NCBI GenBank assembly: GCA_902610815.1
Contig: CACLXG010000004.1
Coordinates: 52,566 to 116,565 of the forward strand
Direction of reading: 5' to 3'
DNA from: an uncultured Candidatus Actinomarina sp.
Lineage (GTDB): Bacteria > Actinomycetota > Acidimicrobiia > Actinomarinales > Actinomarinaceae
Length of the DNA: 64,000 nucleotides
The notes beneath the pieces were generated by a model. It made no database searches. It had not been told where the DNA came from and saw nothing but the letters and a program-made list of their open reading frames with translations. Shown here piece after piece: positions 1 through 64,000 of the stretch (position 1 is the first letter of the stretch; each line of letters begins with the position of its first letter). Both the position numbers and the translations under genes were made by a program.

Positions 1-373
1 TATTTGCATGATGTTCAATTTCTGAAAGAATGATTTCATCTCCGGGATTTAAATCTTTACAAATAGAATTTGCTAAAAAATTAAACCCCTCTGTACAACC
101 TTTTGTAAAAATAATTTCATCTGAGGAATAAGCATTAATAAAATCTTTAAGCTTGTTTCTCACATCTTCATATTTTGCCGTAGTTTCTGATGAGAGAACA
201 TAGGTACCCCTATGAACATTTGCGTTAATATTTGAATATACATTTGACATTTCATTAATAACAACTTCTGGTTTTTGAGACGTTGCACCAGAATCTAAAT
301 AAGTCAATCTTTTTCCATTAATTTCTCTTTCAAAAATTGGGAAATCTTTTTTAAGATCAGTTACTTTTATCAT
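1..373 (-). CDS. sufS: SufS cysteine desulfurase, 5' part only (runs off window)
   Basis: Manual translation MIKVTDLKKDFPIFEREINGKRLTYLDSGATSQKP...NANVHRG...EHHAN; ATG overlaps the sufC TGA. Confidence 0.93.
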   Translation of the reverse strand, partial: MIKVTDLKKDFPIFEREINGKRLTYLDSGATSQKPEVVINEMSNVYSNINANVHRGTYVLSSETTAKYEDVRNKLKDFINAYSSDEIIFTKGCTEGFNFLANSICKDLNPGDEIILSEIEHHAN

Positions 374-1095
374 AAGTATGTTTCATATCCTTCTTTTTCA
401 AGTTTTTCAGATAATTCAACTCCACCAGATTCAACAATTGACCCATCGACAAAAACATGGACGAAGTCAGGTTTTATATATTCCAATAGTCTCTGATAGT
501 GGGTTACAACTAAATAGCCTTTATCATCAGTTTTTAATTTACTTACACCCTCACCAACAACTTTTAACCCATCTACATCTAATCCAGAATCAGTTTCATC
601 TAAAACTGCGAGCTTTGGATTGAGTACAGCTAGTTGAAGAATTTCATTTCTCTTTCTTTCTCCACCAGAAAATCCTTCATTTAAATATCTATCAGCGAAA
701 TCTGCAGACAAGCCTAGCTGTTCCATTGCTTCTGCAACTTTTAATCTAAGTTCAAGTGTCGTGTACTCAGTTTCTTCAATATTAGAAAGTGCTGTTTTAA
801 GCATATTTACTATTGTTACTCCTGGAATTGATTCCGGATATTGAAATGCGAGAAACATACCTAACTTTGCTCTGTTGTCTACAGGTTCTTCAGTGATATC
901 TTCACCTTCAAATATTACAGATCCTTCAGTAACCTCATAAACTGGATTTCCCATAACGACATTTGCCAAGGTAGATTTACCGGAACCATTTGGTCCCATA
1001 ATTGCGTGTACTTCGCCTGGGTTAATTTTTAAGTCAACACCTTTTAAAATTTCGGCACCTTCAACTTCTGCGTGTAAATTTTTAATTTCTAACAT
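370..1095 (-). CDS. sufC: Fe-S cluster assembly ATPase SufC
   Basis: GPNGSGKST, FQYPESIPGV, FSGGERKR, LDETDSGLD; start moved to MLEIKNL (TAACAT 7 nt upstream). Confidence 0.95.
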   Translation of the reverse strand: MLEIKNLHAEVEGAEILKGVDLKINPGEVHAIMGPNGSGKSTLANVVMGNPVYEVTEGSVIFEGEDITEEPVDNRAKLGMFLAFQYPESIPGVTIVNMLKTALSNIEETEYTTLELRLKVAEAMEQLGLSADFADRYLNEGFSGGERKRNEILQLAVLNPKLAVLDETDSGLDVDGLKVVGEGVSKLKTDDKGYLVVTHYQRLLEYIKPDFVHVFVDGSIVESGGVELSEKLEKEGYETYL

Positions 1096-1171
1096 AACAT
1101 CTATGTTAATTATGATTTGAAACAAGTTAAATATGATTAGCGAAATAAAAAATAAAAATTACAATTAGATA

Positions 1172-2293
1172 ATGCAATTTACATTAACTGATCTGCAAAA
1201 TGAAATTAAAGAGAACTCAAATAAACTTTTAAAAGAAAACATAGACCTTCTAGAAACAATCCAAAAAGTTGATGATAACTGCAGAATTGATAAAAAAGTA
1301 TGGGATTTAGTCATTGACCAAGGTTGGTTAGCCTTAGATGTGCCTGAAGAGGACGGTGGACTTGGTTTTTCTAATACTGATACAGCTATACTCTCTGAGG
1401 TTCTTGGTTACTATATGCCAATAATTCCAATATTTAGCTCAGGTGTCGTTTTTAAACACATATTAATGAATTCAAAAAAAGAAAAAAAAGACGAGTTATT
1501 ACCTGATATCATAAGCGGTCAAAAAATAGGAACTTTTGCTGTATATGAAAGTGATAAATATGAAATTAATCATGACACAACAAACACTCAGCTAACTACT
1601 GTTGATTCGGGTTATATTCTTAGTGGAAATAAAAAATATGTTATGTTTGGTGATGTTTCAGATTACATTGCTGTTTTAGCAAAACATGAAGATGGGTATA
1701 AGTTTGTGTTAGTTTCTTCAGATTCTGAAGGAGTAATAATTAAAGAAACTACTTCTCTTGATCAAACACGACCAATGTGTGAAGTTGAAATGTCAGAAGT
1801 TGCATTAGATAGTGATGCAGTTTTGATTGAATTAGACACAAATTTGTCTGAATGGAATAAAGTTAAAAATATTGCGCTCGGCTACTTAGCGATGGAACAG
1901 GTAGGTGCATCTCAGGCATGTTTAGATATGTCTACAAAGTATGCAAAAGAAAGGATACAATTTGGAAGACCAATTGGATCCTTTCAAGCAATTCAACATA
2001 TATGTGCCAATATGCTTATGGAATTGGAAAGTGCAAAATCTGTTGCCTATAGTGCAGTGAGGATTGACTATTCAGATGATATAGAGACTGAAATGAGCTC
2101 AATGCTTGCAAAATCGTACTGTTCTGAGGTTTTTAATAAAATAGCTGGTGACAATATTCAGGTTCATGGTGGAATTGGTTTTACATGGGAACATCCAGCA
2201 CATTTATACTTTAAAAAAGCTAAGTCCGACTCACTCTTATTAGGAACTCCGAAACTAGCAAGAGATAAAATAGCAGAACTTCTCAACCTTTAA
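1172..2293 (+). CDS. Acyl-CoA dehydrogenase family protein (FadE-like)
   Basis: R-x-QFGRPIGSFQAIQH and QVHGGIGFTWEH motifs. Confidence 0.9.
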   Translation: MQFTLTDLQNEIKENSNKLLKENIDLLETIQKVDDNCRIDKKVWDLVIDQGWLALDVPEEDGGLGFSNTDTAILSEVLGYYMPIIPIFSSGVVFKHILMNSKKEKKDELLPDIISGQKIGTFAVYESDKYEINHDTTNTQLTTVDSGYILSGNKKYVMFGDVSDYIAVLAKHEDGYKFVLVSSDSEGVIIKETTSLDQTRPMCEVEMSEVALDSDAVLIELDTNLSEWNKVKNIALGYLAMEQVGASQACLDMSTKYAKERIQFGRPIGSFQAIQHICANMLMELESAKSVAYSAVRIDYSDDIETEMSSMLAKSYCSEVFNKIAGDNIQVHGGIGFTWEHPAHLYFKKAKSDSLLLGTPKLARDKIAELLNL

Positions 2294-2294
2294 A

Positions 2295-2498
2295 TTGAAG
2301 AGATTAGATAGGTTCGAAAATTTTAGGTTTGTTGGATATAGAAAAAATATGAAAGTTTATGATTGTGACAACGAAGAACAGTTTGAAAAATTAACCACTT
2401 TGACCAACAAAGTTGATTACATCAAATTAAATCTGATTCAGTCATTTTCACCAGATAATATTGATGAAGCAAAAAATAGAGGTTTTAAACCAGCCTAA
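2295..2498 (+). CDS. Small hypothetical protein (67 aa)
   Basis: TTG start 1 nt after upstream stop; fills the gap between genes. Confidence 0.7.
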   Translation: MKRLDRFENFRFVGYRKNMKVYDCDNEEQFEKLTTLTNKVDYIKLNLIQSFSPDNIDEAKNRGFKPA

Positions 2499-3453
2499 CT
2501 TTCTCCCAGTAATTTCTGTCTGAATCTAAGACATGTTTAATCAAACCCTTGTTTTCTAAATATATTAAATGAGCCATAGTTTCTTGAAATGCAAGTCTTA
2601 GGTTGAGCTCATCAAGCTTTCTTGGAAAAAGTAAATTTACAATCTCCCATCCTGTAAATTTTGAGCTCCCAATTAGGTTGATGATTTTATCAGATCTTTT
2701 TTTATGATGAAGTTGCATTTGCTCAATGCGTGAATAAGGTTTTTCAATTAAAGCTCCATGACCAGGAGCAATTAATTTTTGTTCTAAGTTGTAAACCTTA
2801 TCCAGTGATGAGGTATATTTTTCTAGCATATCATCACCAGCGTCTTCTAGAGGAATGAATGGAGTAATTTTTGGAAGAATATGATCACCAGAAAATAATA
2901 TATGGGATAGATTATCAAGGATTGAGATTTCCGTTCTATCATGTCCAGGGGTAAATATAATTTCAATATTTCTATTTACATCTTTAATATTTCCTTCTTC
3001 AAGCAAAACGTCTGGTTTTGCAATTTTTCCTGCATATATTGGAGTTTCTATTTGGTCAAGGTCATCTAAGAAGCTTTTTGGGGCCCCTTCTTGTTTTGCA
3101 ATTTCTTTAAGTTTCTTAAACCTAATTGACCAATTGTTGTAGCCCTCAATAAAATCTACAGAATTTTTATATAATGCAAATGGTATATCTTTTTCTCTCA
3201 GTGTTGATGACAAACCTATATGATCAGAATGCATATGGGTACCAATTAATAGCTTGACATTTTCATATGACAAGCCAAATGACTTCATTTTGGCTTCTAA
3301 TAATTCTCGATACTCGTTTCCGTTAACTCCACAATCAATCATCACATATCCGTCTTTGTCCTCAATGAAATATATATTTACAAAACCAGGAGAGCTCCAC
3401 GGAAGTTCCATTGGTATATGTATAATGCCGTGTTGTAGATTAAAGTTTTTCAA
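2485..3453 (-). CDS. MBL-fold metallo-hydrolase
   Basis: THMHSDH, TPGH, SGDH, PGHG motifs; start moved to TTG at 3453 because the upstream extension overlaps a better small ORF. Confidence 0.88.
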   Translation of the reverse strand: MKNFNLQHGIIHIPMELPWSSPGFVNIYFIEDKDGYVMIDCGVNGNEYRELLEAKMKSFGLSYENVKLLIGTHMHSDHIGLSSTLREKDIPFALYKNSVDFIEGYNNWSIRFKKLKEIAKQEGAPKSFLDDLDQIETPIYAGKIAKPDVLLEEGNIKDVNRNIEIIFTPGHDRTEISILDNLSHILFSGDHILPKITPFIPLEDAGDDMLEKYTSSLDKVYNLEQKLIAPGHGALIEKPYSRIEQMQLHHKKRSDKIINLIGSSKFTGWEIVNLLFPRKLDELNLRLAFQETMAHLIYLENKGLIKHVLDSDRNYWEKVRLV

Positions 3454-3455
3454 TT

Positions 3456-3542
3456 CTAAAAAGTTAATAGCCAAGCACCAAAGGCTACAAGTATCAATAA
3501 ACCTGTTAAAAGAGATGCAATTATTAAATGTCTTGTCTGCAT
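3456..3542 (-). CDS. Unannotated 28-aa single-TM micropeptide MQTRHLIIASLLTGLLILVAFGAWLLTF
   Basis: TAGAAT 6 nt upstream of ATG; one hydrophobic helix; stop 2 nt before the next TTG start. Confidence 0.72.
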   Translation of the reverse strand: MQTRHLIIASLLTGLLILVAFGAWLLTF

Positions 3543-3577
3543 AGTTACATTCTACTTGAATATAAAACAATCTTAAT

Positions 3578-3594
3578 TTTGAACTTTGTTCAAA
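3578..3594. promoter_or_regulatory. Inverted repeat TTTGAAC-TTT-GTTCAAA, candidate operator
   Basis: Perfect 7-bp arms in a divergent intergenic region. Confidence 0.4.
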
Positions 3595-3705
3595 CTTTAG
3601 TAGATTTAGAAGTGACAATAACTATTATCATTTTTTTTGGGAACCCCTTGTAAAAGTGTAGTTATTATCTCGATTTGATAGAAACCCTATCTAGAAAGAG
3701 GTAAT

Positions 3706-5070
3706 TTGAAAAAATTGACCATTATTGGTGGAGGGCCGGCAGGATATGCTGCCGCACTTTACGCAAGCAATTTTGATTTAGAAATTACTTTAATTGAATC
3801 CGACACTCTAGGTGGAACTTGTTTAAACAGAGGTTGTATACCGGCAAAATACTGGCTACATGTTGCGGAATTAAATCATGAAATTGAGACCTCAAGTGAA
3901 TTTGGTATTGATATAGATAAAAAAAGTATTAACTGGGCTAAAACAGCTGAAAAAAGATACGATATTGTCAATAAGCTTGTAGGTGGAATTGGCATGCTAC
4001 TTAACTCTAAAAAGGTAAATGTAATTGAAGGCTGGGGCTTGATTAAAGACAAAAATAATGTCCTAGTTAAAAAAGCAGATGGTGAAGAATTAGTAATTGA
4101 ATCAGATTTTATACTTCTTGCAACTGGTTCAAAACCAAGATCACTTCCAAGTATTGAAATTGATAATGAATTTGTAATCACATCTGACACAGCATTGAAT
4201 TGGGAGATGCCACCAAAAAAAGTATGCGTAATCGGGGCGGGAGCCATTGGTTGTGAATTTGCAAGCCTATTAAATGATTTAGATTCTGAGGTTGTAGTTG
4301 TTGAGCTGGCTAATGAAATTTTACCTGGATTAGACAAAAGAACATCTGGTGAATTAAGAAAACAACTCTCTAAAAGAGGGGTAAGTTTTAAATTAGGCAC
4401 ATCTGTAGATTCGATTAGTGATAAAAAAGTTAGCTTTTCTGATGGTGAGAGTGACAGCTTTGATTGTGTATTAGTTGCTGTAGGAAGAGAACCTTTAACT
4501 CAAAATATTGGACTTGAGGAAGTAGGGATAAAAGTTAATAAAGGCTTTGTACAAACTAACTTAGAAACTTTACAAACCGAGATAGAAAATATTTATGCAC
4601 TAGGTGATATTGTTGATGGCACTCCTCAACTAGCTCATGTAGCTTTTGCTGAAGCAGTAAGTTCTATTACTCATATTGCAACTGGTGAAAATAATCCCGT
4701 AAATTACAACGCAATACCTTACGTTGTATATACCAGGCCAGAACTTGCTGAAGTAGGTATCAACTCTCATAAAGCAAAAAAGCTTGGAATGAAAATTAAT
4801 CAATCTCAACATAGCTTCGCTGGTATAGGTAGAGCTATGATTCAAAATCAAAATGAGGGATTAGTAAAAGTTTACTCAGAAGAAAATGGCCCTATAGTAG
4901 GTGCAAGTGTATGTGGTCCAGCAGCTGGTGAAATGATACATGAATTAATGTATATGGTTGGCTGGGAAGCGCTTCCAGATGAAGCAGCAGAGTTTATACA
5001 TGCACACCCAACACTGAGTGAAGCAATAGGTGAATCATTAATGAGTTTAAGTGGTAAGGGGTTACATTAA
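3706..5070 (+). CDS. lpdA: Dihydrolipoyl dehydrogenase (E3)
   Basis: GGGPAGY, GGTCLNRGCIP, HAHPTLSE; SD AGAGGT before TTG. Confidence 0.95.
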   Translation: MKKLTIIGGGPAGYAAALYASNFDLEITLIESDTLGGTCLNRGCIPAKYWLHVAELNHEIETSSEFGIDIDKKSINWAKTAEKRYDIVNKLVGGIGMLLNSKKVNVIEGWGLIKDKNNVLVKKADGEELVIESDFILLATGSKPRSLPSIEIDNEFVITSDTALNWEMPPKKVCVIGAGAIGCEFASLLNDLDSEVVVVELANEILPGLDKRTSGELRKQLSKRGVSFKLGTSVDSISDKKVSFSDGESDSFDCVLVAVGREPLTQNIGLEEVGIKVNKGFVQTNLETLQTEIENIYALGDIVDGTPQLAHVAFAEAVSSITHIATGENNPVNYNAIPYVVYTRPELAEVGINSHKAKKLGMKINQSQHSFAGIGRAMIQNQNEGLVKVYSEENGPIVGASVCGPAAGEMIHELMYMVGWEALPDEAAEFIHAHPTLSEAIGESLMSLSGKGLH

Positions 5071-5071
5071 T

Positions 5072-7078
5072 ATGCAAATTGAAAAAATAACCAGACAAGG
5101 ATATTCAGCAACACTTTCAAAAGAAGTTTTGTGGGATATATACAAATCTATGAAAACACAAAGATTATTGGAAGATAGATTGTTAAAAATGTACAAAGGT
5201 GGACAATTAAGCGGAGCAGTTTATCCAGGAATTGGTCAAGAAGCATGTATGGCCGGAATAGCTGCTGGTATGGATTCAAAGGATATTTTTGGTGGAACGC
5301 ATCGTGATCTTGGTGTACAAATTAAAAAAGGTGTAACTCTTAAAGAAATTGCATTAAATTTCTTTGGTAAAAATGATGGTCCTTCTAAAGGACGAGATGG
5401 AAATAGCCACTTTGGCATTGTTGATAAAGGAACTTTAATGGTGGTCTCGCCACTTCCTGACTCAGCTCCTGTAGCAGTTGGTTGGGCTCTAGCATCTCAA
5501 CAAAGTGGTTCTGGAGTAGTTGCAGTTGCAAATTGTGGTGAAGGAGCTACTGCAACAGGCACTTGGCACGAAAGTGTCAACATGGCAGCAGTACTTAATT
5601 TACCTATAGTTTTCACAGTACAAAATAATCAGTTCGCCTACTCATCACCAAATGATACAGAATTTGGAACACCCAATGTAGCTGACAGAGCTGCAGGTTA
5701 TGGAATTCCAGCAAAGATTATTGATGGAAATGATATATATGAAGTAATAGATGCAATTCATGAATCGTGTGAAGTAGCTAGGAACGGAAATGGTCCTACA
5801 CTAATTGAATTAGTCACCTTTCGTCATTATGGTCACGCAGGACATGACCCAGCTGAATACGTAAATGATGAGGTGAGAGATTTCTGGATGAAAAGAGATC
5901 CTATTGCAAGATTTGAAGATTCCCTATTAGAAGAAGGGTTATTCACAACTGAACATTTTATAAACCTAACAGATGAGTTAGAAGCTGAAATAAAAGAAAC
6001 TTTAGATTGGGCAAAAAATCAGGATGATCCAGATCCAAATAATGAGGAAGCAGATATGTTTGCTTTAAGAACAACTCCAAAGATTGAAAATAATAAAGAT
6101 AATAAAAAAACAATGAATTACATTGAAGCAATTACTAATGGATTAGACGAGTTAATGGAAAATGATGAAAACGTCTTTATGATGGGTGAAGATATTGGAG
6201 TTTTTGAAGGTGCGTTTAAAGCAACAAAAGGTCTTTTTGATAAATATGGACCATTTAGAGTTTTAGATACATCAATTTCAGAGGGTGGCTTTACAGGCGC
6301 AGCAGTTGGAGCAGCTCTTGCGGGTAAAAAACCAATAGTAGAGTTGCAGTTTTATGATTTTGTATATCCAGCACTTGATCAGATAACAACAGAAGCAGCT
6401 AAATATCATTGGAAAGCTGGAAAAGCTGTCCCTATGGTTGTTAGGGGTCCAACAGGAGCAGGTACAAGATCTGGTCCGTTTCACTCAATAAGTCCTGAAT
6501 CATTGTTAGCTCATCATCCTGGAATAAAGGTAGTTGCTCCATCTAATCCATATGATGCAAAAGGACTTCTAGTAGCTGCTGTGAATGACCCAAACCCAGT
6601 TATGTATTTGGAGCATAAAAAACTCTATAGAAAACCTGACATAAAAATGGATGTGCCGCTTGGACTGTACGAAGTTGAAATTGGTAAGGGGAAAATTGTC
6701 AGAGAAGGCTCAGACGTAACAATTGTTACATGGTCAGGAATGGTATCAGTAGCAGAACAATCTGCTCAAGAATTAGAAAAGGAAGACATTTCCGTTGAGA
6801 TTATTGACATTAGAACAATTGTTCCTCTTGATGAAGAAATTATTCTTAAATCTGTAGAAAAAACATCAAATTTGTGCGTTTTACAAGAGGATGTTCCTTT
6901 CTCATCAGTAGCATCTGAAATTTCATCTATGGTAGCTGAAAAAGGTTTTTGGAACTTAGACAATCCAATTGTTAAAGTTACGCCTCCAAATACTCATATT
7001 CCTTTTGCTCCTGTGCTTGAGGATGCTTTCATACCGAGTGCTGAAAAAGTCATAAAAGCTATAAAAGAATTACAATAA
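5072..7078 (+). CDS. 2-oxoacid dehydrogenase E1, fused alpha+beta subunits (possibly branched-chain)
   Basis: ThDP motif GEGA...NN and GHAGHD in N-half; GEDIG, ISEGG, GPFHS in C-half; one ORF. Confidence 0.9.
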   Translation: MQIEKITRQGYSATLSKEVLWDIYKSMKTQRLLEDRLLKMYKGGQLSGAVYPGIGQEACMAGIAAGMDSKDIFGGTHRDLGVQIKKGVTLKEIALNFFGKNDGPSKGRDGNSHFGIVDKGTLMVVSPLPDSAPVAVGWALASQQSGSGVVAVANCGEGATATGTWHESVNMAAVLNLPIVFTVQNNQFAYSSPNDTEFGTPNVADRAAGYGIPAKIIDGNDIYEVIDAIHESCEVARNGNGPTLIELVTFRHYGHAGHDPAEYVNDEVRDFWMKRDPIARFEDSLLEEGLFTTEHFINLTDELEAEIKETLDWAKNQDDPDPNNEEADMFALRTTPKIENNKDNKKTMNYIEAITNGLDELMENDENVFMMGEDIGVFEGAFKATKGLFDKYGPFRVLDTSISEGGFTGAAVGAALAGKKPIVELQFYDFVYPALDQITTEAAKYHWKAGKAVPMVVRGPTGAGTRSGPFHSISPESLLAHHPGIKVVAPSNPYDAKGLLVAAVNDPNPVMYLEHKKLYRKPDIKMDVPLGLYEVEIGKGKIVREGSDVTIVTWSGMVSVAEQSAQELEKEDISVEIIDIRTIVPLDEEIILKSVEKTSNLCVLQEDVPFSSVASEISSMVAEKGFWNLDNPIVKVTPPNTHIPFAPVLEDAFIPSAEKVIKAIKELQ

Positions 7079-7082
7079 AACT

Positions 7083-8354
7083 ATGAGTCAAATTGTAACT
7101 ATGCCCCAATTGGGTGAAACGGTAACTGAAGGAACAATACTTCGCTGGCTAGTTCAGGTTGGTGATGAAGTAAAAGAAGATGATCCTATTTTAGAAATAT
7201 CAACTGATAAAGTTGATACTGAAGTTCCATCTCCATTTACTGGTCAGGTAACATCTTTACTAGTTGAAGAAGGTGAGACTGTTGAAGTTGGCGCATCTCT
7301 TTTGGAGCTTGATGGAGACTCAAATAGCAGCACTGCTAGCGAAGAGACATCGAACGAAGTAGAGATAGTCAGCGCGCCAGTCGAAGAAGTTGATGTCAAA
7401 GTTGAAGAAGTTAAATCTTCACCAGTTGCTAAAAGTACTGATTTAAAGTTATCACCTGTTGTTAGAAAATTGGCATCTGAAAATAATTTAGATCTTAATG
7501 ATGTTACGGGTACTGGATCAGGTGGAAGGATTACAAGGAAAGATATTGAAAGTTTTATTACTTCTGGAAGTAAAACTGTTCAAAAACCAAAAGAAGTACC
7601 TGGCCAACAAAATGACAAGCAAGTACAAGCGGGCAAACCTTCAAGTGGTGAAATTTCTAGATTAAGAAGAAGAATTGCAGATAATATGATTATGTCAAAG
7701 CAGACTTCTGCTCATGTAATGACTTCTATTGAAGTTGATTATGAAAATGTTGAAATACTCAGAAGCAAGCACAAAAAATCATTTAAAAAAGAGAATGGTT
7801 TTTCTTTAACTTATCTTCCTTTTATATCTCTAGCCACAATATATGCCTTAAGAGAATATCCAGTTGTAAATAGTTCATTTGATCTTGATAAAGATATTCA
7901 CAGTTTTCACAGCAACATTAATTTAGGTATAGCTGTTGACCTTAATCAAGAGGGCTTATTAGTCGGAACTATTCGTGAAGCAGATTCATTTAGTTTGAAA
8001 GGTTTAGCAAGAAAAATATCCGATACATCAGCAAAGCTAAGAGAAGGATCTTATGAATTGGACGATGTTTCTGGAAGTACATTTACCATCTCTAACAATG
8101 GTTCATTCAATTCATTTTTAACTTCTCCAATAATTAATCAGCCAAACGTAGCAATATTGTCTACTGAGTCAGTTAAAAAAAGACCAGTAGTTATTGAAGC
8201 ACAGGATGGTACTGATTCTATAGCGATTAGGCATACCGGAATATTAAGTTTGACCTGGGATCATAGAGCTTTTGATGGATCAGTTGCGTTATTATTTTTA
8301 AATTCCATAGGAGAGAAATTAGAAAACTCCGACTGGTCGCAGGAATTAAACTAG
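7083..8354 (+). CDS. Dihydrolipoamide acyltransferase (E2), one lipoyl domain
   Basis: STDKVDTEVPSP lipoyl site, GTGSGGRITRKD, DHRAFDG. Confidence 0.93.
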   Translation: MSQIVTMPQLGETVTEGTILRWLVQVGDEVKEDDPILEISTDKVDTEVPSPFTGQVTSLLVEEGETVEVGASLLELDGDSNSSTASEETSNEVEIVSAPVEEVDVKVEEVKSSPVAKSTDLKLSPVVRKLASENNLDLNDVTGTGSGGRITRKDIESFITSGSKTVQKPKEVPGQQNDKQVQAGKPSSGEISRLRRRIADNMIMSKQTSAHVMTSIEVDYENVEILRSKHKKSFKKENGFSLTYLPFISLATIYALREYPVVNSSFDLDKDIHSFHSNINLGIAVDLNQEGLLVGTIREADSFSLKGLARKISDTSAKLREGSYELDDVSGSTFTISNNGSFNSFLTSPIINQPNVAILSTESVKKRPVVIEAQDGTDSIAIRHTGILSLTWDHRAFDGSVALLFLNSIGEKLENSDWSQELN

Positions 8355-8356
8355 TT

Positions 8357-9985
8357 TTGAGAAAATTAAATACTAGGTGGCTTGGTAAACTTCCGTATTC
8401 TGAAGCTTATGACCTACAACTTGGTTTACACAAATCTGTATCAAATAATTTAGACAATGACGACTACCTTATACTACTTGAACATGACAATGTTATTACT
8501 TCAGGAAGAACATCAAAAGATGGCAATTTACTTGTTTCACTTGACCATTTAAAAGAAATGAAAATAGATTATTTTGAGACGGACAGAGGTGGAGATATAA
8601 CTTTTCACGGTGAAGGTCAATTGATTGGATATCCCATAATTAGGCTTGAAGATCCAAAAAAAGTTGTTCCATTTGTGAGATTGATTGAGAATACTTTAAT
8701 CGACTCTCTAAAAGAGTTATTTATTGACTCGTTCACCAAAGAAGATAATACAGGAGTTTGGACTGAAAAGGGCAAGATTGCTTCAATAGGAATAAAAGTT
8801 AGTAAGTGGACCACATATCATGGTTTTTCATTAAATATATTTGATAAATTAGAAGGCTTCCAGCTTATAAACCCATGTGGGAATCAACTAGAAAATATTA
8901 CCTCGATTCAAAACTTTAATAATGAAGTCTCTTTCGAAGAAGTTTCAAAAATTGTATCTAAAAATTTCTCGAGGATGTTTCAATATAAAAACATTGATGA
9001 ACAATTTTCACAATTTACACCTAAACAACTTAAGTCAAAAAAAGAGTTCAATATAGACAAAATGGTTGCGGATGGAGTTTTCAAACCAACCAGTAAAGGA
9101 ATTCCAATTACTATCAAAGGAGTTCTACCAAATGAGCCAAAAAGACCTGAATGGATGAAGGTTAAAGCAAATTTAGGAAGTGATTACAGGTCTTTAAAAA
9201 ATCTATTAAAAGAACAAAAGCTAAACACAGTTTGTGAAGAGGCATCATGTCCAAACATATATGAATGCTGGTCCATGGGAACTGCAACATTTATGATTAT
9301 GGGTGATGTTTGCACAAGGGCTTGTGGATTTTGTGATGTAAAAACTGGAAAACCGGGAAGTTTAGATTGGGAAGAACCAAAAAGAGTAGCTGAAAGTGTT
9401 AAGAGCATGAAACTTTCACATGCAGTAATTACATCAGTAAATAGAGATGATTTAAATGATGGCGGTTCTTTATTTTTTGCAGAAACAATAAGAGAAGTCA
9501 AAAAATTAAACAATAGTTGTGATGTTGAAGTTTTGATACCTGATTTTAAAGGCGATAGAGCAGCGATCAACAATATAATTGAAGCCTCCCCAGAAGTAAT
9601 CAACCATAATCTTGAAACTGTACCAAGGTTACAAAGAGAAATACGAACATCTGCATCCTACGGAAGATCCTTATCTTTATTACATTATGTAAAATCTCAG
9701 GGATTTGAAGGAAAAACAAAAACAGGTTTAATTGTTGGTATGGGAGAAAGCAAGGAAGAAGTAGTGGCTGTGTTAAAAGATATTTCAAAATTAGACGTTG
9801 ATATTGTGACTATCGGTCAATATTTGCGTCCTACTGCAAAACATCGACCAATAGATAGATATGCACCTGAAGATGAATTTGAACACTATAAATTTATTGG
9901 TGAGTCTTATGGAATACCTCATGTAGAGTCTGGTCCTTTAGTTAGATCCTCATACCACGCAAAAGATTCTTTTGCGTCTGTATAG
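8357..9985 (+). CDS. lipA: Fused octanoyltransferase LipB + lipoyl synthase LipA
   Basis: N-half RGGDITFHGEGQL, KIASIG, HGFSLN, PCG; C-half CEEASCPNIYEC, CTRACGFC, RSSY. Confidence 0.93.
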   Translation: MRKLNTRWLGKLPYSEAYDLQLGLHKSVSNNLDNDDYLILLEHDNVITSGRTSKDGNLLVSLDHLKEMKIDYFETDRGGDITFHGEGQLIGYPIIRLEDPKKVVPFVRLIENTLIDSLKELFIDSFTKEDNTGVWTEKGKIASIGIKVSKWTTYHGFSLNIFDKLEGFQLINPCGNQLENITSIQNFNNEVSFEEVSKIVSKNFSRMFQYKNIDEQFSQFTPKQLKSKKEFNIDKMVADGVFKPTSKGIPITIKGVLPNEPKRPEWMKVKANLGSDYRSLKNLLKEQKLNTVCEEASCPNIYECWSMGTATFMIMGDVCTRACGFCDVKTGKPGSLDWEEPKRVAESVKSMKLSHAVITSVNRDDLNDGGSLFFAETIREVKKLNNSCDVEVLIPDFKGDRAAINNIIEASPEVINHNLETVPRLQREIRTSASYGRSLSLLHYVKSQGFEGKTKTGLIVGMGESKEEVVAVLKDISKLDVDIVTIGQYLRPTAKHRPIDRYAPEDEFEHYKFIGESYGIPHVESGPLVRSSYHAKDSFASV

Positions 9986-10005
9986 ATTCTTATATACTTA
10001 AAGCA

Positions 10006-11919
10006 ATGTTTGATAAAGTAACAAAATCTATTCGAGTCATATCGGCAGCAGCTGTTGAAAAAGCAAACTCTGGACATCCAGGAATGCCTATGGGAATGGC
10101 AGAAGTAGGAACTGTTTTATTCAAGAATGCACTAAAAATTTCAAATAAATACCCCGAATGGATTAACAGAGACAGGTTTGTCTTGAGTGCTGGACATGGG
10201 TCGATGCTACTTTATAGCCTGCTTCATTTCAGTGGGTTTGATATTTCAATTGATGATATTAAACAATTTAGACAATTGGGTTCAAAAACTGCCGGTCATC
10301 CTGAAGTTGATACTACATTGGGCATTGACATCACAACAGGTCCACTCGGCCAAGGATTTGCAACTGGAGTTGGGCTAGCTTTAGCTGAGTCTTATTTGTC
10401 TGAAGTATTAGGAAAAGATGTTATTGACCACTATGTGTATGGAATAGTTTCAGATGGAGATTTGATGGAAGGAGTTTCTTTTGAAGCTGCAGAATTAGCT
10501 GGTGTATGGAAATTAGGAAAATTGATATATATTTTTGATGATAACAACATATCAATTGACGGCAGTGTAGATAAAGTATCTATTACTAATCAAAAGAAAA
10601 AATTTGAATCAGTAGGGTGGCAAGTTTTAGAAATTGATGGTCACAATGAATCTGAAATTACTGAAGCTATAAACTTATCAAAAGAAGAAACTGATAAGCC
10701 TTCTTTAATTATTGCAAAAAGCATAATTGGTAAATACGCACCAAACAAACAAAACACGAGCTCAATTCATGGTGCACCGCTTGGTGGTAAAGAGATGGAA
10801 TTATTTTTAAATGAAGTTGGTTGGGAGGGAGATCTTTTTGAGTATGACGATGATGTTTATAAATATTTTACAGAAAAAAGACTAGAAGACGAAAAAAAAT
10901 ATGAAGATTGGAAAAGTAATTTAGATAAAAAATTAAAAAATGACGAATCATTCAAAATAATGTGGGACCAATTTTGTTCAAATGAATTAATATTTCCAGA
11001 AGAATTTGAAATATCTGATGGTGCGACCAGGGCAACAGGCGGAAATTACTTAAATTTAATTGGTTCAGAAAATAAATTTGTGGTCGGAGGCTCTGCTGAT
11101 CTTGCAGCTTCTACTAAGCAGGTTGTAAGCGATAAAACTTATTCAAGTGAAAATAGAGCTGGACAAAATATTGATTTTGGAATTAGGGAACACAGCATGG
11201 CTGCTGTAGTAAATGGAATTAATCTTCACAGTAAGTTGTTTGCTTATGGATCAACTTTTTTAGTGTTTTCAGATTATATGAGACCAAGTATGAGACTAGC
11301 TTCTCTTATGAATTTAAATTCTTCATATATATTTACACATGATTCAGTTTATTTAGGAGAGGATGGTCCTACTCATCAACCTATTGAACATCTTATGTCC
11401 TTGAGGTTAATTCCTGGTTTAGATGTCATAAGACCTTCAAATAGTGTAGAAATCCTTCACTCTTATAGATATCTTTTTTCAAATACTAAAAATCCTAAAG
11501 CTCTCTCTTTAACGAGACAAAATTTGGAGTATCTAGATTTTTCAATAGATTATGAAGAATTTCTGAATGGTGGGTATGTTGTTTCTGATGGAAAGGATAT
11601 TACAATTTTTGCTTCTGGTTCTGAGTTAAATGTTGCATTTGATTTAAAAGATAGGTTAAACAAATATTCTGTCAAGATTGTTAGCGTCCCTGTTCTTAAT
11701 AAGCTTACTCCTGAAAATGCATTGTCATTAAATACGACAAAGTACACTTTTACATTAGAGCTTGGTAAATCAATCGGCTGGGGTGACTATATTGGAGATA
11801 TTACTGAATCAATTAGTATTGAATCTTTTGGAAGTTCAGCACCTCAAAGCGATTTAAGTAAATATTTTAAAATAGATGTTGAGTCAATAGAAAAAAGAAT
11901 AAAAAGCTACTTGAATTAA
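10006..11919 (+). CDS. tkt: Transketolase
   Basis: SGHPG, DRFVLSAGHGS, TGPLGQG, GEDGPTHQP. Confidence 0.95.
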   Translation: MFDKVTKSIRVISAAAVEKANSGHPGMPMGMAEVGTVLFKNALKISNKYPEWINRDRFVLSAGHGSMLLYSLLHFSGFDISIDDIKQFRQLGSKTAGHPEVDTTLGIDITTGPLGQGFATGVGLALAESYLSEVLGKDVIDHYVYGIVSDGDLMEGVSFEAAELAGVWKLGKLIYIFDDNNISIDGSVDKVSITNQKKKFESVGWQVLEIDGHNESEITEAINLSKEETDKPSLIIAKSIIGKYAPNKQNTSSIHGAPLGGKEMELFLNEVGWEGDLFEYDDDVYKYFTEKRLEDEKKYEDWKSNLDKKLKNDESFKIMWDQFCSNELIFPEEFEISDGATRATGGNYLNLIGSENKFVVGGSADLAASTKQVVSDKTYSSENRAGQNIDFGIREHSMAAVVNGINLHSKLFAYGSTFLVFSDYMRPSMRLASLMNLNSSYIFTHDSVYLGEDGPTHQPIEHLMSLRLIPGLDVIRPSNSVEILHSYRYLFSNTKNPKALSLTRQNLEYLDFSIDYEEFLNGGYVVSDGKDITIFASGSELNVAFDLKDRLNKYSVKIVSVPVLNKLTPENALSLNTTKYTFTLELGKSIGWGDYIGDITESISIESFGSSAPQSDLSKYFKIDVESIEKRIKSYLN

Positions 11920-14876
11920 CAGCCAGTATATTTTTTCATTTCAGACTTAGTTCTATTTCCAGCTACACCGTCAGGAATTAATCCTACTTTTCTTTGAAAT
12001 GCTTTTATTGCTTCCTTAGTGTAAGAACCTATTTTGCCATCTATTATTCCTGGGTTAAATCCATTATTAGCTAAGTATGTTTGGATATCTGTAACAGTAT
12101 CAAGTTTTGCATTGGTATTGTTTCTTGGCTTGCAAATGTTTGCACTTTCACAACCTGTATAAGCTCTCATAGCTGCTTTAGTTTTATTGCCTACTATACC
12201 ATCTGCAAATAAACCATTTTTACTTTGAAATTCCTTAATTGCATTTTTGGTTTTTGGCCCTGTTTGGCCATCAATTGGTCCTGGATTAAACCCATTATTC
12301 GATAAAAATTGTTGAATATCTAATGTCGAATTAATTACAAGTGAAGAATTATTTTTTGGAACACAGGCATCATTTCCAGAGTTTGGATTTGCAACAGCTG
12401 TAGATTCTGCATCTTGCACTTCACCATAAGTTGCTTGCCACCCTTCTTGAAAGATATTTGATGTAAAAACTGATGATGGAATAAAAGAATTACTTATTAG
12501 ATTATTAATGATATAAGACACTTCACCAATAGAAATTCTTCTAGTTGGGCAAAATTTGTCGGTTAGTGAGCTACAAGCTGGAATGGAATTGGTTGAAGCG
12601 AGGATATTTATTTCATTAGTAAAGTTACTTGCACCATCATCAGAATATTTATCATTACTACCATTTAAATTGTCTGTCTCACCAGCATTTATTGCTACAA
12701 CTAATAAGCACGCAAATTGATCCCTAAAAACAGACTCAGATGGTTGATATTGAAATGGACCACCAATACACTTATTCATTCCATAATATGGAACAGCATT
12801 TATTGCTTTTTGGTATGGGCTTTGATCGTCATCGCTGTAAGCATTTGGAGAATCTAAAGGTAATTGAGCTGCAATTACAACAATAGCAGCAGCTTCTTCT
12901 CTTGTAAGAGTCTTTGCTTGACAGGCAGAGGAAGTTTCATTGCATAAATTTAATAATCCTGATTTTGATAAAAGATTTAAACCTGCACTCGATGTAGCAT
13001 ATTGTGCAATATCTCCAGTAGATGTAGTAACATTGTCTGAATCTTGAGTTGAGTTATTTACAGTTATAGGACCAATACTTAATGTTGATACATCTGACTG
13101 GCTTGATGTTGAAAAGTAATGTGACGTAAAACCAAGTTGAGATTTAATATTTCTTCCAGATTTTTTAACAGATTTTGCGTAACCGTTCTTATAGCCTTTC
13201 ATTGTTACTTCTAATGCTGCTCCAGACTCAGCAACAGATGAAACATAGATGTCAGTTATAGAATCAAAACAAGGTATATCGCCACAGAGTATATTTTTTG
13301 CTAACTGATATGAAGAAAAGTCATATGACCAAGCAGCTTTTGAATTGCCAACTCTATTATCAACCGACCATGGGTCATCGACAGTCTTTAAGTAAGGCCA
13401 GGGCGTTGCTGAACCAAAACCTACGACGTTATCATTAGTTTTGCCACCAGTAGATGAAGAATAAAATGCTTGAATTACTGAACTTTGTGTGTACCCACCA
13501 TCGTAGGTAATAACTTTACCAGCTGTATTATTAACTGCCTGTACCCAATTTGGACCAGCAATTTCTTTTAGATAACCATAATAATATTGGCTAGAAGCAG
13601 TAGAACCAATATGACACCAACAATATGATTGACGAGAATCAGACAATCCAGAATCAAAACTATTTTGTTTCGAGGGTTCGTTTTGTTTTAAATATTGAAA
13701 TACTGCATAGCTTCTACCTACTAAAGCCTGTGCCTCAAGAGCTTTAACATTCCAATGTGAAGGCATCTCGGCAAGCCCATATAGGTATTTTTCAATATTG
13801 ACTGCTAATGAAACATGAAATCCTGACGAAACATTTTTTGATCTTATCTTAAGAACCCCATGCTTGTGCTCTCTTGGGCCGACCCTAATTCTTCCACCCT
13901 CTGACCAACTGATTGAAATGTTGCATCCAGAAAGCTGTTTATTTATTAATGGGTGACCTGTAAAATAACAACCACCATTTGAATAAATTAAATTTATAGT
14001 TGCACCACCACTAATTTTTAATTTACCAAAGGATGATTCACATGGCCCATCTGAACTAGCTTCTGATTTAATTTTTTCCAATGTAGCATCGTCAATCGAC
14101 CCAGACTGATTAAGACCTACAGAAGCCTGATAACTTCTTAGTGCATTTGCTGTTTTTTCTCCAAATGCCCCATCTATTGGTCCAGGCTCAAAGCCACGAG
14201 AAGTTAAAAATGATTGCACTCCGGCAGTATTTGTCATACCATCTTGGCAAATATAAAGTGTTGGAGGGCTAGATGATGGGAGAGTAGTTAGTTGTATACT
14301 CTTAGCATTACGAGCAAGACCAACCCAAAGTGCATTGTTACTCGATGCAATATCTGGTGATGATAATTGAAGATTAGATAAAGTATTTACTGATGTACCT
14401 TGAAAATAATAGTTAACAACCTCTTCAGATGTACAGGAAGCAGTATTCTGACAAAAGTTAGCACCTAATTCCGTTAGACCTTTGGCACCGTACTGACTTA
14501 AACCTACACCATGCCCCCAACCACTTCCTTTAAAAGTAAAACTTACGGAACTGTATCCACGCATGGCTTGTTTTGTTGCTGGCCCTACTACTCCATCGGC
14601 ACTTAAACCAACAGTACTTTGGAAACTTTTTACAGCGCCATTGGTCCTGTTACCGGGAACACCATCGATTGGGCCAGGGTTGAATCCATTACAACTTAAA
14701 AAAGTTTGTATATCTTTGAGAGTATCTAAAGGAGCAACTGCATTATCGGCACAATTGAAAATTTTTGTATGTTTTATTTCTAAAGCATTTGCGGAAATTT
14801 TGAGGGTATTTAAAGCTGCGAAGCAAATAAATGTTATGAAAATTATCTTTGAAAAATTTCTTAGACCCTGTTTCAT
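11916..14876 (-). CDS. Secreted SpoIID/LytB-domain protein with four peptidoglycan-binding repeats and an SLH-like region
   Basis: Signal peptide; GWGHGVGLSQYGA and EKYLYGLAEMPSHW...LEAQA; repeats GF(N/E)PG(P/I)IDG...FQ...GL..DG. Confidence 0.85.
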   Translation of the reverse strand: MKQGLRNFSKIIFITFICFAALNTLKISANALEIKHTKIFNCADNAVAPLDTLKDIQTFLSCNGFNPGPIDGVPGNRTNGAVKSFQSTVGLSADGVVGPATKQAMRGYSSVSFTFKGSGWGHGVGLSQYGAKGLTELGANFCQNTASCTSEEVVNYYFQGTSVNTLSNLQLSSPDIASSNNALWVGLARNAKSIQLTTLPSSSPPTLYICQDGMTNTAGVQSFLTSRGFEPGPIDGAFGEKTANALRSYQASVGLNQSGSIDDATLEKIKSEASSDGPCESSFGKLKISGGATINLIYSNGGCYFTGHPLINKQLSGCNISISWSEGGRIRVGPREHKHGVLKIRSKNVSSGFHVSLAVNIEKYLYGLAEMPSHWNVKALEAQALVGRSYAVFQYLKQNEPSKQNSFDSGLSDSRQSYCWCHIGSTASSQYYYGYLKEIAGPNWVQAVNNTAGKVITYDGGYTQSSVIQAFYSSSTGGKTNDNVVGFGSATPWPYLKTVDDPWSVDNRVGNSKAAWSYDFSSYQLAKNILCGDIPCFDSITDIYVSSVAESGAALEVTMKGYKNGYAKSVKKSGRNIKSQLGFTSHYFSTSSQSDVSTLSIGPITVNNSTQDSDNVTTSTGDIAQYATSSAGLNLLSKSGLLNLCNETSSACQAKTLTREEAAAIVVIAAQLPLDSPNAYSDDDQSPYQKAINAVPYYGMNKCIGGPFQYQPSESVFRDQFACLLVVAINAGETDNLNGSNDKYSDDGASNFTNEINILASTNSIPACSSLTDKFCPTRRISIGEVSYIINNLISNSFIPSSVFTSNIFQEGWQATYGEVQDAESTAVANPNSGNDACVPKNNSSLVINSTLDIQQFLSNNGFNPGPIDGQTGPKTKNAIKEFQSKNGLFADGIVGNKTKAAMRAYTGCESANICKPRNNTNAKLDTVTDIQTYLANNGFNPGIIDGKIGSYTKEAIKAFQRKVGLIPDGVAGNRTKSEMKKYTGC

Positions 14877-14906
14877 TACTTCATTTTAGATAGAATTCTA
14901 TAATTA

Positions 14907-15260
14907 TTACAATTCTTCATTTTTTTTCCAATTTCTAAAATATCCTGTTCCAAATTCAAACCCTATGTAAATTATATAAAGCATATAAGTGATAGGGAAA
15001 AGTACTCCATTTAAACTTTGAAATAGATTAGGTACTAAAAAAGTTATGCTTGACAGCAAAATAATACCTAAAATTTTATTTTTTTTAAGTGCATTTAATC
15101 CAAAAATAATGAAGAAATAATACATTAAAAAAGAAATAATAAAATTCAACGACATGAATGAATCCATTGAATAATTATTTGTAATCGAAAGGAATAAAAT
15201 AAACAAAATTGTAATAGAGAATGCACTTCTAAAATTATTTTTAACAATTGTTTTTAACAC
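14907..15260 (-). CDS. Hypothetical membrane protein
   Basis: About 4 hydrophobic segments; GTG at 15260 with TACAAT 7 nt upstream. Confidence 0.7.
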   Translation of the reverse strand: MLKTIVKNNFRSAFSITILFILFLSITNNYSMDSFMSLNFIISFLMYYFFIIFGLNALKKNKILGIILLSSITFLVPNLFQSLNGVLFPITYMLYIIYIGFEFGTGYFRNWKKNEEL

Positions 15261-15281
15261 ATATAATATTGTAAAGTACAT

Positions 15282-15944
15282 ATGCAATTGAGTGAATTTA
15301 CCTTCGTATTTTTAACATTATGTATCCCTTTTTTAGGCTATATTGTCTACTCAACAAATCCGAAAAAAGGATTTAGTATATTATTTGTACTAATAATTGG
15401 GATAAATATTCTTCTAAATCAAAATATTTTCTCTTTATTAGGTGTCCTTTTTTTAATATTGTATTTATATTCTTTTGAAAAAGAGGTAAGAAAATATTTT
15501 GTTTTCATGAGCATTGCCTCATTCGCAGTGGCTTCATTTAACCTAATTGGCCAAAATTTAATATCAAGCTTTTTACCTATTTTATTAGTATCATCAGTCT
15601 TTTCTTCAATGATGATTGGCCATTGGTTTTTAGTTGATCCAACAATAGAAAGAATAGGAATGAAAAATATTTCTAAATTTTCTTCAGGACTTTCTATTTT
15701 GTTGTCTTTTCTAGTATTTATAAATATTTATGAAAGTAGTTCCATGTTTTTTAGTAGTGTATCTGAAAATCTACTCAACAATGTTGTGATTTTTCTTTAT
15801 TTATCATCAGCATTATTATCATTTGGATCGCTGAAGTCACTACAGGAAAAATCTTACACAGGTGTAATGGCAAGTACAGGTTTAAGTTATTTGGCATTAA
15901 TTGTTGCACTTGGTGCCTCTGGAACTTTAATACTTTCTGTTTAG
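15282..15944 (+). CDS. Multi-pass membrane protein with MMIGHWFLVDP motif
   Basis: Hydrophobic ORF with GHW(Y/F)L-type motif; function unknown. Confidence 0.75.
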   Translation: MQLSEFTFVFLTLCIPFLGYIVYSTNPKKGFSILFVLIIGINILLNQNIFSLLGVLFLILYLYSFEKEVRKYFVFMSIASFAVASFNLIGQNLISSFLPILLVSSVFSSMMIGHWFLVDPTIERIGMKNISKFSSGLSILLSFLVFINIYESSSMFFSSVSENLLNNVVIFLYLSSALLSFGSLKSLQEKSYTGVMASTGLSYLALIVALGASGTLILSV

Positions 15945-15959
15945 CACTATTCTTAAGTC

Positions 15960-16502
15960 ATGAAAATCTACACAAAAAAAGGTGATAAAGGTAAAACAAG
16001 CTTACTTTTTGGTACCTCTGTATCTAAGGACAATATCGCTCCTGAAGCTTATGGTTCAGTCGATGAATTGGTCGCTGCTCTCGGCCTTATTAGAAAAGAA
16101 GAGAAGCTTGATCATGAAACAAAAAATCTTGTATTAAAAATTCAAAGAGAATTATTTATTGTCGGTGCGGAATTAGCAACTTCTAAATCAAATAGAAAAA
16201 AACTTAAACCCAATGAGACTTTAGTTACAGAGTCTATGGTTGATGAATTAGAAAAAGTAATAGATGAATTGACCGAAAAAAATGGCATTCCTGAATACTT
16301 TGTTGTACCAGGTAATAATAGTATTTCATCTAAATTTGACTGGTGCCGTGTTGTTTCACGTAGGGCAGAAAGAAGATGTGTAACTTGGAAAGAGTTGAAT
16401 AAACTCGAAGATTCTTTTGTCATAACATACTTGAATAGACTTTCTGATTTATTATGGATGATGGCTCGTAACTACGAAGATGAATGGACTGCAAGTAAAT
16501 GA
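15960..16502 (+). CDS. pduO: Cob(I)alamin adenosyltransferase, PduO type
   Basis: KIYTKKGDKG, YGSVDEL, RRAER, YLNRLSD. Confidence 0.92.
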   Translation: MKIYTKKGDKGKTSLLFGTSVSKDNIAPEAYGSVDELVAALGLIRKEEKLDHETKNLVLKIQRELFIVGAELATSKSNRKKLKPNETLVTESMVDELEKVIDELTEKNGIPEYFVVPGNNSISSKFDWCRVVSRRAERRCVTWKELNKLEDSFVITYLNRLSDLLWMMARNYEDEWTASK

Positions 16503-17854
16503 ATGTAAAAGTTTTTTTTGTTAAAAATAAAGATTTATATTTAGAAGACGAATTAGAAAATATCGATTTAGTTAAAGATTTAATTCAAATTAATGGTTTT
16601 TCATCAAAGTCAAGAGAAATAATATTTCTTCCAAGTGAGTGTATTAAAGATTATGATTCTGCTTTGCTCGTAGGTTTAGAGGGTTGTTCAAATAATTCTG
16701 ACTACTTAGACATTGGATTAAAAATAGGAAAATCACTCTCTCAAGATACCAAACTTACTTTTGCAAATTCAAAAAAATTAAATTTGTATCATGTTGAGTT
16801 TGGAATTTATTTATCACAATATAACTTCGATGAGTTCAAAACTGAACAGCAAGAATTATTTAATATTGAAATTGAAAGCAATAATAATTCAGACGAGATC
16901 AAAAGAAAAATTAAATCTGTTTTTTGGGTAAGAGACTTGGTCAATTATCCATCTAAAACAAAGTCTCCAGAATTCTTTATTCAGAAAGTTGAAGAATTAA
17001 TTTCTGATTTAGAAATAAACTTAACTATTCATGATGATGATTGGCTTAGGAAAAATAATTTTGGTGGAGTAATTGGAGTTGGCCAAGGATCTGAGAGAAA
17101 GCCCAAATTCTTAATAGGTGAATTTAATCCAAATGCAAAGATACAAATTGCACTAATCGGGAAGGGAGTTTTATTTGATTCTGGAGGTCTGTCTCTAAAA
17201 TCTCCCAGTGGAATGGAAACTATGAAAACTGATATGACTGGCGCAGCAACTGCATGGGGAGTTATGTCACTCGTTGCTAGCCAGGAATTAGATATTGGAC
17301 TTAAGGTTTATACACCTTTAGTAGAAAATATGCCAAGTGGAAATGCAATAAGACCAGGCGATGTATTAACAATGAGGAATAATAAAACCATAGAAGTTTT
17401 AAACACTGATGCTGAAGGAAGGCTAATAATGGCAGATGCCTTAGCTTATGCTAGCGAGCATAATCCAGATTTAATTTGTGATGTAGCAACATTAACGGGT
17501 GCTTCTTATGTAGCACTTGGCCTTGATATTGGTGCAGTTTTCTCTAATGATGATGAAACTTTAGAAAACTATTTATCTGCGAATAAAAATTCTCATGAAA
17601 AATATCATAATCTACCACTTGAAGAAAGTTACAAACCCCTCATAAAGTCTGTAATTGCAGACATGAAAAATACTGGCGGTAGGTTTGGTGGTGCAATTAC
17701 CGCAGCACTTTTATTAGAAGAGTTTGTTGATGATATTAAGTGGCTTCATTTAGATATTGCTGGACCGGCAAGAAATAAAGACTCAAAAAGTGCTACTGGG
17801 TTTGGCACTATTGGTTTGTATAATTTTTTTGAAAGTTTTACGAAGAATCAGTAG
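16499..17854 (+). CDS. pepA: Leucyl aminopeptidase (M17)
   Basis: GKGVLFDSGG, MKTDM, NTDAEGRL, HLDIAG. Confidence 0.92.
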   Translation: MNVKVFFVKNKDLYLEDELENIDLVKDLIQINGFSSKSREIIFLPSECIKDYDSALLVGLEGCSNNSDYLDIGLKIGKSLSQDTKLTFANSKKLNLYHVEFGIYLSQYNFDEFKTEQQELFNIEIESNNNSDEIKRKIKSVFWVRDLVNYPSKTKSPEFFIQKVEELISDLEINLTIHDDDWLRKNNFGGVIGVGQGSERKPKFLIGEFNPNAKIQIALIGKGVLFDSGGLSLKSPSGMETMKTDMTGAATAWGVMSLVASQELDIGLKVYTPLVENMPSGNAIRPGDVLTMRNNKTIEVLNTDAEGRLIMADALAYASEHNPDLICDVATLTGASYVALGLDIGAVFSNDDETLENYLSANKNSHEKYHNLPLEESYKPLIKSVIADMKNTGGRFGGAITAALLLEEFVDDIKWLHLDIAGPARNKDSKSATGFGTIGLYNFFESFTKNQ

Positions 17855-20720
17855 ACGAACTATCCACGTAAATTATAAGAGTATCTCCTGTAGAAACAAC
17901 ACCACCTTGAGCCACATTAGTTCCAATCACTTTTCCTTCACATCCTTGAAGTTCTGATGTTTGGAAGTTCTTTTTGAAAAATAGAATAATACTATTTTCA
18001 CGCATAAATTCTTTAATTAAACTTTCAGCTTCATCACTTGAATAAAAACATGGTGGAATATTTGGTATATTAGCTGAAAGTTTTTTACCAGAAACCTCCA
18101 ATAAAATTTCTGTACCTTCTGGAACTTCCTCTTCAAATTCTATGTCCTGTGTTAACACTAATCCTGGTGCTTCGTCAGAATCAATTAATGTAATTTTTGG
18201 AAGTAAATAGTTTGAAAATGCTATTTCTTCAGCATCAATTATATTAAGTCCCTCCAATGCAGGTATGTTTACAGTCGGTATTTCATAATATTTTTCAATG
18301 TCACTTGGGTCAGATGGCCATTCAACTATTGGGAGATCCTCTGTAACTTTATTCATGAACTCCTTCCACATAGGGGCAGGAACTCTTCCACCAGATACAT
18401 TTTTAATGAGTTCTCCATTAATTTCTACATTAGTAAGTGGAAGCTGTTCTTCCGCAAAACCTACCCAGACTGAAGAAGTGTATTGTGGAATAAATCCGAT
18501 AAACCAGGCCTCTCTAAATCCTTGATGTGTACCAGTCTTTCCTGCAATTGGCCTATCATCTAATACTGCCCTAGTTCCAGTACCAAATTGTGCAGCAACT
18601 TCAAGTGTTTTTCTTACAGCTGCAGCCGCACCCGGATCTGGTATAGAAACTCTTTGTGAAACTATATTTTGGTACAACACTTGACCACTTGAGTCTTCAA
18701 TCCTTTCTATAAGATAAGTTGGAGCTAAGAGGCCGTTAGTTGCAAATGATGAATACGCTGATGCAATTTCAATTGGTGTAACAGCTCCCGCACCAAGTGT
18801 TAGTGAAATAACAGGATCTATTTTAGAATCTATACCAATCCTATTTGCTGTTGAGGCAAGCTTTTCTCCACCGAGCTCAGATGCCATTTGAGCAAATACT
18901 GTATTTATTGATCTTCTTGTAGCTTCTTCTAGGGAAATCATTCCAGATGTATCTAATAGTTTTATTGATCTGTTGTATTCACTTTTATCAATGCATGGTT
19001 TAAAGATATATTGTGTCTCACCTTCAATATTTATTTGAGTTAAATTTTCTTGGTTTGCAATTTCCTCTGGTTGAGTTATTACAGTTTGATCCTCTTCTAA
19101 TTCGAGACCTTCAATGTCTTCTTGATAAAGAATAGGATTACCATTTTCATCAAATTGGCCCAAGGCCTTACCTATTTCTAATAGCTTTTCTTGATCATCT
19201 TCAAATTCTTCAATGTTTTCAACAAGTGGAAACTGTTCAATAAAATCCTTGTTTTTTAAATCTTCTACATGGTAACCAACGCATTGAAGCTCAATTGCTT
19301 TATCTTGAGCATCGATTTTATTTAAATATCTATCAGCAGTAATAGATGTCCCATAATTTCTAACAACCCATTTTGTTCCTACGCCATCTGGAGCACATGG
19401 ATATCCGCAGTCAATCTCTACAGGGCTTCTTGAGTCTCTGTAGCTATATAACTTAGAGCCAGACTCTAATGCAGCCAATAAAGTTATTGGTTTGAATGCA
19501 GATCCCGGGTTTCGTTTACCTTGTGTAGCGAGATTATATTGCTCTTCATCAAACGGAATGCCTGAAGCCATTACTTCAATTGCACCCGTGTAATTGTTAA
19601 TTAATGTTATAACCCCAGTCGGCTTTGGTTCTGATTCCGCATCCTCTTTTTCAGAAGGAACCCAACTATTAAGAACTTTATTAGCATGTTTTTGAAATTC
19701 TAAATTTAACGTAATAAAAACATTCAAGCCTCCACCACCGGCACAAGAGGTGTCATCTGACGGACAACCAAAAATCTTTTTCTTTCGCTCTTCTTTTGTA
19801 TTGCCCAATACAGCAAATTGAGGATCATTTAGAAGCTGTCTTTTGACTTCTGCAACAACATGTTCTGCCTGGGAATCTATCTCTCTTGATTCTATAACAC
19901 TTAAAGGTGCTAATTTTGCAGATCTTGCTTGAATGTCTACTATAAAACCCTCTTTAAGCATTATGTTCAGAACATCATTTCTTCTTTCAATCACTCTTTC
20001 AGGATATTTTCTGGGATTGTAATACGCAGGACTTCGAATTATTACAACAAGTGTAGCTGCTTCGTCAAGAGTTATATCTTTAATATCTTTTCCAAAATAT
20101 TCATAAGCAGCTGATTGTATTCCATAAGCTCCAGAGCCCCAGTATATGGAATTTATATAATATTCTAAGATTTGATCTTTCGTATATCTACGTTCTAGTT
20201 CTGCAGCCACAACAGCTTCAGCAACTTTTCTTCTAACAGAAATTTCATCACCAACAAAAGACTGTTTAGCTACTTGTGATGTAATTGTGGACCCTCCTCT
20301 TGTAACGCCTCTTAAATTATCTAGTGCAGCACTCAAGATCGCAACAAAATCAACTCCTTCATGTAAGTAGTAATTACTATCTTCAGCAGCTAACAAAGTA
20401 TTGATTACAAATGATGGAACTTCATCAAGAGGAATAGGGTCTCTGTTTAATCCATCATGCAATTCGTCTAAAATTTGATTGTCTGATGTTATGATTGTTG
20501 AAGGTTCTGAAAGTGACACAAAATTTAAAACCATACCTTCTGCTCTAGGAAGAAACCTTTCTTCAAGTGAAGTGACAACTTCCATACTAGATTTAATTGG
20601 TAGGAAGATAAAAAATCCTACCCAACCTGCTAGAAGAATGCTTGAAATAAGAATTATAAAGCCAGCAACATATCTTGAACCGTATCTAGTTTTTGATTCT
20701 AAATTATGTATTTGTGCCAT
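17838..20720 (-). CDS. Class A penicillin-binding protein with PASTA domains and a large insertion
   Basis: AED..Y.H.GVD, GGSTITSQ, SAFK, SIN, KTG; start moved to MAQIH (TATCAT 6 nt upstream). Confidence 0.92.
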   Translation of the reverse strand: MAQIHNLESKTRYGSRYVAGFIILISSILLAGWVGFFIFLPIKSSMEVVTSLEERFLPRAEGMVLNFVSLSEPSTIITSDNQILDELHDGLNRDPIPLDEVPSFVINTLLAAEDSNYYLHEGVDFVAILSAALDNLRGVTRGGSTITSQVAKQSFVGDEISVRRKVAEAVVAAELERRYTKDQILEYYINSIYWGSGAYGIQSAAYEYFGKDIKDITLDEAATLVVIIRSPAYYNPRKYPERVIERRNDVLNIMLKEGFIVDIQARSAKLAPLSVIESREIDSQAEHVVAEVKRQLLNDPQFAVLGNTKEERKKKIFGCPSDDTSCAGGGGLNVFITLNLEFQKHANKVLNSWVPSEKEDAESEPKPTGVITLINNYTGAIEVMASGIPFDEEQYNLATQGKRNPGSAFKPITLLAALESGSKLYSYRDSRSPVEIDCGYPCAPDGVGTKWVVRNYGTSITADRYLNKIDAQDKAIELQCVGYHVEDLKNKDFIEQFPLVENIEEFEDDQEKLLEIGKALGQFDENGNPILYQEDIEGLELEEDQTVITQPEEIANQENLTQINIEGETQYIFKPCIDKSEYNRSIKLLDTSGMISLEEATRRSINTVFAQMASELGGEKLASTANRIGIDSKIDPVISLTLGAGAVTPIEIASAYSSFATNGLLAPTYLIERIEDSSGQVLYQNIVSQRVSIPDPGAAAAVRKTLEVAAQFGTGTRAVLDDRPIAGKTGTHQGFREAWFIGFIPQYTSSVWVGFAEEQLPLTNVEINGELIKNVSGGRVPAPMWKEFMNKVTEDLPIVEWPSDPSDIEKYYEIPTVNIPALEGLNIIDAEEIAFSNYLLPKITLIDSDEAPGLVLTQDIEFEEEVPEGTEILLEVSGKKLSANIPNIPPCFYSSDEAESLIKEFMRENSIILFFKKNFQTSELQGCEGKVIGTNVAQGGVVSTGDTLIIYVDSSSTDSS

Positions 20721-20810
20721 ATGAAAATGATAACCTTTATAATTACAAACCATTACTTTGTGAAGTTAAATTTCTAGCCTTATAAATGTTAATACTGTAC
20801 AATTGAAGCG

Positions 20811-21881
20811 ATGGATTATTCACCTGGTTTAAGAGGAGTCATTGCAGGAGAAACAGCAATCTCAACAGTTGGTAAAGAGGGAACTTCACTTAGATATAGA
20901 GGATATGATGCAACTGGACTTACATCCAACAATACTTATGAAGAAGTTGCATCTCTAATACTTACAGATACATTAGAAGATAAAAATTTTAAGAAAAGTT
21001 TCTCCAAATATTATTTAGAGACTACAAAAGACACAAAGTTAAATGAATTACTTTCAGAAATAAAAGAAAAACTACATCCTATGGATGTTGTTAGGACAAT
21101 AGTTTCTTACAAGGGTGAATTGACTACTCTTAGAAAAAAAAGTTTAGATAATGAAGATAAAACTGAACTATCAGCAAGAATCACCGCAATAGTCTGTTAT
21201 ATAATTGCCTCTTACCATTCAGAAGCATGTGATATGTTAGACAAGCAGTATTTGGTTGCTAGCTCTCTTTTGCCTAATGGGACATCAAAAGAAAAATTAG
21301 AAGCTTTAGATGATATGTTGATTTTGTATGCCGAACATGGTTTTAATGCTTCAACCTTCGCAACTAGAGTTACAGCATCTACAAGAGCAGATTTAACTGG
21401 TGCTATAGTTTCAGGAATAGCAACACTTAAAGGAGAACTTCACGGTGGAGCTAACGAAAGAGCGGTAGAGCTTATTAATTCCTTCGAAAATCTTGATGAT
21501 GCAGAAAAAGGAATTAAATTACTACTAGAACAAAAAACAAAAATTATGGGCTTTGGTCATGGTGTTTATAAAATACAAGACCCAAGAAGTCCTATTGTCA
21601 AAAATTGGGTATCAAAATTAGTCAATAATGATGAATCTAAGAATAGATTTGAGATTGCCCAAAAAATTGACCAAATTATGGATGAAGAAAAAAATCTTTT
21701 TCCAAATGTAGATTTTTATGGAGGTCTACTTTTAGCTGAACTTGGGTTTGAAGTTGATTTATTTACTCCAATTTTTGTTGCCGGACGTTCAGTTGGCTGG
21801 GCATCACATTATTTTGAACAAAGAGAACAAGATATTTTGATTAGGCCTGCAGCCAAATATACCGGACCTTCTGAAAGATAG
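20811..21881 (+). CDS. prpC: 2-methylcitrate synthase / citrate synthase II
   Basis: AEHGFNASTF, LHGGANE, GFGH, PNVDF; adjacent to prpD. Confidence 0.85.
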   Translation: MDYSPGLRGVIAGETAISTVGKEGTSLRYRGYDATGLTSNNTYEEVASLILTDTLEDKNFKKSFSKYYLETTKDTKLNELLSEIKEKLHPMDVVRTIVSYKGELTTLRKKSLDNEDKTELSARITAIVCYIIASYHSEACDMLDKQYLVASSLLPNGTSKEKLEALDDMLILYAEHGFNASTFATRVTASTRADLTGAIVSGIATLKGELHGGANERAVELINSFENLDDAEKGIKLLLEQKTKIMGFGHGVYKIQDPRSPIVKNWVSKLVNNDESKNRFEIAQKIDQIMDEEKNLFPNVDFYGGLLLAELGFEVDLFTPIFVAGRSVGWASHYFEQREQDILIRPAAKYTGPSER

Positions 21882-21884
21882 TTT

Positions 21885-23270
21885 TTGAATTCTAACAATC
21901 TAGATGTATTAATTAGTGATTATATTTCTAGTGATATAGGTGAAGATGACAATCATTTTTATTCCTCCAAATTAGCGATATTAGATACTATAGGATGCAT
22001 AATCGAAGCAAGTAATCATGAGAACGTTCTTCAGTTTGCGTCAAAAAATAATTTAAGTCTGAATTTTAAAAATCCATTTAAAAATTTATCTGTTAACGAA
22101 AGCTACGAAAATATATCATGGTACTTAACAGTTTTAACAAGATGGTTTGATTATAACGACACTTTTTTGGCTAAAGAGTGGGCACATCCATCAGATAATT
22201 TTGGTTCAATTTATAGCTATTTTTATAAAAACAAAAATTACAAATTTAATGATTTCACAAATGCTCTAACTAAAGCATATGAGATACAAGGTTCATTATG
22301 TTTAGGGACATCATTGAACAAACTAGGTTATGATCACGTTTTTTATGTAAAACTTGCTTCGGGTTCTATCTTCTCTTATTTAGTAAATAATGGTGATACC
22401 AATGCTTTAAGAAGAACAGTCAACAATATACTTTTAGATGGACCAAGCCTCAGGGCATATAGGCATTTTCCTAATGTTGGAAAAAGAAAAAGTTGGGCAG
22501 CTGCCGATGCCTCTAGAAGAGGTATCGAGCTTGCAATTATTAGCAACTACGAAGATGAAATTTATGAATCTGTTCAGAATGAAAACAAGTGGGGATTTGA
22601 GTCCAGTTTCTTGGATAATTCAAAAATAGAATTTGGAAAAGAACTTAATAATTGGGTCATACAAAATATTTTATTTAAAGTTCTATTCCCAGCTGAGTTT
22701 CATGGTCAGTCAGCAGTGGAAGCTGCAATTAGGCTTAGTGAGGAATTTAATAAAAATATAAATAAGTTTGAAAAAGTCAATATTTATACACATGAACCCG
22801 CAATAAGGATAATTTCAAATAAAGAGATTTTAAAAAATGCCTCTGATAGAGACCATAGTTTGGAGTATATGGTTGCAGCCGCACTTCTTTATGGAGATTT
22901 GAAATATGAAATGTATGAAGAGAGTTTTGAGGGATTTGAAAATATTAATAATTTAAGAAAAAAGATTTTTGTCTCTGAACAACCTCAATTCACAAAAGAC
23001 TATTACGAATTTTCAAAGAGACATATATCTAACTCAATAGAAATTGTTTATAACGATAACTCAACTTCAGAAAAAATAACTATAGAAAATCCTATAGGCC
23101 ATCCTTCAAGGAGAGAAGAAGCAATTCCCTTATTAAAAGATAAATTTCTCAGAAATGTGGAATCTTTATATGACACAGAAAAAGCTTTAGAAGTTTGGAA
23201 TAAAATTATAAATTTAGAAAAAGATGACGATTTAAATAAGTTTTTTAATATTCTTAATGAAGATGAATGA
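21885..23270 (+). CDS. prpD: 2-methylcitrate dehydratase
   Basis: RWFDYNDTFLAKEWAHPSDN, FPAEFHGQSAVE, RDHSLEY. Confidence 0.9.
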   Translation: MNSNNLDVLISDYISSDIGEDDNHFYSSKLAILDTIGCIIEASNHENVLQFASKNNLSLNFKNPFKNLSVNESYENISWYLTVLTRWFDYNDTFLAKEWAHPSDNFGSIYSYFYKNKNYKFNDFTNALTKAYEIQGSLCLGTSLNKLGYDHVFYVKLASGSIFSYLVNNGDTNALRRTVNNILLDGPSLRAYRHFPNVGKRKSWAAADASRRGIELAIISNYEDEIYESVQNENKWGFESSFLDNSKIEFGKELNNWVIQNILFKVLFPAEFHGQSAVEAAIRLSEEFNKNINKFEKVNIYTHEPAIRIISNKEILKNASDRDHSLEYMVAAALLYGDLKYEMYEESFEGFENINNLRKKIFVSEQPQFTKDYYEFSKRHISNSIEIVYNDNSTSEKITIENPIGHPSRREEAIPLLKDKFLRNVESLYDTEKALEVWNKIINLEKDDDLNKFFNILNEDE

Positions 23271-24135
23271 AATTTATTTATTAGTTGGAGGTGAGGCAAC
23301 AAGACTTCAACCACTTTCTTCTGGCATACCAAAAGCTTTACTGACAATTAGAGGAGAAAGAATAATTGATAAAATTATTAAACAATTTTCAAATTTAGAA
23401 AATTTTAATTTTAATTTAATTTGCTCAATCAAACATGAAGAACATTGGATAAATTACAAAACTAACCACAATAACAATATAAATCTTCATTTTGAAAAAT
23501 CTAAGCTAGACACGGCCGGATATATCATTGAAAATTTGGATTCAATGCCAGATAGATTTTACTGTATGAATGGTGATTTATTATTAAATGTTGATTTACC
23601 CAATTTCATTAATGCATCTAGTCAATGCTCTAATTCTTTAATTGGATCATTTGAAGTTGAAGACCCAACAAGATATGGAGTTTTAGAAATAGACCAAGAC
23701 AGTAAAGTAACCCAATTTATAGAAAAACCAAAAGACAAAAGCTATGGAAATAAAATAAGCCTGGGTTTGTATCATTTATACAAGAAAGATATATTATCAA
23801 TATATAAAAATCTTGAAATTCCTTGTTCTTTTGAAAGACAGGTATTTCCAGCACTATCTAAAACCGGTTTATTAAGTACATATACTGTTAAGGGAGATAT
23901 GTTGGATGTTGGAACACTAGAATCATACATTTCTGCACATATTGTTGAAGGTGAAGAAAATTGGGTCTCCCCAAATAATGTACAAGTTAGCGAAAGTGCA
24001 ATAGTAAAAAACAGTGTTATTTTGGATAACTGTATTATCGAAGATAATGTAACTATTTCTGATTCAATAATAAGTAGTGATTCAACTATTACCACCGGCA
24101 CTATTATTAACAAAGAAATTATAAGGAAAGATTAA
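23257..24135 (+). CDS. NDP-sugar pyrophosphorylase, probably mannose-1-phosphate guanylyltransferase
   Basis: GGEATRLQPL...PK, NGD, FIEKP; C-terminal hexapeptide-like repeats. Confidence 0.8.
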   Translation: MKMNEIYLLVGGEATRLQPLSSGIPKALLTIRGERIIDKIIKQFSNLENFNFNLICSIKHEEHWINYKTNHNNNINLHFEKSKLDTAGYIIENLDSMPDRFYCMNGDLLLNVDLPNFINASSQCSNSLIGSFEVEDPTRYGVLEIDQDSKVTQFIEKPKDKSYGNKISLGLYHLYKKDILSIYKNLEIPCSFERQVFPALSKTGLLSTYTVKGDMLDVGTLESYISAHIVEGEENWVSPNNVQVSESAIVKNSVILDNCIIEDNVTISDSIISSDSTITTGTIINKEIIRKD

Positions 24136-24138
24136 AAA

Positions 24139-25062
24139 ATGAAAATACTAGTAACTGGAGGAGCTGGCTTTATAGGTTCTCATCTAGTTGAAGAGCTTCT
24201 TAGTAATAAAAATGAGATTTTAATCTTTGATAATTGTCTAACTGGTAAAAAAGAGAATTTAGAAATGACAGGTAATTTTAAATTCATAATTGATGATTTC
24301 GGTTCTGAAAACTCTTTAGAAGAAATTGAAAAATTTGATCCAGATGTATGCTTCCATTTAGCTGCACAGTCTTCAGTTGTTGTATCAGTTGAAAACCCAG
24401 CACTTGATTTTGAACACAATATTTTACAGCCAATAAAACTTATTCAAGTACTTTTAAAATCTAATTGTAAAAAATTAGTGTTTACTTCATCTGGAGGAAC
24501 AATCTTTGGTGAACCTTCTGTAATTCCTACTGGTGAAGAAGATTATGCAGATGAGCCAGAGTCTCCGTATGGAGTTGCAAAAAAAAGATTAAATGAATTA
24601 ATAAAGATAATGACAAATAATTCAAATCTAAAATACTCAATTTTAAATCTATCTAATGTTTATGGACCAAGACAAGACCCCCATGGTGAGGCAGGAGTAG
24701 TATCAATATTTGCAAACAAATATTTAAATAATGAGGAACCGATTATCTATGGAGATGGTGAACAGACCAGAGATTATGTATATGTAAAAGATGTTGTCAG
24801 TGCATTAATAAAAGCATCAAAAATTGATAAAAACCATTTTTTAAACATTGGAACTGGCGTTGAAACGTCAGTAAATAATCTTTCTAATTCAATGAAAAGA
24901 CAGTTTAATTCTGAAATTAATCCTATTTATAAACCTGCAAGAGAAGGTGAATTAAATAGAAGTGTATTGAATAATACAAAAGCAAAAAAAGAATTAGATT
25001 GGAAACCAGAATACAACTTAGATGAAGGTATGAAGCAAGTCTTTAACTGGTTGAAAGCTTAA
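24139..25062 (+). CDS. NAD-dependent epimerase/dehydratase (GalE-like)
   Basis: TGGAGFIG, YGVAK, NVYGPRQDPHGEAGVV. Confidence 0.88.
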   Translation: MKILVTGGAGFIGSHLVEELLSNKNEILIFDNCLTGKKENLEMTGNFKFIIDDFGSENSLEEIEKFDPDVCFHLAAQSSVVVSVENPALDFEHNILQPIKLIQVLLKSNCKKLVFTSSGGTIFGEPSVIPTGEEDYADEPESPYGVAKKRLNELIKIMTNNSNLKYSILNLSNVYGPRQDPHGEAGVVSIFANKYLNNEEPIIYGDGEQTRDYVYVKDVVSALIKASKIDKNHFLNIGTGVETSVNNLSNSMKRQFNSEINPIYKPAREGELNRSVLNNTKAKKELDWKPEYNLDEGMKQVFNWLKA

Positions 25063-25757
25063 AGAAAAAAATCTTCATTATCTTCTCTTAACAATTCATT
25101 TGCATTTAGCTTAGAACTTTCATAGTCAACACCCCTGATTATTGCTATTGGAATATCAATAGTTTTCTTCATGACCAGCTCAGCAGCACTTGCTAACTCA
25201 TCAATAACTGCTATTTCTGTAGCATTAAGTTCATTATCAAAACTATCTAATTTGCCAATATAACTATCTATAGGACTTATTCCCGATGAACCAATCGCAA
25301 AATTAACTTGACCTTTTCTCCACGCTCGACCAAACGTATCAGAAATTATTACCGCAATGGGTAAATTTGCTAATGATTCAAACCTTTTTCGAAATTTATC
25401 TGCTGATTTATTGGGGTCTTCAGGGAGCAGTAAAGCTGAATTTTTCTTTACATTTGATCTATCAATTCCAGCATTTGCACAAATAAATCCATGGTGTGTC
25501 TTTGCTATAACTAAATCTCCTCTTTTTCTTATAATTTTTTTTGATTCACTCTGCAACAACTCTTCAAAATCATAATTTGAGAGATCTCTTTCCATTCCTT
25601 CACTTTTTGACACAATTTTTTGAGTAACAATAAAAATGTCATTTTTTTCAATACCAATCTCACTTTTATTTAAAACATCGAATGTGATTTCAGCCAAATT
25701 ATCATCAACTTTAATTTCTGGAATACCTTCTACTGGTATTATCCTTATCTCATTCAT
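25059..25757 (-). CDS. cofE: Coenzyme F420-0:L-glutamate ligase
   Basis: QKIVSKSEG, CANAGIDRSN, SDTFGRAWRKG. Confidence 0.93.
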   Translation of the reverse strand: MNEIRIIPVEGIPEIKVDDNLAEITFDVLNKSEIGIEKNDIFIVTQKIVSKSEGMERDLSNYDFEELLQSESKKIIRKRGDLVIAKTHHGFICANAGIDRSNVKKNSALLLPEDPNKSADKFRKRFESLANLPIAVIISDTFGRAWRKGQVNFAIGSSGISPIDSYIGKLDSFDNELNATEIAVIDELASAAELVMKKTIDIPIAIIRGVDYESSKLNANELLREDNEDFFL

Positions 25758-26646
25758 TTTGCAATATCCTATTAGCTAAATTTTTTGAGTCATTTTCATT
25801 TTTAAAAACAATTTGGTCTTCAAAGACGTTTGAAGAGTTGTCAGAATCTCCATGATGAACATAAAATTTATTAACTCGATTTTTATAATATTTTTTTAAT
25901 CCCTGAATATCTGGCTTGTACCCCATATCAATAAAATTTTGAACAGAAGGACCTTTAAGAGCCTTTTTACCTACAAACGGACTAATAGCAATAACATTAT
26001 TATGATCTTGTATCGATTGATTAATCCTACTTATGGAAAGGATAGGACCAATAGACAGGATTGGATTTGAGGGACCAACAATTAAAACATCACTTTGATT
26101 AATTAAGTTTATGACTTGATTTGAGGACCTTGCTTTTCTTGATCCTTCATAGACAACTTTACTCAATCGTGGTTTTGCTTTTTTTTCAACAAAATAATTT
26201 TGGAAATTTAGCTTATCACCTTTTTTTGTAATAAGTTTTGTACTTACTTTATCGTCAGACATCGGAAGAATTTTACATTTGATATTAAATTTGTTTTTTA
26301 TTATCTCTGTGATTTCAGTGAGTTGAAAACCATCGTTTAACATTTGGTTTCTAAACAAATTAAGAGCAAGGTCTTTGTCACCTATCATAAAATTCAAGTC
26401 ATAAAACTTTTTTAATTCATCATTTACAGTGAATTTATCATTCAGGACTCCCCAACCAAATTTCCCTTCTATATTTGCTAAACCATAAATTACAGAATCA
26501 ATGTCAGGCGAAAGAGCTACTCCATGTATATATTCGTCATCACCAGTATTGACGATAATTGATAAGTCAATATTTTTTAACTTGCTCAACCCCTTTGCAA
26601 ATTTAGCGCCTCCTACACCTCCACTTAAATAAACAACTTTTTTCAT
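25750..26646 (-). CDS. cofD: 2-phospho-L-lactate transferase
   Basis: SGGVGGAKF, VNTGDD, SPDIDS, PSNPILSIGPIL. Confidence 0.93.
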   Translation of the reverse strand: MKKVVYLSGGVGGAKFAKGLSKLKNIDLSIIVNTGDDEYIHGVALSPDIDSVIYGLANIEGKFGWGVLNDKFTVNDELKKFYDLNFMIGDKDLALNLFRNQMLNDGFQLTEITEIIKNKFNIKCKILPMSDDKVSTKLITKKGDKLNFQNYFVEKKAKPRLSKVVYEGSRKARSSNQVINLINQSDVLIVGPSNPILSIGPILSISRINQSIQDHNNVIAISPFVGKKALKGPSVQNFIDMGYKPDIQGLKKYYKNRVNKFYVHHGDSDNSSNVFEDQIVFKNENDSKNLANRILQNE

Positions 26647-26691
26647 TTATAAGAACCTTAAATATATGACCTTTCAACTAACATTTTAGTA

Positions 26692-26940
26692 ATGATAGAC
26701 AAAGATATTCTAGATGGATTATCAGAACTTGATGAAGCAGATTTAAAGAGAGTTAAATTATTGGTGGACAATAAGTTAAATATTGAATCTGATGTAAAAG
26801 TTTCTTATAGGACAAAATCAATAAAGTGTGGAAAAGAGTCATGTAATTCATGTCCTCACGGTCCATATTGGTATGCAGAATGGACCGAAGAAGGAAAGAG
26901 AAGAACCAAATATTTAGGTAAAAATTTAACAGATGTTTAA
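26692..26940 (+). CDS. Small Cys/His protein, DUF6788-like
   Basis: CGKESCNSCPHGPYWY...GKRRTKYLGK; TAACAT 7 nt upstream. Confidence 0.75.
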   Translation: MIDKDILDGLSELDEADLKRVKLLVDNKLNIESDVKVSYRTKSIKCGKESCNSCPHGPYWYAEWTEEGKRRTKYLGKNLTDV

Positions 26941-29110
26941 AAATAATCTTTTTGTAAAAGTTGCCCTCGGTTCTTTGCTATTAATATTTTTGCGAATTGA
27001 ACTAGTTTTTTCAGATTTGCTTCCAACCGGTGGGGATATGGGAGCACATATTGTACCGACTAAGTTTTTTGTTACTGAGCTATTTAACAATTTTAAATTA
27101 AGTGGATGGTCACAAGACTGGTTTGCCGGATACCCAATCTACTACTTTTATTTTCCACTTCCTCCCATCATTACTAGTCTCTTAAACTTTTTGTTTCCAT
27201 TTTCAATTTCTTTTAAAACCATGGTGCTAATTTCACAAGTTTTGTTAGTTATTTCTATTGAATTTCTTATGCGTAAAAATTCAAAAGAGTTTTCTTTTTA
27301 TGGATTTGGTGTTGGATTGTTATATTTGCTTACTGAATCATTCACAATTTTTGGTGGAAATTTAGCTTCATCACTTGCAGGACAGTATTCCTTTACTTAT
27401 TCGATCGCTTTTGCAAATTTATCAATATTTTATCTAATGAAGTCAAACCATAGATATTCTATAGAAATTGCTTCTTTGTTAATTGGCTTATCTGTACTTT
27501 CCCATTTAATTCCTTTCATAATTTATTTGCCAATATTTGTTTTTTATTTCTTAAAAAGTGACACAAAAATTTATAAAAAGATTGCAGCATTTATGTTTTT
27601 CTTATTTATTGCAATGAGATTTTCTATATCATTATTTTTAAATCTAGAATTCACTACAAATATGACGTATACTCCTTACACTCAGATTTCAGACCTAGTA
27701 AAATCTGATATACTCCCATTTGTTATTGGTGCAATTATTTATCTTATTTCAAGCAATAGCAAAAGTTCTTTAAAAGTAGTTACTGGATTTGAAATGTACC
27801 TACTTACTGTTTCAATATATTTATTTTTTTATGGACCAGAAAGTGCACTTTGGAATGGCAGGATAGTTCCATTTTTTAATTTAGCTATCATAGTTCTGTT
27901 TTTTAAATTATTACAATATGATATTAAAAATTTAACAAAAAAAATACAGGGCAAATATCCTTTGACTATTTTTATTTTGTTTATCAACTCTTACTTTATG
28001 TATTTGTATTACTCTAAATGGGGTAATACATATACAACAACAACTATAAGCGTAATTTTAATTGTTTTGTTTATGTTTTTAATTTCAATAAACTCTGAGA
28101 GATTATTAATTTACACAACTCTCGTTTCTCTTACTTTTGGAACTTTAAGTTACTTACCTCACTGGTTAAATTGGAACTTCAGTGGTTATGAGAGCAAAAA
28201 CAACTGGTCAGATATTACCACTCTTTATGAAGGCCTAAACACACTTGAGCCAGGCAGAATAATGTGGGAACCAAATTCTGATTTAAATAAATATGGTACT
28301 CCTATGGTGTTGATGACAATTCCCATGTTCACAGATCACGAAAGTGTCGAAGGTTTATATTTTGATTCAAGCATAACAACACCATTTCATTTTTTAACAG
28401 TTTCAGGTGTTGCTGAAAGTCCATCTAATCCAGTTGGGGGGTTGACGTATATCAATGGTGAATTCGATAAAGGTTTTAGATTAATGGAAGAAATGGGTGT
28501 AGATTATTTTATTGCATATACATCTTCAATTAAAGATAAAGCTGATAGGAGTGAAAATTTTAATTTTTTATTCTCAAATGAAGTTTTTAATGTTTATTCA
28601 ATAAATACTAAGAAAGTTGAGCTTGTTGAAGATAACTTATATTTATTTGAAAGTCCTGATTTCTATGACCGTATTCGGAATGCAGTTTTAAGGGAAGGAA
28701 CAGAACAAAGTTTTTTTGAAGCTTCTTTTGAGAGCTTTAAAAATGAATCAAATTTCAAAATAATTGAAAACTATGATATTGACTTTGTTGATCCTACTGA
28801 CTTAAACACAGAGCTTTTAATTAGTGATTTAAATATTCAAAACGAATTAATAACTTTTACAACAAATAAACCAAATCAACTTCATTTAATTAAAGTTTCA
28901 TATTTTCCAAACTGGAAAATAAAAAACGGTTATGGGCCTTTTAGAATCTCACCATCATTTATGGCAGTTGTTCCAAAAGATGAACTTGTGGAAATTAATT
29001 TTGAGTCTAGTAATGTTGAAAAAGCTCTAAATTATTTATCTATTATTACTCTTTTTGGTGCTTTACTTATCACTTATACTTATAAAAAAAGATTTGTGAA
29101 TGTTAAATAA
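26933..29110 (+). CDS. Large membrane protein, probable GT-C glycosyltransferase
   Basis: GGDMGAH, W..DWFAGYP..YFYFPLP, many TM helices, YFPNW tail; next to GtrA and GT2. Confidence 0.75.
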   Translation: MFKNNLFVKVALGSLLLIFLRIELVFSDLLPTGGDMGAHIVPTKFFVTELFNNFKLSGWSQDWFAGYPIYYFYFPLPPIITSLLNFLFPFSISFKTMVLISQVLLVISIEFLMRKNSKEFSFYGFGVGLLYLLTESFTIFGGNLASSLAGQYSFTYSIAFANLSIFYLMKSNHRYSIEIASLLIGLSVLSHLIPFIIYLPIFVFYFLKSDTKIYKKIAAFMFFLFIAMRFSISLFLNLEFTTNMTYTPYTQISDLVKSDILPFVIGAIIYLISSNSKSSLKVVTGFEMYLLTVSIYLFFYGPESALWNGRIVPFFNLAIIVLFFKLLQYDIKNLTKKIQGKYPLTIFILFINSYFMYLYYSKWGNTYTTTTISVILIVLFMFLISINSERLLIYTTLVSLTFGTLSYLPHWLNWNFSGYESKNNWSDITTLYEGLNTLEPGRIMWEPNSDLNKYGTPMVLMTIPMFTDHESVEGLYFDSSITTPFHFLTVSGVAESPSNPVGGLTYINGEFDKGFRLMEEMGVDYFIAYTSSIKDKADRSENFNFLFSNEVFNVYSINTKKVELVEDNLYLFESPDFYDRIRNAVLREGTEQSFFEASFESFKNESNFKIIENYDIDFVDPTDLNTELLISDLNIQNELITFTTNKPNQLHLIKVSYFPNWKIKNGYGPFRISPSFMAVVPKDELVEINFESSNVEKALNYLSIITLFGALLITYTYKKRFVNVK

Positions 29111-29564
29111 ATTAAAATCCTTGAAAATTTTCCAAAGTGACACTTCATTTATGCAGTTAATTAGAACTTATATTGTTGGTGCTATAAATTTGTTGATTGG
29201 TTTGTCTTTGGGATATTTATTTCAATTTTTCGTTCTTACTTTTATTGTGTTTCCTTTAAGAACTTACGTTACTAATGTACTTGCATTTTTAGTTGGAGTG
29301 GTGATTTCATACTATTTATCAAGAAGAATAATTTTTAAATTTAGCTTTTTTGGAGGAAAGTTAAAAGAGTTTTTAAATTTTTCTTACACTAATTTGATAA
29401 GTTTATTTGCACCAAATTTAATTTGGTTTGTAATCAATTTCATCAATGATGCTTTACAGAAAGATGAATTTTGGTTTCTTGTAATTACAATTCTTATAAA
29501 TGGAGCAATACTTCCGATCAAATATGTTATTTATAAATTTTTTGTTTTTAAAGATTCTTTGTAA
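29100..29564 (+). CDS. GtrA-family flippase
   Basis: 4 TM segments, SYYLSRRIIF, C-terminal KFFVFK. Confidence 0.75.
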   Translation: MLNKLKSLKIFQSDTSFMQLIRTYIVGAINLLIGLSLGYLFQFFVLTFIVFPLRTYVTNVLAFLVGVVISYYLSRRIIFKFSFFGGKLKEFLNFSYTNLISLFAPNLIWFVINFINDALQKDEFWFLVITILINGAILPIKYVIYKFFVFKDSL

Positions 29565-30268
29565 AAAATAATTCTTAATTTAATTAAGCTTTTTAATGTT
29601 CTTGGGATTCTTTTATAAATTAAGGAAACGCTTGGTCTTATTTCGTTTACTTTTGCAGGTACTTCTTTTATTTTGCCACCGTTTTTTTCTATTCTTATCA
29701 ACAATTCAGTATCAAATATGTCTTGCGTCGAAATAACCTTTGGAAGAAATTTTTCAATTTCCGACTTTTTAATTGCCTTCATTCCGTGAGTATCACTTAG
29801 TTTTGTACCAAAAAGAGTTTTTAAAAGAATTACAAAAAAATTAGTAGCTAACCTTCTGATAAATCTCCGTCCATCTTCAGAAGAACCAAGCCTTTTGGAA
29901 GCAGTTATTCCAGAATATTCGCTTCCAAGCTTTAAAGCTTCACTTAAAAAAGATTCTGAATAGTAATCAATATCAAATGATATAACTAAATCATTTTGTG
30001 CTATTTCAAATCCAGTTTTTAATGCATTTCCATAATTTGGCTCTGGATTCGATATAATTTTTATCTCTGGATGCTTGTTAGTTAACTCTTCAGCAATTGC
30101 TTTTGTTTTATCAGTAGATCCATTTTCTGAAAAAATAATTTCAAAATCTATCTCCATTCTTTTACATAATGAAAAAATTGCATTAGTTGATTCTTCAAGT
30201 ATTTCCTCTTCGTTGTAAATAGGTATTACAATCGAAAAATTCTTATAGTTAAACTTTGATTCCATCAA
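29531..30268 (-). CDS. GT2 glycosyltransferase (polyprenol-phosphate sugar synthase-like)
   Basis: SIVIPIYNEE, NGSTD, DID, SDTHGMK. Confidence 0.85.
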   Translation of the reverse strand: MMESKFNYKNFSIVIPIYNEEEILEESTNAIFSLCKRMEIDFEIIFSENGSTDKTKAIAEELTNKHPEIKIISNPEPNYGNALKTGFEIAQNDLVISFDIDYYSESFLSEALKLGSEYSGITASKRLGSSEDGRRFIRRLATNFFVILLKTLFGTKLSDTHGMKAIKKSEIEKFLPKVISTQDIFDTELLIRIEKNGGKIKEVPAKVNEIRPSVSLIYKRIPRTLKSLIKLRIIFYKESLKTKNL

Positions 30269-30286
30269 GAGTACAATAATTGGGTA

Positions 30287-31618
30287 ATGAGTAATAATCT
30301 AGATGTTATTTTTAAATCCTATGATATTAGAGGTGTCTTTGGGGATACTTTAACTATGCAAGATGCTTATAAAATTGGATATTCTTTTGCAAAATTTGTT
30401 GATTCAGAATCAATTTTAATTGGTCATGATGGTCGTTTATCTAATATAGAAATGTTAAACGCAGTTACATCTGGTATATCTAACAGTGGTAAATCTGTTT
30501 TGTATGTTGGGCTTGTACCAACAGATGTTGTATATTCTTTATCGGGACTACTCAATTTACCTGGAGTAATAATAACTGCATCTCATAATCCTAAAGAATA
30601 TAATGGATTGAAACTTTGCAATTCAGGAGCAGTACCGATTGGAGAACATTCAGGTCTATTAGAAATAAAAAATAATATTAAAAATATAGATCTAGGGGTA
30701 ATAAGAGACTTTAATTTAGAAACAAACAATGAATTAGGTTTATATTTTGAACATATAAAAAAACTAGTAAAACCAGAAAAAATTGATAGTCAAATTAAAT
30801 TTGGAGTTGATGGTGGAAATGGGGCAATAGGTTCTGTATTTAATGACTTAACAACAATTTATAACTTCAATTGTGAAGAACTTTATATGGAAGTAAATGG
30901 AAATTTTCCAAATCATCCAGCTGACCCATCAAATAAAGAAAACTTGAAAGAGATTATAAAACTCGTTAAAGAAAAAAAATTAGATTTCGGAGTAGCTTTT
31001 GATGGTGATGCAGATAGGGCAGTTTTTATTGATGATACTGGAAAAGTTGTATCTGGCAGCATGATGACAACACTAATTGCAGATTATTTATCCGAAAAAA
31101 ACAGTAATTTAAAAGTTGTCTATAACGTAAATGTTTCTCCGCATGCTTTATCAATACTTGAGTCAAAAAATATTTCTCTATTTAGATGTAAAGTAGGGCA
31201 TTCAAACATAAAAGCAATGATGAAAGAACTCGATGCTGATTTTGGTGGTGAACATAGTGCCCATTTTTACTATAAAGATAATTATTTTGCTGATTCCGCA
31301 ATTCTTACACTTTTAATGTTGATGAGTATTGTTACTGAACGAGGAGAGAAGGTGAGCAGTATGATTGATAAATATAATTTCCCCCCATCATCTGGAGAAA
31401 TCAACTTTGTAGTTGATGACGTAGGCACTTCTTTAGAAAAAATAAAAACTGTTTTTACTGGTAATTTTGATGAACTTGATGGGCTGTCGTATTTTGATGA
31501 GAACTTTTGGTTTAATGTTAGAGGATCAAATACTGAACCTAAATTAAGAGTAAATATAGAAGCTCCTTCTCAAAAAATACTTGATGAAGTTTTAGAGAAA
31601 ATTTCAACTACTATATAG
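30287..31618 (+). CDS. manB: Phosphomannomutase/phosphoglucomutase
   Basis: YDIRG, TASHNP, DGDADR, GEHSAH, SNTEP. Confidence 0.92.
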   Translation: MSNNLDVIFKSYDIRGVFGDTLTMQDAYKIGYSFAKFVDSESILIGHDGRLSNIEMLNAVTSGISNSGKSVLYVGLVPTDVVYSLSGLLNLPGVIITASHNPKEYNGLKLCNSGAVPIGEHSGLLEIKNNIKNIDLGVIRDFNLETNNELGLYFEHIKKLVKPEKIDSQIKFGVDGGNGAIGSVFNDLTTIYNFNCEELYMEVNGNFPNHPADPSNKENLKEIIKLVKEKKLDFGVAFDGDADRAVFIDDTGKVVSGSMMTTLIADYLSEKNSNLKVVYNVNVSPHALSILESKNISLFRCKVGHSNIKAMMKELDADFGGEHSAHFYYKDNYFADSAILTLLMLMSIVTERGEKVSSMIDKYNFPPSSGEINFVVDDVGTSLEKIKTVFTGNFDELDGLSYFDENFWFNVRGSNTEPKLRVNIEAPSQKILDEVLEKISTTI

Positions 31619-31624
31619 GTAATA

Positions 31625-32620
31625 ATGATTGAACACGTACTTGATTTAGGTAATCAACTAAAAAAAGAGCTGGAAACTTCAACGGATTTTGTTAATGACT
31701 CATACAATGATTTATTAATTGTTGGTATGGGCGGTTCAGGAGTTGCGGGGGATGTTTTAAAGCTTATTTTAAATGAAACTACTCAAATAAATGTTGAAGT
31801 TAGAAAAGCTTATGGGATTCCAGAAGTAATTGCTGACAGAAGGCCTAAGTGTCTTTTTATTTCTTACTCAGGAAATACTGAAGAAACTGTTGAAGCTGTA
31901 AGTGATGCGATTAAATATAAATTAGATTGGTCAGTAATTTCAAGTGGAGGGCAATTGCTAGAACTAGCAACAGAACATAGACGACCATTTGTTAAAGTCC
32001 CACCAGGACTCCAACCTAGAGCAGCATTTGGATTAATGACAAAAGCTGCAATGCATTATGTTTCTTCTGATATAGATGGAAAATATCTAGAGATGTGTAA
32101 TCAAGCTGGCGACTATTTAAATGAGACTTTAACAAACCAATTAGAAAAAGAGTTATTATCACAAGCTTTACAGATTTCTAAAGAGATAAGCTCAAAGACG
32201 TCTGTAATTTATGGAGGTACACCGTTAACTTATTTAGTTGCTCAACGATGGAAGACACAAATTAACGAAAATGCAAAATCTAAAGCTTTTGTTGGATATA
32301 TGCCTGAGGTGCATCATAATGAAATACTTTCTTGGGAAGCAAACAAAGAAGGTTCCAAAAATAATTATCAGTTATTATTTTTAAGGTCTTCTGAGGAAAA
32401 TTCTCAAATTAGTAAGAGATTTGAATTAACAAAAGAAATTATTGGCGACAAGGTTGATATCTCTGAAATTGAGAATATATCCTCAAAAAATATCATTAGT
32501 AATTTATTTCATTTAACATTATTAGGTGATTTGGTGAGTGTTTATATGGCTGACAATTTGAAAATTGACCCATACGACATCACCTCTATTGAAAAATTAA
32601 AAAAATTATTAAAAGGATAG
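31625..32620 (+). CDS. Bifunctional phosphoglucose/phosphomannose isomerase (SIS)
   Basis: GMGGSG, SYSGNTEET, QPRAA, QINENAK, PEVHHNE. Confidence 0.9.
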   Translation: MIEHVLDLGNQLKKELETSTDFVNDSYNDLLIVGMGGSGVAGDVLKLILNETTQINVEVRKAYGIPEVIADRRPKCLFISYSGNTEETVEAVSDAIKYKLDWSVISSGGQLLELATEHRRPFVKVPPGLQPRAAFGLMTKAAMHYVSSDIDGKYLEMCNQAGDYLNETLTNQLEKELLSQALQISKEISSKTSVIYGGTPLTYLVAQRWKTQINENAKSKAFVGYMPEVHHNEILSWEANKEGSKNNYQLLFLRSSEENSQISKRFELTKEIIGDKVDISEIENISSKNIISNLFHLTLLGDLVSVYMADNLKIDPYDITSIEKLKKLLKG

Positions 32621-32627
32621 ATAAAAC

Positions 32628-33872
32628 ATGTCAACAATTAAAGATTCTAAATTAGCATCAGTTGGAAAAGATGAGGTTAACTGGGCGCAAAGACAAATGC
32701 AAGTATTGGAAGATATAAAACTAGATTTTGAAAAAAGAAAACCATTAGATGGATTGAACATCGGTGCATGTATGCATGTCACTAAAGAAACTGCGAATCT
32801 AATGTTAACTCTACAATCAGCAGGCGCAAATGTCGCTTTGTGTGCGTCTAACCCTCTTTCTACAAAGGACTCGGTAGCAGCTTATCTTAACGATAGTGGT
32901 GTTGAAGTTCATGCAATACATGGTGTAAGTAATGAAGATTTCTTCAAGCATCTTAATTCTGTACTAGATACTAAACCAGACATAACCATGGATGATGGAG
33001 CTGATTTAGTTTCTCTACTTCATACTGACAGAGCTGATTTGCCTGTAATGGGTTCTATGGAGGAAACTACAACGGGAGTGATAAGGCTTAAGTCTATGGA
33101 AAAAAATAATAAGCTAAGATTCCCAGTTGTTGCTGTGAATGATTCAGACACTAAACACCTTTTTGATAACAGATTTGGTACTGGTCAAAGTGCTATGGAT
33201 GGTGTTGTTAGGGCTACAGATTTACTTATCGCAGGACTAAATGTTGTTGTCATTGGATTTGGTGATTGTGGTAAAGGAGTCGCCGAAAGGGCTTACGGTA
33301 TGGGGGCTAAAGTTACAGTTGTTGAACCAAATTCAGTAAGGGCTCTAGAAGCTCTAATGCATGGTTACGAGGTAAAATCTAGTATTAATGCTGCAAAAAT
33401 TGCTGATGTTATAGTGTCAGTTACTGGCAACATGCATGCTTTAGACAAACAGCATTTTGATGTCATGAAAGATGGAGTTGCACTTGCAAATGCTGGTCAT
33501 TTTGATGTTGAGATAAATCTTAAAGCACTTAAGGAGCATAGTTCAAGCGTTGATAGAGTAAGGGACCATGTTCATAGTTATAAATATAATGATAAAGAAA
33601 TCCTAGTTCTTGCTGAAGGAAGGCTAGTAAACTTGGCTGCTGCAACTGGACACCCTGCATCAGTTATGGATATGTCTTTTGCTAATCAGGCTCTTGCAGC
33701 TGAGTGGATAAAAGACAACTATAAAACTCTTGAACCAAAAGTATATACATTACCTGAAGAAGTGGATTTAAAGATAGCGGCAACTAAATTGGGACTCATG
33801 GGTGGTGAGTTAGAGGTCCTTACTGAGGAACAAATTAAATATCTTGACTCATGGGAGCACGGCACTAGCTAA
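32628..33872 (+). CDS. ahcY: Adenosylhomocysteinase
   Basis: SNPLST, EETTTG, KHLFDNRFGTGQS, GRLVNL, GHP. Confidence 0.95.
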   Translation: MSTIKDSKLASVGKDEVNWAQRQMQVLEDIKLDFEKRKPLDGLNIGACMHVTKETANLMLTLQSAGANVALCASNPLSTKDSVAAYLNDSGVEVHAIHGVSNEDFFKHLNSVLDTKPDITMDDGADLVSLLHTDRADLPVMGSMEETTTGVIRLKSMEKNNKLRFPVVAVNDSDTKHLFDNRFGTGQSAMDGVVRATDLLIAGLNVVVIGFGDCGKGVAERAYGMGAKVTVVEPNSVRALEALMHGYEVKSSINAAKIADVIVSVTGNMHALDKQHFDVMKDGVALANAGHFDVEINLKALKEHSSSVDRVRDHVHSYKYNDKEILVLAEGRLVNLAAATGHPASVMDMSFANQALAAEWIKDNYKTLEPKVYTLPEEVDLKIAATKLGLMGGELEVLTEEQIKYLDSWEHGTS

Positions 33873-33874
33873 GT

Positions 33875-36472
33875 TTGAGTATATTTAAAAAAGTCTTATC
33901 TGTTGGAAGTGGAAAGCTTGCTTCAGAGTTAAACAATGTTGTTCAAGCCATCAATGATAAAGAAAAAGAATTTGAATTATTTTCAGATGAAGAAATCAAG
34001 ATAAACTTTCAAGATTTATCAAAAAAACTAAATGGTGATCCTCAAAGTATAGAAGTTGAGGCTTTTGCTTATATTAGAGAAGCTGCAAAAAGAACACTTA
34101 GACAAAGACATTATGATGTTCAGCTTTTTGGTGGATTGGTCTTACTAAGAAATAAAATAGCCGAAATGAAAACAGGAGAAGGAAAAACTTTAGTTTCAAC
34201 ATTACCCATTTCTTTAATGGCATTATTTAAAAAAGGAGTACATGTTGTTACTGTTAACGAGTACTTAGCAAAGAGAGATGCTGAGTGGATGAGCCCAATT
34301 TATAATTTTCTGGGACTTGAGGTAGGGTTAATCCACTCAAACCAAGATCCTGTAGAAAAAAATCAAGCTTACAAAAAAGATATTACTTATGGAACTAATA
34401 ATGAATTTGGATTTGATTACTTAAGGGATAATATGGCTATTTCTGGTGAACAACTTGTTCAAGGAGAGTTATTTTACAGTGTTATTGATGAAGTTGACTC
34501 AATTTTGGTCGATGAAGCAAGAACTCCTTTAATTATCTCTGGTAAAGTTAGTGATTCTACAAAGTGGTATTCAGAATTTACAAAAATTATAAAGGGAATG
34601 AAAAGAGATATTCATTATGAAATTGATGAAGCTAAAAGGCAAGTACATACAACCGAACTTGGAGTGGAGTACGTTGAGTCAAAGCTAGGAATTCCCAATC
34701 TTTATGAAAATACCAAAACAAATTTTATTCATTATTTAACAGCAACTTTAAGAGCTAAGACAATTTTTGTAAAAGATGTTGATTACATCGTCGCAGATGG
34801 ACAGATAAAAATTGTTGATGAATTCACAGGAAGGGTACTCGAGGGAAGAAGATATTCGGATGGCCTTCATCAGGCACTAGAAGCTAAGGAAAATGTAAAA
34901 ATACAAGATGAAAACCAAACTCTAGCATCTATAACTTATCAAAACTATTTCAGAATGTACGAAAACCTAGCTGGAATGACTGGTACTGCAAAAACCGAAG
35001 AGGAAGAATTTGTTCAAATATACAATTTAGAAGTAGTTGAAATACCAACAAATCTTCCAATACAGAGAGCAGATCAGCAAGATGCAGTTTACAAAACCAA
35101 TAAAGCAAAATTAGAAGCTGTAATTGAAGATATAAAACATAGAAATCAAAATGGACAACCAATATTACTTGGTACAGTATCAGTTGAAGCATCAGAAGAA
35201 ATTTCAAAGTTATTAACTTCTAAAGGTATTGTTCATAATGTCCTGAATGCAAAAAATCATGAACAAGAGGCCAATATTATTGCTCAAGCGGGAAAGTTGG
35301 GTGCTGTAACAGTAGCAACAAACATGGCAGGAAGAGGAGTAGATATAAAGCTTGGTGGTAATGCAGAAGAGATGGCACTACAGCTCCAAATGAATGAAAA
35401 CGAGCTAGATAATCCAAATTATCTAAAATCTAAAATTTTAGAACTTGAAGAAATTGTAGAAGAAGAAAAAGAAAAGGTCCTATCCCTTGGAGGTCTTTAT
35501 GTTCTTGGAACGGAAAGACACGAATCAAGAAGAATTGATAATCAGTTGAGAGGTAGGTCTGGCAGGCAAGGGGATCCGGGTGAATCTAGATTTTATATTT
35601 CCTTACAAGATGAGCTTATGCGTAGATTTCAAGGTGAAAGAATTGAATCAATAATGGATAAACTGAATTTACCTGACGAAGAAAGAATTGAGCAATCAAT
35701 GGTCACTAAAAGCATTGAAAGAGCACAAGCTCAAGTTGAGTCATTAAATTTTGAAATAAGAAAAAATGTATTAAAGTTCGACCAAGTTTTAAATCAGCAA
35801 AGAGATGTTATATATAAATGGCGAAGAGAGTTGCTCCGCTCTGAAAATATTAATGACTTAATAGAAGACTGGTTATCAGATGTGTTAGATACAGTTGAAA
35901 ACAACATTGATTCTTATAAAAAGAGCTATGAAAATCTTGAACAATTTAATGAACTTGTTGAAAACGAGTTAGGCGAACTCTTAAGTGATTCAGTAAGAAG
36001 TAAATTTCTCAAAAATTTACAAATAAATGATGATTTGGATATATATAAAGATCTAGAAAGTCTTTTTAATGAAAACGAAAAACAGGATAGAGATAACTTT
36101 TGGAATCTTGCAAGAGGTTCAGCACTTTCATTTATTGACCAGTCATGGAAAGATCATCTATCTGAAATGGATTATCTACGATCAGGCATAGGCTTGAGAG
36201 CAATGGGGCAAAGAGATCCGTTAGTTGAGTATCAAAATGAAGGATATGACCTTTTTGAAGAATTGATTAATAACGTAAAGTTTTCAGTAATTAGGATTTT
36301 ATTAAATTTTGATAAAACTTTGGTTGTTCGAAAAGAAAAAAATATTGATGATAATGTAAAAGAAAAGGTAATTACAAAAGATAAAATAGGTAGAAATGAT
36401 TCTTGTTATTGTGGTTCGGGAAAAAAATATAAAAAATGTGGATTGGTTGATAAATGTATAAAGAAATCCTAA
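33875..36472 (+). CDS. secA: Preprotein translocase SecA
   Basis: MKTGEGKT, DEVDS.LVDEARTP, RGRSGRQGDPG, SEC-C-like tail. Confidence 0.97.
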   Translation: MSIFKKVLSVGSGKLASELNNVVQAINDKEKEFELFSDEEIKINFQDLSKKLNGDPQSIEVEAFAYIREAAKRTLRQRHYDVQLFGGLVLLRNKIAEMKTGEGKTLVSTLPISLMALFKKGVHVVTVNEYLAKRDAEWMSPIYNFLGLEVGLIHSNQDPVEKNQAYKKDITYGTNNEFGFDYLRDNMAISGEQLVQGELFYSVIDEVDSILVDEARTPLIISGKVSDSTKWYSEFTKIIKGMKRDIHYEIDEAKRQVHTTELGVEYVESKLGIPNLYENTKTNFIHYLTATLRAKTIFVKDVDYIVADGQIKIVDEFTGRVLEGRRYSDGLHQALEAKENVKIQDENQTLASITYQNYFRMYENLAGMTGTAKTEEEEFVQIYNLEVVEIPTNLPIQRADQQDAVYKTNKAKLEAVIEDIKHRNQNGQPILLGTVSVEASEEISKLLTSKGIVHNVLNAKNHEQEANIIAQAGKLGAVTVATNMAGRGVDIKLGGNAEEMALQLQMNENELDNPNYLKSKILELEEIVEEEKEKVLSLGGLYVLGTERHESRRIDNQLRGRSGRQGDPGESRFYISLQDELMRRFQGERIESIMDKLNLPDEERIEQSMVTKSIERAQAQVESLNFEIRKNVLKFDQVLNQQRDVIYKWRRELLRSENINDLIEDWLSDVLDTVENNIDSYKKSYENLEQFNELVENELGELLSDSVRSKFLKNLQINDDLDIYKDLESLFNENEKQDRDNFWNLARGSALSFIDQSWKDHLSEMDYLRSGIGLRAMGQRDPLVEYQNEGYDLFEELINNVKFSVIRILLNFDKTLVVRKEKNIDDNVKEKVITKDKIGRNDSCYCGSGKKYKKCGLVDKCIKKS

Positions 36473-37558
36473 AAAAAATATCTTTATTTAACGAACGCCT
36501 TGCTTCTGCCAAGGAGTATCTTTGACTTTGAAAATAAATTAAAAAAGTTAAAAGATTTAAACATTGAAATAAATGATAAAGACTTTTGGAACAACCCTCA
36601 ACATGCACAAAAAGTATCTATAGAAGCTTCTACGATAGAAAAATTGATTTCTTCTCTAGAAAATTTAGAAACAAACTTAGCAGACATTAAAGAATTAATA
36701 GAAATTACTGGTGAAGATAATTTAAATGAAAATGATTTTTTAGAAGAAATAAATAACTTTGAAAAAATGATAGAGGAGATTGAGAATGAAGCACTATATT
36801 TTGGAGAATATGACGATTTAAATGCTGTGATAACAATTAATGCTGGCGCTGGTGGGGTTGATGCACACGATTGGGCGGAAATGTTATTTAGAATGTATAC
36901 TAGATTTTTATCTAGTCAAGATATGAAATATCAAATTGAAGAAATTTCACAAGGTGAAGAAGCCGGGATAAAATCAGTCTCCTTGAGAGTAGATTCATAC
37001 AGAGCTTATGCAACTTTAGAAAGCGAAAGAGGGGTGCATAGACTTGTCAGAATCAGCCCCTTTGACAGTAATAAAAGAAGGCATACCAGTTTTGCAGGTG
37101 TAGATGTTGTACCACTAATCGAACATAATGAAGAAATAGTAATTCAAGATGATGAAATAAGGGTAGATGTATACAGATCATCGGGTGCTGGTGGTCAGCA
37201 TGTGAACACAACTGATTCTGCAGTTAGAATAACACACATTGAATCCGGTATAGTAGTTGCTTGCCAAGCTGAAAGATCGCAACTGCAAAACAAAAATAGA
37301 GCCCTTGAATTATTAAAGACAAAACTAATTCTCAAGCAAAAAGAAGAAGAACTTCTTAAAATTAATAATATTAGAGGAGATCAACATGAGGCTGGTTGGG
37401 GTCGACAAATTAGATCGTATGTATTGCAACCCTATCAACAAGTGAAAGACGCTAGGGGTAATATTGAAGTAGGAAATGTCGAGAATGTTCTTGATGGTGA
37501 TATTTCCGTATTTATTAAGGAGTATCTAAAATGGCGAAGACAGGGAATAAATGATTAG
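36454..37558 (+). CDS. prfB: Peptide chain release factor 2, translated through a +1 programmed frameshift
   Basis: Frame 0 MYKEILKKISLFNERLASAKEYL then TGA; +1 frame DFENK...; SPF and GGQ motifs. Confidence 0.95.
36512..36526 (+). promoter_or_regulatory. prfB frameshift cassette AGGAG-TAT-CTT-TGA-C
   Basis: Internal SD 3 nt before CTTTGAC, the canonical RF2 autoregulatory site. Confidence 0.93.
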
Positions 37559-38234
37559 TTTAAAAAATGTTTCTTTAGTTTTTCAGGGTGGAAGTGTAGC
37601 TATATCCAATATTTCAACACAAATAGAGGATGGCGAATTTGTATATTTAGTTGGACATTCTGGTAGTGGAAAATCATCATTTTTAAAGTTGCTATATAAA
37701 GAATATATTGCAACAAAGGGTGAAATAGAAGTCGCAAATATAGATGTCTCAAAATTACCAAAATGGAAAATACCTTTACTAAGAAGAAAAATAGGGATTG
37801 TTACACAAGAGCCGCAATTACTTGAAAACAGAAATACTTCAGAAAACATAGCCTTTGCTTTGGAGGTAATGGGAAGCCTTCCTGAAGAAATAGAGGCAAA
37901 AACAAATACACTTTTAGACTTAGTAGAGCTAAACGAAAATGCATACAAGTACCCTGGGCAATTGTCTGGTGGAGAGGCAACAAGGGTTAGCATAGCACGA
38001 GCATTAGCAAATAATCCGGTTGTTCTATTATGTGATGAGCCTACAGGGAATTTAGATCCAGATCTTAGCATTCAGATAGTTTCATTATTAGAAAAGATTA
38101 ACAGAGCTGGTACAACAGTAATTATGGCTACACACGATTCCTCAATTGTTAACAGAAGAAAGAAGAGGGTAATAGAACTTAATGAAGGAAAAATTACTCG
38201 AGATGAATTAGATGGAAGCTATATAGTAAGGTAA
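37551..38234 (+). CDS. ftsE: Cell division ATP-binding protein FtsE
   Basis: GHSGSGKS, LSGGE, DEPTGNLDP; upstream of ftsX. Confidence 0.92.
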   Translation: MISLKNVSLVFQGGSVAISNISTQIEDGEFVYLVGHSGSGKSSFLKLLYKEYIATKGEIEVANIDVSKLPKWKIPLLRRKIGIVTQEPQLLENRNTSENIAFALEVMGSLPEEIEAKTNTLLDLVELNENAYKYPGQLSGGEATRVSIARALANNPVVLLCDEPTGNLDPDLSIQIVSLLEKINRAGTTVIMATHDSSIVNRRKKRVIELNEGKITRDELDGSYIVR

Positions 38235-38236
38235 TC

Positions 38237-39112
38237 ATGAATAAATTTTCATATGTCATAAAAAACACATTATTAAACATGCGAAGAACCCCTCTTTTAG
38301 TATTTGCAACAATTATTGCTGTACTTGTATCTAGCTTTCTAGTATTTACTACTCTTTCAGCACGTTCTATTGTAGAAAATAATACACTTCGTTGGCAAAA
38401 TGGTGTCCATGTTGTTGTTTTTCTTGATGACAGAGTTACAACTACTGCTCACAAACAACTTGAAGAATCTCTTGAAAGTTATCCTGAAGTGAGAACAGTT
38501 GAATACTTTTCAAAATCTGAAGCTGAAGAGGAGTTTAAAACTTTATTTAGAGATCAGCCAGAACTTCTTGCAGAAGTTGATTATGAAATCCTACCCTCAT
38601 CTTTAAGAATTAATTTAAATGATCCATCTGACTATACATTAATTATCAATAGACTTGACGGCAATCCTGCAGTAAAGGAAATTAGAACATCTGGCGAAGC
38701 TATTGAAAGGCTATTGAGTTTAACTGACACTTTGGTGATTTCAGCTTCTGCCTTCGCTTTCTTAATTGGATTTGCTGCTTTTATTTTGATTATCAATACA
38801 TTACGACTTGCTGCGTATTCAAAGAAAAAAGAAATTAAAATAATGAGACTCATTGGTGCTTCATCAACATATATAAGGCTACCATTTATTTTTGAAGCAG
38901 TAATTGAGTCATTAATTGGAACAAGCATTGCAGTTGGATTTGGTTGGGCTGTAATTGAGTACTCCAAAAATTCAATAGTTGCTGAAAGTATTTTTGACAT
39001 TAATATATCTGATGATTACTTAATTTTTTTAACATTATCTTTACTCATGTTTTCACTAGTTTTTGGATTATTTGCATCGTTTGTTGGAATAAGAAAAGCA
39101 CTAAATGATTAA
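38237..39112 (+). CDS. ftsX: Cell division permease FtsX
   Basis: EIKIMRLIGAS..YIRLPF; 4-TM topology. Confidence 0.9.
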   Translation: MNKFSYVIKNTLLNMRRTPLLVFATIIAVLVSSFLVFTTLSARSIVENNTLRWQNGVHVVVFLDDRVTTTAHKQLEESLESYPEVRTVEYFSKSEAEEEFKTLFRDQPELLAEVDYEILPSSLRINLNDPSDYTLIINRLDGNPAVKEIRTSGEAIERLLSLTDTLVISASAFAFLIGFAAFILIINTLRLAAYSKKKEIKIMRLIGASSTYIRLPFIFEAVIESLIGTSIAVGFGWAVIEYSKNSIVAESIFDINISDDYLIFLTLSLLMFSLVFGLFASFVGIRKALND

Positions 39113-40478
39113 AAAAATAACTATATTATTTACGATTATATTTTTCATAACATCTTTTTTATTACCTGATAATTTAAGCGCTATAACTGCTGAAGATAGA
39201 TTAATTGAGGTGGAAAGACAACTTCAAGCAATTGCTGAACAAATTAGTAAGTACGAAGGTGAAAGAACTGATCTTGAGAAAGCAATTTTAGCAAACGACA
39301 AAGACCTTGCCCAAGTAAACAGTGAATTAGCTGAGGTACAAAGTAGATTAGTAGTTGTTGAGAAGGAATTAAATAAAGCTTTAGAAAACTATGACTTTGC
39401 TCTAAATGATCTTGCCGCAGTACAAGAAACTATTGTTCAAGAGCAAATAAAGTTAGGGAAAATAAAAAATGAGATCTCAGATGTTTCAGATGAATTGTTT
39501 GAAACTCAAAAAACTCTTATTATTGCTGATGAAAAACTTCAAGAGCAAGCAGTAAGCCTTTACATTAATGGAGTTATGAGCCCCTCAACTGCACTATTTA
39601 TTGAACTAAATGAACTTTCAAATTTTTTAGTTGCTTTAGGTTATGCATCTACAATAGTTGATTCCGCATATGCAATAATTGAGCAATTGAATGCATTAGG
39701 AACTCTTGCAACAAGTCAAACAGAATTCTTAACTGCACGTGAAGATGAGCGTGTAGAGATTGTTACAAACTTGCAAAATGAAGAAGAAAGAAAAAACGAA
39801 ATTTCTATTGAAGCTGAAGAATTTGCTGATCAAATTGAAGAGAAAAAGGAAGCAGTTGAACGTGAAAAGCGATTGGTAGAATCTAAAAAAGCCCAAGTTT
39901 TAAGAGCTAGAAAAGATGCTCAAAATCTGTTAAGCCAAGCCAATAAAGAACTCGAAAAATTAGACAAAGAGCATGCTGATCTGGAAAAACTTGAAGATGC
40001 TATACAAGCTGATATTGCAAGATTGAGTAGCTCTGGAGGTGTTGCGCCAAGTACACTTTCATGGCCAGTTACAACGGGCTACGTTTCTAGTGGGTATAAG
40101 TGGAGAAGATTAGGTGGTACTACTAGTTTCCACGGAGCTATTGATATAGCTGCAGCCAGAGGTACACCAATTAAGGCAGCAGGAGCTGGCGTTGTAATTC
40201 TTGCAAGATATTATGGGCTTGCGGGTAGAACAGTTTTCATAGATCATGGAGGTGGATTAACAACTTTATATTTTCATATGGACAAAATATTAGTAAATGT
40301 TGGTCAAACTGTTTTCACTGGAGATCAAATTGGAACTGTGGGCAATACTGGTCGATCCACTGGCCCACACTTGCATTTTGAAACAAGATTAAGAAATCCT
40401 AGTGCAGCAAACTGTTCCTTGCCTTATCTAGATCCGACCTCTCGTGGTAGAGTAAATCCATATTGCTTTTTAGATTAA
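39105..40478 (+). CDS. Coiled-coil + M23 peptidase domain protein (FtsEX partner)
   Basis: Signal peptide, long coiled coil, HGAID and HLH zinc motifs. Confidence 0.88.
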   Translation: MIKKITILFTIIFFITSFLLPDNLSAITAEDRLIEVERQLQAIAEQISKYEGERTDLEKAILANDKDLAQVNSELAEVQSRLVVVEKELNKALENYDFALNDLAAVQETIVQEQIKLGKIKNEISDVSDELFETQKTLIIADEKLQEQAVSLYINGVMSPSTALFIELNELSNFLVALGYASTIVDSAYAIIEQLNALGTLATSQTEFLTAREDERVEIVTNLQNEEERKNEISIEAEEFADQIEEKKEAVEREKRLVESKKAQVLRARKDAQNLLSQANKELEKLDKEHADLEKLEDAIQADIARLSSSGGVAPSTLSWPVTTGYVSSGYKWRRLGGTTSFHGAIDIAAARGTPIKAAGAGVVILARYYGLAGRTVFIDHGGGLTTLYFHMDKILVNVGQTVFTGDQIGTVGNTGRSTGPHLHFETRLRNPSAANCSLPYLDPTSRGRVNPYCFLD

Positions 40479-40909
40479 TGAAAGTGTTTGCCGAAAATCG
40501 AAAAGCAAGAAACTCATATGAGTTTTTAGATTTCTATGAAGCTGGGGTTGTTCTTTCAGGATCTGAAACAAAAAGTGTACGAAGTGGTGGCGTTTCTATA
40601 GTTGATGCTTTTGCAAGTATTGATAAAGAAGAGGCATATATTATGGAGATGAATATTGAACCATACAAATATTCTGATAATACAGATTACAATCCAAAGT
40701 CACAAAGAAAACTTCTTTTACATAAAGGAGAGATTAAAAAACTTATCGGACTTTTGTCTCAAAAAGGTTACACATTAATTGCAACTAAGGTATTTGAAAA
40801 AAATGGATATATAAAAATAGAACTGGCTTTAGCTAAAGGTAAAAAAGATTATGACAAAAGAAAGAAAATTCTAAATAAAGAACACTCAAAAGAAATTAAG
40901 AATTATTAA
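40478..40909 (+). CDS. smpB: SsrA-binding protein
   Basis: NRKAR, EAGVVLSGSETKS, RKLLLHK, GKKDYDKR; ATG overlaps upstream TAA. Confidence 0.95.
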   Translation: MKVFAENRKARNSYEFLDFYEAGVVLSGSETKSVRSGGVSIVDAFASIDKEEAYIMEMNIEPYKYSDNTDYNPKSQRKLLLHKGEIKKLIGLLSQKGYTLIATKVFEKNGYIKIELALAKGKKDYDKRKKILNKEHSKEIKNY

Positions 40910-42425
40910 AGGCTTTTTCTGTACCAACTCTGACATCAGGCACACCAACAAAATTTCCATCAGAATTCTTATAAATTGTTGAAATTGGACCATATCCAGC
41001 TATAAGTTTGTTTTCAATTGAAATTTTATGCCCCTTGTTTTCTAGTGAAGATACTTCAGGTTCCTCTATGAATTCAAACTTAATATTTGAGGAAGTATCA
41101 GACCCAAAATACTCTATCGTCCATCTGGGTTTTTTCATTATCTCTTCAAAACTACTTTCTTCAAGAATATAGGGAAGAATGGTTTGAGCAAGCAACTGAG
41201 GTTGATAACGCCCCCCTCTAGTTCCAGTAATAAAATCTAATAAACCATCTTTAGACCATATTGTTGGGGATAAAGTATGTAGAGGCTTTTTGTTAGGACC
41301 TAAGCTATTTGGGTGACCTTTAATTAGATTGAATCCACACCCTCTGTTGTGAAGAAAAAACCCATAATTTCCCACTCCAATTCTGCTACCAATGCCGTAA
41401 AAGTTTGACTGAATTAATGAAATACCTAGTCCATTCTGATCAACTGCATTCATGTAAGCAGTCCCTCCTCCATGAGGGTTTGGAAAATTATATTTTCCAG
41501 CAGATTGCTTGTCAAATAGGCTCATTTTATCTCTAATATATACATCATTAGTTCCTAAAAAGTTCTTATCATTTCCTTGGTAGTCAAATGTAATATTGTC
41601 CCTATCTGATGCACAAATTCTATAAGACTCAATTAATGTGTGAAGATAGTCATCTTTATTATTAATCATTTCAAAACCTTTTAAAGTGCTTAATGTTAAA
41701 TATCCCTGTGTACTCGGAGGACTAGTCCAACCATCGTATCCATAAATTTTTTGATGCAACGGTTCTCTCCATATTGCTTTATAGCTTGATAAGTCTTCTT
41801 CAGTTAGAAAACCGTTTACGGATTTAGATATCTCTTTGGCAATTTCACCATTATAAAAATATTCAAGCCCATGGTCTTTCAATAACTCAAGAGTCTTCCC
41901 TAGTTGAGGGCGTCTAATTAATGTATCAACACTATAGGGTTGATTATCTCTATAGAATGAATATCCCGATTTTTGTCCACTTAATTCATTGCCGTGAATA
42001 TTTAACGAATTAAATAACTCTTTGCTTACTTTAAATCCCTCATGACAGAGGTTTATTCCAATATCTAGAATATCTTCAATAGGAATAGTTCCATACTTAT
42101 TACTTAATTCGCTCCATCCTGAAACAGCACCTGGAACAGTTACTGATAAAGAGTGATTTAAAGGTATGCTTTCATAATTTGATAGTAAGCCCTGGTCAAC
42201 ATTGCTACCTGAATAACCAGATGCATCGAGAAATTCTGGTTTACTTTTACCTGGAACCCAAATAAGTGCGAATAAATCTCCTCCAATACCACAAGTCTCT
42301 GGTGCAACTATTCCTTGGACAAGATTAGTCAATATTGCTGCATCTACAGCATTACCACCCTTATTAAAAATTGTTGAACCAAGTTCTGTTGATAAATAAT
42401 GCGGAGAAACAATTACGTTGTTCAT
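40896..42425 (-). CDS. ggt: Gamma-glutamyltransferase family protein
   Basis: GGNAVDAA, GIGGDLF, VTVPGAV, nucleophile Thr in GGTAY, PLHTLSP. Confidence 0.88.
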   Translation of the reverse strand: MNNVIVSPHYLSTELGSTIFNKGGNAVDAAILTNLVQGIVAPETCGIGGDLFALIWVPGKSKPEFLDASGYSGSNVDQGLLSNYESIPLNHSLSVTVPGAVSGWSELSNKYGTIPIEDILDIGINLCHEGFKVSKELFNSLNIHGNELSGQKSGYSFYRDNQPYSVDTLIRRPQLGKTLELLKDHGLEYFYNGEIAKEISKSVNGFLTEEDLSSYKAIWREPLHQKIYGYDGWTSPPSTQGYLTLSTLKGFEMINNKDDYLHTLIESYRICASDRDNITFDYQGNDKNFLGTNDVYIRDKMSLFDKQSAGKYNFPNPHGGGTAYMNAVDQNGLGISLIQSNFYGIGSRIGVGNYGFFLHNRGCGFNLIKGHPNSLGPNKKPLHTLSPTIWSKDGLLDFITGTRGGRYQPQLLAQTILPYILEESSFEEIMKKPRWTIEYFGSDTSSNIKFEFIEEPEVSSLENKGHKISIENKLIAGYGPISTIYKNSDGNFVGVPDVRVGTEKAFNNS

Positions 42426-42522
42426 GTTTTCAATTATAAAGAAAAATTTTAATTTATTTATCTCAGAAAGTTACTTGTATAAATCGAAAGGTTATAAAAT
42501 AAGTAAGCAATTAAGGAGTTAA

Positions 42523-42831
42523 ATGAAAGATATAAATGCACAAGAATATAACGAATTATTAAGTTCTGAAGCACCAGTTGTAATTGATTTTCATGCTACA
42601 TGGTGTGGTCCTTGCAAAGTTTTAAGCCCTATTTTAGAAGAGCTCTCAAGTGAAGTTGATGGAGTAGAGTTTGTTAAGCTTGATGTTGACCAACATCCAG
42701 AAATTGCTGGTGCAAATGGTGTTATGGGCGTACCTACAGTTGTAATGCTTAAAGGTGGAGAAGTTAAAGAGAGATTCGTTGGTGTACAACCAAAAGAAGT
42801 CATAAAAGAAAAAGTTTCAGCACTAATTTAA
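42523..42831 (+). CDS. trxA: Thioredoxin
   Basis: WCGPC; SD AAGGAG. Confidence 0.95.
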   Translation: MKDINAQEYNELLSSEAPVVIDFHATWCGPCKVLSPILEELSSEVDGVEFVKLDVDQHPEIAGANGVMGVPTVVMLKGGEVKERFVGVQPKEVIKEKVSALI

Positions 42832-42832
42832 T

Positions 42833-43093
42833 TTGCTTAAATTAATTCTTTTTATCCAAATAGTTTTGTTAACCCTATTTTTGGGTGCAGGATATTTTCT
42901 ATATTCAGAATTACAAACTCTGTCTTTAGAAGTTGATAATGCTTTAGCGGTTATTGCAGATATCCAATCTCTGCTACCTAAGTTAGAGGTTGCCGTTGAT
43001 ACAGTGATCTCACTTGAGACAACTTTTCAAAGCTTGCAAGGATTGAGTGACATACTTACTTTATTACTAGACCCACTTCAGGGAAATTCATAA
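42833..43093 (+). CDS. Small membrane-anchored hypothetical protein
   Basis: N-terminal TM helix plus amphipathic helix; tightly coupled between trxA and the glutaredoxin-like gene. Confidence 0.7.
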   Translation: MLKLILFIQIVLLTLFLGAGYFLYSELQTLSLEVDNALAVIADIQSLLPKLEVAVDTVISLETTFQSLQGLSDILTLLLDPLQGNS

Positions 43094-43094
43094 G

Positions 43095-43343
43095 ATGAAT
43101 ATAAATTTTTATACTACTGACTGGTGTGGAGATTGTGTAAGGTCAAAAGCTCTCTTGAAAAAATTAAATGTTGATTTTAATGAGATCAATGTTGATACAG
43201 ATCAAGAAGCAAACGAATATATTAAATCTTTACAAGCTAATCAAAGAAGGATACCTACTATTGTTTTTGATGATGGATCGTTTTTGGTTGAACCATCAGA
43301 TATTGATCTTGAAAATAAGCTAAAAGAATTAAATTACATTTAG
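43095..43343 (+). CDS. Mycoredoxin/glutaredoxin-like protein
   Basis: WCGDC, IPTIVFDDGSFLVEPS. Confidence 0.85.
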   Translation: MNINFYTTDWCGDCVRSKALLKKLNVDFNEINVDTDQEANEYIKSLQANQRRIPTIVFDDGSFLVEPSDIDLENKLKELNYI

Positions 43344-43350
43344 TAATTTT

Positions 43351-43367
43351 TGTTAAATCTTTGTTAA
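43351..43367. promoter_or_regulatory. Direct repeat TGTTAA-N5-TGTTAA (11-bp period), OmpR/PhoB-type box candidate
   Basis: Two hexamers 11 bp apart upstream of a phosphatase gene. Confidence 0.4.
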
Positions 43368-43427
43368 TCGTTCATAACATATTTTATTTGATATAAAATA
43401 ACCTTTAATTTAAATAAGTGGTTTATA

Positions 43428-44210
43428 GTGATTGATAAAAATAATGAATATGAAAAATTTATTAATGGAATACTAGATTTATCAGGTGCAATTGCATTAA
43501 ATAATTTTCGAAAAATTAGAGACCTAACGCTTAAAGGGGATTTAAGTCCTGTAACAAAAGCCGACGAGGATATTGAACAGTTTATTAGAGGTAAAATTCT
43601 TGAAAAGTATCCAGGTCATAAAATTATTGGAGAAGAGTTGGATGATTTTGAAGGGTCAGAAAATGTCACATGGTACATTGATCCAATTGACGGAACAAGA
43701 AGCTTTGTCGCAGGAAAGCATGACTTTGGAACTCTTATAGCCTTAGTAATTAATGATGAATTGATTGGAGGCGTAATAGATTGTCCAGCTCTAGGAGAAA
43801 GATGGACTTCGTTTAGTTTAAATGAAACTAAGGTGAATCAGAAAATTACAAAATGTAAAGCTGTTGCTGATTTAAAAGATGCTGTTATGGCAACAACTTC
43901 AAGTCATGAATTCGGAATGAAAAAGTGGAGAGCGTATCAATCACTAGAGCAATCTGTAAAGCTTACAACAACAGGAAGTGATTGTTACAATTATGGCTTG
44001 CTTGCCAGTGGCTATATAGATATTGTTGCTGAGAGATTAACTGCCCCTCATGATTATTTACCACTAATCAAAATAGTAGAAGGAGCTGGTGGTATCATGA
44101 CAGATTGGGAGGGTAAAAAGCTAGATTTTAATCAAAGCAATGTATATGTTTTGGCTTCTGCGTCAGAGGAAATTCATAAAATGGCTTTAAAGAAACTAGA
44201 AAACATGTAA
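43428..44210 (+). CDS. Inositol monophosphatase family protein, HisN-like histidinol-phosphatase
   Basis: GEE, DPIDGTRSF, CYNYGLLASG, TDWEG. Confidence 0.82.
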   Translation: MIDKNNEYEKFINGILDLSGAIALNNFRKIRDLTLKGDLSPVTKADEDIEQFIRGKILEKYPGHKIIGEELDDFEGSENVTWYIDPIDGTRSFVAGKHDFGTLIALVINDELIGGVIDCPALGERWTSFSLNETKVNQKITKCKAVADLKDAVMATTSSHEFGMKKWRAYQSLEQSVKLTTTGSDCYNYGLLASGYIDIVAERLTAPHDYLPLIKIVEGAGGIMTDWEGKKLDFNQSNVYVLASASEEIHKMALKKLENM

Positions 44211-45133
44211 TGAAAATACTTATTTGCGATTCATTAAATAGCAAAGTTTTAGAAGAATTACAATCACTTGGTGAATGTATCGATATCTCATCATCTGAAT
44301 CAAAGGATCAAGATTTAGTTTTAGAAATTAGTGATGCAGAAGTTGTAGTTATTAGAAGCTCTACCCAAATGACAAAAGAAATAATTGAAAAAGGAGATAA
44401 GCTCAAAATAATTGCAAGGTGTGGGGTAGGTGTGGACAATATTGATATAGAGTATGCAAAGTCTAAGAATATAGAAGTGACAAATTCACCATCAGCTAAT
44501 TTGACTTCTGTTGTTGAGCTCACTGTTGCTTTAATTATCAATGCAGCAAGAAAAATTAATCTTGCTGATAGTCATTTAAAAGATAGTAAGTGGGATCGAA
44601 AAAAGTTTATTGGAATAGAATTATCTGGAAAACAACTTGGAATTGTAGGGTATGGAAAAGCAGGACGGTTACTGTCTAAGGTAATGAAAAGTTTTGGTAT
44701 GTCAATTGCTTTTTATGATCCTTATGTCAAAAAATGGGATGGGCCTGAAAAAAGATTAGAGCTAGATGAATTATTAAGCACATCAGATGTAATTTCAATT
44801 CATGTAATTAAAACTGAAGAAACAGAGAATTTAATCTCAAAAGAAAAACTTGATTTACTAAAAGAAAGTGCGATATTGATAAATACCTCTAGAGGTGGTG
44901 TTGTAGACGAAGATTATCTAATTGAACTCCTAGGATCAAGTAAGATATTTGGTGCCGGTCTAGATGTTTACTCAGAAGAACCACCTAAAAATATAGATAA
45001 TTTTGCAGATATTAATTTAATCACTACGCCACATATAGGAGCATCTACAAATGAGGCACAACTAAAAGCTGGTTTAGATACTGTAGAAAATATACAAAAA
45101 ATATTATCTGGAGATGATTCAGTAGCTCTTTAA
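44210..45133 (+). CDS. D-2-hydroxyacid dehydrogenase, SerA-like, without regulatory domain
   Basis: GVGVDNID, GYGKAG, INTSRGG, TPHIGAST.EAQ. Confidence 0.85.
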   Translation: MKILICDSLNSKVLEELQSLGECIDISSSESKDQDLVLEISDAEVVVIRSSTQMTKEIIEKGDKLKIIARCGVGVDNIDIEYAKSKNIEVTNSPSANLTSVVELTVALIINAARKINLADSHLKDSKWDRKKFIGIELSGKQLGIVGYGKAGRLLSKVMKSFGMSIAFYDPYVKKWDGPEKRLELDELLSTSDVISIHVIKTEETENLISKEKLDLLKESAILINTSRGGVVDEDYLIELLGSSKIFGAGLDVYSEEPPKNIDNFADINLITTPHIGASTNEAQLKAGLDTVENIQKILSGDDSVAL

Positions 45134-45223
45134 ATTTTTAAAAAAATCTGTTGTATTAGTTTTAAAAAAATACAATAATTGAATTACGAATTAGTTGTTT
45201 AGGCTGGCACCAATAATTTTTTC

Positions 45224-46366
45224 TTACCGATCGAACTTGCTTTTTATTGTCTCATAAGCAGGCCATCCATATGGTATGCATCCTTCAGTTCCTTTACTTT
45301 GTTGCATCATGACAGGTGCAATAGCTCCTTCTTTTGGACAACCTACGTGTCCCCAGCCAAGAATATGCCCTGTTTCATGATTAATTAGGTAGATTCTGTA
45401 TGTTTCTATATCATTTTTGAAATCTACAGCACCATTTTGCCATCTAAAAAAGTTAAGTACAATATTTTGTTCATTTCTGCATGAGTAAATACTATTGGTT
45501 TCAATTGGTGCGCATAATTCATCAGTTTTTTCTGGGGACGCAAAAATATAAACATAGTCACTATCTTCAACACTAGTTAGCTGAAAAGATTTTTCAGCAA
45601 TATTTGTCCAACCAAGGTCATTATTTAATATAAGAAACAAAAGATTTTTAATACATAAAGGATCAAGACCAAGTGAAGGCTCTATTTTTACTGCGTAATT
45701 AAATTTTTTCTCATCCCTTTGATTAACATTTTCAGGTATTACCCATTCCTCTGCAGAATTTTCTTTAATTTGTGTTGAATCTATACAGCCACCTTTTAGA
45801 TCAGATGTACCAAGATTTTTAGATTTATTTATTACTGAATCATTTAAAAATATTGCTGTTGTAGTTTCCTCCTGACTACTTTTTATATTTAGTACGCTTG
45901 TAACTTCTATTAATTTTTCATTCCATATAGCAAGGTCTGATTCAATGCTTAAAGAATCGAGTATATCTTCAACATCTTCTTCATTTAAGTTTTGATAATT
46001 TGAAATAAAATAACTTTGAGCATAAGCATAATGAGATGCGTAAGTTGAGCTTTTTTCATCTATTTTATTAAGTACAGACAACCATTCGTTAAGACAATTT
46101 TCAGTAAGGCTAAACCAAGACCCAAATTTTATACATTCATCACTTATTGAGAGTAGTTCATTGTCAATAAATTCTTTTAAGCTTATATCTAATGCATTAA
46201 ATCGGTCAATTTCTATTTGTTTTTGAATAGTTGTTGAAGTTAATGTGGTTTCTACTTGTGATGTTTCGGTTTGTTGATCAAGTGAATCACTTAAAAAATT
46301 AAATGCGAAAAAACTTACACCAAGCAAACTTATTAACAAAATTGAAGATTTAATGGTTTGATTCAT
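45224..46366 (-). CDS. Secreted DUF3152-type zinc metalloprotein
   Basis: YLINHETGHILGWGH..C and APVMMQQS; N-terminal signal/TM segment. Confidence 0.82.
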   Translation of the reverse strand: MNQTIKSSILLISLLGVSFFAFNFLSDSLDQQTETSQVETTLTSTTIQKQIEIDRFNALDISLKEFIDNELLSISDECIKFGSWFSLTENCLNEWLSVLNKIDEKSSTYASHYAYAQSYFISNYQNLNEEDVEDILDSLSIESDLAIWNEKLIEVTSVLNIKSSQEETTTAIFLNDSVINKSKNLGTSDLKGGCIDSTQIKENSAEEWVIPENVNQRDEKKFNYAVKIEPSLGLDPLCIKNLLFLILNNDLGWTNIAEKSFQLTSVEDSDYVYIFASPEKTDELCAPIETNSIYSCRNEQNIVLNFFRWQNGAVDFKNDIETYRIYLINHETGHILGWGHVGCPKEGAIAPVMMQQSKGTEGCIPYGWPAYETIKSKFDR

Positions 46367-46407
46367 ATAACTTATGTTAAAAGGATATTACTTTCTAATA
46401 AAGGAAA

Positions 46408-46968
46408 TTATTTTTTGTATCCTTTTTCATCTATAAAATCTTCAGCTTCTAATCCAAGCCCATCAGCCACTCTATTTATATAATTAAAGTAAGAAATTAT
46501 TTGTACTATCTCTGAAACTTCCTTGTCAATATAACCAAATTCTTTAATTTTTTGTATGTCCGATTTATCAATTTTCCCAGGACTAAGTGTTAATTTTTCA
46601 GCAAAGTAGCAGATAGCTTTTTGTTGTTCTGTTAAACCACTTTCCTTCCAGTTAACAGCTATTTCATCTACTAATTTTTGATCTTTTGTCTCCGACCGGA
46701 GATCATATAAATGCGCTCTTATTCAATATTCGCATTCATTAGAAATTGAAGTAACTACTGCAAGTAATTCACGATCAAAGCGTGGAACATTTGAACTTCC
46801 AAACATTGTTGAATTATAGAGACGCATTGAGTCTCTGAGTATTTCTGGGGTTTGTGACTGTATTGTCAATACATTCCATATTCTTCCAGCTCTTCTTAAG
46901 CCTTTTTCATATTCTTTTTTCAGAAGTCCAGTAGAATTTTTAAAATCAAATAATTTTATGAAAGCCAT
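46408..46968 (-). CDS. AhpD/carboxymuconolactone-decarboxylase-family peroxidase-related protein, probable selenoprotein (CxxU), 186 aa
   Basis: RELLAVVTSISNEC-E-Y-(TGA 46723-46725)-IRAH; frame stays open 104 more codons through FAEKLT and YFNYINRVADGLG to TAA at 46408. Confidence 0.88.
46687..46705 (-). promoter_or_regulatory. Candidate bacterial SECIS hairpin UG(A)UCUCC-GGUC-GGAGACA
   Basis: Loop starts with G, 25 nt after the UGA; built from GC-ending codons atypical for this window. Confidence 0.75.
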
Positions 46969-46998
46969 ATTGTCTATTTTTACTTAAAATAAAGGTGT

Positions 46999-47442
46999 AT
47001 GCAACTTCCAAATGAACTTAAACAAGCAATTGAGAATAATGCATTCTGTTCAATAGCTACAAAAATTAATGAAAATGAGATTCAGAATCATCTAATGTGG
47101 GTTGATTACAAAGAAAATAAAATTCTTATTAATACAGAACAAGGAAGAAAAAAAACAGAAAATATCAGGCAGGAACCAAATTTGTCAATTGTCATTTTTC
47201 ATCCATCTGACATGTATTCAAGTTGGGAAATAAGAGGTAGTGTAGAAACAATAGTTCAAGATACTACTGCCAATGATCACATAGACTATTTATCAAATCG
47301 ATACCTAGGCAAGCCTTATAAGCGGACAAAGGATACTACCTGGGAACAAGCAGGCATTAAATCCAGAGAAATATGGGAAGTTGAAGTAAGTAAAATTTTA
47401 TCTATGGTGAGCAGACCTCAGGCAAAATCTGCTTCAGAGTAA
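46999..47442 (+). CDS. PPOX-class (split beta-barrel) probable F420-dependent oxidoreductase
   Basis: MWVDY, INTEQGRKK.EN, EIRG, HIDYLSNRYLG; cofD/cofE in the window. Confidence 0.8.
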   Translation: MQLPNELKQAIENNAFCSIATKINENEIQNHLMWVDYKENKILINTEQGRKKTENIRQEPNLSIVIFHPSDMYSSWEIRGSVETIVQDTTANDHIDYLSNRYLGKPYKRTKDTTWEQAGIKSREIWEVEVSKILSMVSRPQAKSASE

Positions 47443-48062
47443 AACTTTAAAAAAGGATTGTTCTCAAAAGATTCCTGTTCTACCCCTAGAAATTCTTTAA
47501 TTAAATTTTCTGCATTTAATGAGATATCCCCACCTCTAGATTCGGTGTGTCCTGATTTTCTAAATAAATCTTCGGGAATTTTTTTCATAAATCTTTTAAA
47601 GTTTTCCTCGGATATTCTTAGATGCTTTGCAAGTGATAGCTCTACTTTTACTGATTGCGGTAAGACATTGCAACTAAATACATATAGAGAAGCAAACATA
47701 GCCCAATCTAGCGGTGAGGGTCTTCTGCCTTTTTCAAAAACTGTAAAATCGTAATCAGGGAAATATTTATAAGGAGAGTAGGCTAATCCGGATTTATCAG
47801 ATAAAACTTTATAAATATATCGATCAAGTAACTTAATATCCATATTTGGAATGTTATTTTCAATCGTTAATTTACCAATTTGGAATTCACTCTCAGAAGG
47901 ATGGATGACTAACTTACTAATTACAATTTTTCCAAAATAGTTTTCTATATCTACATCAATTTGAATATTTTTTGGTATAAAAATTAACCCATCATTATCA
48001 CTTGAATCAATTACAACTTGTAATTGTTCATTTAGTTCAAAGCTATTGTTATTAATTTTCAT
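47418..48062 (-). CDS. Hypothetical protein, possible C-terminal helix-turn-helix
   Basis: LAKHLRISEENFKRFMKK segment; divergent from tmRNA. Confidence 0.7.
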   Translation of the reverse strand: MKINNNSFELNEQLQVVIDSSDNDGLIFIPKNIQIDVDIENYFGKIVISKLVIHPSESEFQIGKLTIENNIPNMDIKLLDRYIYKVLSDKSGLAYSPYKYFPDYDFTVFEKGRRPSPLDWAMFASLYVFSCNVLPQSVKVELSLAKHLRISEENFKRFMKKIPEDLFRKSGHTESRGGDISLNAENLIKEFLGVEQESFENNPFLKFYSEADFA

Positions 48063-48114
48063 ATTTTAAATAATCTAATTCTCAAGTATAATTTTAGAAC
48101 TAATAAAACTGTAT

Positions 48115-48452
48115 GGGGGTGAACTGGCTTCGACTTTGAAGCGAGTCTCTCAGTAGCGAGTCGAGGGTCCTAGGGCCTCGTAAAAAACGTAGGAAAACAA
48201 TATAACTGCCAAACCTAAGTTGGCTTTAGCAGCCTAACCGCTGCTCGTCATCTATCGGGGCTCCCACCTCGGATAGCAATGGCGTCGAAATGTGGGATGC
48301 TGAGTTGGGTTACCGACTGACTCTTAAGATTTAGGTAAACCTGTTAGGTTATAGGTTCCGATGACTTGCCTAACAGTAAACCATCGGATGCACTCGGAGA
48401 AGCTGTTTGATAGCTTGGAAGGACCGGGGTTCGACTCCCCGCACCTCCACCA
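48115..48452 (+). ncRNA. ssrA: tmRNA, tag peptide (A)AKPKLALAA at 48208-48237
   Basis: 5' GGGGGTG pairs with 3' CACCTCC-ACCA including G3:U; T-arm GGTTCGACTCC; resume context ATAACTGCC. Confidence 0.96.
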
Positions 48453-49631
48453 ATGAATAAAATATATGATGTTGCAATTGTAGGGGCTGGTATTGTTGGT
48501 CTCTCAACGGCTCTAAAATTACAAGAACAAGGTAAAAATGTTCTTGTATTAGATAAAGAAAAATCTCCAGGGACCCACCAGTCTGGTAGAAACTCAGGAG
48601 TTATTCATTCTGGAATTTATTACAAACCTCAATCTTTCAAATCAAATCTTTGTATTAGAGGCAGAGAACTATTAATTGATTTTATGAATTCGGAAAGCAT
48701 CCCATTCAGAATTGAAGGAAAAATTGTAGTCGATCATGATATTGAAAAAATTACTCATTTAAACAATAGAGCTAAAGAGCTCAACATGGATGGTGTAAGG
48801 CATTTGGAAAGAAATGAGATACTAGATTTAGAACCAAATTGTAAATTTGAATCAGCATTATATGTTCCTCAGGCTGGAGTAGTTGACTATAAGGTAGTAA
48901 CAGAGACAATTGCAAAGAAATTTGAGACTTTAGGGGGAACTGTAAAATATTTTCAAAAAATAAAATCAATAGATTCAAAAAATGATTTAAAAATTCTTAC
49001 TAGTGATAAGGAAACATTCACTTCAGAATATCTGATAAACTGTGCAGGCTTATTTTCTGACACGGTTGCTTTAATGGACAATATTAAGCCCAATTTAAGA
49101 ATAATTCCTTTTAGGGGTGAATATTTTGTATTGAATCAAGAGAAATCTCATTTAGTAAATAATATGATTTATCCAATAAGCGATCCAAACTTACCATTTT
49201 TGGGAATTCATCTTACCAAAACAGTTGATGGTCAAATTGAAGCTGGTCCAAATGCAGTTTTAGCATTTTCTAAAGAGGGATATAAATGGAGTAACATCAA
49301 TGTTTTTGAATTTAGTAAAACAATTTCATACAAAGGAATGTGGAAGCTAGGCAAGAAATACTTTGGTACAGGAATTTCTGAGATGTATAGATCTTTAAAT
49401 AAGAGAGTATTTCTAAAGGAAATATTAAATTATATTCCTAATGTTGAGTTAAAAGATTTAGAACCCCGAGTAGCTGGAGTGAGGGCGCAAGCTGTAAGTT
49501 CTAACGGAGACTTGATTGACGATTTTGTTTTTGAAGAGGGTGATAATTCTCTTCATGTTCTAAATGCACCAAGCCCTGCAGCAACAGCTTCTCTAGCTAT
49601 TGGTGAGTATATTGCAGAAAAGATTAACTAA
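48453..49631 (+). CDS. lhgO: L-2-hydroxyglutarate oxidase
   Basis: GAGIVG, HQSGRNSGVIHSGIYY, PFLGIH, NAPSPAATAS. Confidence 0.92.
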   Translation: MNKIYDVAIVGAGIVGLSTALKLQEQGKNVLVLDKEKSPGTHQSGRNSGVIHSGIYYKPQSFKSNLCIRGRELLIDFMNSESIPFRIEGKIVVDHDIEKITHLNNRAKELNMDGVRHLERNEILDLEPNCKFESALYVPQAGVVDYKVVTETIAKKFETLGGTVKYFQKIKSIDSKNDLKILTSDKETFTSEYLINCAGLFSDTVALMDNIKPNLRIIPFRGEYFVLNQEKSHLVNNMIYPISDPNLPFLGIHLTKTVDGQIEAGPNAVLAFSKEGYKWSNINVFEFSKTISYKGMWKLGKKYFGTGISEMYRSLNKRVFLKEILNYIPNVELKDLEPRVAGVRAQAVSSNGDLIDDFVFEEGDNSLHVLNAPSPAATASLAIGEYIAEKIN

Positions 49632-51387
49632 TTTTTTCTCCTGTTTGAACTGACCATAGCTTTGAGTAAACCCCATTAATTTCTAAAAGGCTTTCGTGAT
49701 TTCCAGATTCAACAACTTTACCTTCTTCTAAAACGTAAATAATTTCAGCATTTCTTATAGTGGATAAACGATGCGCTATTGCAATAACAGTTCTTCCTTC
49801 TTTTAAGTTATTAATAGACCTCTGTATTGCAGCTTCAGTTTCATTGTCAACGGCTGAAGTTGCTTCATCTAAAATTAATATTTCTGGATTTTTTAGTATT
49901 GCTCTTGCTATTGAGATTCTTTGCCTTTGCCCACCTGATAGCTTTTGCCCTCTTTCTCCAACGATTGTATTTTCTTTATTAGGCAATAGATTTATAAATT
50001 TGTCAGACTCTGAAAGTTTTGCTGCTTCCCAAACTTCTTCATCTTTTGCATCTAGATTTCCGTATGCAATATTTTCAAAAACTGTACCTTCAAATAAGAA
50101 TATATCTTGGCTTACCAATCCAATTTTATTTCTCAAACTATCCAATTCTAAATTTCTTATATTCTTGCCATCAAATTTAATTTCTCCAGAAGTTGAATCA
50201 TATAATCTCAAAATAAGTTTAATTAGAGTAGATTTCCCAGAACCTGTACTTCCAACAATCGCTGTAGTTTGACCTTTATTAATGTCTATCGAAATATCAT
50301 TTAAAACTGGAAAATTATTTACGTATTCAAAATTTAAATTGGATATCTCAATTTTCTTATTAAAACTTGTGAGCTTTTCGTTGCCATTATCGATTGTGGG
50401 TGAAGTATTTTTTAAATTTATTATTCGTCTAAATGATGCCATTGCTTTTTGATAGGAATCAAAAATCACTCCGAGTTCAGTTAATGGCCACAATAATCTC
50501 TGTGTTATAAATAGCATTACTGAATAGGTTGCTACTTTAATTTCTCCGTCTAGGGCTAAGAAACCACCAATTAAAAGTGTCGCTGTAAATCCAAATAGTA
50601 TTGCAATTCGAATTATGGGAATAAATGCTGCCGATAGTTTTATAGCATGATAATTCGCACTTTTAACCTCCTCAGATGAGAGGGTTATTCTTTCACTTTC
50701 TTTTTTCTCCCTGTTGAAGCTTTTGACAGTCAGTATTCCCGTAATAGAGTTCGAAAGATTGGCATTTAAATTTTCTATATCATTTCGAATCTTTGTATAC
50801 CTTTCTGCAATTCTGTTAGTGAATCTAAGTGAGCCAAAAATAATGATTGGAATAGGTATGAAGGCAAACACAGCAACTAGCGGTGAAATATATAAGAATG
50901 TTCCACCAATAACAAGAACGGTTGTAGCAGTTTGAACTAGTCTGTTTGCACCATTATCTAAGAAAGTCTCCAGTTGATTTACATCATCATTAAGTATCGC
51001 CATTAACCTTCCGGAGGATTTATTTTCAAAAAAAGCTAAATCAAGCCCCAGGACATTGTCAAAGGCATCTGTTCGTAAAGAATGTTCAATATCTTGCGAA
51101 ATATTTCTCCAAGTAACAGCCGCAATGTAATCAAATGAAGATTCGAGCCCCCATATTATAAATGTTAAGATGGCGAGTATTATTAATTGCTGTCTTCTGT
51201 CACTGTATCCAAGATTACCTATGAAGGAATCGGATCCTTCCACCACTATATCTATTGCAATACCAATTAAAACGGGAGGAGCTAGGTCGAATATTTTATT
51301 TAGTATTGAATAAATTATCCCTCTACGAACTTTAGTATCTTGCTCAAGTGCGTAGTTAAATAAATCTCTTAAATTATTTTCTTTCAT
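49624..51387 (-). CDS. ABC exporter, fused TMD+NBD
   Basis: GSTGSGKST, LSGGQRQR, LDEATSAVD. Confidence 0.93.
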   Translation of the reverse strand: MKENNLRDLFNYALEQDTKVRRGIIYSILNKIFDLAPPVLIGIAIDIVVEGSDSFIGNLGYSDRRQQLIILAILTFIIWGLESSFDYIAAVTWRNISQDIEHSLRTDAFDNVLGLDLAFFENKSSGRLMAILNDDVNQLETFLDNGANRLVQTATTVLVIGGTFLYISPLVAVFAFIPIPIIIFGSLRFTNRIAERYTKIRNDIENLNANLSNSITGILTVKSFNREKKESERITLSSEEVKSANYHAIKLSAAFIPIIRIAILFGFTATLLIGGFLALDGEIKVATYSVMLFITQRLLWPLTELGVIFDSYQKAMASFRRIINLKNTSPTIDNGNEKLTSFNKKIEISNLNFEYVNNFPVLNDISIDINKGQTTAIVGSTGSGKSTLIKLILRLYDSTSGEIKFDGKNIRNLELDSLRNKIGLVSQDIFLFEGTVFENIAYGNLDAKDEEVWEAAKLSESDKFINLLPNKENTIVGERGQKLSGGQRQRISIARAILKNPEILILDEATSAVDNETEAAIQRSINNLKEGRTVIAIAHRLSTIRNAEIIYVLEEGKVVESGNHESLLEINGVYSKLWSVQTGEKIS

Positions 51388-51397
51388 AAAGTTTAAA

Positions 51398-51799
51398 TTA
51401 TTTACTAATTTTATTTATTCCATCTCTAATTTCTTTAAGCAATAACACCTCTTTCGATTCTGCAGCTACCGCATCTGTTTCTTCATCAGCAACAATATCT
51501 TCAAAATGGTTATAAGCTTTTATCACTAAAAACATTACAAATGCAATTATTGTATAGTTTATTACTTCTCCTAGAAAAGCCCCAAAAGATCCTGCAGACA
51601 TACCTGATGACGGATCAATATCACCAAACATACCTAGCTTATCTAAATTAGGAAGATTTATTATTAAACCAATTAATGGCTCAACTAATCTCTTGGTAAA
51701 AACATCAACCAATGACTTAAAAGAAGCACCCATAACAAACGCTACTCCAAGTTCAACAACATTTCCTCTATTGATAAAATCTCTAAATTCTTTAATCAA
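51398..51799 (-). CDS. mscL: Large-conductance mechanosensitive channel
   Basis: EFRDFINRGNVVEL, LLKEIRD; SD GGAGG before TTG. Confidence 0.93.
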   Translation of the reverse strand: MIKEFRDFINRGNVVELGVAFVMGASFKSLVDVFTKRLVEPLIGLIINLPNLDKLGMFGDIDPSSGMSAGSFGAFLGEVINYTIIAFVMFLVIKAYNHFEDIVADEETDAVAAESKEVLLLKEIRDGINKISK

Positions 51800-51851
51800 T
51801 TTTCCTCCAATTGTTTTTATAAATAATAGAATACCTGTAATCTAAATACCT

Positions 51852-53222
51852 ATGAGAAAATATTTATTAACTTTATTAGTTTTAATTTTAATTACTTGTG
51901 GTTCCGAGCCCTCATCTGTAGATATTTCTGCTGAACCTATCGAATCAGTAACTGAAGATAGCACAACAACCTCTACCAGCACAACTACAACAATTTTTGT
52001 AGAAGAACCCTTTGCTGTTGATGAGTATGGAATTGAACTCATAGAAATGGGCTCAGAAATGAAAGAACAATTTGACTCATTAGTCAGCTTTGTTGAAAAA
52101 AGAACTGGTCTTAAATTTACCGAATATCCAAAATATCAACTTTACACTCTCAACGGCTATCAAGAATACAATGCAGTTTCATATTTAGATGATTTTGAAG
52201 AAGATTATGAAGAAGGTGAATGGGAAAGGGCAGTTTTATCAGAAAATATGTGGGGCTTAACTGAAGCGACACCAGATCAAATGAAAAATTTGTTAGTTGA
52301 ATTTCAAAGATGTGCATCTGCAGGTTCATATAATTTATTGGATAAAATTTTACGAGTCCCTATAAATAAAAATCAAAAGAAATTTAATTTATGGGAACAG
52401 AGTGTAATTGTTCACGAGTTAACACACTCACTTCAAGGTCAAGTTGTTGACCTATCTGGATGGTATGAAGAAATGAAGGAAGCAGATGATTTTGCCAATT
52501 ATCCTGGAAGAAGAGCCATTATGGAAGCACAGGCAGATTTAGTGCAGGCTAGATGGGAATCTGCTCTTGATCAATATGACCGTACTACTTTAAATTCACA
52601 ACAACCTAACTTTTCTTGCAGAGTGTCTTTGCCTGAATATTTTTATATACCAAATGATTTGTATTATTCATTTGGTCCACAATTAGTTAAAGAAATTTAT
52701 AATGATGGCGGCATGGAAGCTATTAATGAAGCACTGTTCGAGCTTCCTACTGATGAACAAATTTATAGTAAAGAAAAATATTTTTCTGGAGAAGTTTATG
52801 AAGAAGTTGTTATAAACACTATAGATATAAATAATTATTCACTAATTGATGAAGGCGATTTAGGTTCTTTAGATATGGTATATATAACGCAGGGAGTAAT
52901 TGGCCGTCCAAATGCTGTTCAAGCAGCTATAGGAATTGGCGGAGGATCATGGAAAGATTATGTTAATGAAAATGGCGATCTTGTCATGACTGCAAAAATA
53001 AGTGGAGATAACAAAAGCGAACTTTCAGAAATATACCAAGCTTGGATATTGTGGGCTGATAATCAAAAAAGATTTGAAAGTGTAGAGGAGGTTTATGGAG
53101 GATTACTTTATAAAGGATCTACAAACATTTGGCTCTCAAATGATGGAAATTTTGTAAAAATGATATTGGTGCAAGACTCTACAATTATTGATGAAATTTC
53201 TAGCCAGTTAGGTGACCTATAA
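51852..53222 (+). CDS. Lipoprotein with zinc-metallopeptidase motif
   Basis: Lipobox-like LITC, Thr-rich linker, HELTH plus downstream EAQA. Confidence 0.78.
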   Translation: MRKYLLTLLVLILITCGSEPSSVDISAEPIESVTEDSTTTSTSTTTTIFVEEPFAVDEYGIELIEMGSEMKEQFDSLVSFVEKRTGLKFTEYPKYQLYTLNGYQEYNAVSYLDDFEEDYEEGEWERAVLSENMWGLTEATPDQMKNLLVEFQRCASAGSYNLLDKILRVPINKNQKKFNLWEQSVIVHELTHSLQGQVVDLSGWYEEMKEADDFANYPGRRAIMEAQADLVQARWESALDQYDRTTLNSQQPNFSCRVSLPEYFYIPNDLYYSFGPQLVKEIYNDGGMEAINEALFELPTDEQIYSKEKYFSGEVYEEVVINTIDINNYSLIDEGDLGSLDMVYITQGVIGRPNAVQAAIGIGGGSWKDYVNENGDLVMTAKISGDNKSELSEIYQAWILWADNQKRFESVEEVYGGLLYKGSTNIWLSNDGNFVKMILVQDSTIIDEISSQLGDL

Positions 53223-54039
53223 GCGAGTGGGTACTTTTTACATTTGCCCAACTCCTATTGGAAATCTAGAGGATACATCAAGTCGAATAATAGAGACTTT
53301 AAAATTCGTTGATATAATTTATTGCGAAGATACACGAAGAGCCGCAAAGCTTACAAACAGTTTTTCTATTGATACTCCATTAAAGTCATTTTTTTTAGGT
53401 AATGAATTCAAAAAAATTGAAGAAATAAATCAACATTTATTTGAAGGTAAAAATGTTGCTTTGATATCTGACGCAGGCACCCCACTTATTTCTGATCCAG
53501 GAAGCGAATTAGTTAGTTATCTAATTTCAAAAAACCATAAGATAATTTCAATTCCTGGGCCATCAAGCGTACTAACAGCACTTACCGTTTCAGGTTTTGA
53601 AACAAATGAGTTTCAATTTTTAGGTTTTGTTCCCAAATCGCAAAAAGAAAAATTAGATTTTTTAGTAAAGATATTTAACTCAACTATGCCAACTGTTTGC
53701 TTTACATCACCAAAAAGAATAAAAAAGGATTTAGATTTTTTTGAAAGTCAAGGACTGGATTCTGAAATAGTTGTTTGTAGAGAATTAACAAAAAAGTTTG
53801 AGACTATATATAGAGGAAAAGCCTCTGAATTAAAACACTATTTTGAATCAGATGTAAAAGGAGAGATAACAATAGTAATTGGCCCCTCTTCAGGTGACAA
53901 AAAAATTAATTTTGATTTAGACGAGGCTATAAAAATATTAATAAAAAACAGTATCTCTAAAAAAGACATTTCCAAAGCTCTTTCTTTGGTAACAGATTAT
54001 TCAGTAAACGATCTTTACAATAAAATTAAAGATCTTTAA
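53212..54039 (+). CDS. rsmI: 16S rRNA C1402 2'-O-methyltransferase
   Basis: TPIGNLED, CEDTR, SDAGTPLISDPG, RELTKKFE. Confidence 0.93.
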   Translation: MTYKRVGTFYICPTPIGNLEDTSSRIIETLKFVDIIYCEDTRRAAKLTNSFSIDTPLKSFFLGNEFKKIEEINQHLFEGKNVALISDAGTPLISDPGSELVSYLISKNHKIISIPGPSSVLTALTVSGFETNEFQFLGFVPKSQKEKLDFLVKIFNSTMPTVCFTSPKRIKKDLDFFESQGLDSEIVVCRELTKKFETIYRGKASELKHYFESDVKGEITIVIGPSSGDKKINFDLDEAIKILIKNSISKKDISKALSLVTDYSVNDLYNKIKDL

Positions 54040-54265
54040 TATTTTCAACACATTTGAAACATAAAAATTTCTTACCTATTTGAAATTTAATGTCCTTGGA
54101 TTCACAAATTCCACAGCTTTGATACCCTTTTGAAATAATTAGGTTTTCACCTTCGACAGACATAGATATTTCATCATTATGTTCAATGTTTAATGCTTTT
54201 CTAATAGATTTAGGAATCACAACACGGCCTAAATTGTCAATTTTACTTAAGTTGCCTTTACTCAT
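54026..54265 (-). CDS. abrB: AbrB-family transcriptional regulator with C-terminal Cys4 ribbon
   Basis: KIDNLGRVVIPKSIR; CGIC...CFKC. Confidence 0.88.
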   Translation of the reverse strand: MSKGNLSKIDNLGRVVIPKSIRKALNIEHNDEISMSVEGENLIISKGYQSCGICESKDIKFQIGKKFLCFKCVENIKDL

Positions 54266-54295
54266 AAATTTATTTAATCCTATCCTTATATAGTA

Positions 54296-55069
54296 GTGAA
54301 TAAAATGAAAACTTTAGAGGATATAAAGTGGGTAGATACCCATTGTCATTTACAGTTAATGGGTGAAGAAATAAATGAACAAGATATATCAAATTTAGAG
54401 TACTTTATAATACCTGGAGTTGATATACCTACCTCACTAAAAGCTAAAGAGTTCTCACTTTCATGTCCAGAAAAATCTTATTGGTCAGCAGGACTTCATC
54501 CACATGAAGCAGACTCATTAGAGGATATAAAGAATGATTTACAATCATTAATGATGGAAGCAGATTTAATTGGCGAGACAGGCCTTGATTACTATAGAAA
54601 CTTATCCTCTAAAGAAAATCAAATAAGAAGTTTTGAATACCATATAGATATTTCAAAAGAATTAGATAAGCCATTAATAATTCATTGTAGGGATAGCTTC
54701 TCAGATGTTTACGATACGTTAAGTAACAAAGACACTACTAATCCAATCATTTTGCATTCATGGACTGGGGGAAACAAGTGGACTAAAAAATTTATTGATC
54801 TTGATGTCTATTTTTCAATTTCAGGAATCGTAACTTACAATACAGCACATGATTTACAAGCTGCTGTTAAAAAAATACCTAAAGACAAGATACTTTTAGA
54901 GACAGACGTTCCATATTTAGCTCCTCAACCATTTAAAGGAAAAAGAAATAATCCAACTTATATTAAATATACAGGAGCAAAGCTTGCGGAACTGCTTGAA
55001 CTTACTCCTGATGATATTTCTAAGATTACAATTGCAAACACAAATAAAGTATTGAATCGAGATACATAA
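54296..55069 (+). CDS. tatD: TatD family nuclease
   Basis: DTHCH, GLHPH, GETGLDY, IHCR, ETD.PY. Confidence 0.92.
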   Translation: MNKMKTLEDIKWVDTHCHLQLMGEEINEQDISNLEYFIIPGVDIPTSLKAKEFSLSCPEKSYWSAGLHPHEADSLEDIKNDLQSLMMEADLIGETGLDYYRNLSSKENQIRSFEYHIDISKELDKPLIIHCRDSFSDVYDTLSNKDTTNPIILHSWTGGNKWTKKFIDLDVYFSISGIVTYNTAHDLQAAVKKIPKDKILLETDVPYLAPQPFKGKRNNPTYIKYTGAKLAELLELTPDDISKITIANTNKVLNRDT

Positions 55070-55860
55070 TGAGTGAGTATTTTTGGATAGAAAAATTACA
55101 AAATAAACCAAAATATAAACTTGGGCAAAATTTTTTAATAGACACAAACATTTCAAGAAAAATTACAAAATTAGTTCAGGGTCAACTGGCTGATCCAATC
55201 TTAGAAATAGGTCCAGGAACTGGCTCATTAACTAATGAATTAATCAAAGATAACTACAGAATTAAAGCTGTGGAATTAGACAAAACGGCATCAGATATAT
55301 TACATGAAAGATTCTCAGGTATACCAAATATAGAAATTTTCAATGAGGATGCAATGGAGTTTGACTATCAAACTTTAACTGGGCCATGGTGGATTTTTGT
55401 CTCTAATTTGCCATACAACATTGGTACACGTTTATTGGTAAAACTTATAACTGAAGTCCCTGTAATTCATAGATATGTCGTGATGGTTCAGAAAGAAGTT
55501 GGTGAGAGAATGATAGCTAAAACAGGTACAAAGAACTATGGTTCGCTATCTGTTTTATTCCATCTATTCACTGAAACAAAGATACAATTTGATGTTTCAA
55601 AAAACTGTTTTTATCCACAACCAAAAGTTACCTCAACCGTAGTAACAATTCAAAGAGAGAGTTTATTTGATGAAGATATTCGGACAAAGGCTTTTGAAGT
55701 ATCAAAGATTGCATTTCAGCAAAAACGAAAAAAGATTAGGACTTCATTAAGTTTAATTGTTAATGAAGATCAACTTATCAAACTAAATTTAGACTCAAAT
55801 TTACGTGCGTCCGATTTAAGTCCTGAAGATTATTTAATGATTGCTAAGGAATTAAAATGA
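55069..55860 (+). CDS. rsmA: 16S rRNA adenine dimethyltransferase KsgA
   Basis: LGQNFL, EIGPGTG, NLPYNI. Confidence 0.95.
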   Translation: MSEYFWIEKLQNKPKYKLGQNFLIDTNISRKITKLVQGQLADPILEIGPGTGSLTNELIKDNYRIKAVELDKTASDILHERFSGIPNIEIFNEDAMEFDYQTLTGPWWIFVSNLPYNIGTRLLVKLITEVPVIHRYVVMVQKEVGERMIAKTGTKNYGSLSVLFHLFTETKIQFDVSKNCFYPQPKVTSTVVTIQRESLFDEDIRTKAFEVSKIAFQQKRKKIRTSLSLIVNEDQLIKLNLDSNLRASDLSPEDYLMIAKELK

Positions 55861-56669
55861 AATTAAAAACATCTGCAAAAATAAATTTAAATTTAGAAAT
55901 TTTTTCAGAAAAACAAGAGAATTTACATAAGCTATCTTCAGTAATGATACCAATTGATATATATGACGATATAGAAATTGAAGAATCAATAAGGGAAACT
56001 ATTAAATTTAGTGATGAAAATCTTAATACACTTGAAAGTACAATTCACAAAGCTTTAAATCTTATAAGGAAAAGTAACCCATCTTTTGACAAAAACTTTG
56101 ATATCTATGTTGATAAAAAAATTCCCCACAACAGTGGACTTGGTGGTGGAAGTTCTGATGCGGGAGCAGTAATTCGTTATCTTTGTGATAGTTATGAATT
56201 AGATATACCTTCTAACCTTGAAATAGTGCTTGAAGTAGGTAGCGATGTTCCATTTTTTGTTCATGGTCGTTCTGCAATAATTCATGGAATTGGTGAAATA
56301 GTAGAACCAATAGATTTAAATACTGACTTAGATCTATTAATTGCAGTACCCAAAGTTGGACTGCGCACTAAGGACGTATTTAACTCATTTGATACTTTGG
56401 ATTCTAAAAATAGGGATACTGACACTTGGAAGGAGATAGAGATTTTTAATGATCTTTGGCCAGCTGCTATAGAGGTATATCCTGAACTTGTGTCACTAAA
56501 AGAGGCTCTTCAAAAGAAATATCAGAATAAATTTTTTATGTCTGGTAGTGGTTCATCTTTCTATTCAATCATTGACCCAATAGAAGAACTAAAACATGAA
56601 TATGAGAGTTTTAGTTTTATTCAATATTGTAAAAAAATTGATTGTAGTTTGTATCAAAATGATGATTAA
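55857..56669 (+). CDS. ispE: 4-diphosphocytidyl-2-C-methyl-D-erythritol kinase
   Basis: AKINLNL, GLGGGSSDA, GSDVPFF, MSGSGS. Confidence 0.93.
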   Translation: MKLKTSAKINLNLEIFSEKQENLHKLSSVMIPIDIYDDIEIEESIRETIKFSDENLNTLESTIHKALNLIRKSNPSFDKNFDIYVDKKIPHNSGLGGGSSDAGAVIRYLCDSYELDIPSNLEIVLEVGSDVPFFVHGRSAIIHGIGEIVEPIDLNTDLDLLIAVPKVGLRTKDVFNSFDTLDSKNRDTDTWKEIEIFNDLWPAAIEVYPELVSLKEALQKKYQNKFFMSGSGSSFYSIIDPIEELKHEYESFSFIQYCKKIDCSLYQNDD

Positions 56670-56686
56670 TATATGTTTATAACAAA

Positions 56687-56761
56687 TGGGGGATGGTGTA
56701 ATTGGCAACACATTGGGTTTTGGTCCCAACGTTGAGGGTTCGAGTCCTTCTCCCCCAGCCA
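56687..56761 (+). tRNA. tRNA-Gln (anticodon TTG), CCA encoded
   Basis: Acceptor TGGGGGA/TCCCCCA-G-CCA; anticodon arm TTGGG-TTTTGGT-CCCAA; GGTTCGAGTCC. Confidence 0.96.
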
Positions 56762-56772
56762 GTAATTTATAA

Positions 56773-58134
56773 ATGAGTGAATCAGTCATAGTATTAGCAG
56801 CAGGTAAAGGGACTAGGATGAAGTCCGACTTGCCTAAAGTTTTACATAAAGTCCTTGGCAAATCAATACTTGCTCATGCACTGGATACGCTTTCTTTCAT
56901 TAATGAACAATATGTTGTAGTAGGTCATGAATCAGATATGGTTGTTAATTCATTACCTTCTTCAGCGAAACATATTTTACAGAAAGATCAATTAGGTACA
57001 GGTCATGCAGTTTCAACTGTTGTTAGTGGTGATTTATTTATTGAAAATAAGCCTGAATTTACATTAGTTGTTCCAGGTGATGTTCCAGCTATTGATGCTA
57101 AAGACATCCAACTTCTTATGAGCGAAGTAAAAACTAAATCATCATCAGTAGGATTCCTTACTTCAATAGTTGAAAATCCATATGGGTATGGAAGAGTTGT
57201 TAGAAATAATGAAGAGATAAGAATTGTTGAAGAAAAAGACTGCAATGATGATGAAAGGAACATTAACGAAATCAATTCAGGTATTTATTGTTTTAATACA
57301 GATTTCTTAATTCAGAATATTGACTCTCTAGATACTAAAAATGTTCAAGGAGAATTTTACTTAACTGACTTAATAGGTATTGCAAATATTCAAAAACAAG
57401 ATATCGTTATAATACAAGTAGATGAAGATTCAATTAAAGGAATAAACTCTATGAGTCAACTAAACGAAGTTGAAGACATAATGCAGAAAAAATTAATTGA
57501 AGATTTCATGGAGCAGGGTGTTTATTTTCAAAATCCTGCATCCACTTACATAGATTCTGAAGTAACTATATCCTCTGGTACAAAAATATTAGCTAACACT
57601 CATTTAACTGGTAAGACAAATATTGATAAGGACTGTGTAATTGGCCCAAATGCTCAAATCAATGACTCCAGCATTGGAAAAAACTCAAAAGTAGTAAATT
57701 CTGTAATTGATCAATCCACAATACAAGAAAATGGAAGCATAGGACCATTTGCTCACATTAGGCCAGGTTCTGAACTTGGACAGGGAGTTAAAGTTGGTTC
57801 TTTTGCAGAAACTAAAAAGTCAAAAATAGGAAAAGGAAGCAAAGTACCTCACCTCGCCTATGTTGGCGATGCTGAACTAGGGGAGAATGTTAATTTTTCT
57901 GCAGGCGCAATTACTGTAAATTACGACGGAAAAGATAAGCATAAAACTGAGATCAAAGACGGGGCATTTATTGGGTCAGATGTGATGTTAGTTGCACCAG
58001 TTACAATCGGAGAGGAATCTATGATTGGCGCAGGTTCAGTTATTACTAAAGATGTTCCATCAAAAGCATTAGGAATTGAGAGAAATAATCAAAAAAATGT
58101 CGAAGGTTATGTCGATAGGAAAAAGAAAAAATGA
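56773..58134 (+). CDS. glmU: Bifunctional GlmU
   Basis: LAAGKGTRMKS, QLGTGHAV, EINSG, HLAYVGDA, NYDG. Confidence 0.96.
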   Translation: MSESVIVLAAGKGTRMKSDLPKVLHKVLGKSILAHALDTLSFINEQYVVVGHESDMVVNSLPSSAKHILQKDQLGTGHAVSTVVSGDLFIENKPEFTLVVPGDVPAIDAKDIQLLMSEVKTKSSSVGFLTSIVENPYGYGRVVRNNEEIRIVEEKDCNDDERNINEINSGIYCFNTDFLIQNIDSLDTKNVQGEFYLTDLIGIANIQKQDIVIIQVDEDSIKGINSMSQLNEVEDIMQKKLIEDFMEQGVYFQNPASTYIDSEVTISSGTKILANTHLTGKTNIDKDCVIGPNAQINDSSIGKNSKVVNSVIDQSTIQENGSIGPFAHIRPGSELGQGVKVGSFAETKKSKIGKGSKVPHLAYVGDAELGENVNFSAGAITVNYDGKDKHKTEIKDGAFIGSDVMLVAPVTIGEESMIGAGSVITKDVPSKALGIERNNQKNVEGYVDRKKKK

Positions 58135-59108
58135 TTGAACAACCGGGTAAGAAAAAGATGCTACTGTTCACCGGCTCTTCAAATCAAGAGCTCGCATCTA
58201 AAGTTGCATCTAATCTTGGAACAGAAGTCTCCACTGTAGAATCTAAAGAGTTTGCTAGTGGTGAAATTTATATCAGACTAAATGAAAGCGTAAGAGGTGC
58301 AGATTGTTTTGTTTTACAAAGTCACTCTGGTGATGTCAATAGAACAATCATGGAACAACTTGTGTTAGTTGATGCGTTAAAAAGAGCTTCTGCAAAAAGA
58401 ATAACTGCAGTTCTACCTTTCTATCCATATTCAAGACAAGATAAGAAAGCATTACCAAGAGAACCTATCACTGCAAGGCTAATTGCCGATATGTATATAG
58501 CCGCAGGTGTTGATAGATTAGTTTCTATAGATTTACATACTCAACAAATACAAGGGTTTGTTGATCAACCATTTGACCACTTAACAGCGATGCCATTATT
58601 TGTAGATTATTTTAAAGAAAAGTTTGATGGACCGATTTCAGTAATTTCTCCTGATGCTGGTGGGGTTGGGAGAGCTACAACTTTTGCAAAACATCTAGAA
58701 GCTTATGTTGGTTTCGTACACAAAAAGAGAGATCCAAAGATTCACAATGAAGTGAAGTCATTTACTGTTATTGGTGAAGTTGAAGATCGACACGTAATTA
58801 TTTTGGATGACATCATTGACACTGGTAGAACCATTGCAGCTGCATCAAGAATTATCAAAGATAAAGGTGTCAAGTCAGTAAACGTGGTTGCTACACATGG
58901 TATATTCTCAAATGGTTCCGTAGAAGAGTTAAAGGATGCCCCAATTGACAGAATAATAGTCACAGATACCTTAACTCAAAATGGAAATTCAAAAGAAATT
59001 GCAAAAGTTGAAGTTCTTAGCGTTTCAACAATAATTGCTAATGCACTAACATCAATATTTACTGATGATTCAGTGTCAGCGTTGTTTATGGGCGAAAACG
59101 TTTTATAG
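58131..59108 (+). CDS. prs: Ribose-phosphate pyrophosphokinase
   Basis: YPYSRQDKK, SPDAGG, DDIIDTG. Confidence 0.96.
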   Translation: MIEQPGKKKMLLFTGSSNQELASKVASNLGTEVSTVESKEFASGEIYIRLNESVRGADCFVLQSHSGDVNRTIMEQLVLVDALKRASAKRITAVLPFYPYSRQDKKALPREPITARLIADMYIAAGVDRLVSIDLHTQQIQGFVDQPFDHLTAMPLFVDYFKEKFDGPISVISPDAGGVGRATTFAKHLEAYVGFVHKKRDPKIHNEVKSFTVIGEVEDRHVIILDDIIDTGRTIAAASRIIKDKGVKSVNVVATHGIFSNGSVEELKDAPIDRIIVTDTLTQNGNSKEIAKVEVLSVSTIIANALTSIFTDDSVSALFMGENVL

Positions 59109-59116
59109 GAGAAAAA

Positions 59117-59356
59117 ATGGCTAAAAATTTAACAGCAAAAATATATATGGTAGGTTCAACTGCAGGTGTTGAAGTTGAAATTAAAGATAAAGAAAAATTT
59201 TTGGAAGAATTGAAAAAATTATCTGCTGAAAATGATTTTTATATGCATTCAGATGAAGACGGTGAGATAGCAATCAATACTTCTCTCATCCAAGCTATAG
59301 AATTCGATGATGAATCAGATGGTAAAAGAGGAGCGGGCTTAGTTTCTAACGGTTAA
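59117..59356 (+). CDS. Small acidic hypothetical protein
   Basis: SD AGGAG 6 nt upstream; 79 aa. Confidence 0.75.
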   Translation: MAKNLTAKIYMVGSTAGVEVEIKDKEKFLEELKKLSAENDFYMHSDEDGEIAINTSLIQAIEFDDESDGKRGAGLVSNG

Positions 59357-59624
59357 TTACTAAACCAGTTTTACGGTAGTGCCTTCTGATAGATTTACGC
59401 TCTTCCTCAGTAGTACCACCCCAAATTCCAGAATCTTGATTGGTTCTTATTGCGTAATCTAGACACTCATTTACAACAGGACATTCCATGCAAATTGCTT
59501 TTGCCTCATTAGCTTGTTTCATTGCTTTCATAGACGAACCGACGGGGAAGAAGAGATCAGTGTCTGAGTACACACAGCCACCTTCTAACATCCAATCTTC
59601 TTGTTCGAAATCAATATTTAACAT
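59346..59624 (-). CDS. whiB1: WhiB-family Fe-S regulator, WhiB1-like
   Basis: Four Cys (C...CMEC...C), LFFPVG, QDSGIWGG. Confidence 0.88.
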   Translation of the reverse strand: MLNIDFEQEDWMLEGGCVYSDTDLFFPVGSSMKAMKQANEAKAICMECPVVNECLDYAIRTNQDSGIWGGTTEEERKSIRRHYRKTGLVINR

Positions 59625-59643
59625 TTACACATACTTTCTTACT

Positions 59644-59661
59644 TTGTGAAATATTTCACAA
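59644..59661. promoter_or_regulatory. CRP-family binding site TTGTGA-AATATT-TCACAA
   Basis: Perfect 18-bp palindrome matching TGTGA-N6-TCACA. Confidence 0.85.
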
Positions 59662-59706
59662 TCTAGTTACTTTATAGTACTAAAATCAAATTTATATGGA
59701 GGCATT

Positions 59707-60363
59707 TTGAGAAAAATTTTTGGCCACAGAGGATTACCACGTATTTACAAAGAAAATACGTTTATAAGTATCAATAAAGCCAATGATTATTGCGATTATG
59801 TCGAAATTGATGTGCGGTTGACAAAAGATAATAATTTGATCTTATTCCATGATCCCAACATTGGTGATGATTTAATTAAAGACTTAACTCTTGCGGAGTT
59901 AGAAATCTTACTAAATGGTGAATCATTAGAAGATTGTGTATTGATGTCTAGAGATCAACTTCAAGGAAAAATTAATTTTGAATTAAAAACCGATACGTTA
60001 GACGATTCACAAATAGATGTATTATTTCAAAAGATGCTTTCCATTTTAGAACCGAACGATATTGTTTCATCATTTAACTGGAAAGCAATACAGTCATTTA
60101 AAGATTTATTTAACAGTAATTATGGAATTATTTTTGATAAAGAAGAAGAGCTTTTTCAAGCACAATCATTGTCTAATCATGATGAAAACTTATTTTTTAT
60201 GGCTCACCACACCTTGATAGACAGCAGAAATTTTGATCTACCAAAAGAAAAAACAGTTCTCTGGACTGTAAATGATGAAACTGATTTCCACCGATATATG
60301 GAAATGGAAATATACGGAATTGTTACTGATATTCCTGATACAATGCAGTTATATAGAAAGTGA
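59707..60363 (+). CDS. glpQ: Glycerophosphodiester phosphodiesterase
   Basis: GHRG, ENT, EIDVRLTKD, HD, WTVND; SD GGAGG. Confidence 0.88.
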   Translation: MRKIFGHRGLPRIYKENTFISINKANDYCDYVEIDVRLTKDNNLILFHDPNIGDDLIKDLTLAELEILLNGESLEDCVLMSRDQLQGKINFELKTDTLDDSQIDVLFQKMLSILEPNDIVSSFNWKAIQSFKDLFNSNYGIIFDKEEELFQAQSLSNHDENLFFMAHHTLIDSRNFDLPKEKTVLWTVNDETDFHRYMEMEIYGIVTDIPDTMQLYRK

Positions 60364-60367
60364 GACT

Positions 60368-60814
60368 ATGGCTTTAATTGATGAATTAAGTGATGCATTA
60401 AAAGAAGCGATGAAGGCAAAAGATAAGCCTAAATTAGATGCTATTAGACAAGTGCAAACTGAGATTGCAAAAAAGAAGTCTGAAAAAGGTGAGGAAGCTA
60501 CAGATGATTTAGTGCTTGGAGTTATATCTTCTTATGTAAAAAAAATGACAAAAGCTGTTGATGAGTATAAATCACTAGGTGACAGAGGCATAGAAATGGC
60601 AAATAAGATTCAATTTGAGATAGATTTTCTAAGTGAATGGTTGCCAGAGCAATTAAGCGAAGAGGAGGTTTCAACAATTATCGATGAAGTACTTTCTCAG
60701 ATGGGAGATGTTGATATGTCTCAAATGGGTAAAATAATTGGTGCTGTTATGGCAAAAGCAGACGGTCTTGATGGATCAGTGGTAAGTAAATTAGTTAGGG
60801 AAAAAATCTCATAA
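60368..60814 (+). CDS. GatB/YqeY domain protein
   Basis: LKEAMKAKD, LPEQLSEEE, MGKIIGAVM; start moved to 60368. Confidence 0.88.
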   Translation: MALIDELSDALKEAMKAKDKPKLDAIRQVQTEIAKKKSEKGEEATDDLVLGVISSYVKKMTKAVDEYKSLGDRGIEMANKIQFEIDFLSEWLPEQLSEEEVSTIIDEVLSQMGDVDMSQMGKIIGAVMAKADGLDGSVVSKLVREKIS

Positions 60815-60856
60815 AATCCTTTTGAATTAGAAATCATTCTAATTAATCTACCGAAT

Positions 60857-63397
60857 GTGGGTGGCTTAAGAAAATACCTTATATCTATATTATTTGTTAT
60901 AACTCTATTGATTCTGTTTATTCCTTTAGATTCACCGATTGAAGGAAACATAAATTCTGAAAGTTCATTAATTCAGAATTGTATTCAAGAAGATCATAAA
61001 AATAAAGACTTTTTAGTTGTTAGAAATATTCAGGAATTTTTATATGGTGAAAATTTTTATGAAGGAAAAATAAATGGATATTTCGACGATAATCTTTTAG
61101 TAAGCTTAAAAAAATTCCAAGAATTTGTAGGAATTCGTATTGATGGAATTATGGGTCCTTCAACCCATAAGGCTATGACAGCTTACAACAATTGTTCACG
61201 AACAGTAGAAGTTGAATTTATCCAATGTTCCGGATATTTGGCATATAAAGAGTGTACTTTTTTTGCTAACAGTATAAATGCTTTATCTACACCTGTAACT
61301 ACTACTAGCACTACAACTACGACTACAATTCCAGAACCAGTTTGTGATGATGATACTTTTAAACCTTTCACAATGTACAACTCAATCGGAGAAGGCAATA
61401 CAGTCATGACCTGTAAGAACTATTCAGATGCGAAGGAATCAGGATATACTTTTTATAGGAATCCCAAACCCCCTCCTCCAAGTAGTTCAAGTTCTGGTAG
61501 TTCTAATTCTGAATCAAATTCTTCCATCACAATTTCAAACTTAAATGGAACAATCACTATAAATGAAAATCAAAAAGCTGTAGTTACTATATCTGCAAGT
61601 GGAACCGGTGGGCTGTCATATTCATTATCTGGAACTGATGCAAGATTAATGAGTGTTGATTCTGATGGAGTAATTACACTCAACTCAGATGCTGATTATG
61701 ATCAAAAAACTTCTTACAGTGCTAACGCAGTTGTAACTGATAGTGTTGGATCAAAAACTAAAGCATTCACTGTAAGTGTTGCAGATGGATCTGATAAATA
61801 TGTTGTTGACTTACTTCTTGTTTATCATGCCGACATTTTAGGTGACAGTACTAAAAATGGGTATAGTAGCGACTACGATACGCCTAGCGAGTTATTAACT
61901 TTTGCCCAAGGTCAATTAGAAACAAATCAAAATAAAATATTTACAGATAGTGAGATCACAAATTTAGAGTTTAACGTAGTTGGTATACATTCATGGGATG
62001 TTACTTTTGCTGACGTAACGGGTTCTGTTCCTGCAAAATTACAAGTAGATCAAACATTACATAAAACAAAAGTTAGACAGGGTGCTGATATCATTGGGGC
62101 ATATATTCCTGGAGAAGGTGCTTCATCTTATCTTTACTATGATACGACCAAAGACAGAACAAATGTATTCGAATCTTATATGCTTGACTATTATTATAAT
62201 AATAAATATTTTCCTCATGAACTTGGTCACGCACTAGGCATTTGTCACTCTAGGGAGCAATCAACTAATGCATCTTCTACAGGGGATTGTTCAAAAGATT
62301 ATGCTCATGCATATGCTGTAACAAGTGGACAAACATTTTCTACACTTGTCGGTTATGGAGGGGCTTTATGTGCTATTTACTCCAATCCAGACCTTACATG
62401 TGCTGGCTTTCCAGAAGTAAATGACTTAGGAATTCCTTTTCATTATCAAAATGATGGTACAAAAGGCACGCAGGCAGCGGGAGTAGCAAATGTTTCGGAC
62501 GCTTCAAGGGCTATTCAAGAGTGGGCACAAGAATATGAGCGTCTTGGTTCAAATACTAATTATGGTGTAAGCGTCGGTAATACCTCAATCAAATCTACTG
62601 CCTACTTCCCTCTAATTGATACTGGGTCTGCTTCTTATAGTTATACAGGCACTATTTCAAATACGTCATCCTCTACCAAAACAATGTATGTAGAAAAAGG
62701 TTCAAATGTTGACGTAAGTGGTACCACTTACGAAACATATTACTGGTGCGATACTCAAAATTGTGATATGAATTTTGTCAATCCTTTTAATACGGGAGAT
62801 GATAATCATAAATTTGGAATCCTTTTTTATTTAAATAGTGGAAATTACTATATTAAGACTATTGGCTTTGAAAGCCAACGTGGATCCTTATCTACAAGTG
62901 GGTCTAATAATTCATTAGAAGTAGAGTTTGAAAATCCATGTTTGTTTATAAGTCACTACATGAAGACTGGTCAATATAATGAAGCAGATTGTGCATCAAG
63001 ATTCGAAAATACTTGGAACTATGGAACAACGTATTACGACACATGGAATTTCACAAATTATGTTGAAAAAGAACTAGTAGTCACACCATACGGCGCTTAT
63101 GATGCTTACAAAATTGCTCACGCCCAAAATTCTGTTGGCGCAAGTAGCTCTACACACAGAGCATTACAGATATTAAACTTTTGGGTCAATCCTGAGGTTG
63201 GTGTTGTAATGTTCGAGGATGAATTTATGAGAAGATGGAAATTAACAGGTCTTGATACAGATGGAGATGGTACTGCAAATGCATCTGACACAGATGATGA
63301 TGGGGACGGAGTATTAGATACAGCTGACGCTTTCCCCCTTGACCCTAATGCGTCATCCGATACAGATTCTGATGGAATTGCCGATAGTGACGAGTAA
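60857..63397 (+). CDS. Mosaic surface protein: PG-binding domain, Thr/Ser linkers, cadherin-like domain, metzincin-like peptidase, DxDxDG repeats
   Basis: FQEFVGIRIDGIMGP; ENQ...DYD; HELGHALGICH; DTDGDG/DDDGDG/DAFPLD. Confidence 0.82.
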   Translation: MGGLRKYLISILFVITLLILFIPLDSPIEGNINSESSLIQNCIQEDHKNKDFLVVRNIQEFLYGENFYEGKINGYFDDNLLVSLKKFQEFVGIRIDGIMGPSTHKAMTAYNNCSRTVEVEFIQCSGYLAYKECTFFANSINALSTPVTTTSTTTTTTIPEPVCDDDTFKPFTMYNSIGEGNTVMTCKNYSDAKESGYTFYRNPKPPPPSSSSSGSSNSESNSSITISNLNGTITINENQKAVVTISASGTGGLSYSLSGTDARLMSVDSDGVITLNSDADYDQKTSYSANAVVTDSVGSKTKAFTVSVADGSDKYVVDLLLVYHADILGDSTKNGYSSDYDTPSELLTFAQGQLETNQNKIFTDSEITNLEFNVVGIHSWDVTFADVTGSVPAKLQVDQTLHKTKVRQGADIIGAYIPGEGASSYLYYDTTKDRTNVFESYMLDYYYNNKYFPHELGHALGICHSREQSTNASSTGDCSKDYAHAYAVTSGQTFSTLVGYGGALCAIYSNPDLTCAGFPEVNDLGIPFHYQNDGTKGTQAAGVANVSDASRAIQEWAQEYERLGSNTNYGVSVGNTSIKSTAYFPLIDTGSASYSYTGTISNTSSSTKTMYVEKGSNVDVSGTTYETYYWCDTQNCDMNFVNPFNTGDDNHKFGILFYLNSGNYYIKTIGFESQRGSLSTSGSNNSLEVEFENPCLFISHYMKTGQYNEADCASRFENTWNYGTTYYDTWNFTNYVEKELVVTPYGAYDAYKIAHAQNSVGASSSTHRALQILNFWVNPEVGVVMFEDEFMRRWKLTGLDTDGDGTANASDTDDDGDGVLDTADAFPLDPNASSDTDSDGIADSDE
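63256..63394 (+). repeat. Thrombospondin type-3-like Ca-binding peptide repeats
   Basis: DTDGDG, DDDGDG, DTDSDG at the C-terminus. Confidence 0.7.
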
Positions 63398-63444
63398 TAA
63401 ATTTCTTGTTGTTTCAATTTAAATAACATTTATCCTTACTAATT

Positions 63445-64000
63445 ATGGAAAATAATAGTTATTCAGTTGCAGTATTAGGTGCAGGAAATATAGGTTCTGC
63501 TGTAATTACTCGCCTACAAGAACTTGATACAGAAATAGTAGATATTAATCTTACAAAAGTTTTAGTCTCAGATATTACAAAAGATAGAGCATTTGATAAA
63601 AGTTTATTAACTGAGGATATTAAAGATATAGTTGATGATGACTCAATAGATTTAGTAATAGAAGTACTTGGTGGTGTTGAACCTGGTAAAGAATACATAA
63701 AGTCACTCTTAAGTAATGGAAAAGCAGTTATCACTGCTAATAAAGATATAATCGCAGACTGTGGAAATGAGTTAGTTCAATTAGCTCAAGAAAATAATAC
63801 ATGTTTATATTTTGAAGCTGCAGTTGCAGCAGGTATTCCAGTACTAAAGCCACTTATCGAGAGCTTAAGAGGCGAAGAATTAAGTAGAGTCACAGGCATT
63901 ATCAATGGTACGAGTAATTACATCCTTACATCTATGGAAGAGGGGAGCTCCTACGGAGACGCATTAAGCACTGCTCAGGAACTCGGATATGCAGAGCCAG
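63445..64000 (+). CDS. hom: Homoserine dehydrogenase, 5' part only (runs off window)
   Basis: Manual translation LGAGNIG, TANK, FEAAVAAGIP, GIINGTSNYIL, LGYAEP. Confidence 0.93.
   Translation, partial: MENNSYSVAVLGAGNIGSAVITRLQELDTEIVDINLTKVLVSDITKDRAFDKSLLTEDIKDIVDDDSIDLVIEVLGGVEPGKEYIKSLLSNGKAVITANKDIIADCGNELVQLAQENNTCLYFEAAVAAGIPVLKPLIESLRGEELSRVTGIINGTSNYILTSMEEGSSYGDALSTAQELGYAEP

What the first reader, a model, noticed from the sequence alone, without database searches (positions are those of the whole stretch)
46408..46968. Hidden UGA-recoded AhpD-like peroxidase (CxxU), a probable selenoprotein in a streamlined actinobacterium
Seen: the ORF track stops at 81 aa (...SNECEY*), but the TGA is exactly where the second Cys of the AhpD CxxC..H motif belongs. 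The same frame continues for 104 codons with family-typical sequence (IRAHLYDLR...FAEKLT...YFNYINRVADGLG) and fills an otherwise empty 300-bp gap. Known: CxxU AhpD-like selenoproteins occur in marine metagenomes, while selenocysteine use is patchy in Actinomycetota. Inference: a minimal genome that keeps Sec decoding would be notable. No selA/selB/selC/selD is in this window. If they are absent genome-wide, a non-standard UGA recoding route or split-gene expression would be needed.
Basis: partly seen in the sequence, partly recalled or inferred. Interest (0 to 1): 0.88.

Follow-up and report, generated by a model that had tools for sequence, protein, structure and literature searches.

The report
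Selenocysteine AhpD-like redox gene, Actinomarina
The apparent 81-codon gene is really a 186-codon antioxidant-type enzyme whose in-frame UGA encodes selenocysteine; it is a genuine member of a selenoprotein family already known from ocean metagenomes.

Summary
On the minus strand (46968..46408), an ATG opens 81 codons, a TGA (46725-46723) and 104 more codons. Read through, the 186-aa protein matches NCBIfam TIGR01926 (peroxidase-related, AhpD/CMD superfamily) across the TGA. The TGA sits at the second Cys of the E-x11-C-x-Y-C-x3-H relay.

- **Not an error or pseudogene.** All 43 Actinomarina loci I inspected keep the TGA. So does every same-genus match in a 301-genome class draw (52 of 63 other species have the gene). 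dN/dS downstream is 0.07-0.28.
- **SECIS-like hairpin.** A 5-bp hairpin with a GGUC loop lies 20 nt after the UGA. It is built from very rare codons and is invariant across the genus.
- **Sec machinery is present.** The genome has selA, an adjacent selB with the SelB winged-helix domain, a Sec-containing selD, and tRNA-Sec(UCA). TGA also ends 171 of 803 long ORFs, so no unusual recoding route is needed.

Relatives are titled Candidatus Actinomarina. AhpD-like CxxU selenoproteins have been in print since 2005. Sec use across Actinomarina was reported in an April 2026 preprint, whose text does not name this gene. Verdict: real, well supported, a new member of a known kind, of modest interest.

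The parts
46408..46968 (-). Complete coding sequence of the AhpD-like (TIGR01926 / CMD superfamily) selenoprotein: 186 codons including one Sec codon, plus the TAA stop
   Evidence: Full-length orthologs with exactly one in-frame TGA.
46723..46725 (-). UGA codon 82, read as selenocysteine. It aligns with the second Cys of CxxC in Cys homologs and in solved structures.
46689..46702 (-). Predicted bacterial SECIS core hairpin: 5-bp stem UCUCC/GGAGA with a GGUC loop, starting 20 nt after the UGA. It overlaps codons 89-94 and is built mainly from the L-R-S-E codons 90-93.
   Evidence: RNAalifold finds it independently. The rare codons CTC, CGG, TCG and GAG are invariant in the genus. Distant orthologs have a 6-7 bp version at the same place.
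46711..46770 (-). Active-site segment encoding the relay positions E67, C79, Y81, U82 and H86
   Evidence: Invariant in the 21-sequence alignment A2. Spacing is identical to Glu118/Cys130/His132/Cys133/His137 of M. tuberculosis AhpD and Glu36/Cys48/Tyr50/Cys51/His55 of PA0269 (PMC3141380).

Best explanation
This is an intact, expressed-as-one-protein selenoprotein gene of Candidatus Actinomarina. The mRNA carries UGA at codon 82. A short hairpin 20 nt downstream (UCUCC-GGUC-GGAGA) acts as the bacterial SECIS. It is bound by the genome's SelB carrying Sec-tRNA(Sec), which is made by SelA from selenophosphate supplied by SelD. Selenocysteine is therefore inserted instead of terminating. The product is a 186-aa all-helical AhpD-like / 'peroxidase-related' enzyme (TIGR01926). 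Its redox centre is C79-x-x-U82 with E67, Y81 and H86 as the proton relay. It most likely works as a selenol/thiol oxidoreductase in peroxide defence, either reducing hydroperoxides directly or re-reducing a peroxiredoxin.

Shown: the frame, the family, the fold, conservation of the UGA, purifying selection, nucleotide-level constraint on the hairpin, and presence of the Sec machinery.

Inferred: SelB binding to this hairpin, actual Se incorporation, and the substrate.
For: - **Family and fold.** TIGR01926 scores 136.8 bits (cut-off 81.8) over residues 13-175, and Pfam CMD gives 1.2e-8. PDB sequence matches are 6k40 at 2.9e-25 and 2oyo at 1.6e-23, with U82 aligned to the second Cys of CxxC. 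The AF2 model has pLDDT 86.3 and pTM 0.82 and is all-helical, with Foldseek TM 0.79-0.81 to 2pfx, 3c1l, 6k40 and 2oyo.
- **UGA conservation in the first draw.** 19 of 24 other congeneric genomes have a full-length match with exactly one TGA. One more has a fragment cut by a contig end, and 4 have no match.
- **UGA conservation in the class draw.** 52 of 63 other congeneric species match, and every same-genus row has 1 TGA.
- **UGA position.** By direct inspection, 43 of 43 Actinomarina loci (20, 23; the sets overlap in genomes) have TGA at the CxxU codon and none has TGC or TGT. A 44th locus, L071, is cut at its contig end and gave no motif. Amino-acid identity goes down to 70%.
- **Orthologs outside the genus.** Among matches at 43-53% identity in other families of the class, 22 of 24 rows have one TGA. 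I verified the position for two of them, L038 and L039.
- **Purifying selection.** Against the window's copy, dN/dS downstream of the UGA is 0.070-0.282 in 18 pairs. Upstream it is 0.019-0.160 in the 14 pairs where dS was computable.
- **Hairpin codon usage.** L-R-S-E is encoded by CTC, CGG, TCG and GAG. These make up 4.2%, 1.0%, 4.0% and 22.4% of their synonymous families in this genome, a joint 3.8e-6.
- **Hairpin conservation.** The stretch is invariant in the 25 distinct Actinomarina sequences apart from C-to-U changes: in 4 a stem C-G becomes U-G and stays paired, and in 2 (L031, L036) the closing U-A becomes an unpaired C-A. RNAalifold predicts the same 5 pairs. L039 has a 7-bp version and L038 a 6-bp version, with a C-G to U-A double change at one pair.
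- **Other Sec genes in this genome.** The three other UGA-containing genes also have a stem-loop starting about 10-15 nt after the UGA.
- **Machinery.** selA scores 386.7 bits. The selB candidate overlaps the selA stop and carries EF-Tu GTPase plus SelB-wing_3 (PF09107, 39.2 bits against a 23.2 cut-off). selD scores 372.6 bits and has its own in-frame TGA. tRNA-Sec(UCA) is found by ARAGORN and by Rfam RF01852 at 75.4 bits.
- **Metagenome and RNA-library contigs.** Contigs from three metatranscriptome libraries bridge the UGA codon. Among the listed differences none falls on 46723-46725, and the nearest (46714, 46717, 46732, 46735) are all third codon positions.
Against: - There is no direct evidence of selenium in the protein or of translation past the UGA.
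- Covariation support for the hairpin is thin: one pair has a double change, in 2 distant sequences only, and 5 of 500 shuffles reach the observed score. In 2 Actinomarina sequences the fifth pair is a C-A mismatch.
- RNAfold on the single sequence prefers a different fold, with an unremarkable energy (z = -0.98).
- No Rfam family matches the site.
- selB scores below NCBIfam's cut-off (188.2 against 242.25).
- The RNA-library contigs may include DNA and cannot show translation, and one search left 33 further differences unlisted.
- 11 of 63 congeneric species gave no match at E <= 1e-20 (one of them, G021, has the contig-end fragment), including a single-contig genome that is 87% complete, so the gene is not universal in the genus.
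- The biochemical function is inferred by homology. The gene is not next to a peroxiredoxin gene.
Confidence: 0.9

Rival explanations
1. The TGA is a sequencing or assembly error or a recent nonsense mutation, so the locus is a pseudogene or a truncated 81-aa product.
For: Under the standard code the ORF stops at 81 aa. 11 of 63 congeneric species gave no match at E <= 1e-20, so the gene is dispensable in some lineages.
Against: The TGA is at the same codon in 43 of 43 inspected Actinomarina loci from independent single-cell and metagenome assemblies. It is also there in all same-genus matches, at down to 70% amino-acid identity with saturated dS. The downstream half has dN/dS 0.07-0.28. Contigs of four independent public runs show no listed change at the codon.
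Confidence: 0.01
2. UGA is read through by a route other than Sec: a reassigned UGA (Trp or Gly code), a suppressor tRNA, or Cys delivered by the Sec machinery when selenium is scarce.
For: Surface-ocean selenium is low. I recall, from no call here, that Cys can be loaded on tRNA(Sec) when SelD uses sulfide in other organisms. Nothing in the sequence rules out occasional Cys insertion through the same SelB/SECIS route.
Against: TGA terminates 171 of 803 ORFs of 200 aa or more. The only UCA-anticodon tRNA is tRNA-Sec, and tRNA-Trp is CCA. The complete Sec machinery is present and selD itself needs Sec decoding. The UGA sits exactly at a redox Cys position and is followed by a constrained hairpin, which is the signature of SelB-dependent decoding.
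Confidence: 0.05
3. It is a true selenoprotein but not a peroxide-defence enzyme. The AhpD-like/CMD scaffold may serve another thiol chemistry, such as reductive dehalogenation as in the marine debrominase Bmp8, or reduction of another small molecule or protein disulfide.
For: Foldseek places Bmp8 (6ohj, 6ohi) at TM 0.79, although at 15-16% identity. Most close structural relatives are deposited as 'uncharacterized peroxidase-related protein'. The gene is not adjacent to a peroxiredoxin gene. Its conserved neighbours are a PNPOx-like flavin/deazaflavin-type protein and a DUF3152 protein.
Against: The best-scoring PDB sequence match, 6k40 (32% identity), is titled as an alkyl hydroperoxide reductase of D. 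radiodurans R1. A review reports that deleting the D. radiodurans AhpD-like gene DR_1765 raises H2O2 sensitivity and that its CxxC Cys are needed (PMC8945050, passages); that 6k40 is DR_1765 is my inference from title and date. All five AhpD relay positions are conserved. Four AhpC/TSA-family genes that could be partners exist in the genome.
Confidence: 0.25

Closest known systems
AhpD-like protein selenoprotein family (COG2128 / TIGR01926, CxxU), first described from Sargasso Sea and GOS metagenomes
   Same: Same HMM family: TIGR01926 at 136.8 bits. The 2026 review table lists 'AhpD-like protein, TIGR01926, CxxU' (PMC13188914). Same CxxU motif and the same marine surface habitat. In print it had 27 sequences in the Sargasso Sea (PMC1088965), and 'AhpD-like 1' had 299 sequences in 37 GOS samples (PMC2398784).
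   Different: Nothing essential differs. Here the gene is placed in a named lineage (Ca. Actinomarina) with its SECIS, synteny and machinery. I could not compare it directly with the published metagenome sequences.
Sec machinery and about 5 predicted selenoproteins per genome in Actinomarina (bioRxiv 10.64898/2026.04.03.716425, April 2026)
   Same: Same genus. Same findings for selA, selC and selD, a divergent selB below profile threshold, and a Sec-containing selD (against my).
   Different: The preprint's main text has 0 occurrences of AhpD, peroxid-, carboxymuconolactone or alkylhydroperoxid-. It calls most families uncharacterized and reports no bacterial SECIS.
AhpD-like protein of Deinococcus radiodurans R1 (PDB 6k40) and other Cys-type 'peroxidase-related' proteins (2oyo, 2pfx, 3c1l, 2prr)
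   Same: Same length class (about 190 aa), fold (TM 0.79-0.81) and active-site motif. Sequence E-values run from 2.9e-25 to 4.1e-20.
   Different: These have Cys where the window has Sec. Identity is only 23-32%.
Mycobacterium tuberculosis AhpD
   Same: Same relay spacing E-x11-C-x-x-C-x3-H (PMC3141380).
   Different: The middle relay residue is Tyr here (as in PA0269), not His. There is no adjacent ahpC. A lipoamide-dependent partner was not tested. M. tuberculosis AhpD did not appear among the sequence matches.
NCBIfam NF041238, AhpD_rel_CFYUT alkylhydroperoxidase-related (seleno)protein
   Same: It is also a CxxU AhpD-related selenoprotein family.
   Different: Only 48.5 bits against a cut-off of 175, matching just the C-terminal part of a 357-position profile. 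This gene is not a member.

Membership tests
Bacterial selenoprotein gene (SelB/SECIS-dependent UGA decoding) | In-frame UGA aligned with a redox Cys in homologs | tested here: met
   U82 aligns with the second Cys of CxxC in 6k40 and 2oyo and in the Cys-type same-class homologs L041, L044, L045 and L046.
Bacterial selenoprotein gene (SelB/SECIS-dependent UGA decoding) | UGA conserved among orthologs, with purifying selection on both sides | tested here: met
   43 of 43 inspected Actinomarina loci keep the TGA. All same-genus matches have 1 TGA. dN/dS is 0.07-0.28 downstream and 0.02-0.16 upstream.
Bacterial selenoprotein gene (SelB/SECIS-dependent UGA decoding) | Stem-loop (bacterial SECIS) shortly downstream of the UGA with G in the apical loop | tested here: met
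   A 5-bp stem with a GGUC loop starts 20 nt after the UGA. The rare-codon stretch is invariant. Distant orthologs have 6-7 bp versions. Covariation is weak. The consensus criteria (loop distance, G in the loop) are recalled, not taken from a call. SelB binding was not tested.
Bacterial selenoprotein gene (SelB/SECIS-dependent UGA decoding) | selA, selB, selC and selD in the same genome | tested here: met
   selB is below the NCBIfam cut-off, but it is full length, overlaps selA and carries PF09107.
Bacterial selenoprotein gene (SelB/SECIS-dependent UGA decoding) | Selenium actually incorporated at the UGA | not testable with these tools
   This needs 75Se labelling or mass spectrometry.
AhpD-like / peroxidase-related enzyme (NCBIfam TIGR01926; Pfam CMD PF02627) | Profile score above the curated cut-off over the full length | tested here: met
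   TIGR01926 scores 136.8 against 81.8, covering residues 13-175 on profile positions 12-175 of 178. PF02627 scores 35.2 against 23.
AhpD-like / peroxidase-related enzyme (NCBIfam TIGR01926; Pfam CMD PF02627) | All-helical AhpD fold | tested here: met
   The AF2 model has pLDDT 86.3 and eight helices. Foldseek TM is 0.79-0.81 to 2pfx, 3c1l, 6k40 and 2oyo.
AhpD-like / peroxidase-related enzyme (NCBIfam TIGR01926; Pfam CMD PF02627) | Proton-relay and redox residues E-x11-C-x-[HY]-C-x3-H | tested here: met
   E67, C79, Y81, U82 and H86 are invariant in 21 sequences. The spacing is as in M. tuberculosis AhpD and PA0269. Sec replaces the second Cys.
AhpD-like / peroxidase-related enzyme (NCBIfam TIGR01926; Pfam CMD PF02627) | Hydroperoxidase or peroxiredoxin-reductase activity | not testable with these tools
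   Inferred from homologs only.
Canonical AhpC-AhpD system (M. tuberculosis type) | ahpD adjacent to ahpC | tested here: not met
   The neighbours are PNPOx-like and DUF3152 genes, and this holds in 23 of 23 related loci. AhpC/TSA genes lie elsewhere in the genome.
NF041238 AhpD_rel_CFYUT (seleno)protein | Score above the cut-off of 175 bits over the 357-position profile | tested here: not met
   48.5 bits, on profile positions 216-340 only.

The most novel reading that the evidence does not exclude
The Sec form of this AhpD-like ortholog is ancestral to a large part of the class, since it is found with UGA in several other families at 43-53% identity. Actinomarina kept it through extreme genome reduction as its only CMD/AhpD-family gene, with no Cys paralog. 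On this reading it is one of three non-machinery selenoproteins (with a SelW-like and a thioredoxin-fold protein) that justify keeping four Sec-machinery genes in 1.1 Mb. Actinomarina would then be a major source of the abundant 'AhpD-like 1' selenoprotein reads of surface-ocean metagenomes. The conserved D-L-R-S-E peptide after the active site would be an imprint of the SECIS RNA on the protein.
Probability: 0.4. Interest if true: 0.4.

Novelty: new member of a known kind. Interest (0 to 1): 0.3.

Why it matters
- **Annotation.** Standard gene callers truncate this gene to 81 aa, which hides what is the only AhpD/CMD-family redox enzyme of one of the ocean's most abundant and smallest free-living bacteria. 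Correct annotation changes the picture of its oxidative-stress toolkit.
- **Naming unnamed families.** It gives a concrete, named function to one of the selenoprotein families that the 2026 Actinomarina preprint describes as mostly uncharacterized.
- **Cost of Sec decoding.** It bears on why a 1.1-Mb genome pays for Sec decoding. All four Sec codons I found sit in SelD or in thiol-redox proteins.
- **Limits.** It does not reveal a new mechanism or a new family.

Tried and rejected
- **Plus-strand reading.** My first translation of the finding's coordinates on the plus strand gave only stops. The gene is on the minus strand.
- **Single-sequence folding.** RNAfold of the 71 nt around the UGA gave an unremarkable energy (z = -0.98) and a different fold. 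I relied instead on the alignment-based fold and on codon-usage constraint.
- **Rfam scan.** A scan of 46300-47100 at E <= 10 gave only chance matches (miRNA and snoRNA models) and no SECIS family.
- **First genome-wide scan.** Scoring UGA-containing frames by codon log-odds alone was too noisy: 64 candidates, and the AhpD gene was not among the 60 listed. Adding a frame-competition score gave 24 candidates.
- **Pfam on 10 of those 24 candidates.** I chose them by length and motif. They gave three selenoproteins besides the AhpD-like gene: SelD, an Rdx/SelW-like protein and a redoxin/thioredoxin-like protein. Five showed ordinary domains on one or both sides of the TGA, which I read as neighbouring genes in the same frame or an upstream in-frame TGA (DeoC + aldehyde dehydrogenase, a glycosyltransferase + SOR/SNZ, a decarboxylase, DapB, a permease), and two had no family. 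The scan may miss short or atypical selenoproteins.
- **Minus-strand references.** My references omitted the start codon. This does not affect the family matches.
- **OsmC.** Not found in the genome, which is 93.7% complete.
- **TauE/K07090.** The family named in the preprint has four matches here, none with a TGA inside.
- **Searches not run.** I did not run the large protein-database searches (search for homologous proteins, the search of protein representatives, the listing of cluster members). I therefore cannot say how public protein sets annotate this gene.
- **Supplements.** The preprint's supplementary tables could not be read.

Full report
**1. The observation**

On the minus strand an ATG at 46968 opens a frame that table 11 stops at a TGA (46725-46723) after 81 codons. 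Read with TGA=U, the same frame runs 186 codons to a TAA at 46410-46408, with a single U at position 82 in the motif C79-E-Y-U82-I-R-A-H86.

No other ORF of 40 aa or more lies on 46484-46722; only a 41-aa plus-strand ORF at 46358..46483 overlaps the 3' end of the downstream half. By my reading, the first ATG, GTG or TTG in frame after the TGA is the GTG of V167. The downstream half therefore has no start of its own, and a split-gene reading is not available.

The read-through protein matches NCBIfam TIGR01926 ('peroxidase-related enzyme') at 136.8 bits against a cut-off of 81.8. The match covers residues 13-175, on both sides of the TGA. It also matches Pfam CMD, PF02627.

**2. Not an error and not a pseudogene**

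- A search of 40 related genomes found a full-length match with exactly one in-frame TGA in 19 of 24 other species of the same genus. One further species had only a fragment at a contig end, and four had no match.
- A wider, evenly drawn sample of 301 genomes of the class found the gene in 52 of 63 other congeneric species at E <= 1e-20. Every same-genus row carried one TGA.
- I extracted the codon directly. All 43 Actinomarina loci have TGA at the CxxU position and none has TGC or TGT. These are 20 loci and 23 from a scan of public genome contigs, and the two sets overlap in genomes. A 44th locus ends at a contig edge.
- Identity to the window's protein goes down to 70%.
- Against the window's copy, dN/dS is 0.070-0.282 for the 102 codons after the UGA in 18 pairs. 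It is 0.019-0.160 before the UGA in the 14 pairs where dS was not saturated.
- Contigs of one DNA run and three metatranscriptome libraries cover the codon. None of the listed differences falls on it, and the nearest variable sites (46714, 46717, 46732, 46735) are all third codon positions. 33 further differences were not listed. Contigs from RNA libraries can contain DNA and say nothing about translation.

**3. A SECIS-like hairpin**

Twenty nucleotides after the UGA lies UCUCC-GGUC-GGAGA (46702-46689). RNAalifold, run on 27 distinct sequences without guidance, predicts exactly these five pairs.

The stem is built from codons for L-R-S-E that are CTC, CGG, TCG and GAG. In this genome these make up 4.2%, 1.0%, 4.0% and 22.4% of their synonymous families, a joint expectation of 3.8e-6. 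Across 25 distinct Actinomarina sequences whose other synonymous sites are saturated, the stretch varies only by C-to-U changes: in four sequences a C-G pair becomes U-G and stays paired, and in two the closing pair is lost.

Orthologs at 47-49% identity from other families of the class carry a 7-bp (L039) or 6-bp (L038) hairpin at the same place. One pair switches from C-G to U-A.

Formal covariation is weak. There is one pair with double changes, 5 of 500 shuffles reach the observed score, and two Actinomarina sequences have a C-A mismatch at the fifth pair. Single-sequence folding is unremarkable, and Rfam has no matching family. The three other UGA-containing genes of this genome also have a stem-loop starting about 10-15 nt after the UGA.

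I take the hairpin as the SECIS. That rests on nucleotide-level constraint and position. SelB binding is inferred.

**4. The Sec machinery is in the genome**

The window is contig C4:52566-116565 of a 1.10-Mb, 7-contig assembly that is 93.7% complete, with 32-34% GC.

| Component | Location | Evidence |
|---|---|---|
| selA | C2:43988-45250 | 386.7 bits, above cut-off |
| selB candidate, 559 aa | overlaps the selA stop | 188.2 bits, below the cut-off of 242.25, but profile positions 2-566 of 581 are covered; carries an EF-Tu GTPase domain and SelB-wing_3 (PF09107, 39.2 bits against 23.2) |
| selD | C3:142387-143304 | 372.6 bits, with its own in-frame TGA in G-S-G-U-A-C-K |
| tRNA-Sec(UCA) | C6:25711-25803 | found by ARAGORN and by Rfam RF01852 at 75.4 bits |

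TGA ends 171 of 803 ORFs of 200 aa or more. The only tRNA-Trp has anticodon CCA.

**5. What the protein is**

- *Solved structures by sequence.* The best matches are 6k40 (2.9e-25), 2oyo, 3c1l, 2pfx and 2prr. All are Cys-type 'peroxidase-related' or AhpD-like proteins of about 190 aa, and U82 aligns with the second Cys of their CxxC.
- *Predicted fold.* An AlphaFold2 model built from a 21-sequence alignment is all-helical (pLDDT 86.3, pTM 0.82). It superposes on these structures at TM 0.79-0.81.
- *Active site.* E67, C79, Y81, U82 and H86 are invariant in the alignment. Their spacing equals the Glu118/Cys130/His132/Cys133/His137 relay of M. tuberculosis AhpD and the Glu36/Cys48/Tyr50/Cys51/His55 set of PA0269 (PMC3141380, passages).
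- *Function of a homolog.* A review reports that deleting the D. radiodurans AhpD-like gene DR_1765 increases H2O2 sensitivity and that its CxxC Cys matter (PMC8945050, passages). 6k40 is titled as an alkyl hydroperoxide reductase from D. radiodurans R1. That it is DR_1765 is my inference.

The most likely function is therefore a selenol/thiol oxidoreductase in peroxide defence.

The gene is the only PF02627 match in this genome. Four AhpC/TSA-family genes, which are possible partners, lie elsewhere, and OsmC was not found.

The neighbours are a divergently transcribed PNPOx-like gene 30 nt upstream and, downstream, a DUF3152 gene followed by a 2-hydroxyacid dehydrogenase gene. This arrangement is kept in 23 of 23 related loci.

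A different thiol chemistry on the same scaffold cannot be excluded. The marine debrominase Bmp8 matches at TM 0.79, at 15-16% identity.

**6. Wider distribution**

- Outside the genus, 22 of 24 matches at 43-53% identity carry one TGA. Two, both from one genus, carry none. I verified the position of the TGA for two of the 22.
- A second, more distant clade (C-H-Y-U-T-V-H-H) is also Sec-containing, with its own 7-bp hairpin and a GGUCU loop. Other paralogs have CxxC.
- Five congeneric genomes without this gene still have tRNA-Sec.
- My own scan of the genome found four UGA-containing genes with family support. They are this gene, SelD, a 78-aa Rdx/SelW-like protein (CxxU) and a thioredoxin/redoxin-fold protein with a hydrophobic N-terminal segment ending in Cys (UxxC).
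- That scan examined only 10 of 24 candidates by Pfam and may miss others.

**7. Comparison with what is known**

- *The family.* 'AhpD-like protein' with CxxU was the largest new selenoprotein family in the Sargasso Sea data, with 27 sequences (PMC1088965, passages). 'AhpD-like 1' had 299 Sec sequences in 37 GOS samples, the fourth-largest count in the part of that paper's Table 2 that I saw (PMC2398784, passages). A 2026 review lists 'AhpD-like protein, TIGR01926, CxxU' (PMC13188914, passages).
- *The genus.* The relatives' records are titled Candidatus Actinomarina or OCS155. A preprint of April 2026 reports selA, selC and selD, and a divergent selB, in all 84 complete Actinomarina genomes. 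It also reports a Sec-containing selD and about 5 deep-Sep-predicted selenoproteins per genome (10.64898/2026.04.03.716425; abstract and passages).
- *What the preprint does not say.* Its main text never mentions AhpD, peroxidase or carboxymuconolactone (0 occurrences), and it found no SECIS.
- *Literature searches.* Searches for Actinomarina + selenocysteine, Actinomarinales + selenoprotein and Acidimicrobiia + selenocysteine returned only that preprint and one unrelated paper.

**8. Verdict**

It is a new, well-documented member of a known selenoprotein family, in a genus whose Sec use has just been reported.

Interest is modest at 0.3.

Noticed in passing
G000:C3:111748-111984 (+), outside the window (locus L073): A 78-aa Rdx/SelW-like gene (PF10262, 2e-16) has an in-frame TGA in a C-V-V-U motif at codon 11, followed by a 6-bp hairpin. 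Its length matches the '78 aa, uncharacterized, most abundant' selenoprotein family of the 2026 Actinomarina preprint. That identity is my inference from length only. A TauE-family gene (C3:112023-112691) lies directly downstream.
   Followed up: partly
G000:C1:184811-185293 (-), outside the window (locus L072): A thioredoxin/redoxin-fold gene has an in-frame TGA in W-A-D-Y-U-G-V-C (UxxC). It has a hydrophobic N-terminal segment ending in Cys, which looks like a lipoprotein signal, so it is probably an exported thiol-disulfide oxidoreductase selenoprotein.
   Followed up: partly
G000:C3:142336-143412 (+), outside the window (loci L009, L081): selD itself carries an in-frame TGA (G-S-G-U-A-C-K), so the Sec pathway depends on its own product.
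   Followed up: partly
L039:1471-2028 (+) (genome G039, same class): This ortholog (47% identity) uses UGA both for the Sec codon and, apparently, as its own stop codon. Its hairpin is a perfect 7-bp stem with the same GGUC loop.
   Followed up: partly
L040, L043, L047 (same class, other families): A second Sec-containing clade of the family (motif C-H-Y-U-T/L-x-H-H, about 32% identity) has a different 7-bp hairpin with a GGUCU loop.
   Followed up: no
window 46969-46998: Only 30 nt separate the divergent start codons of the AhpD-like gene and the PNPOx-like gene (46999-47442, +). Both promoters must lie inside the neighbouring coding sequence. The arrangement is kept in 23 of 23 related loci.
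   Followed up: partly
window 48115-48452 (+): A tmRNA gene with tag peptide AKPKLALAA.
   Followed up: no
window 47418-48062 (-): A 214-aa ORF with no Pfam match at E <= 0.001. It is conserved next to the PNPOx-like gene in all 23 related loci at 55-99% identity.
   Followed up: no
G009, G018, G067, G001, G154 (same genus): Five congeneric genomes with no match to the AhpD-like gene all keep tRNA-Sec at 72.6-75.8 bits. The Sec trait therefore does not depend on this gene alone.
   Followed up: partly
G000:C1:41729-44113 (+) (locus L074): A DeoC-family aldolase gene and an aldehyde dehydrogenase gene lie in the same frame, separated by a single TGA. I read this as two ordinary genes, since the domains lie wholly on either side of the TGA. 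It shows how a read-through scan can mislead.
   Followed up: partly
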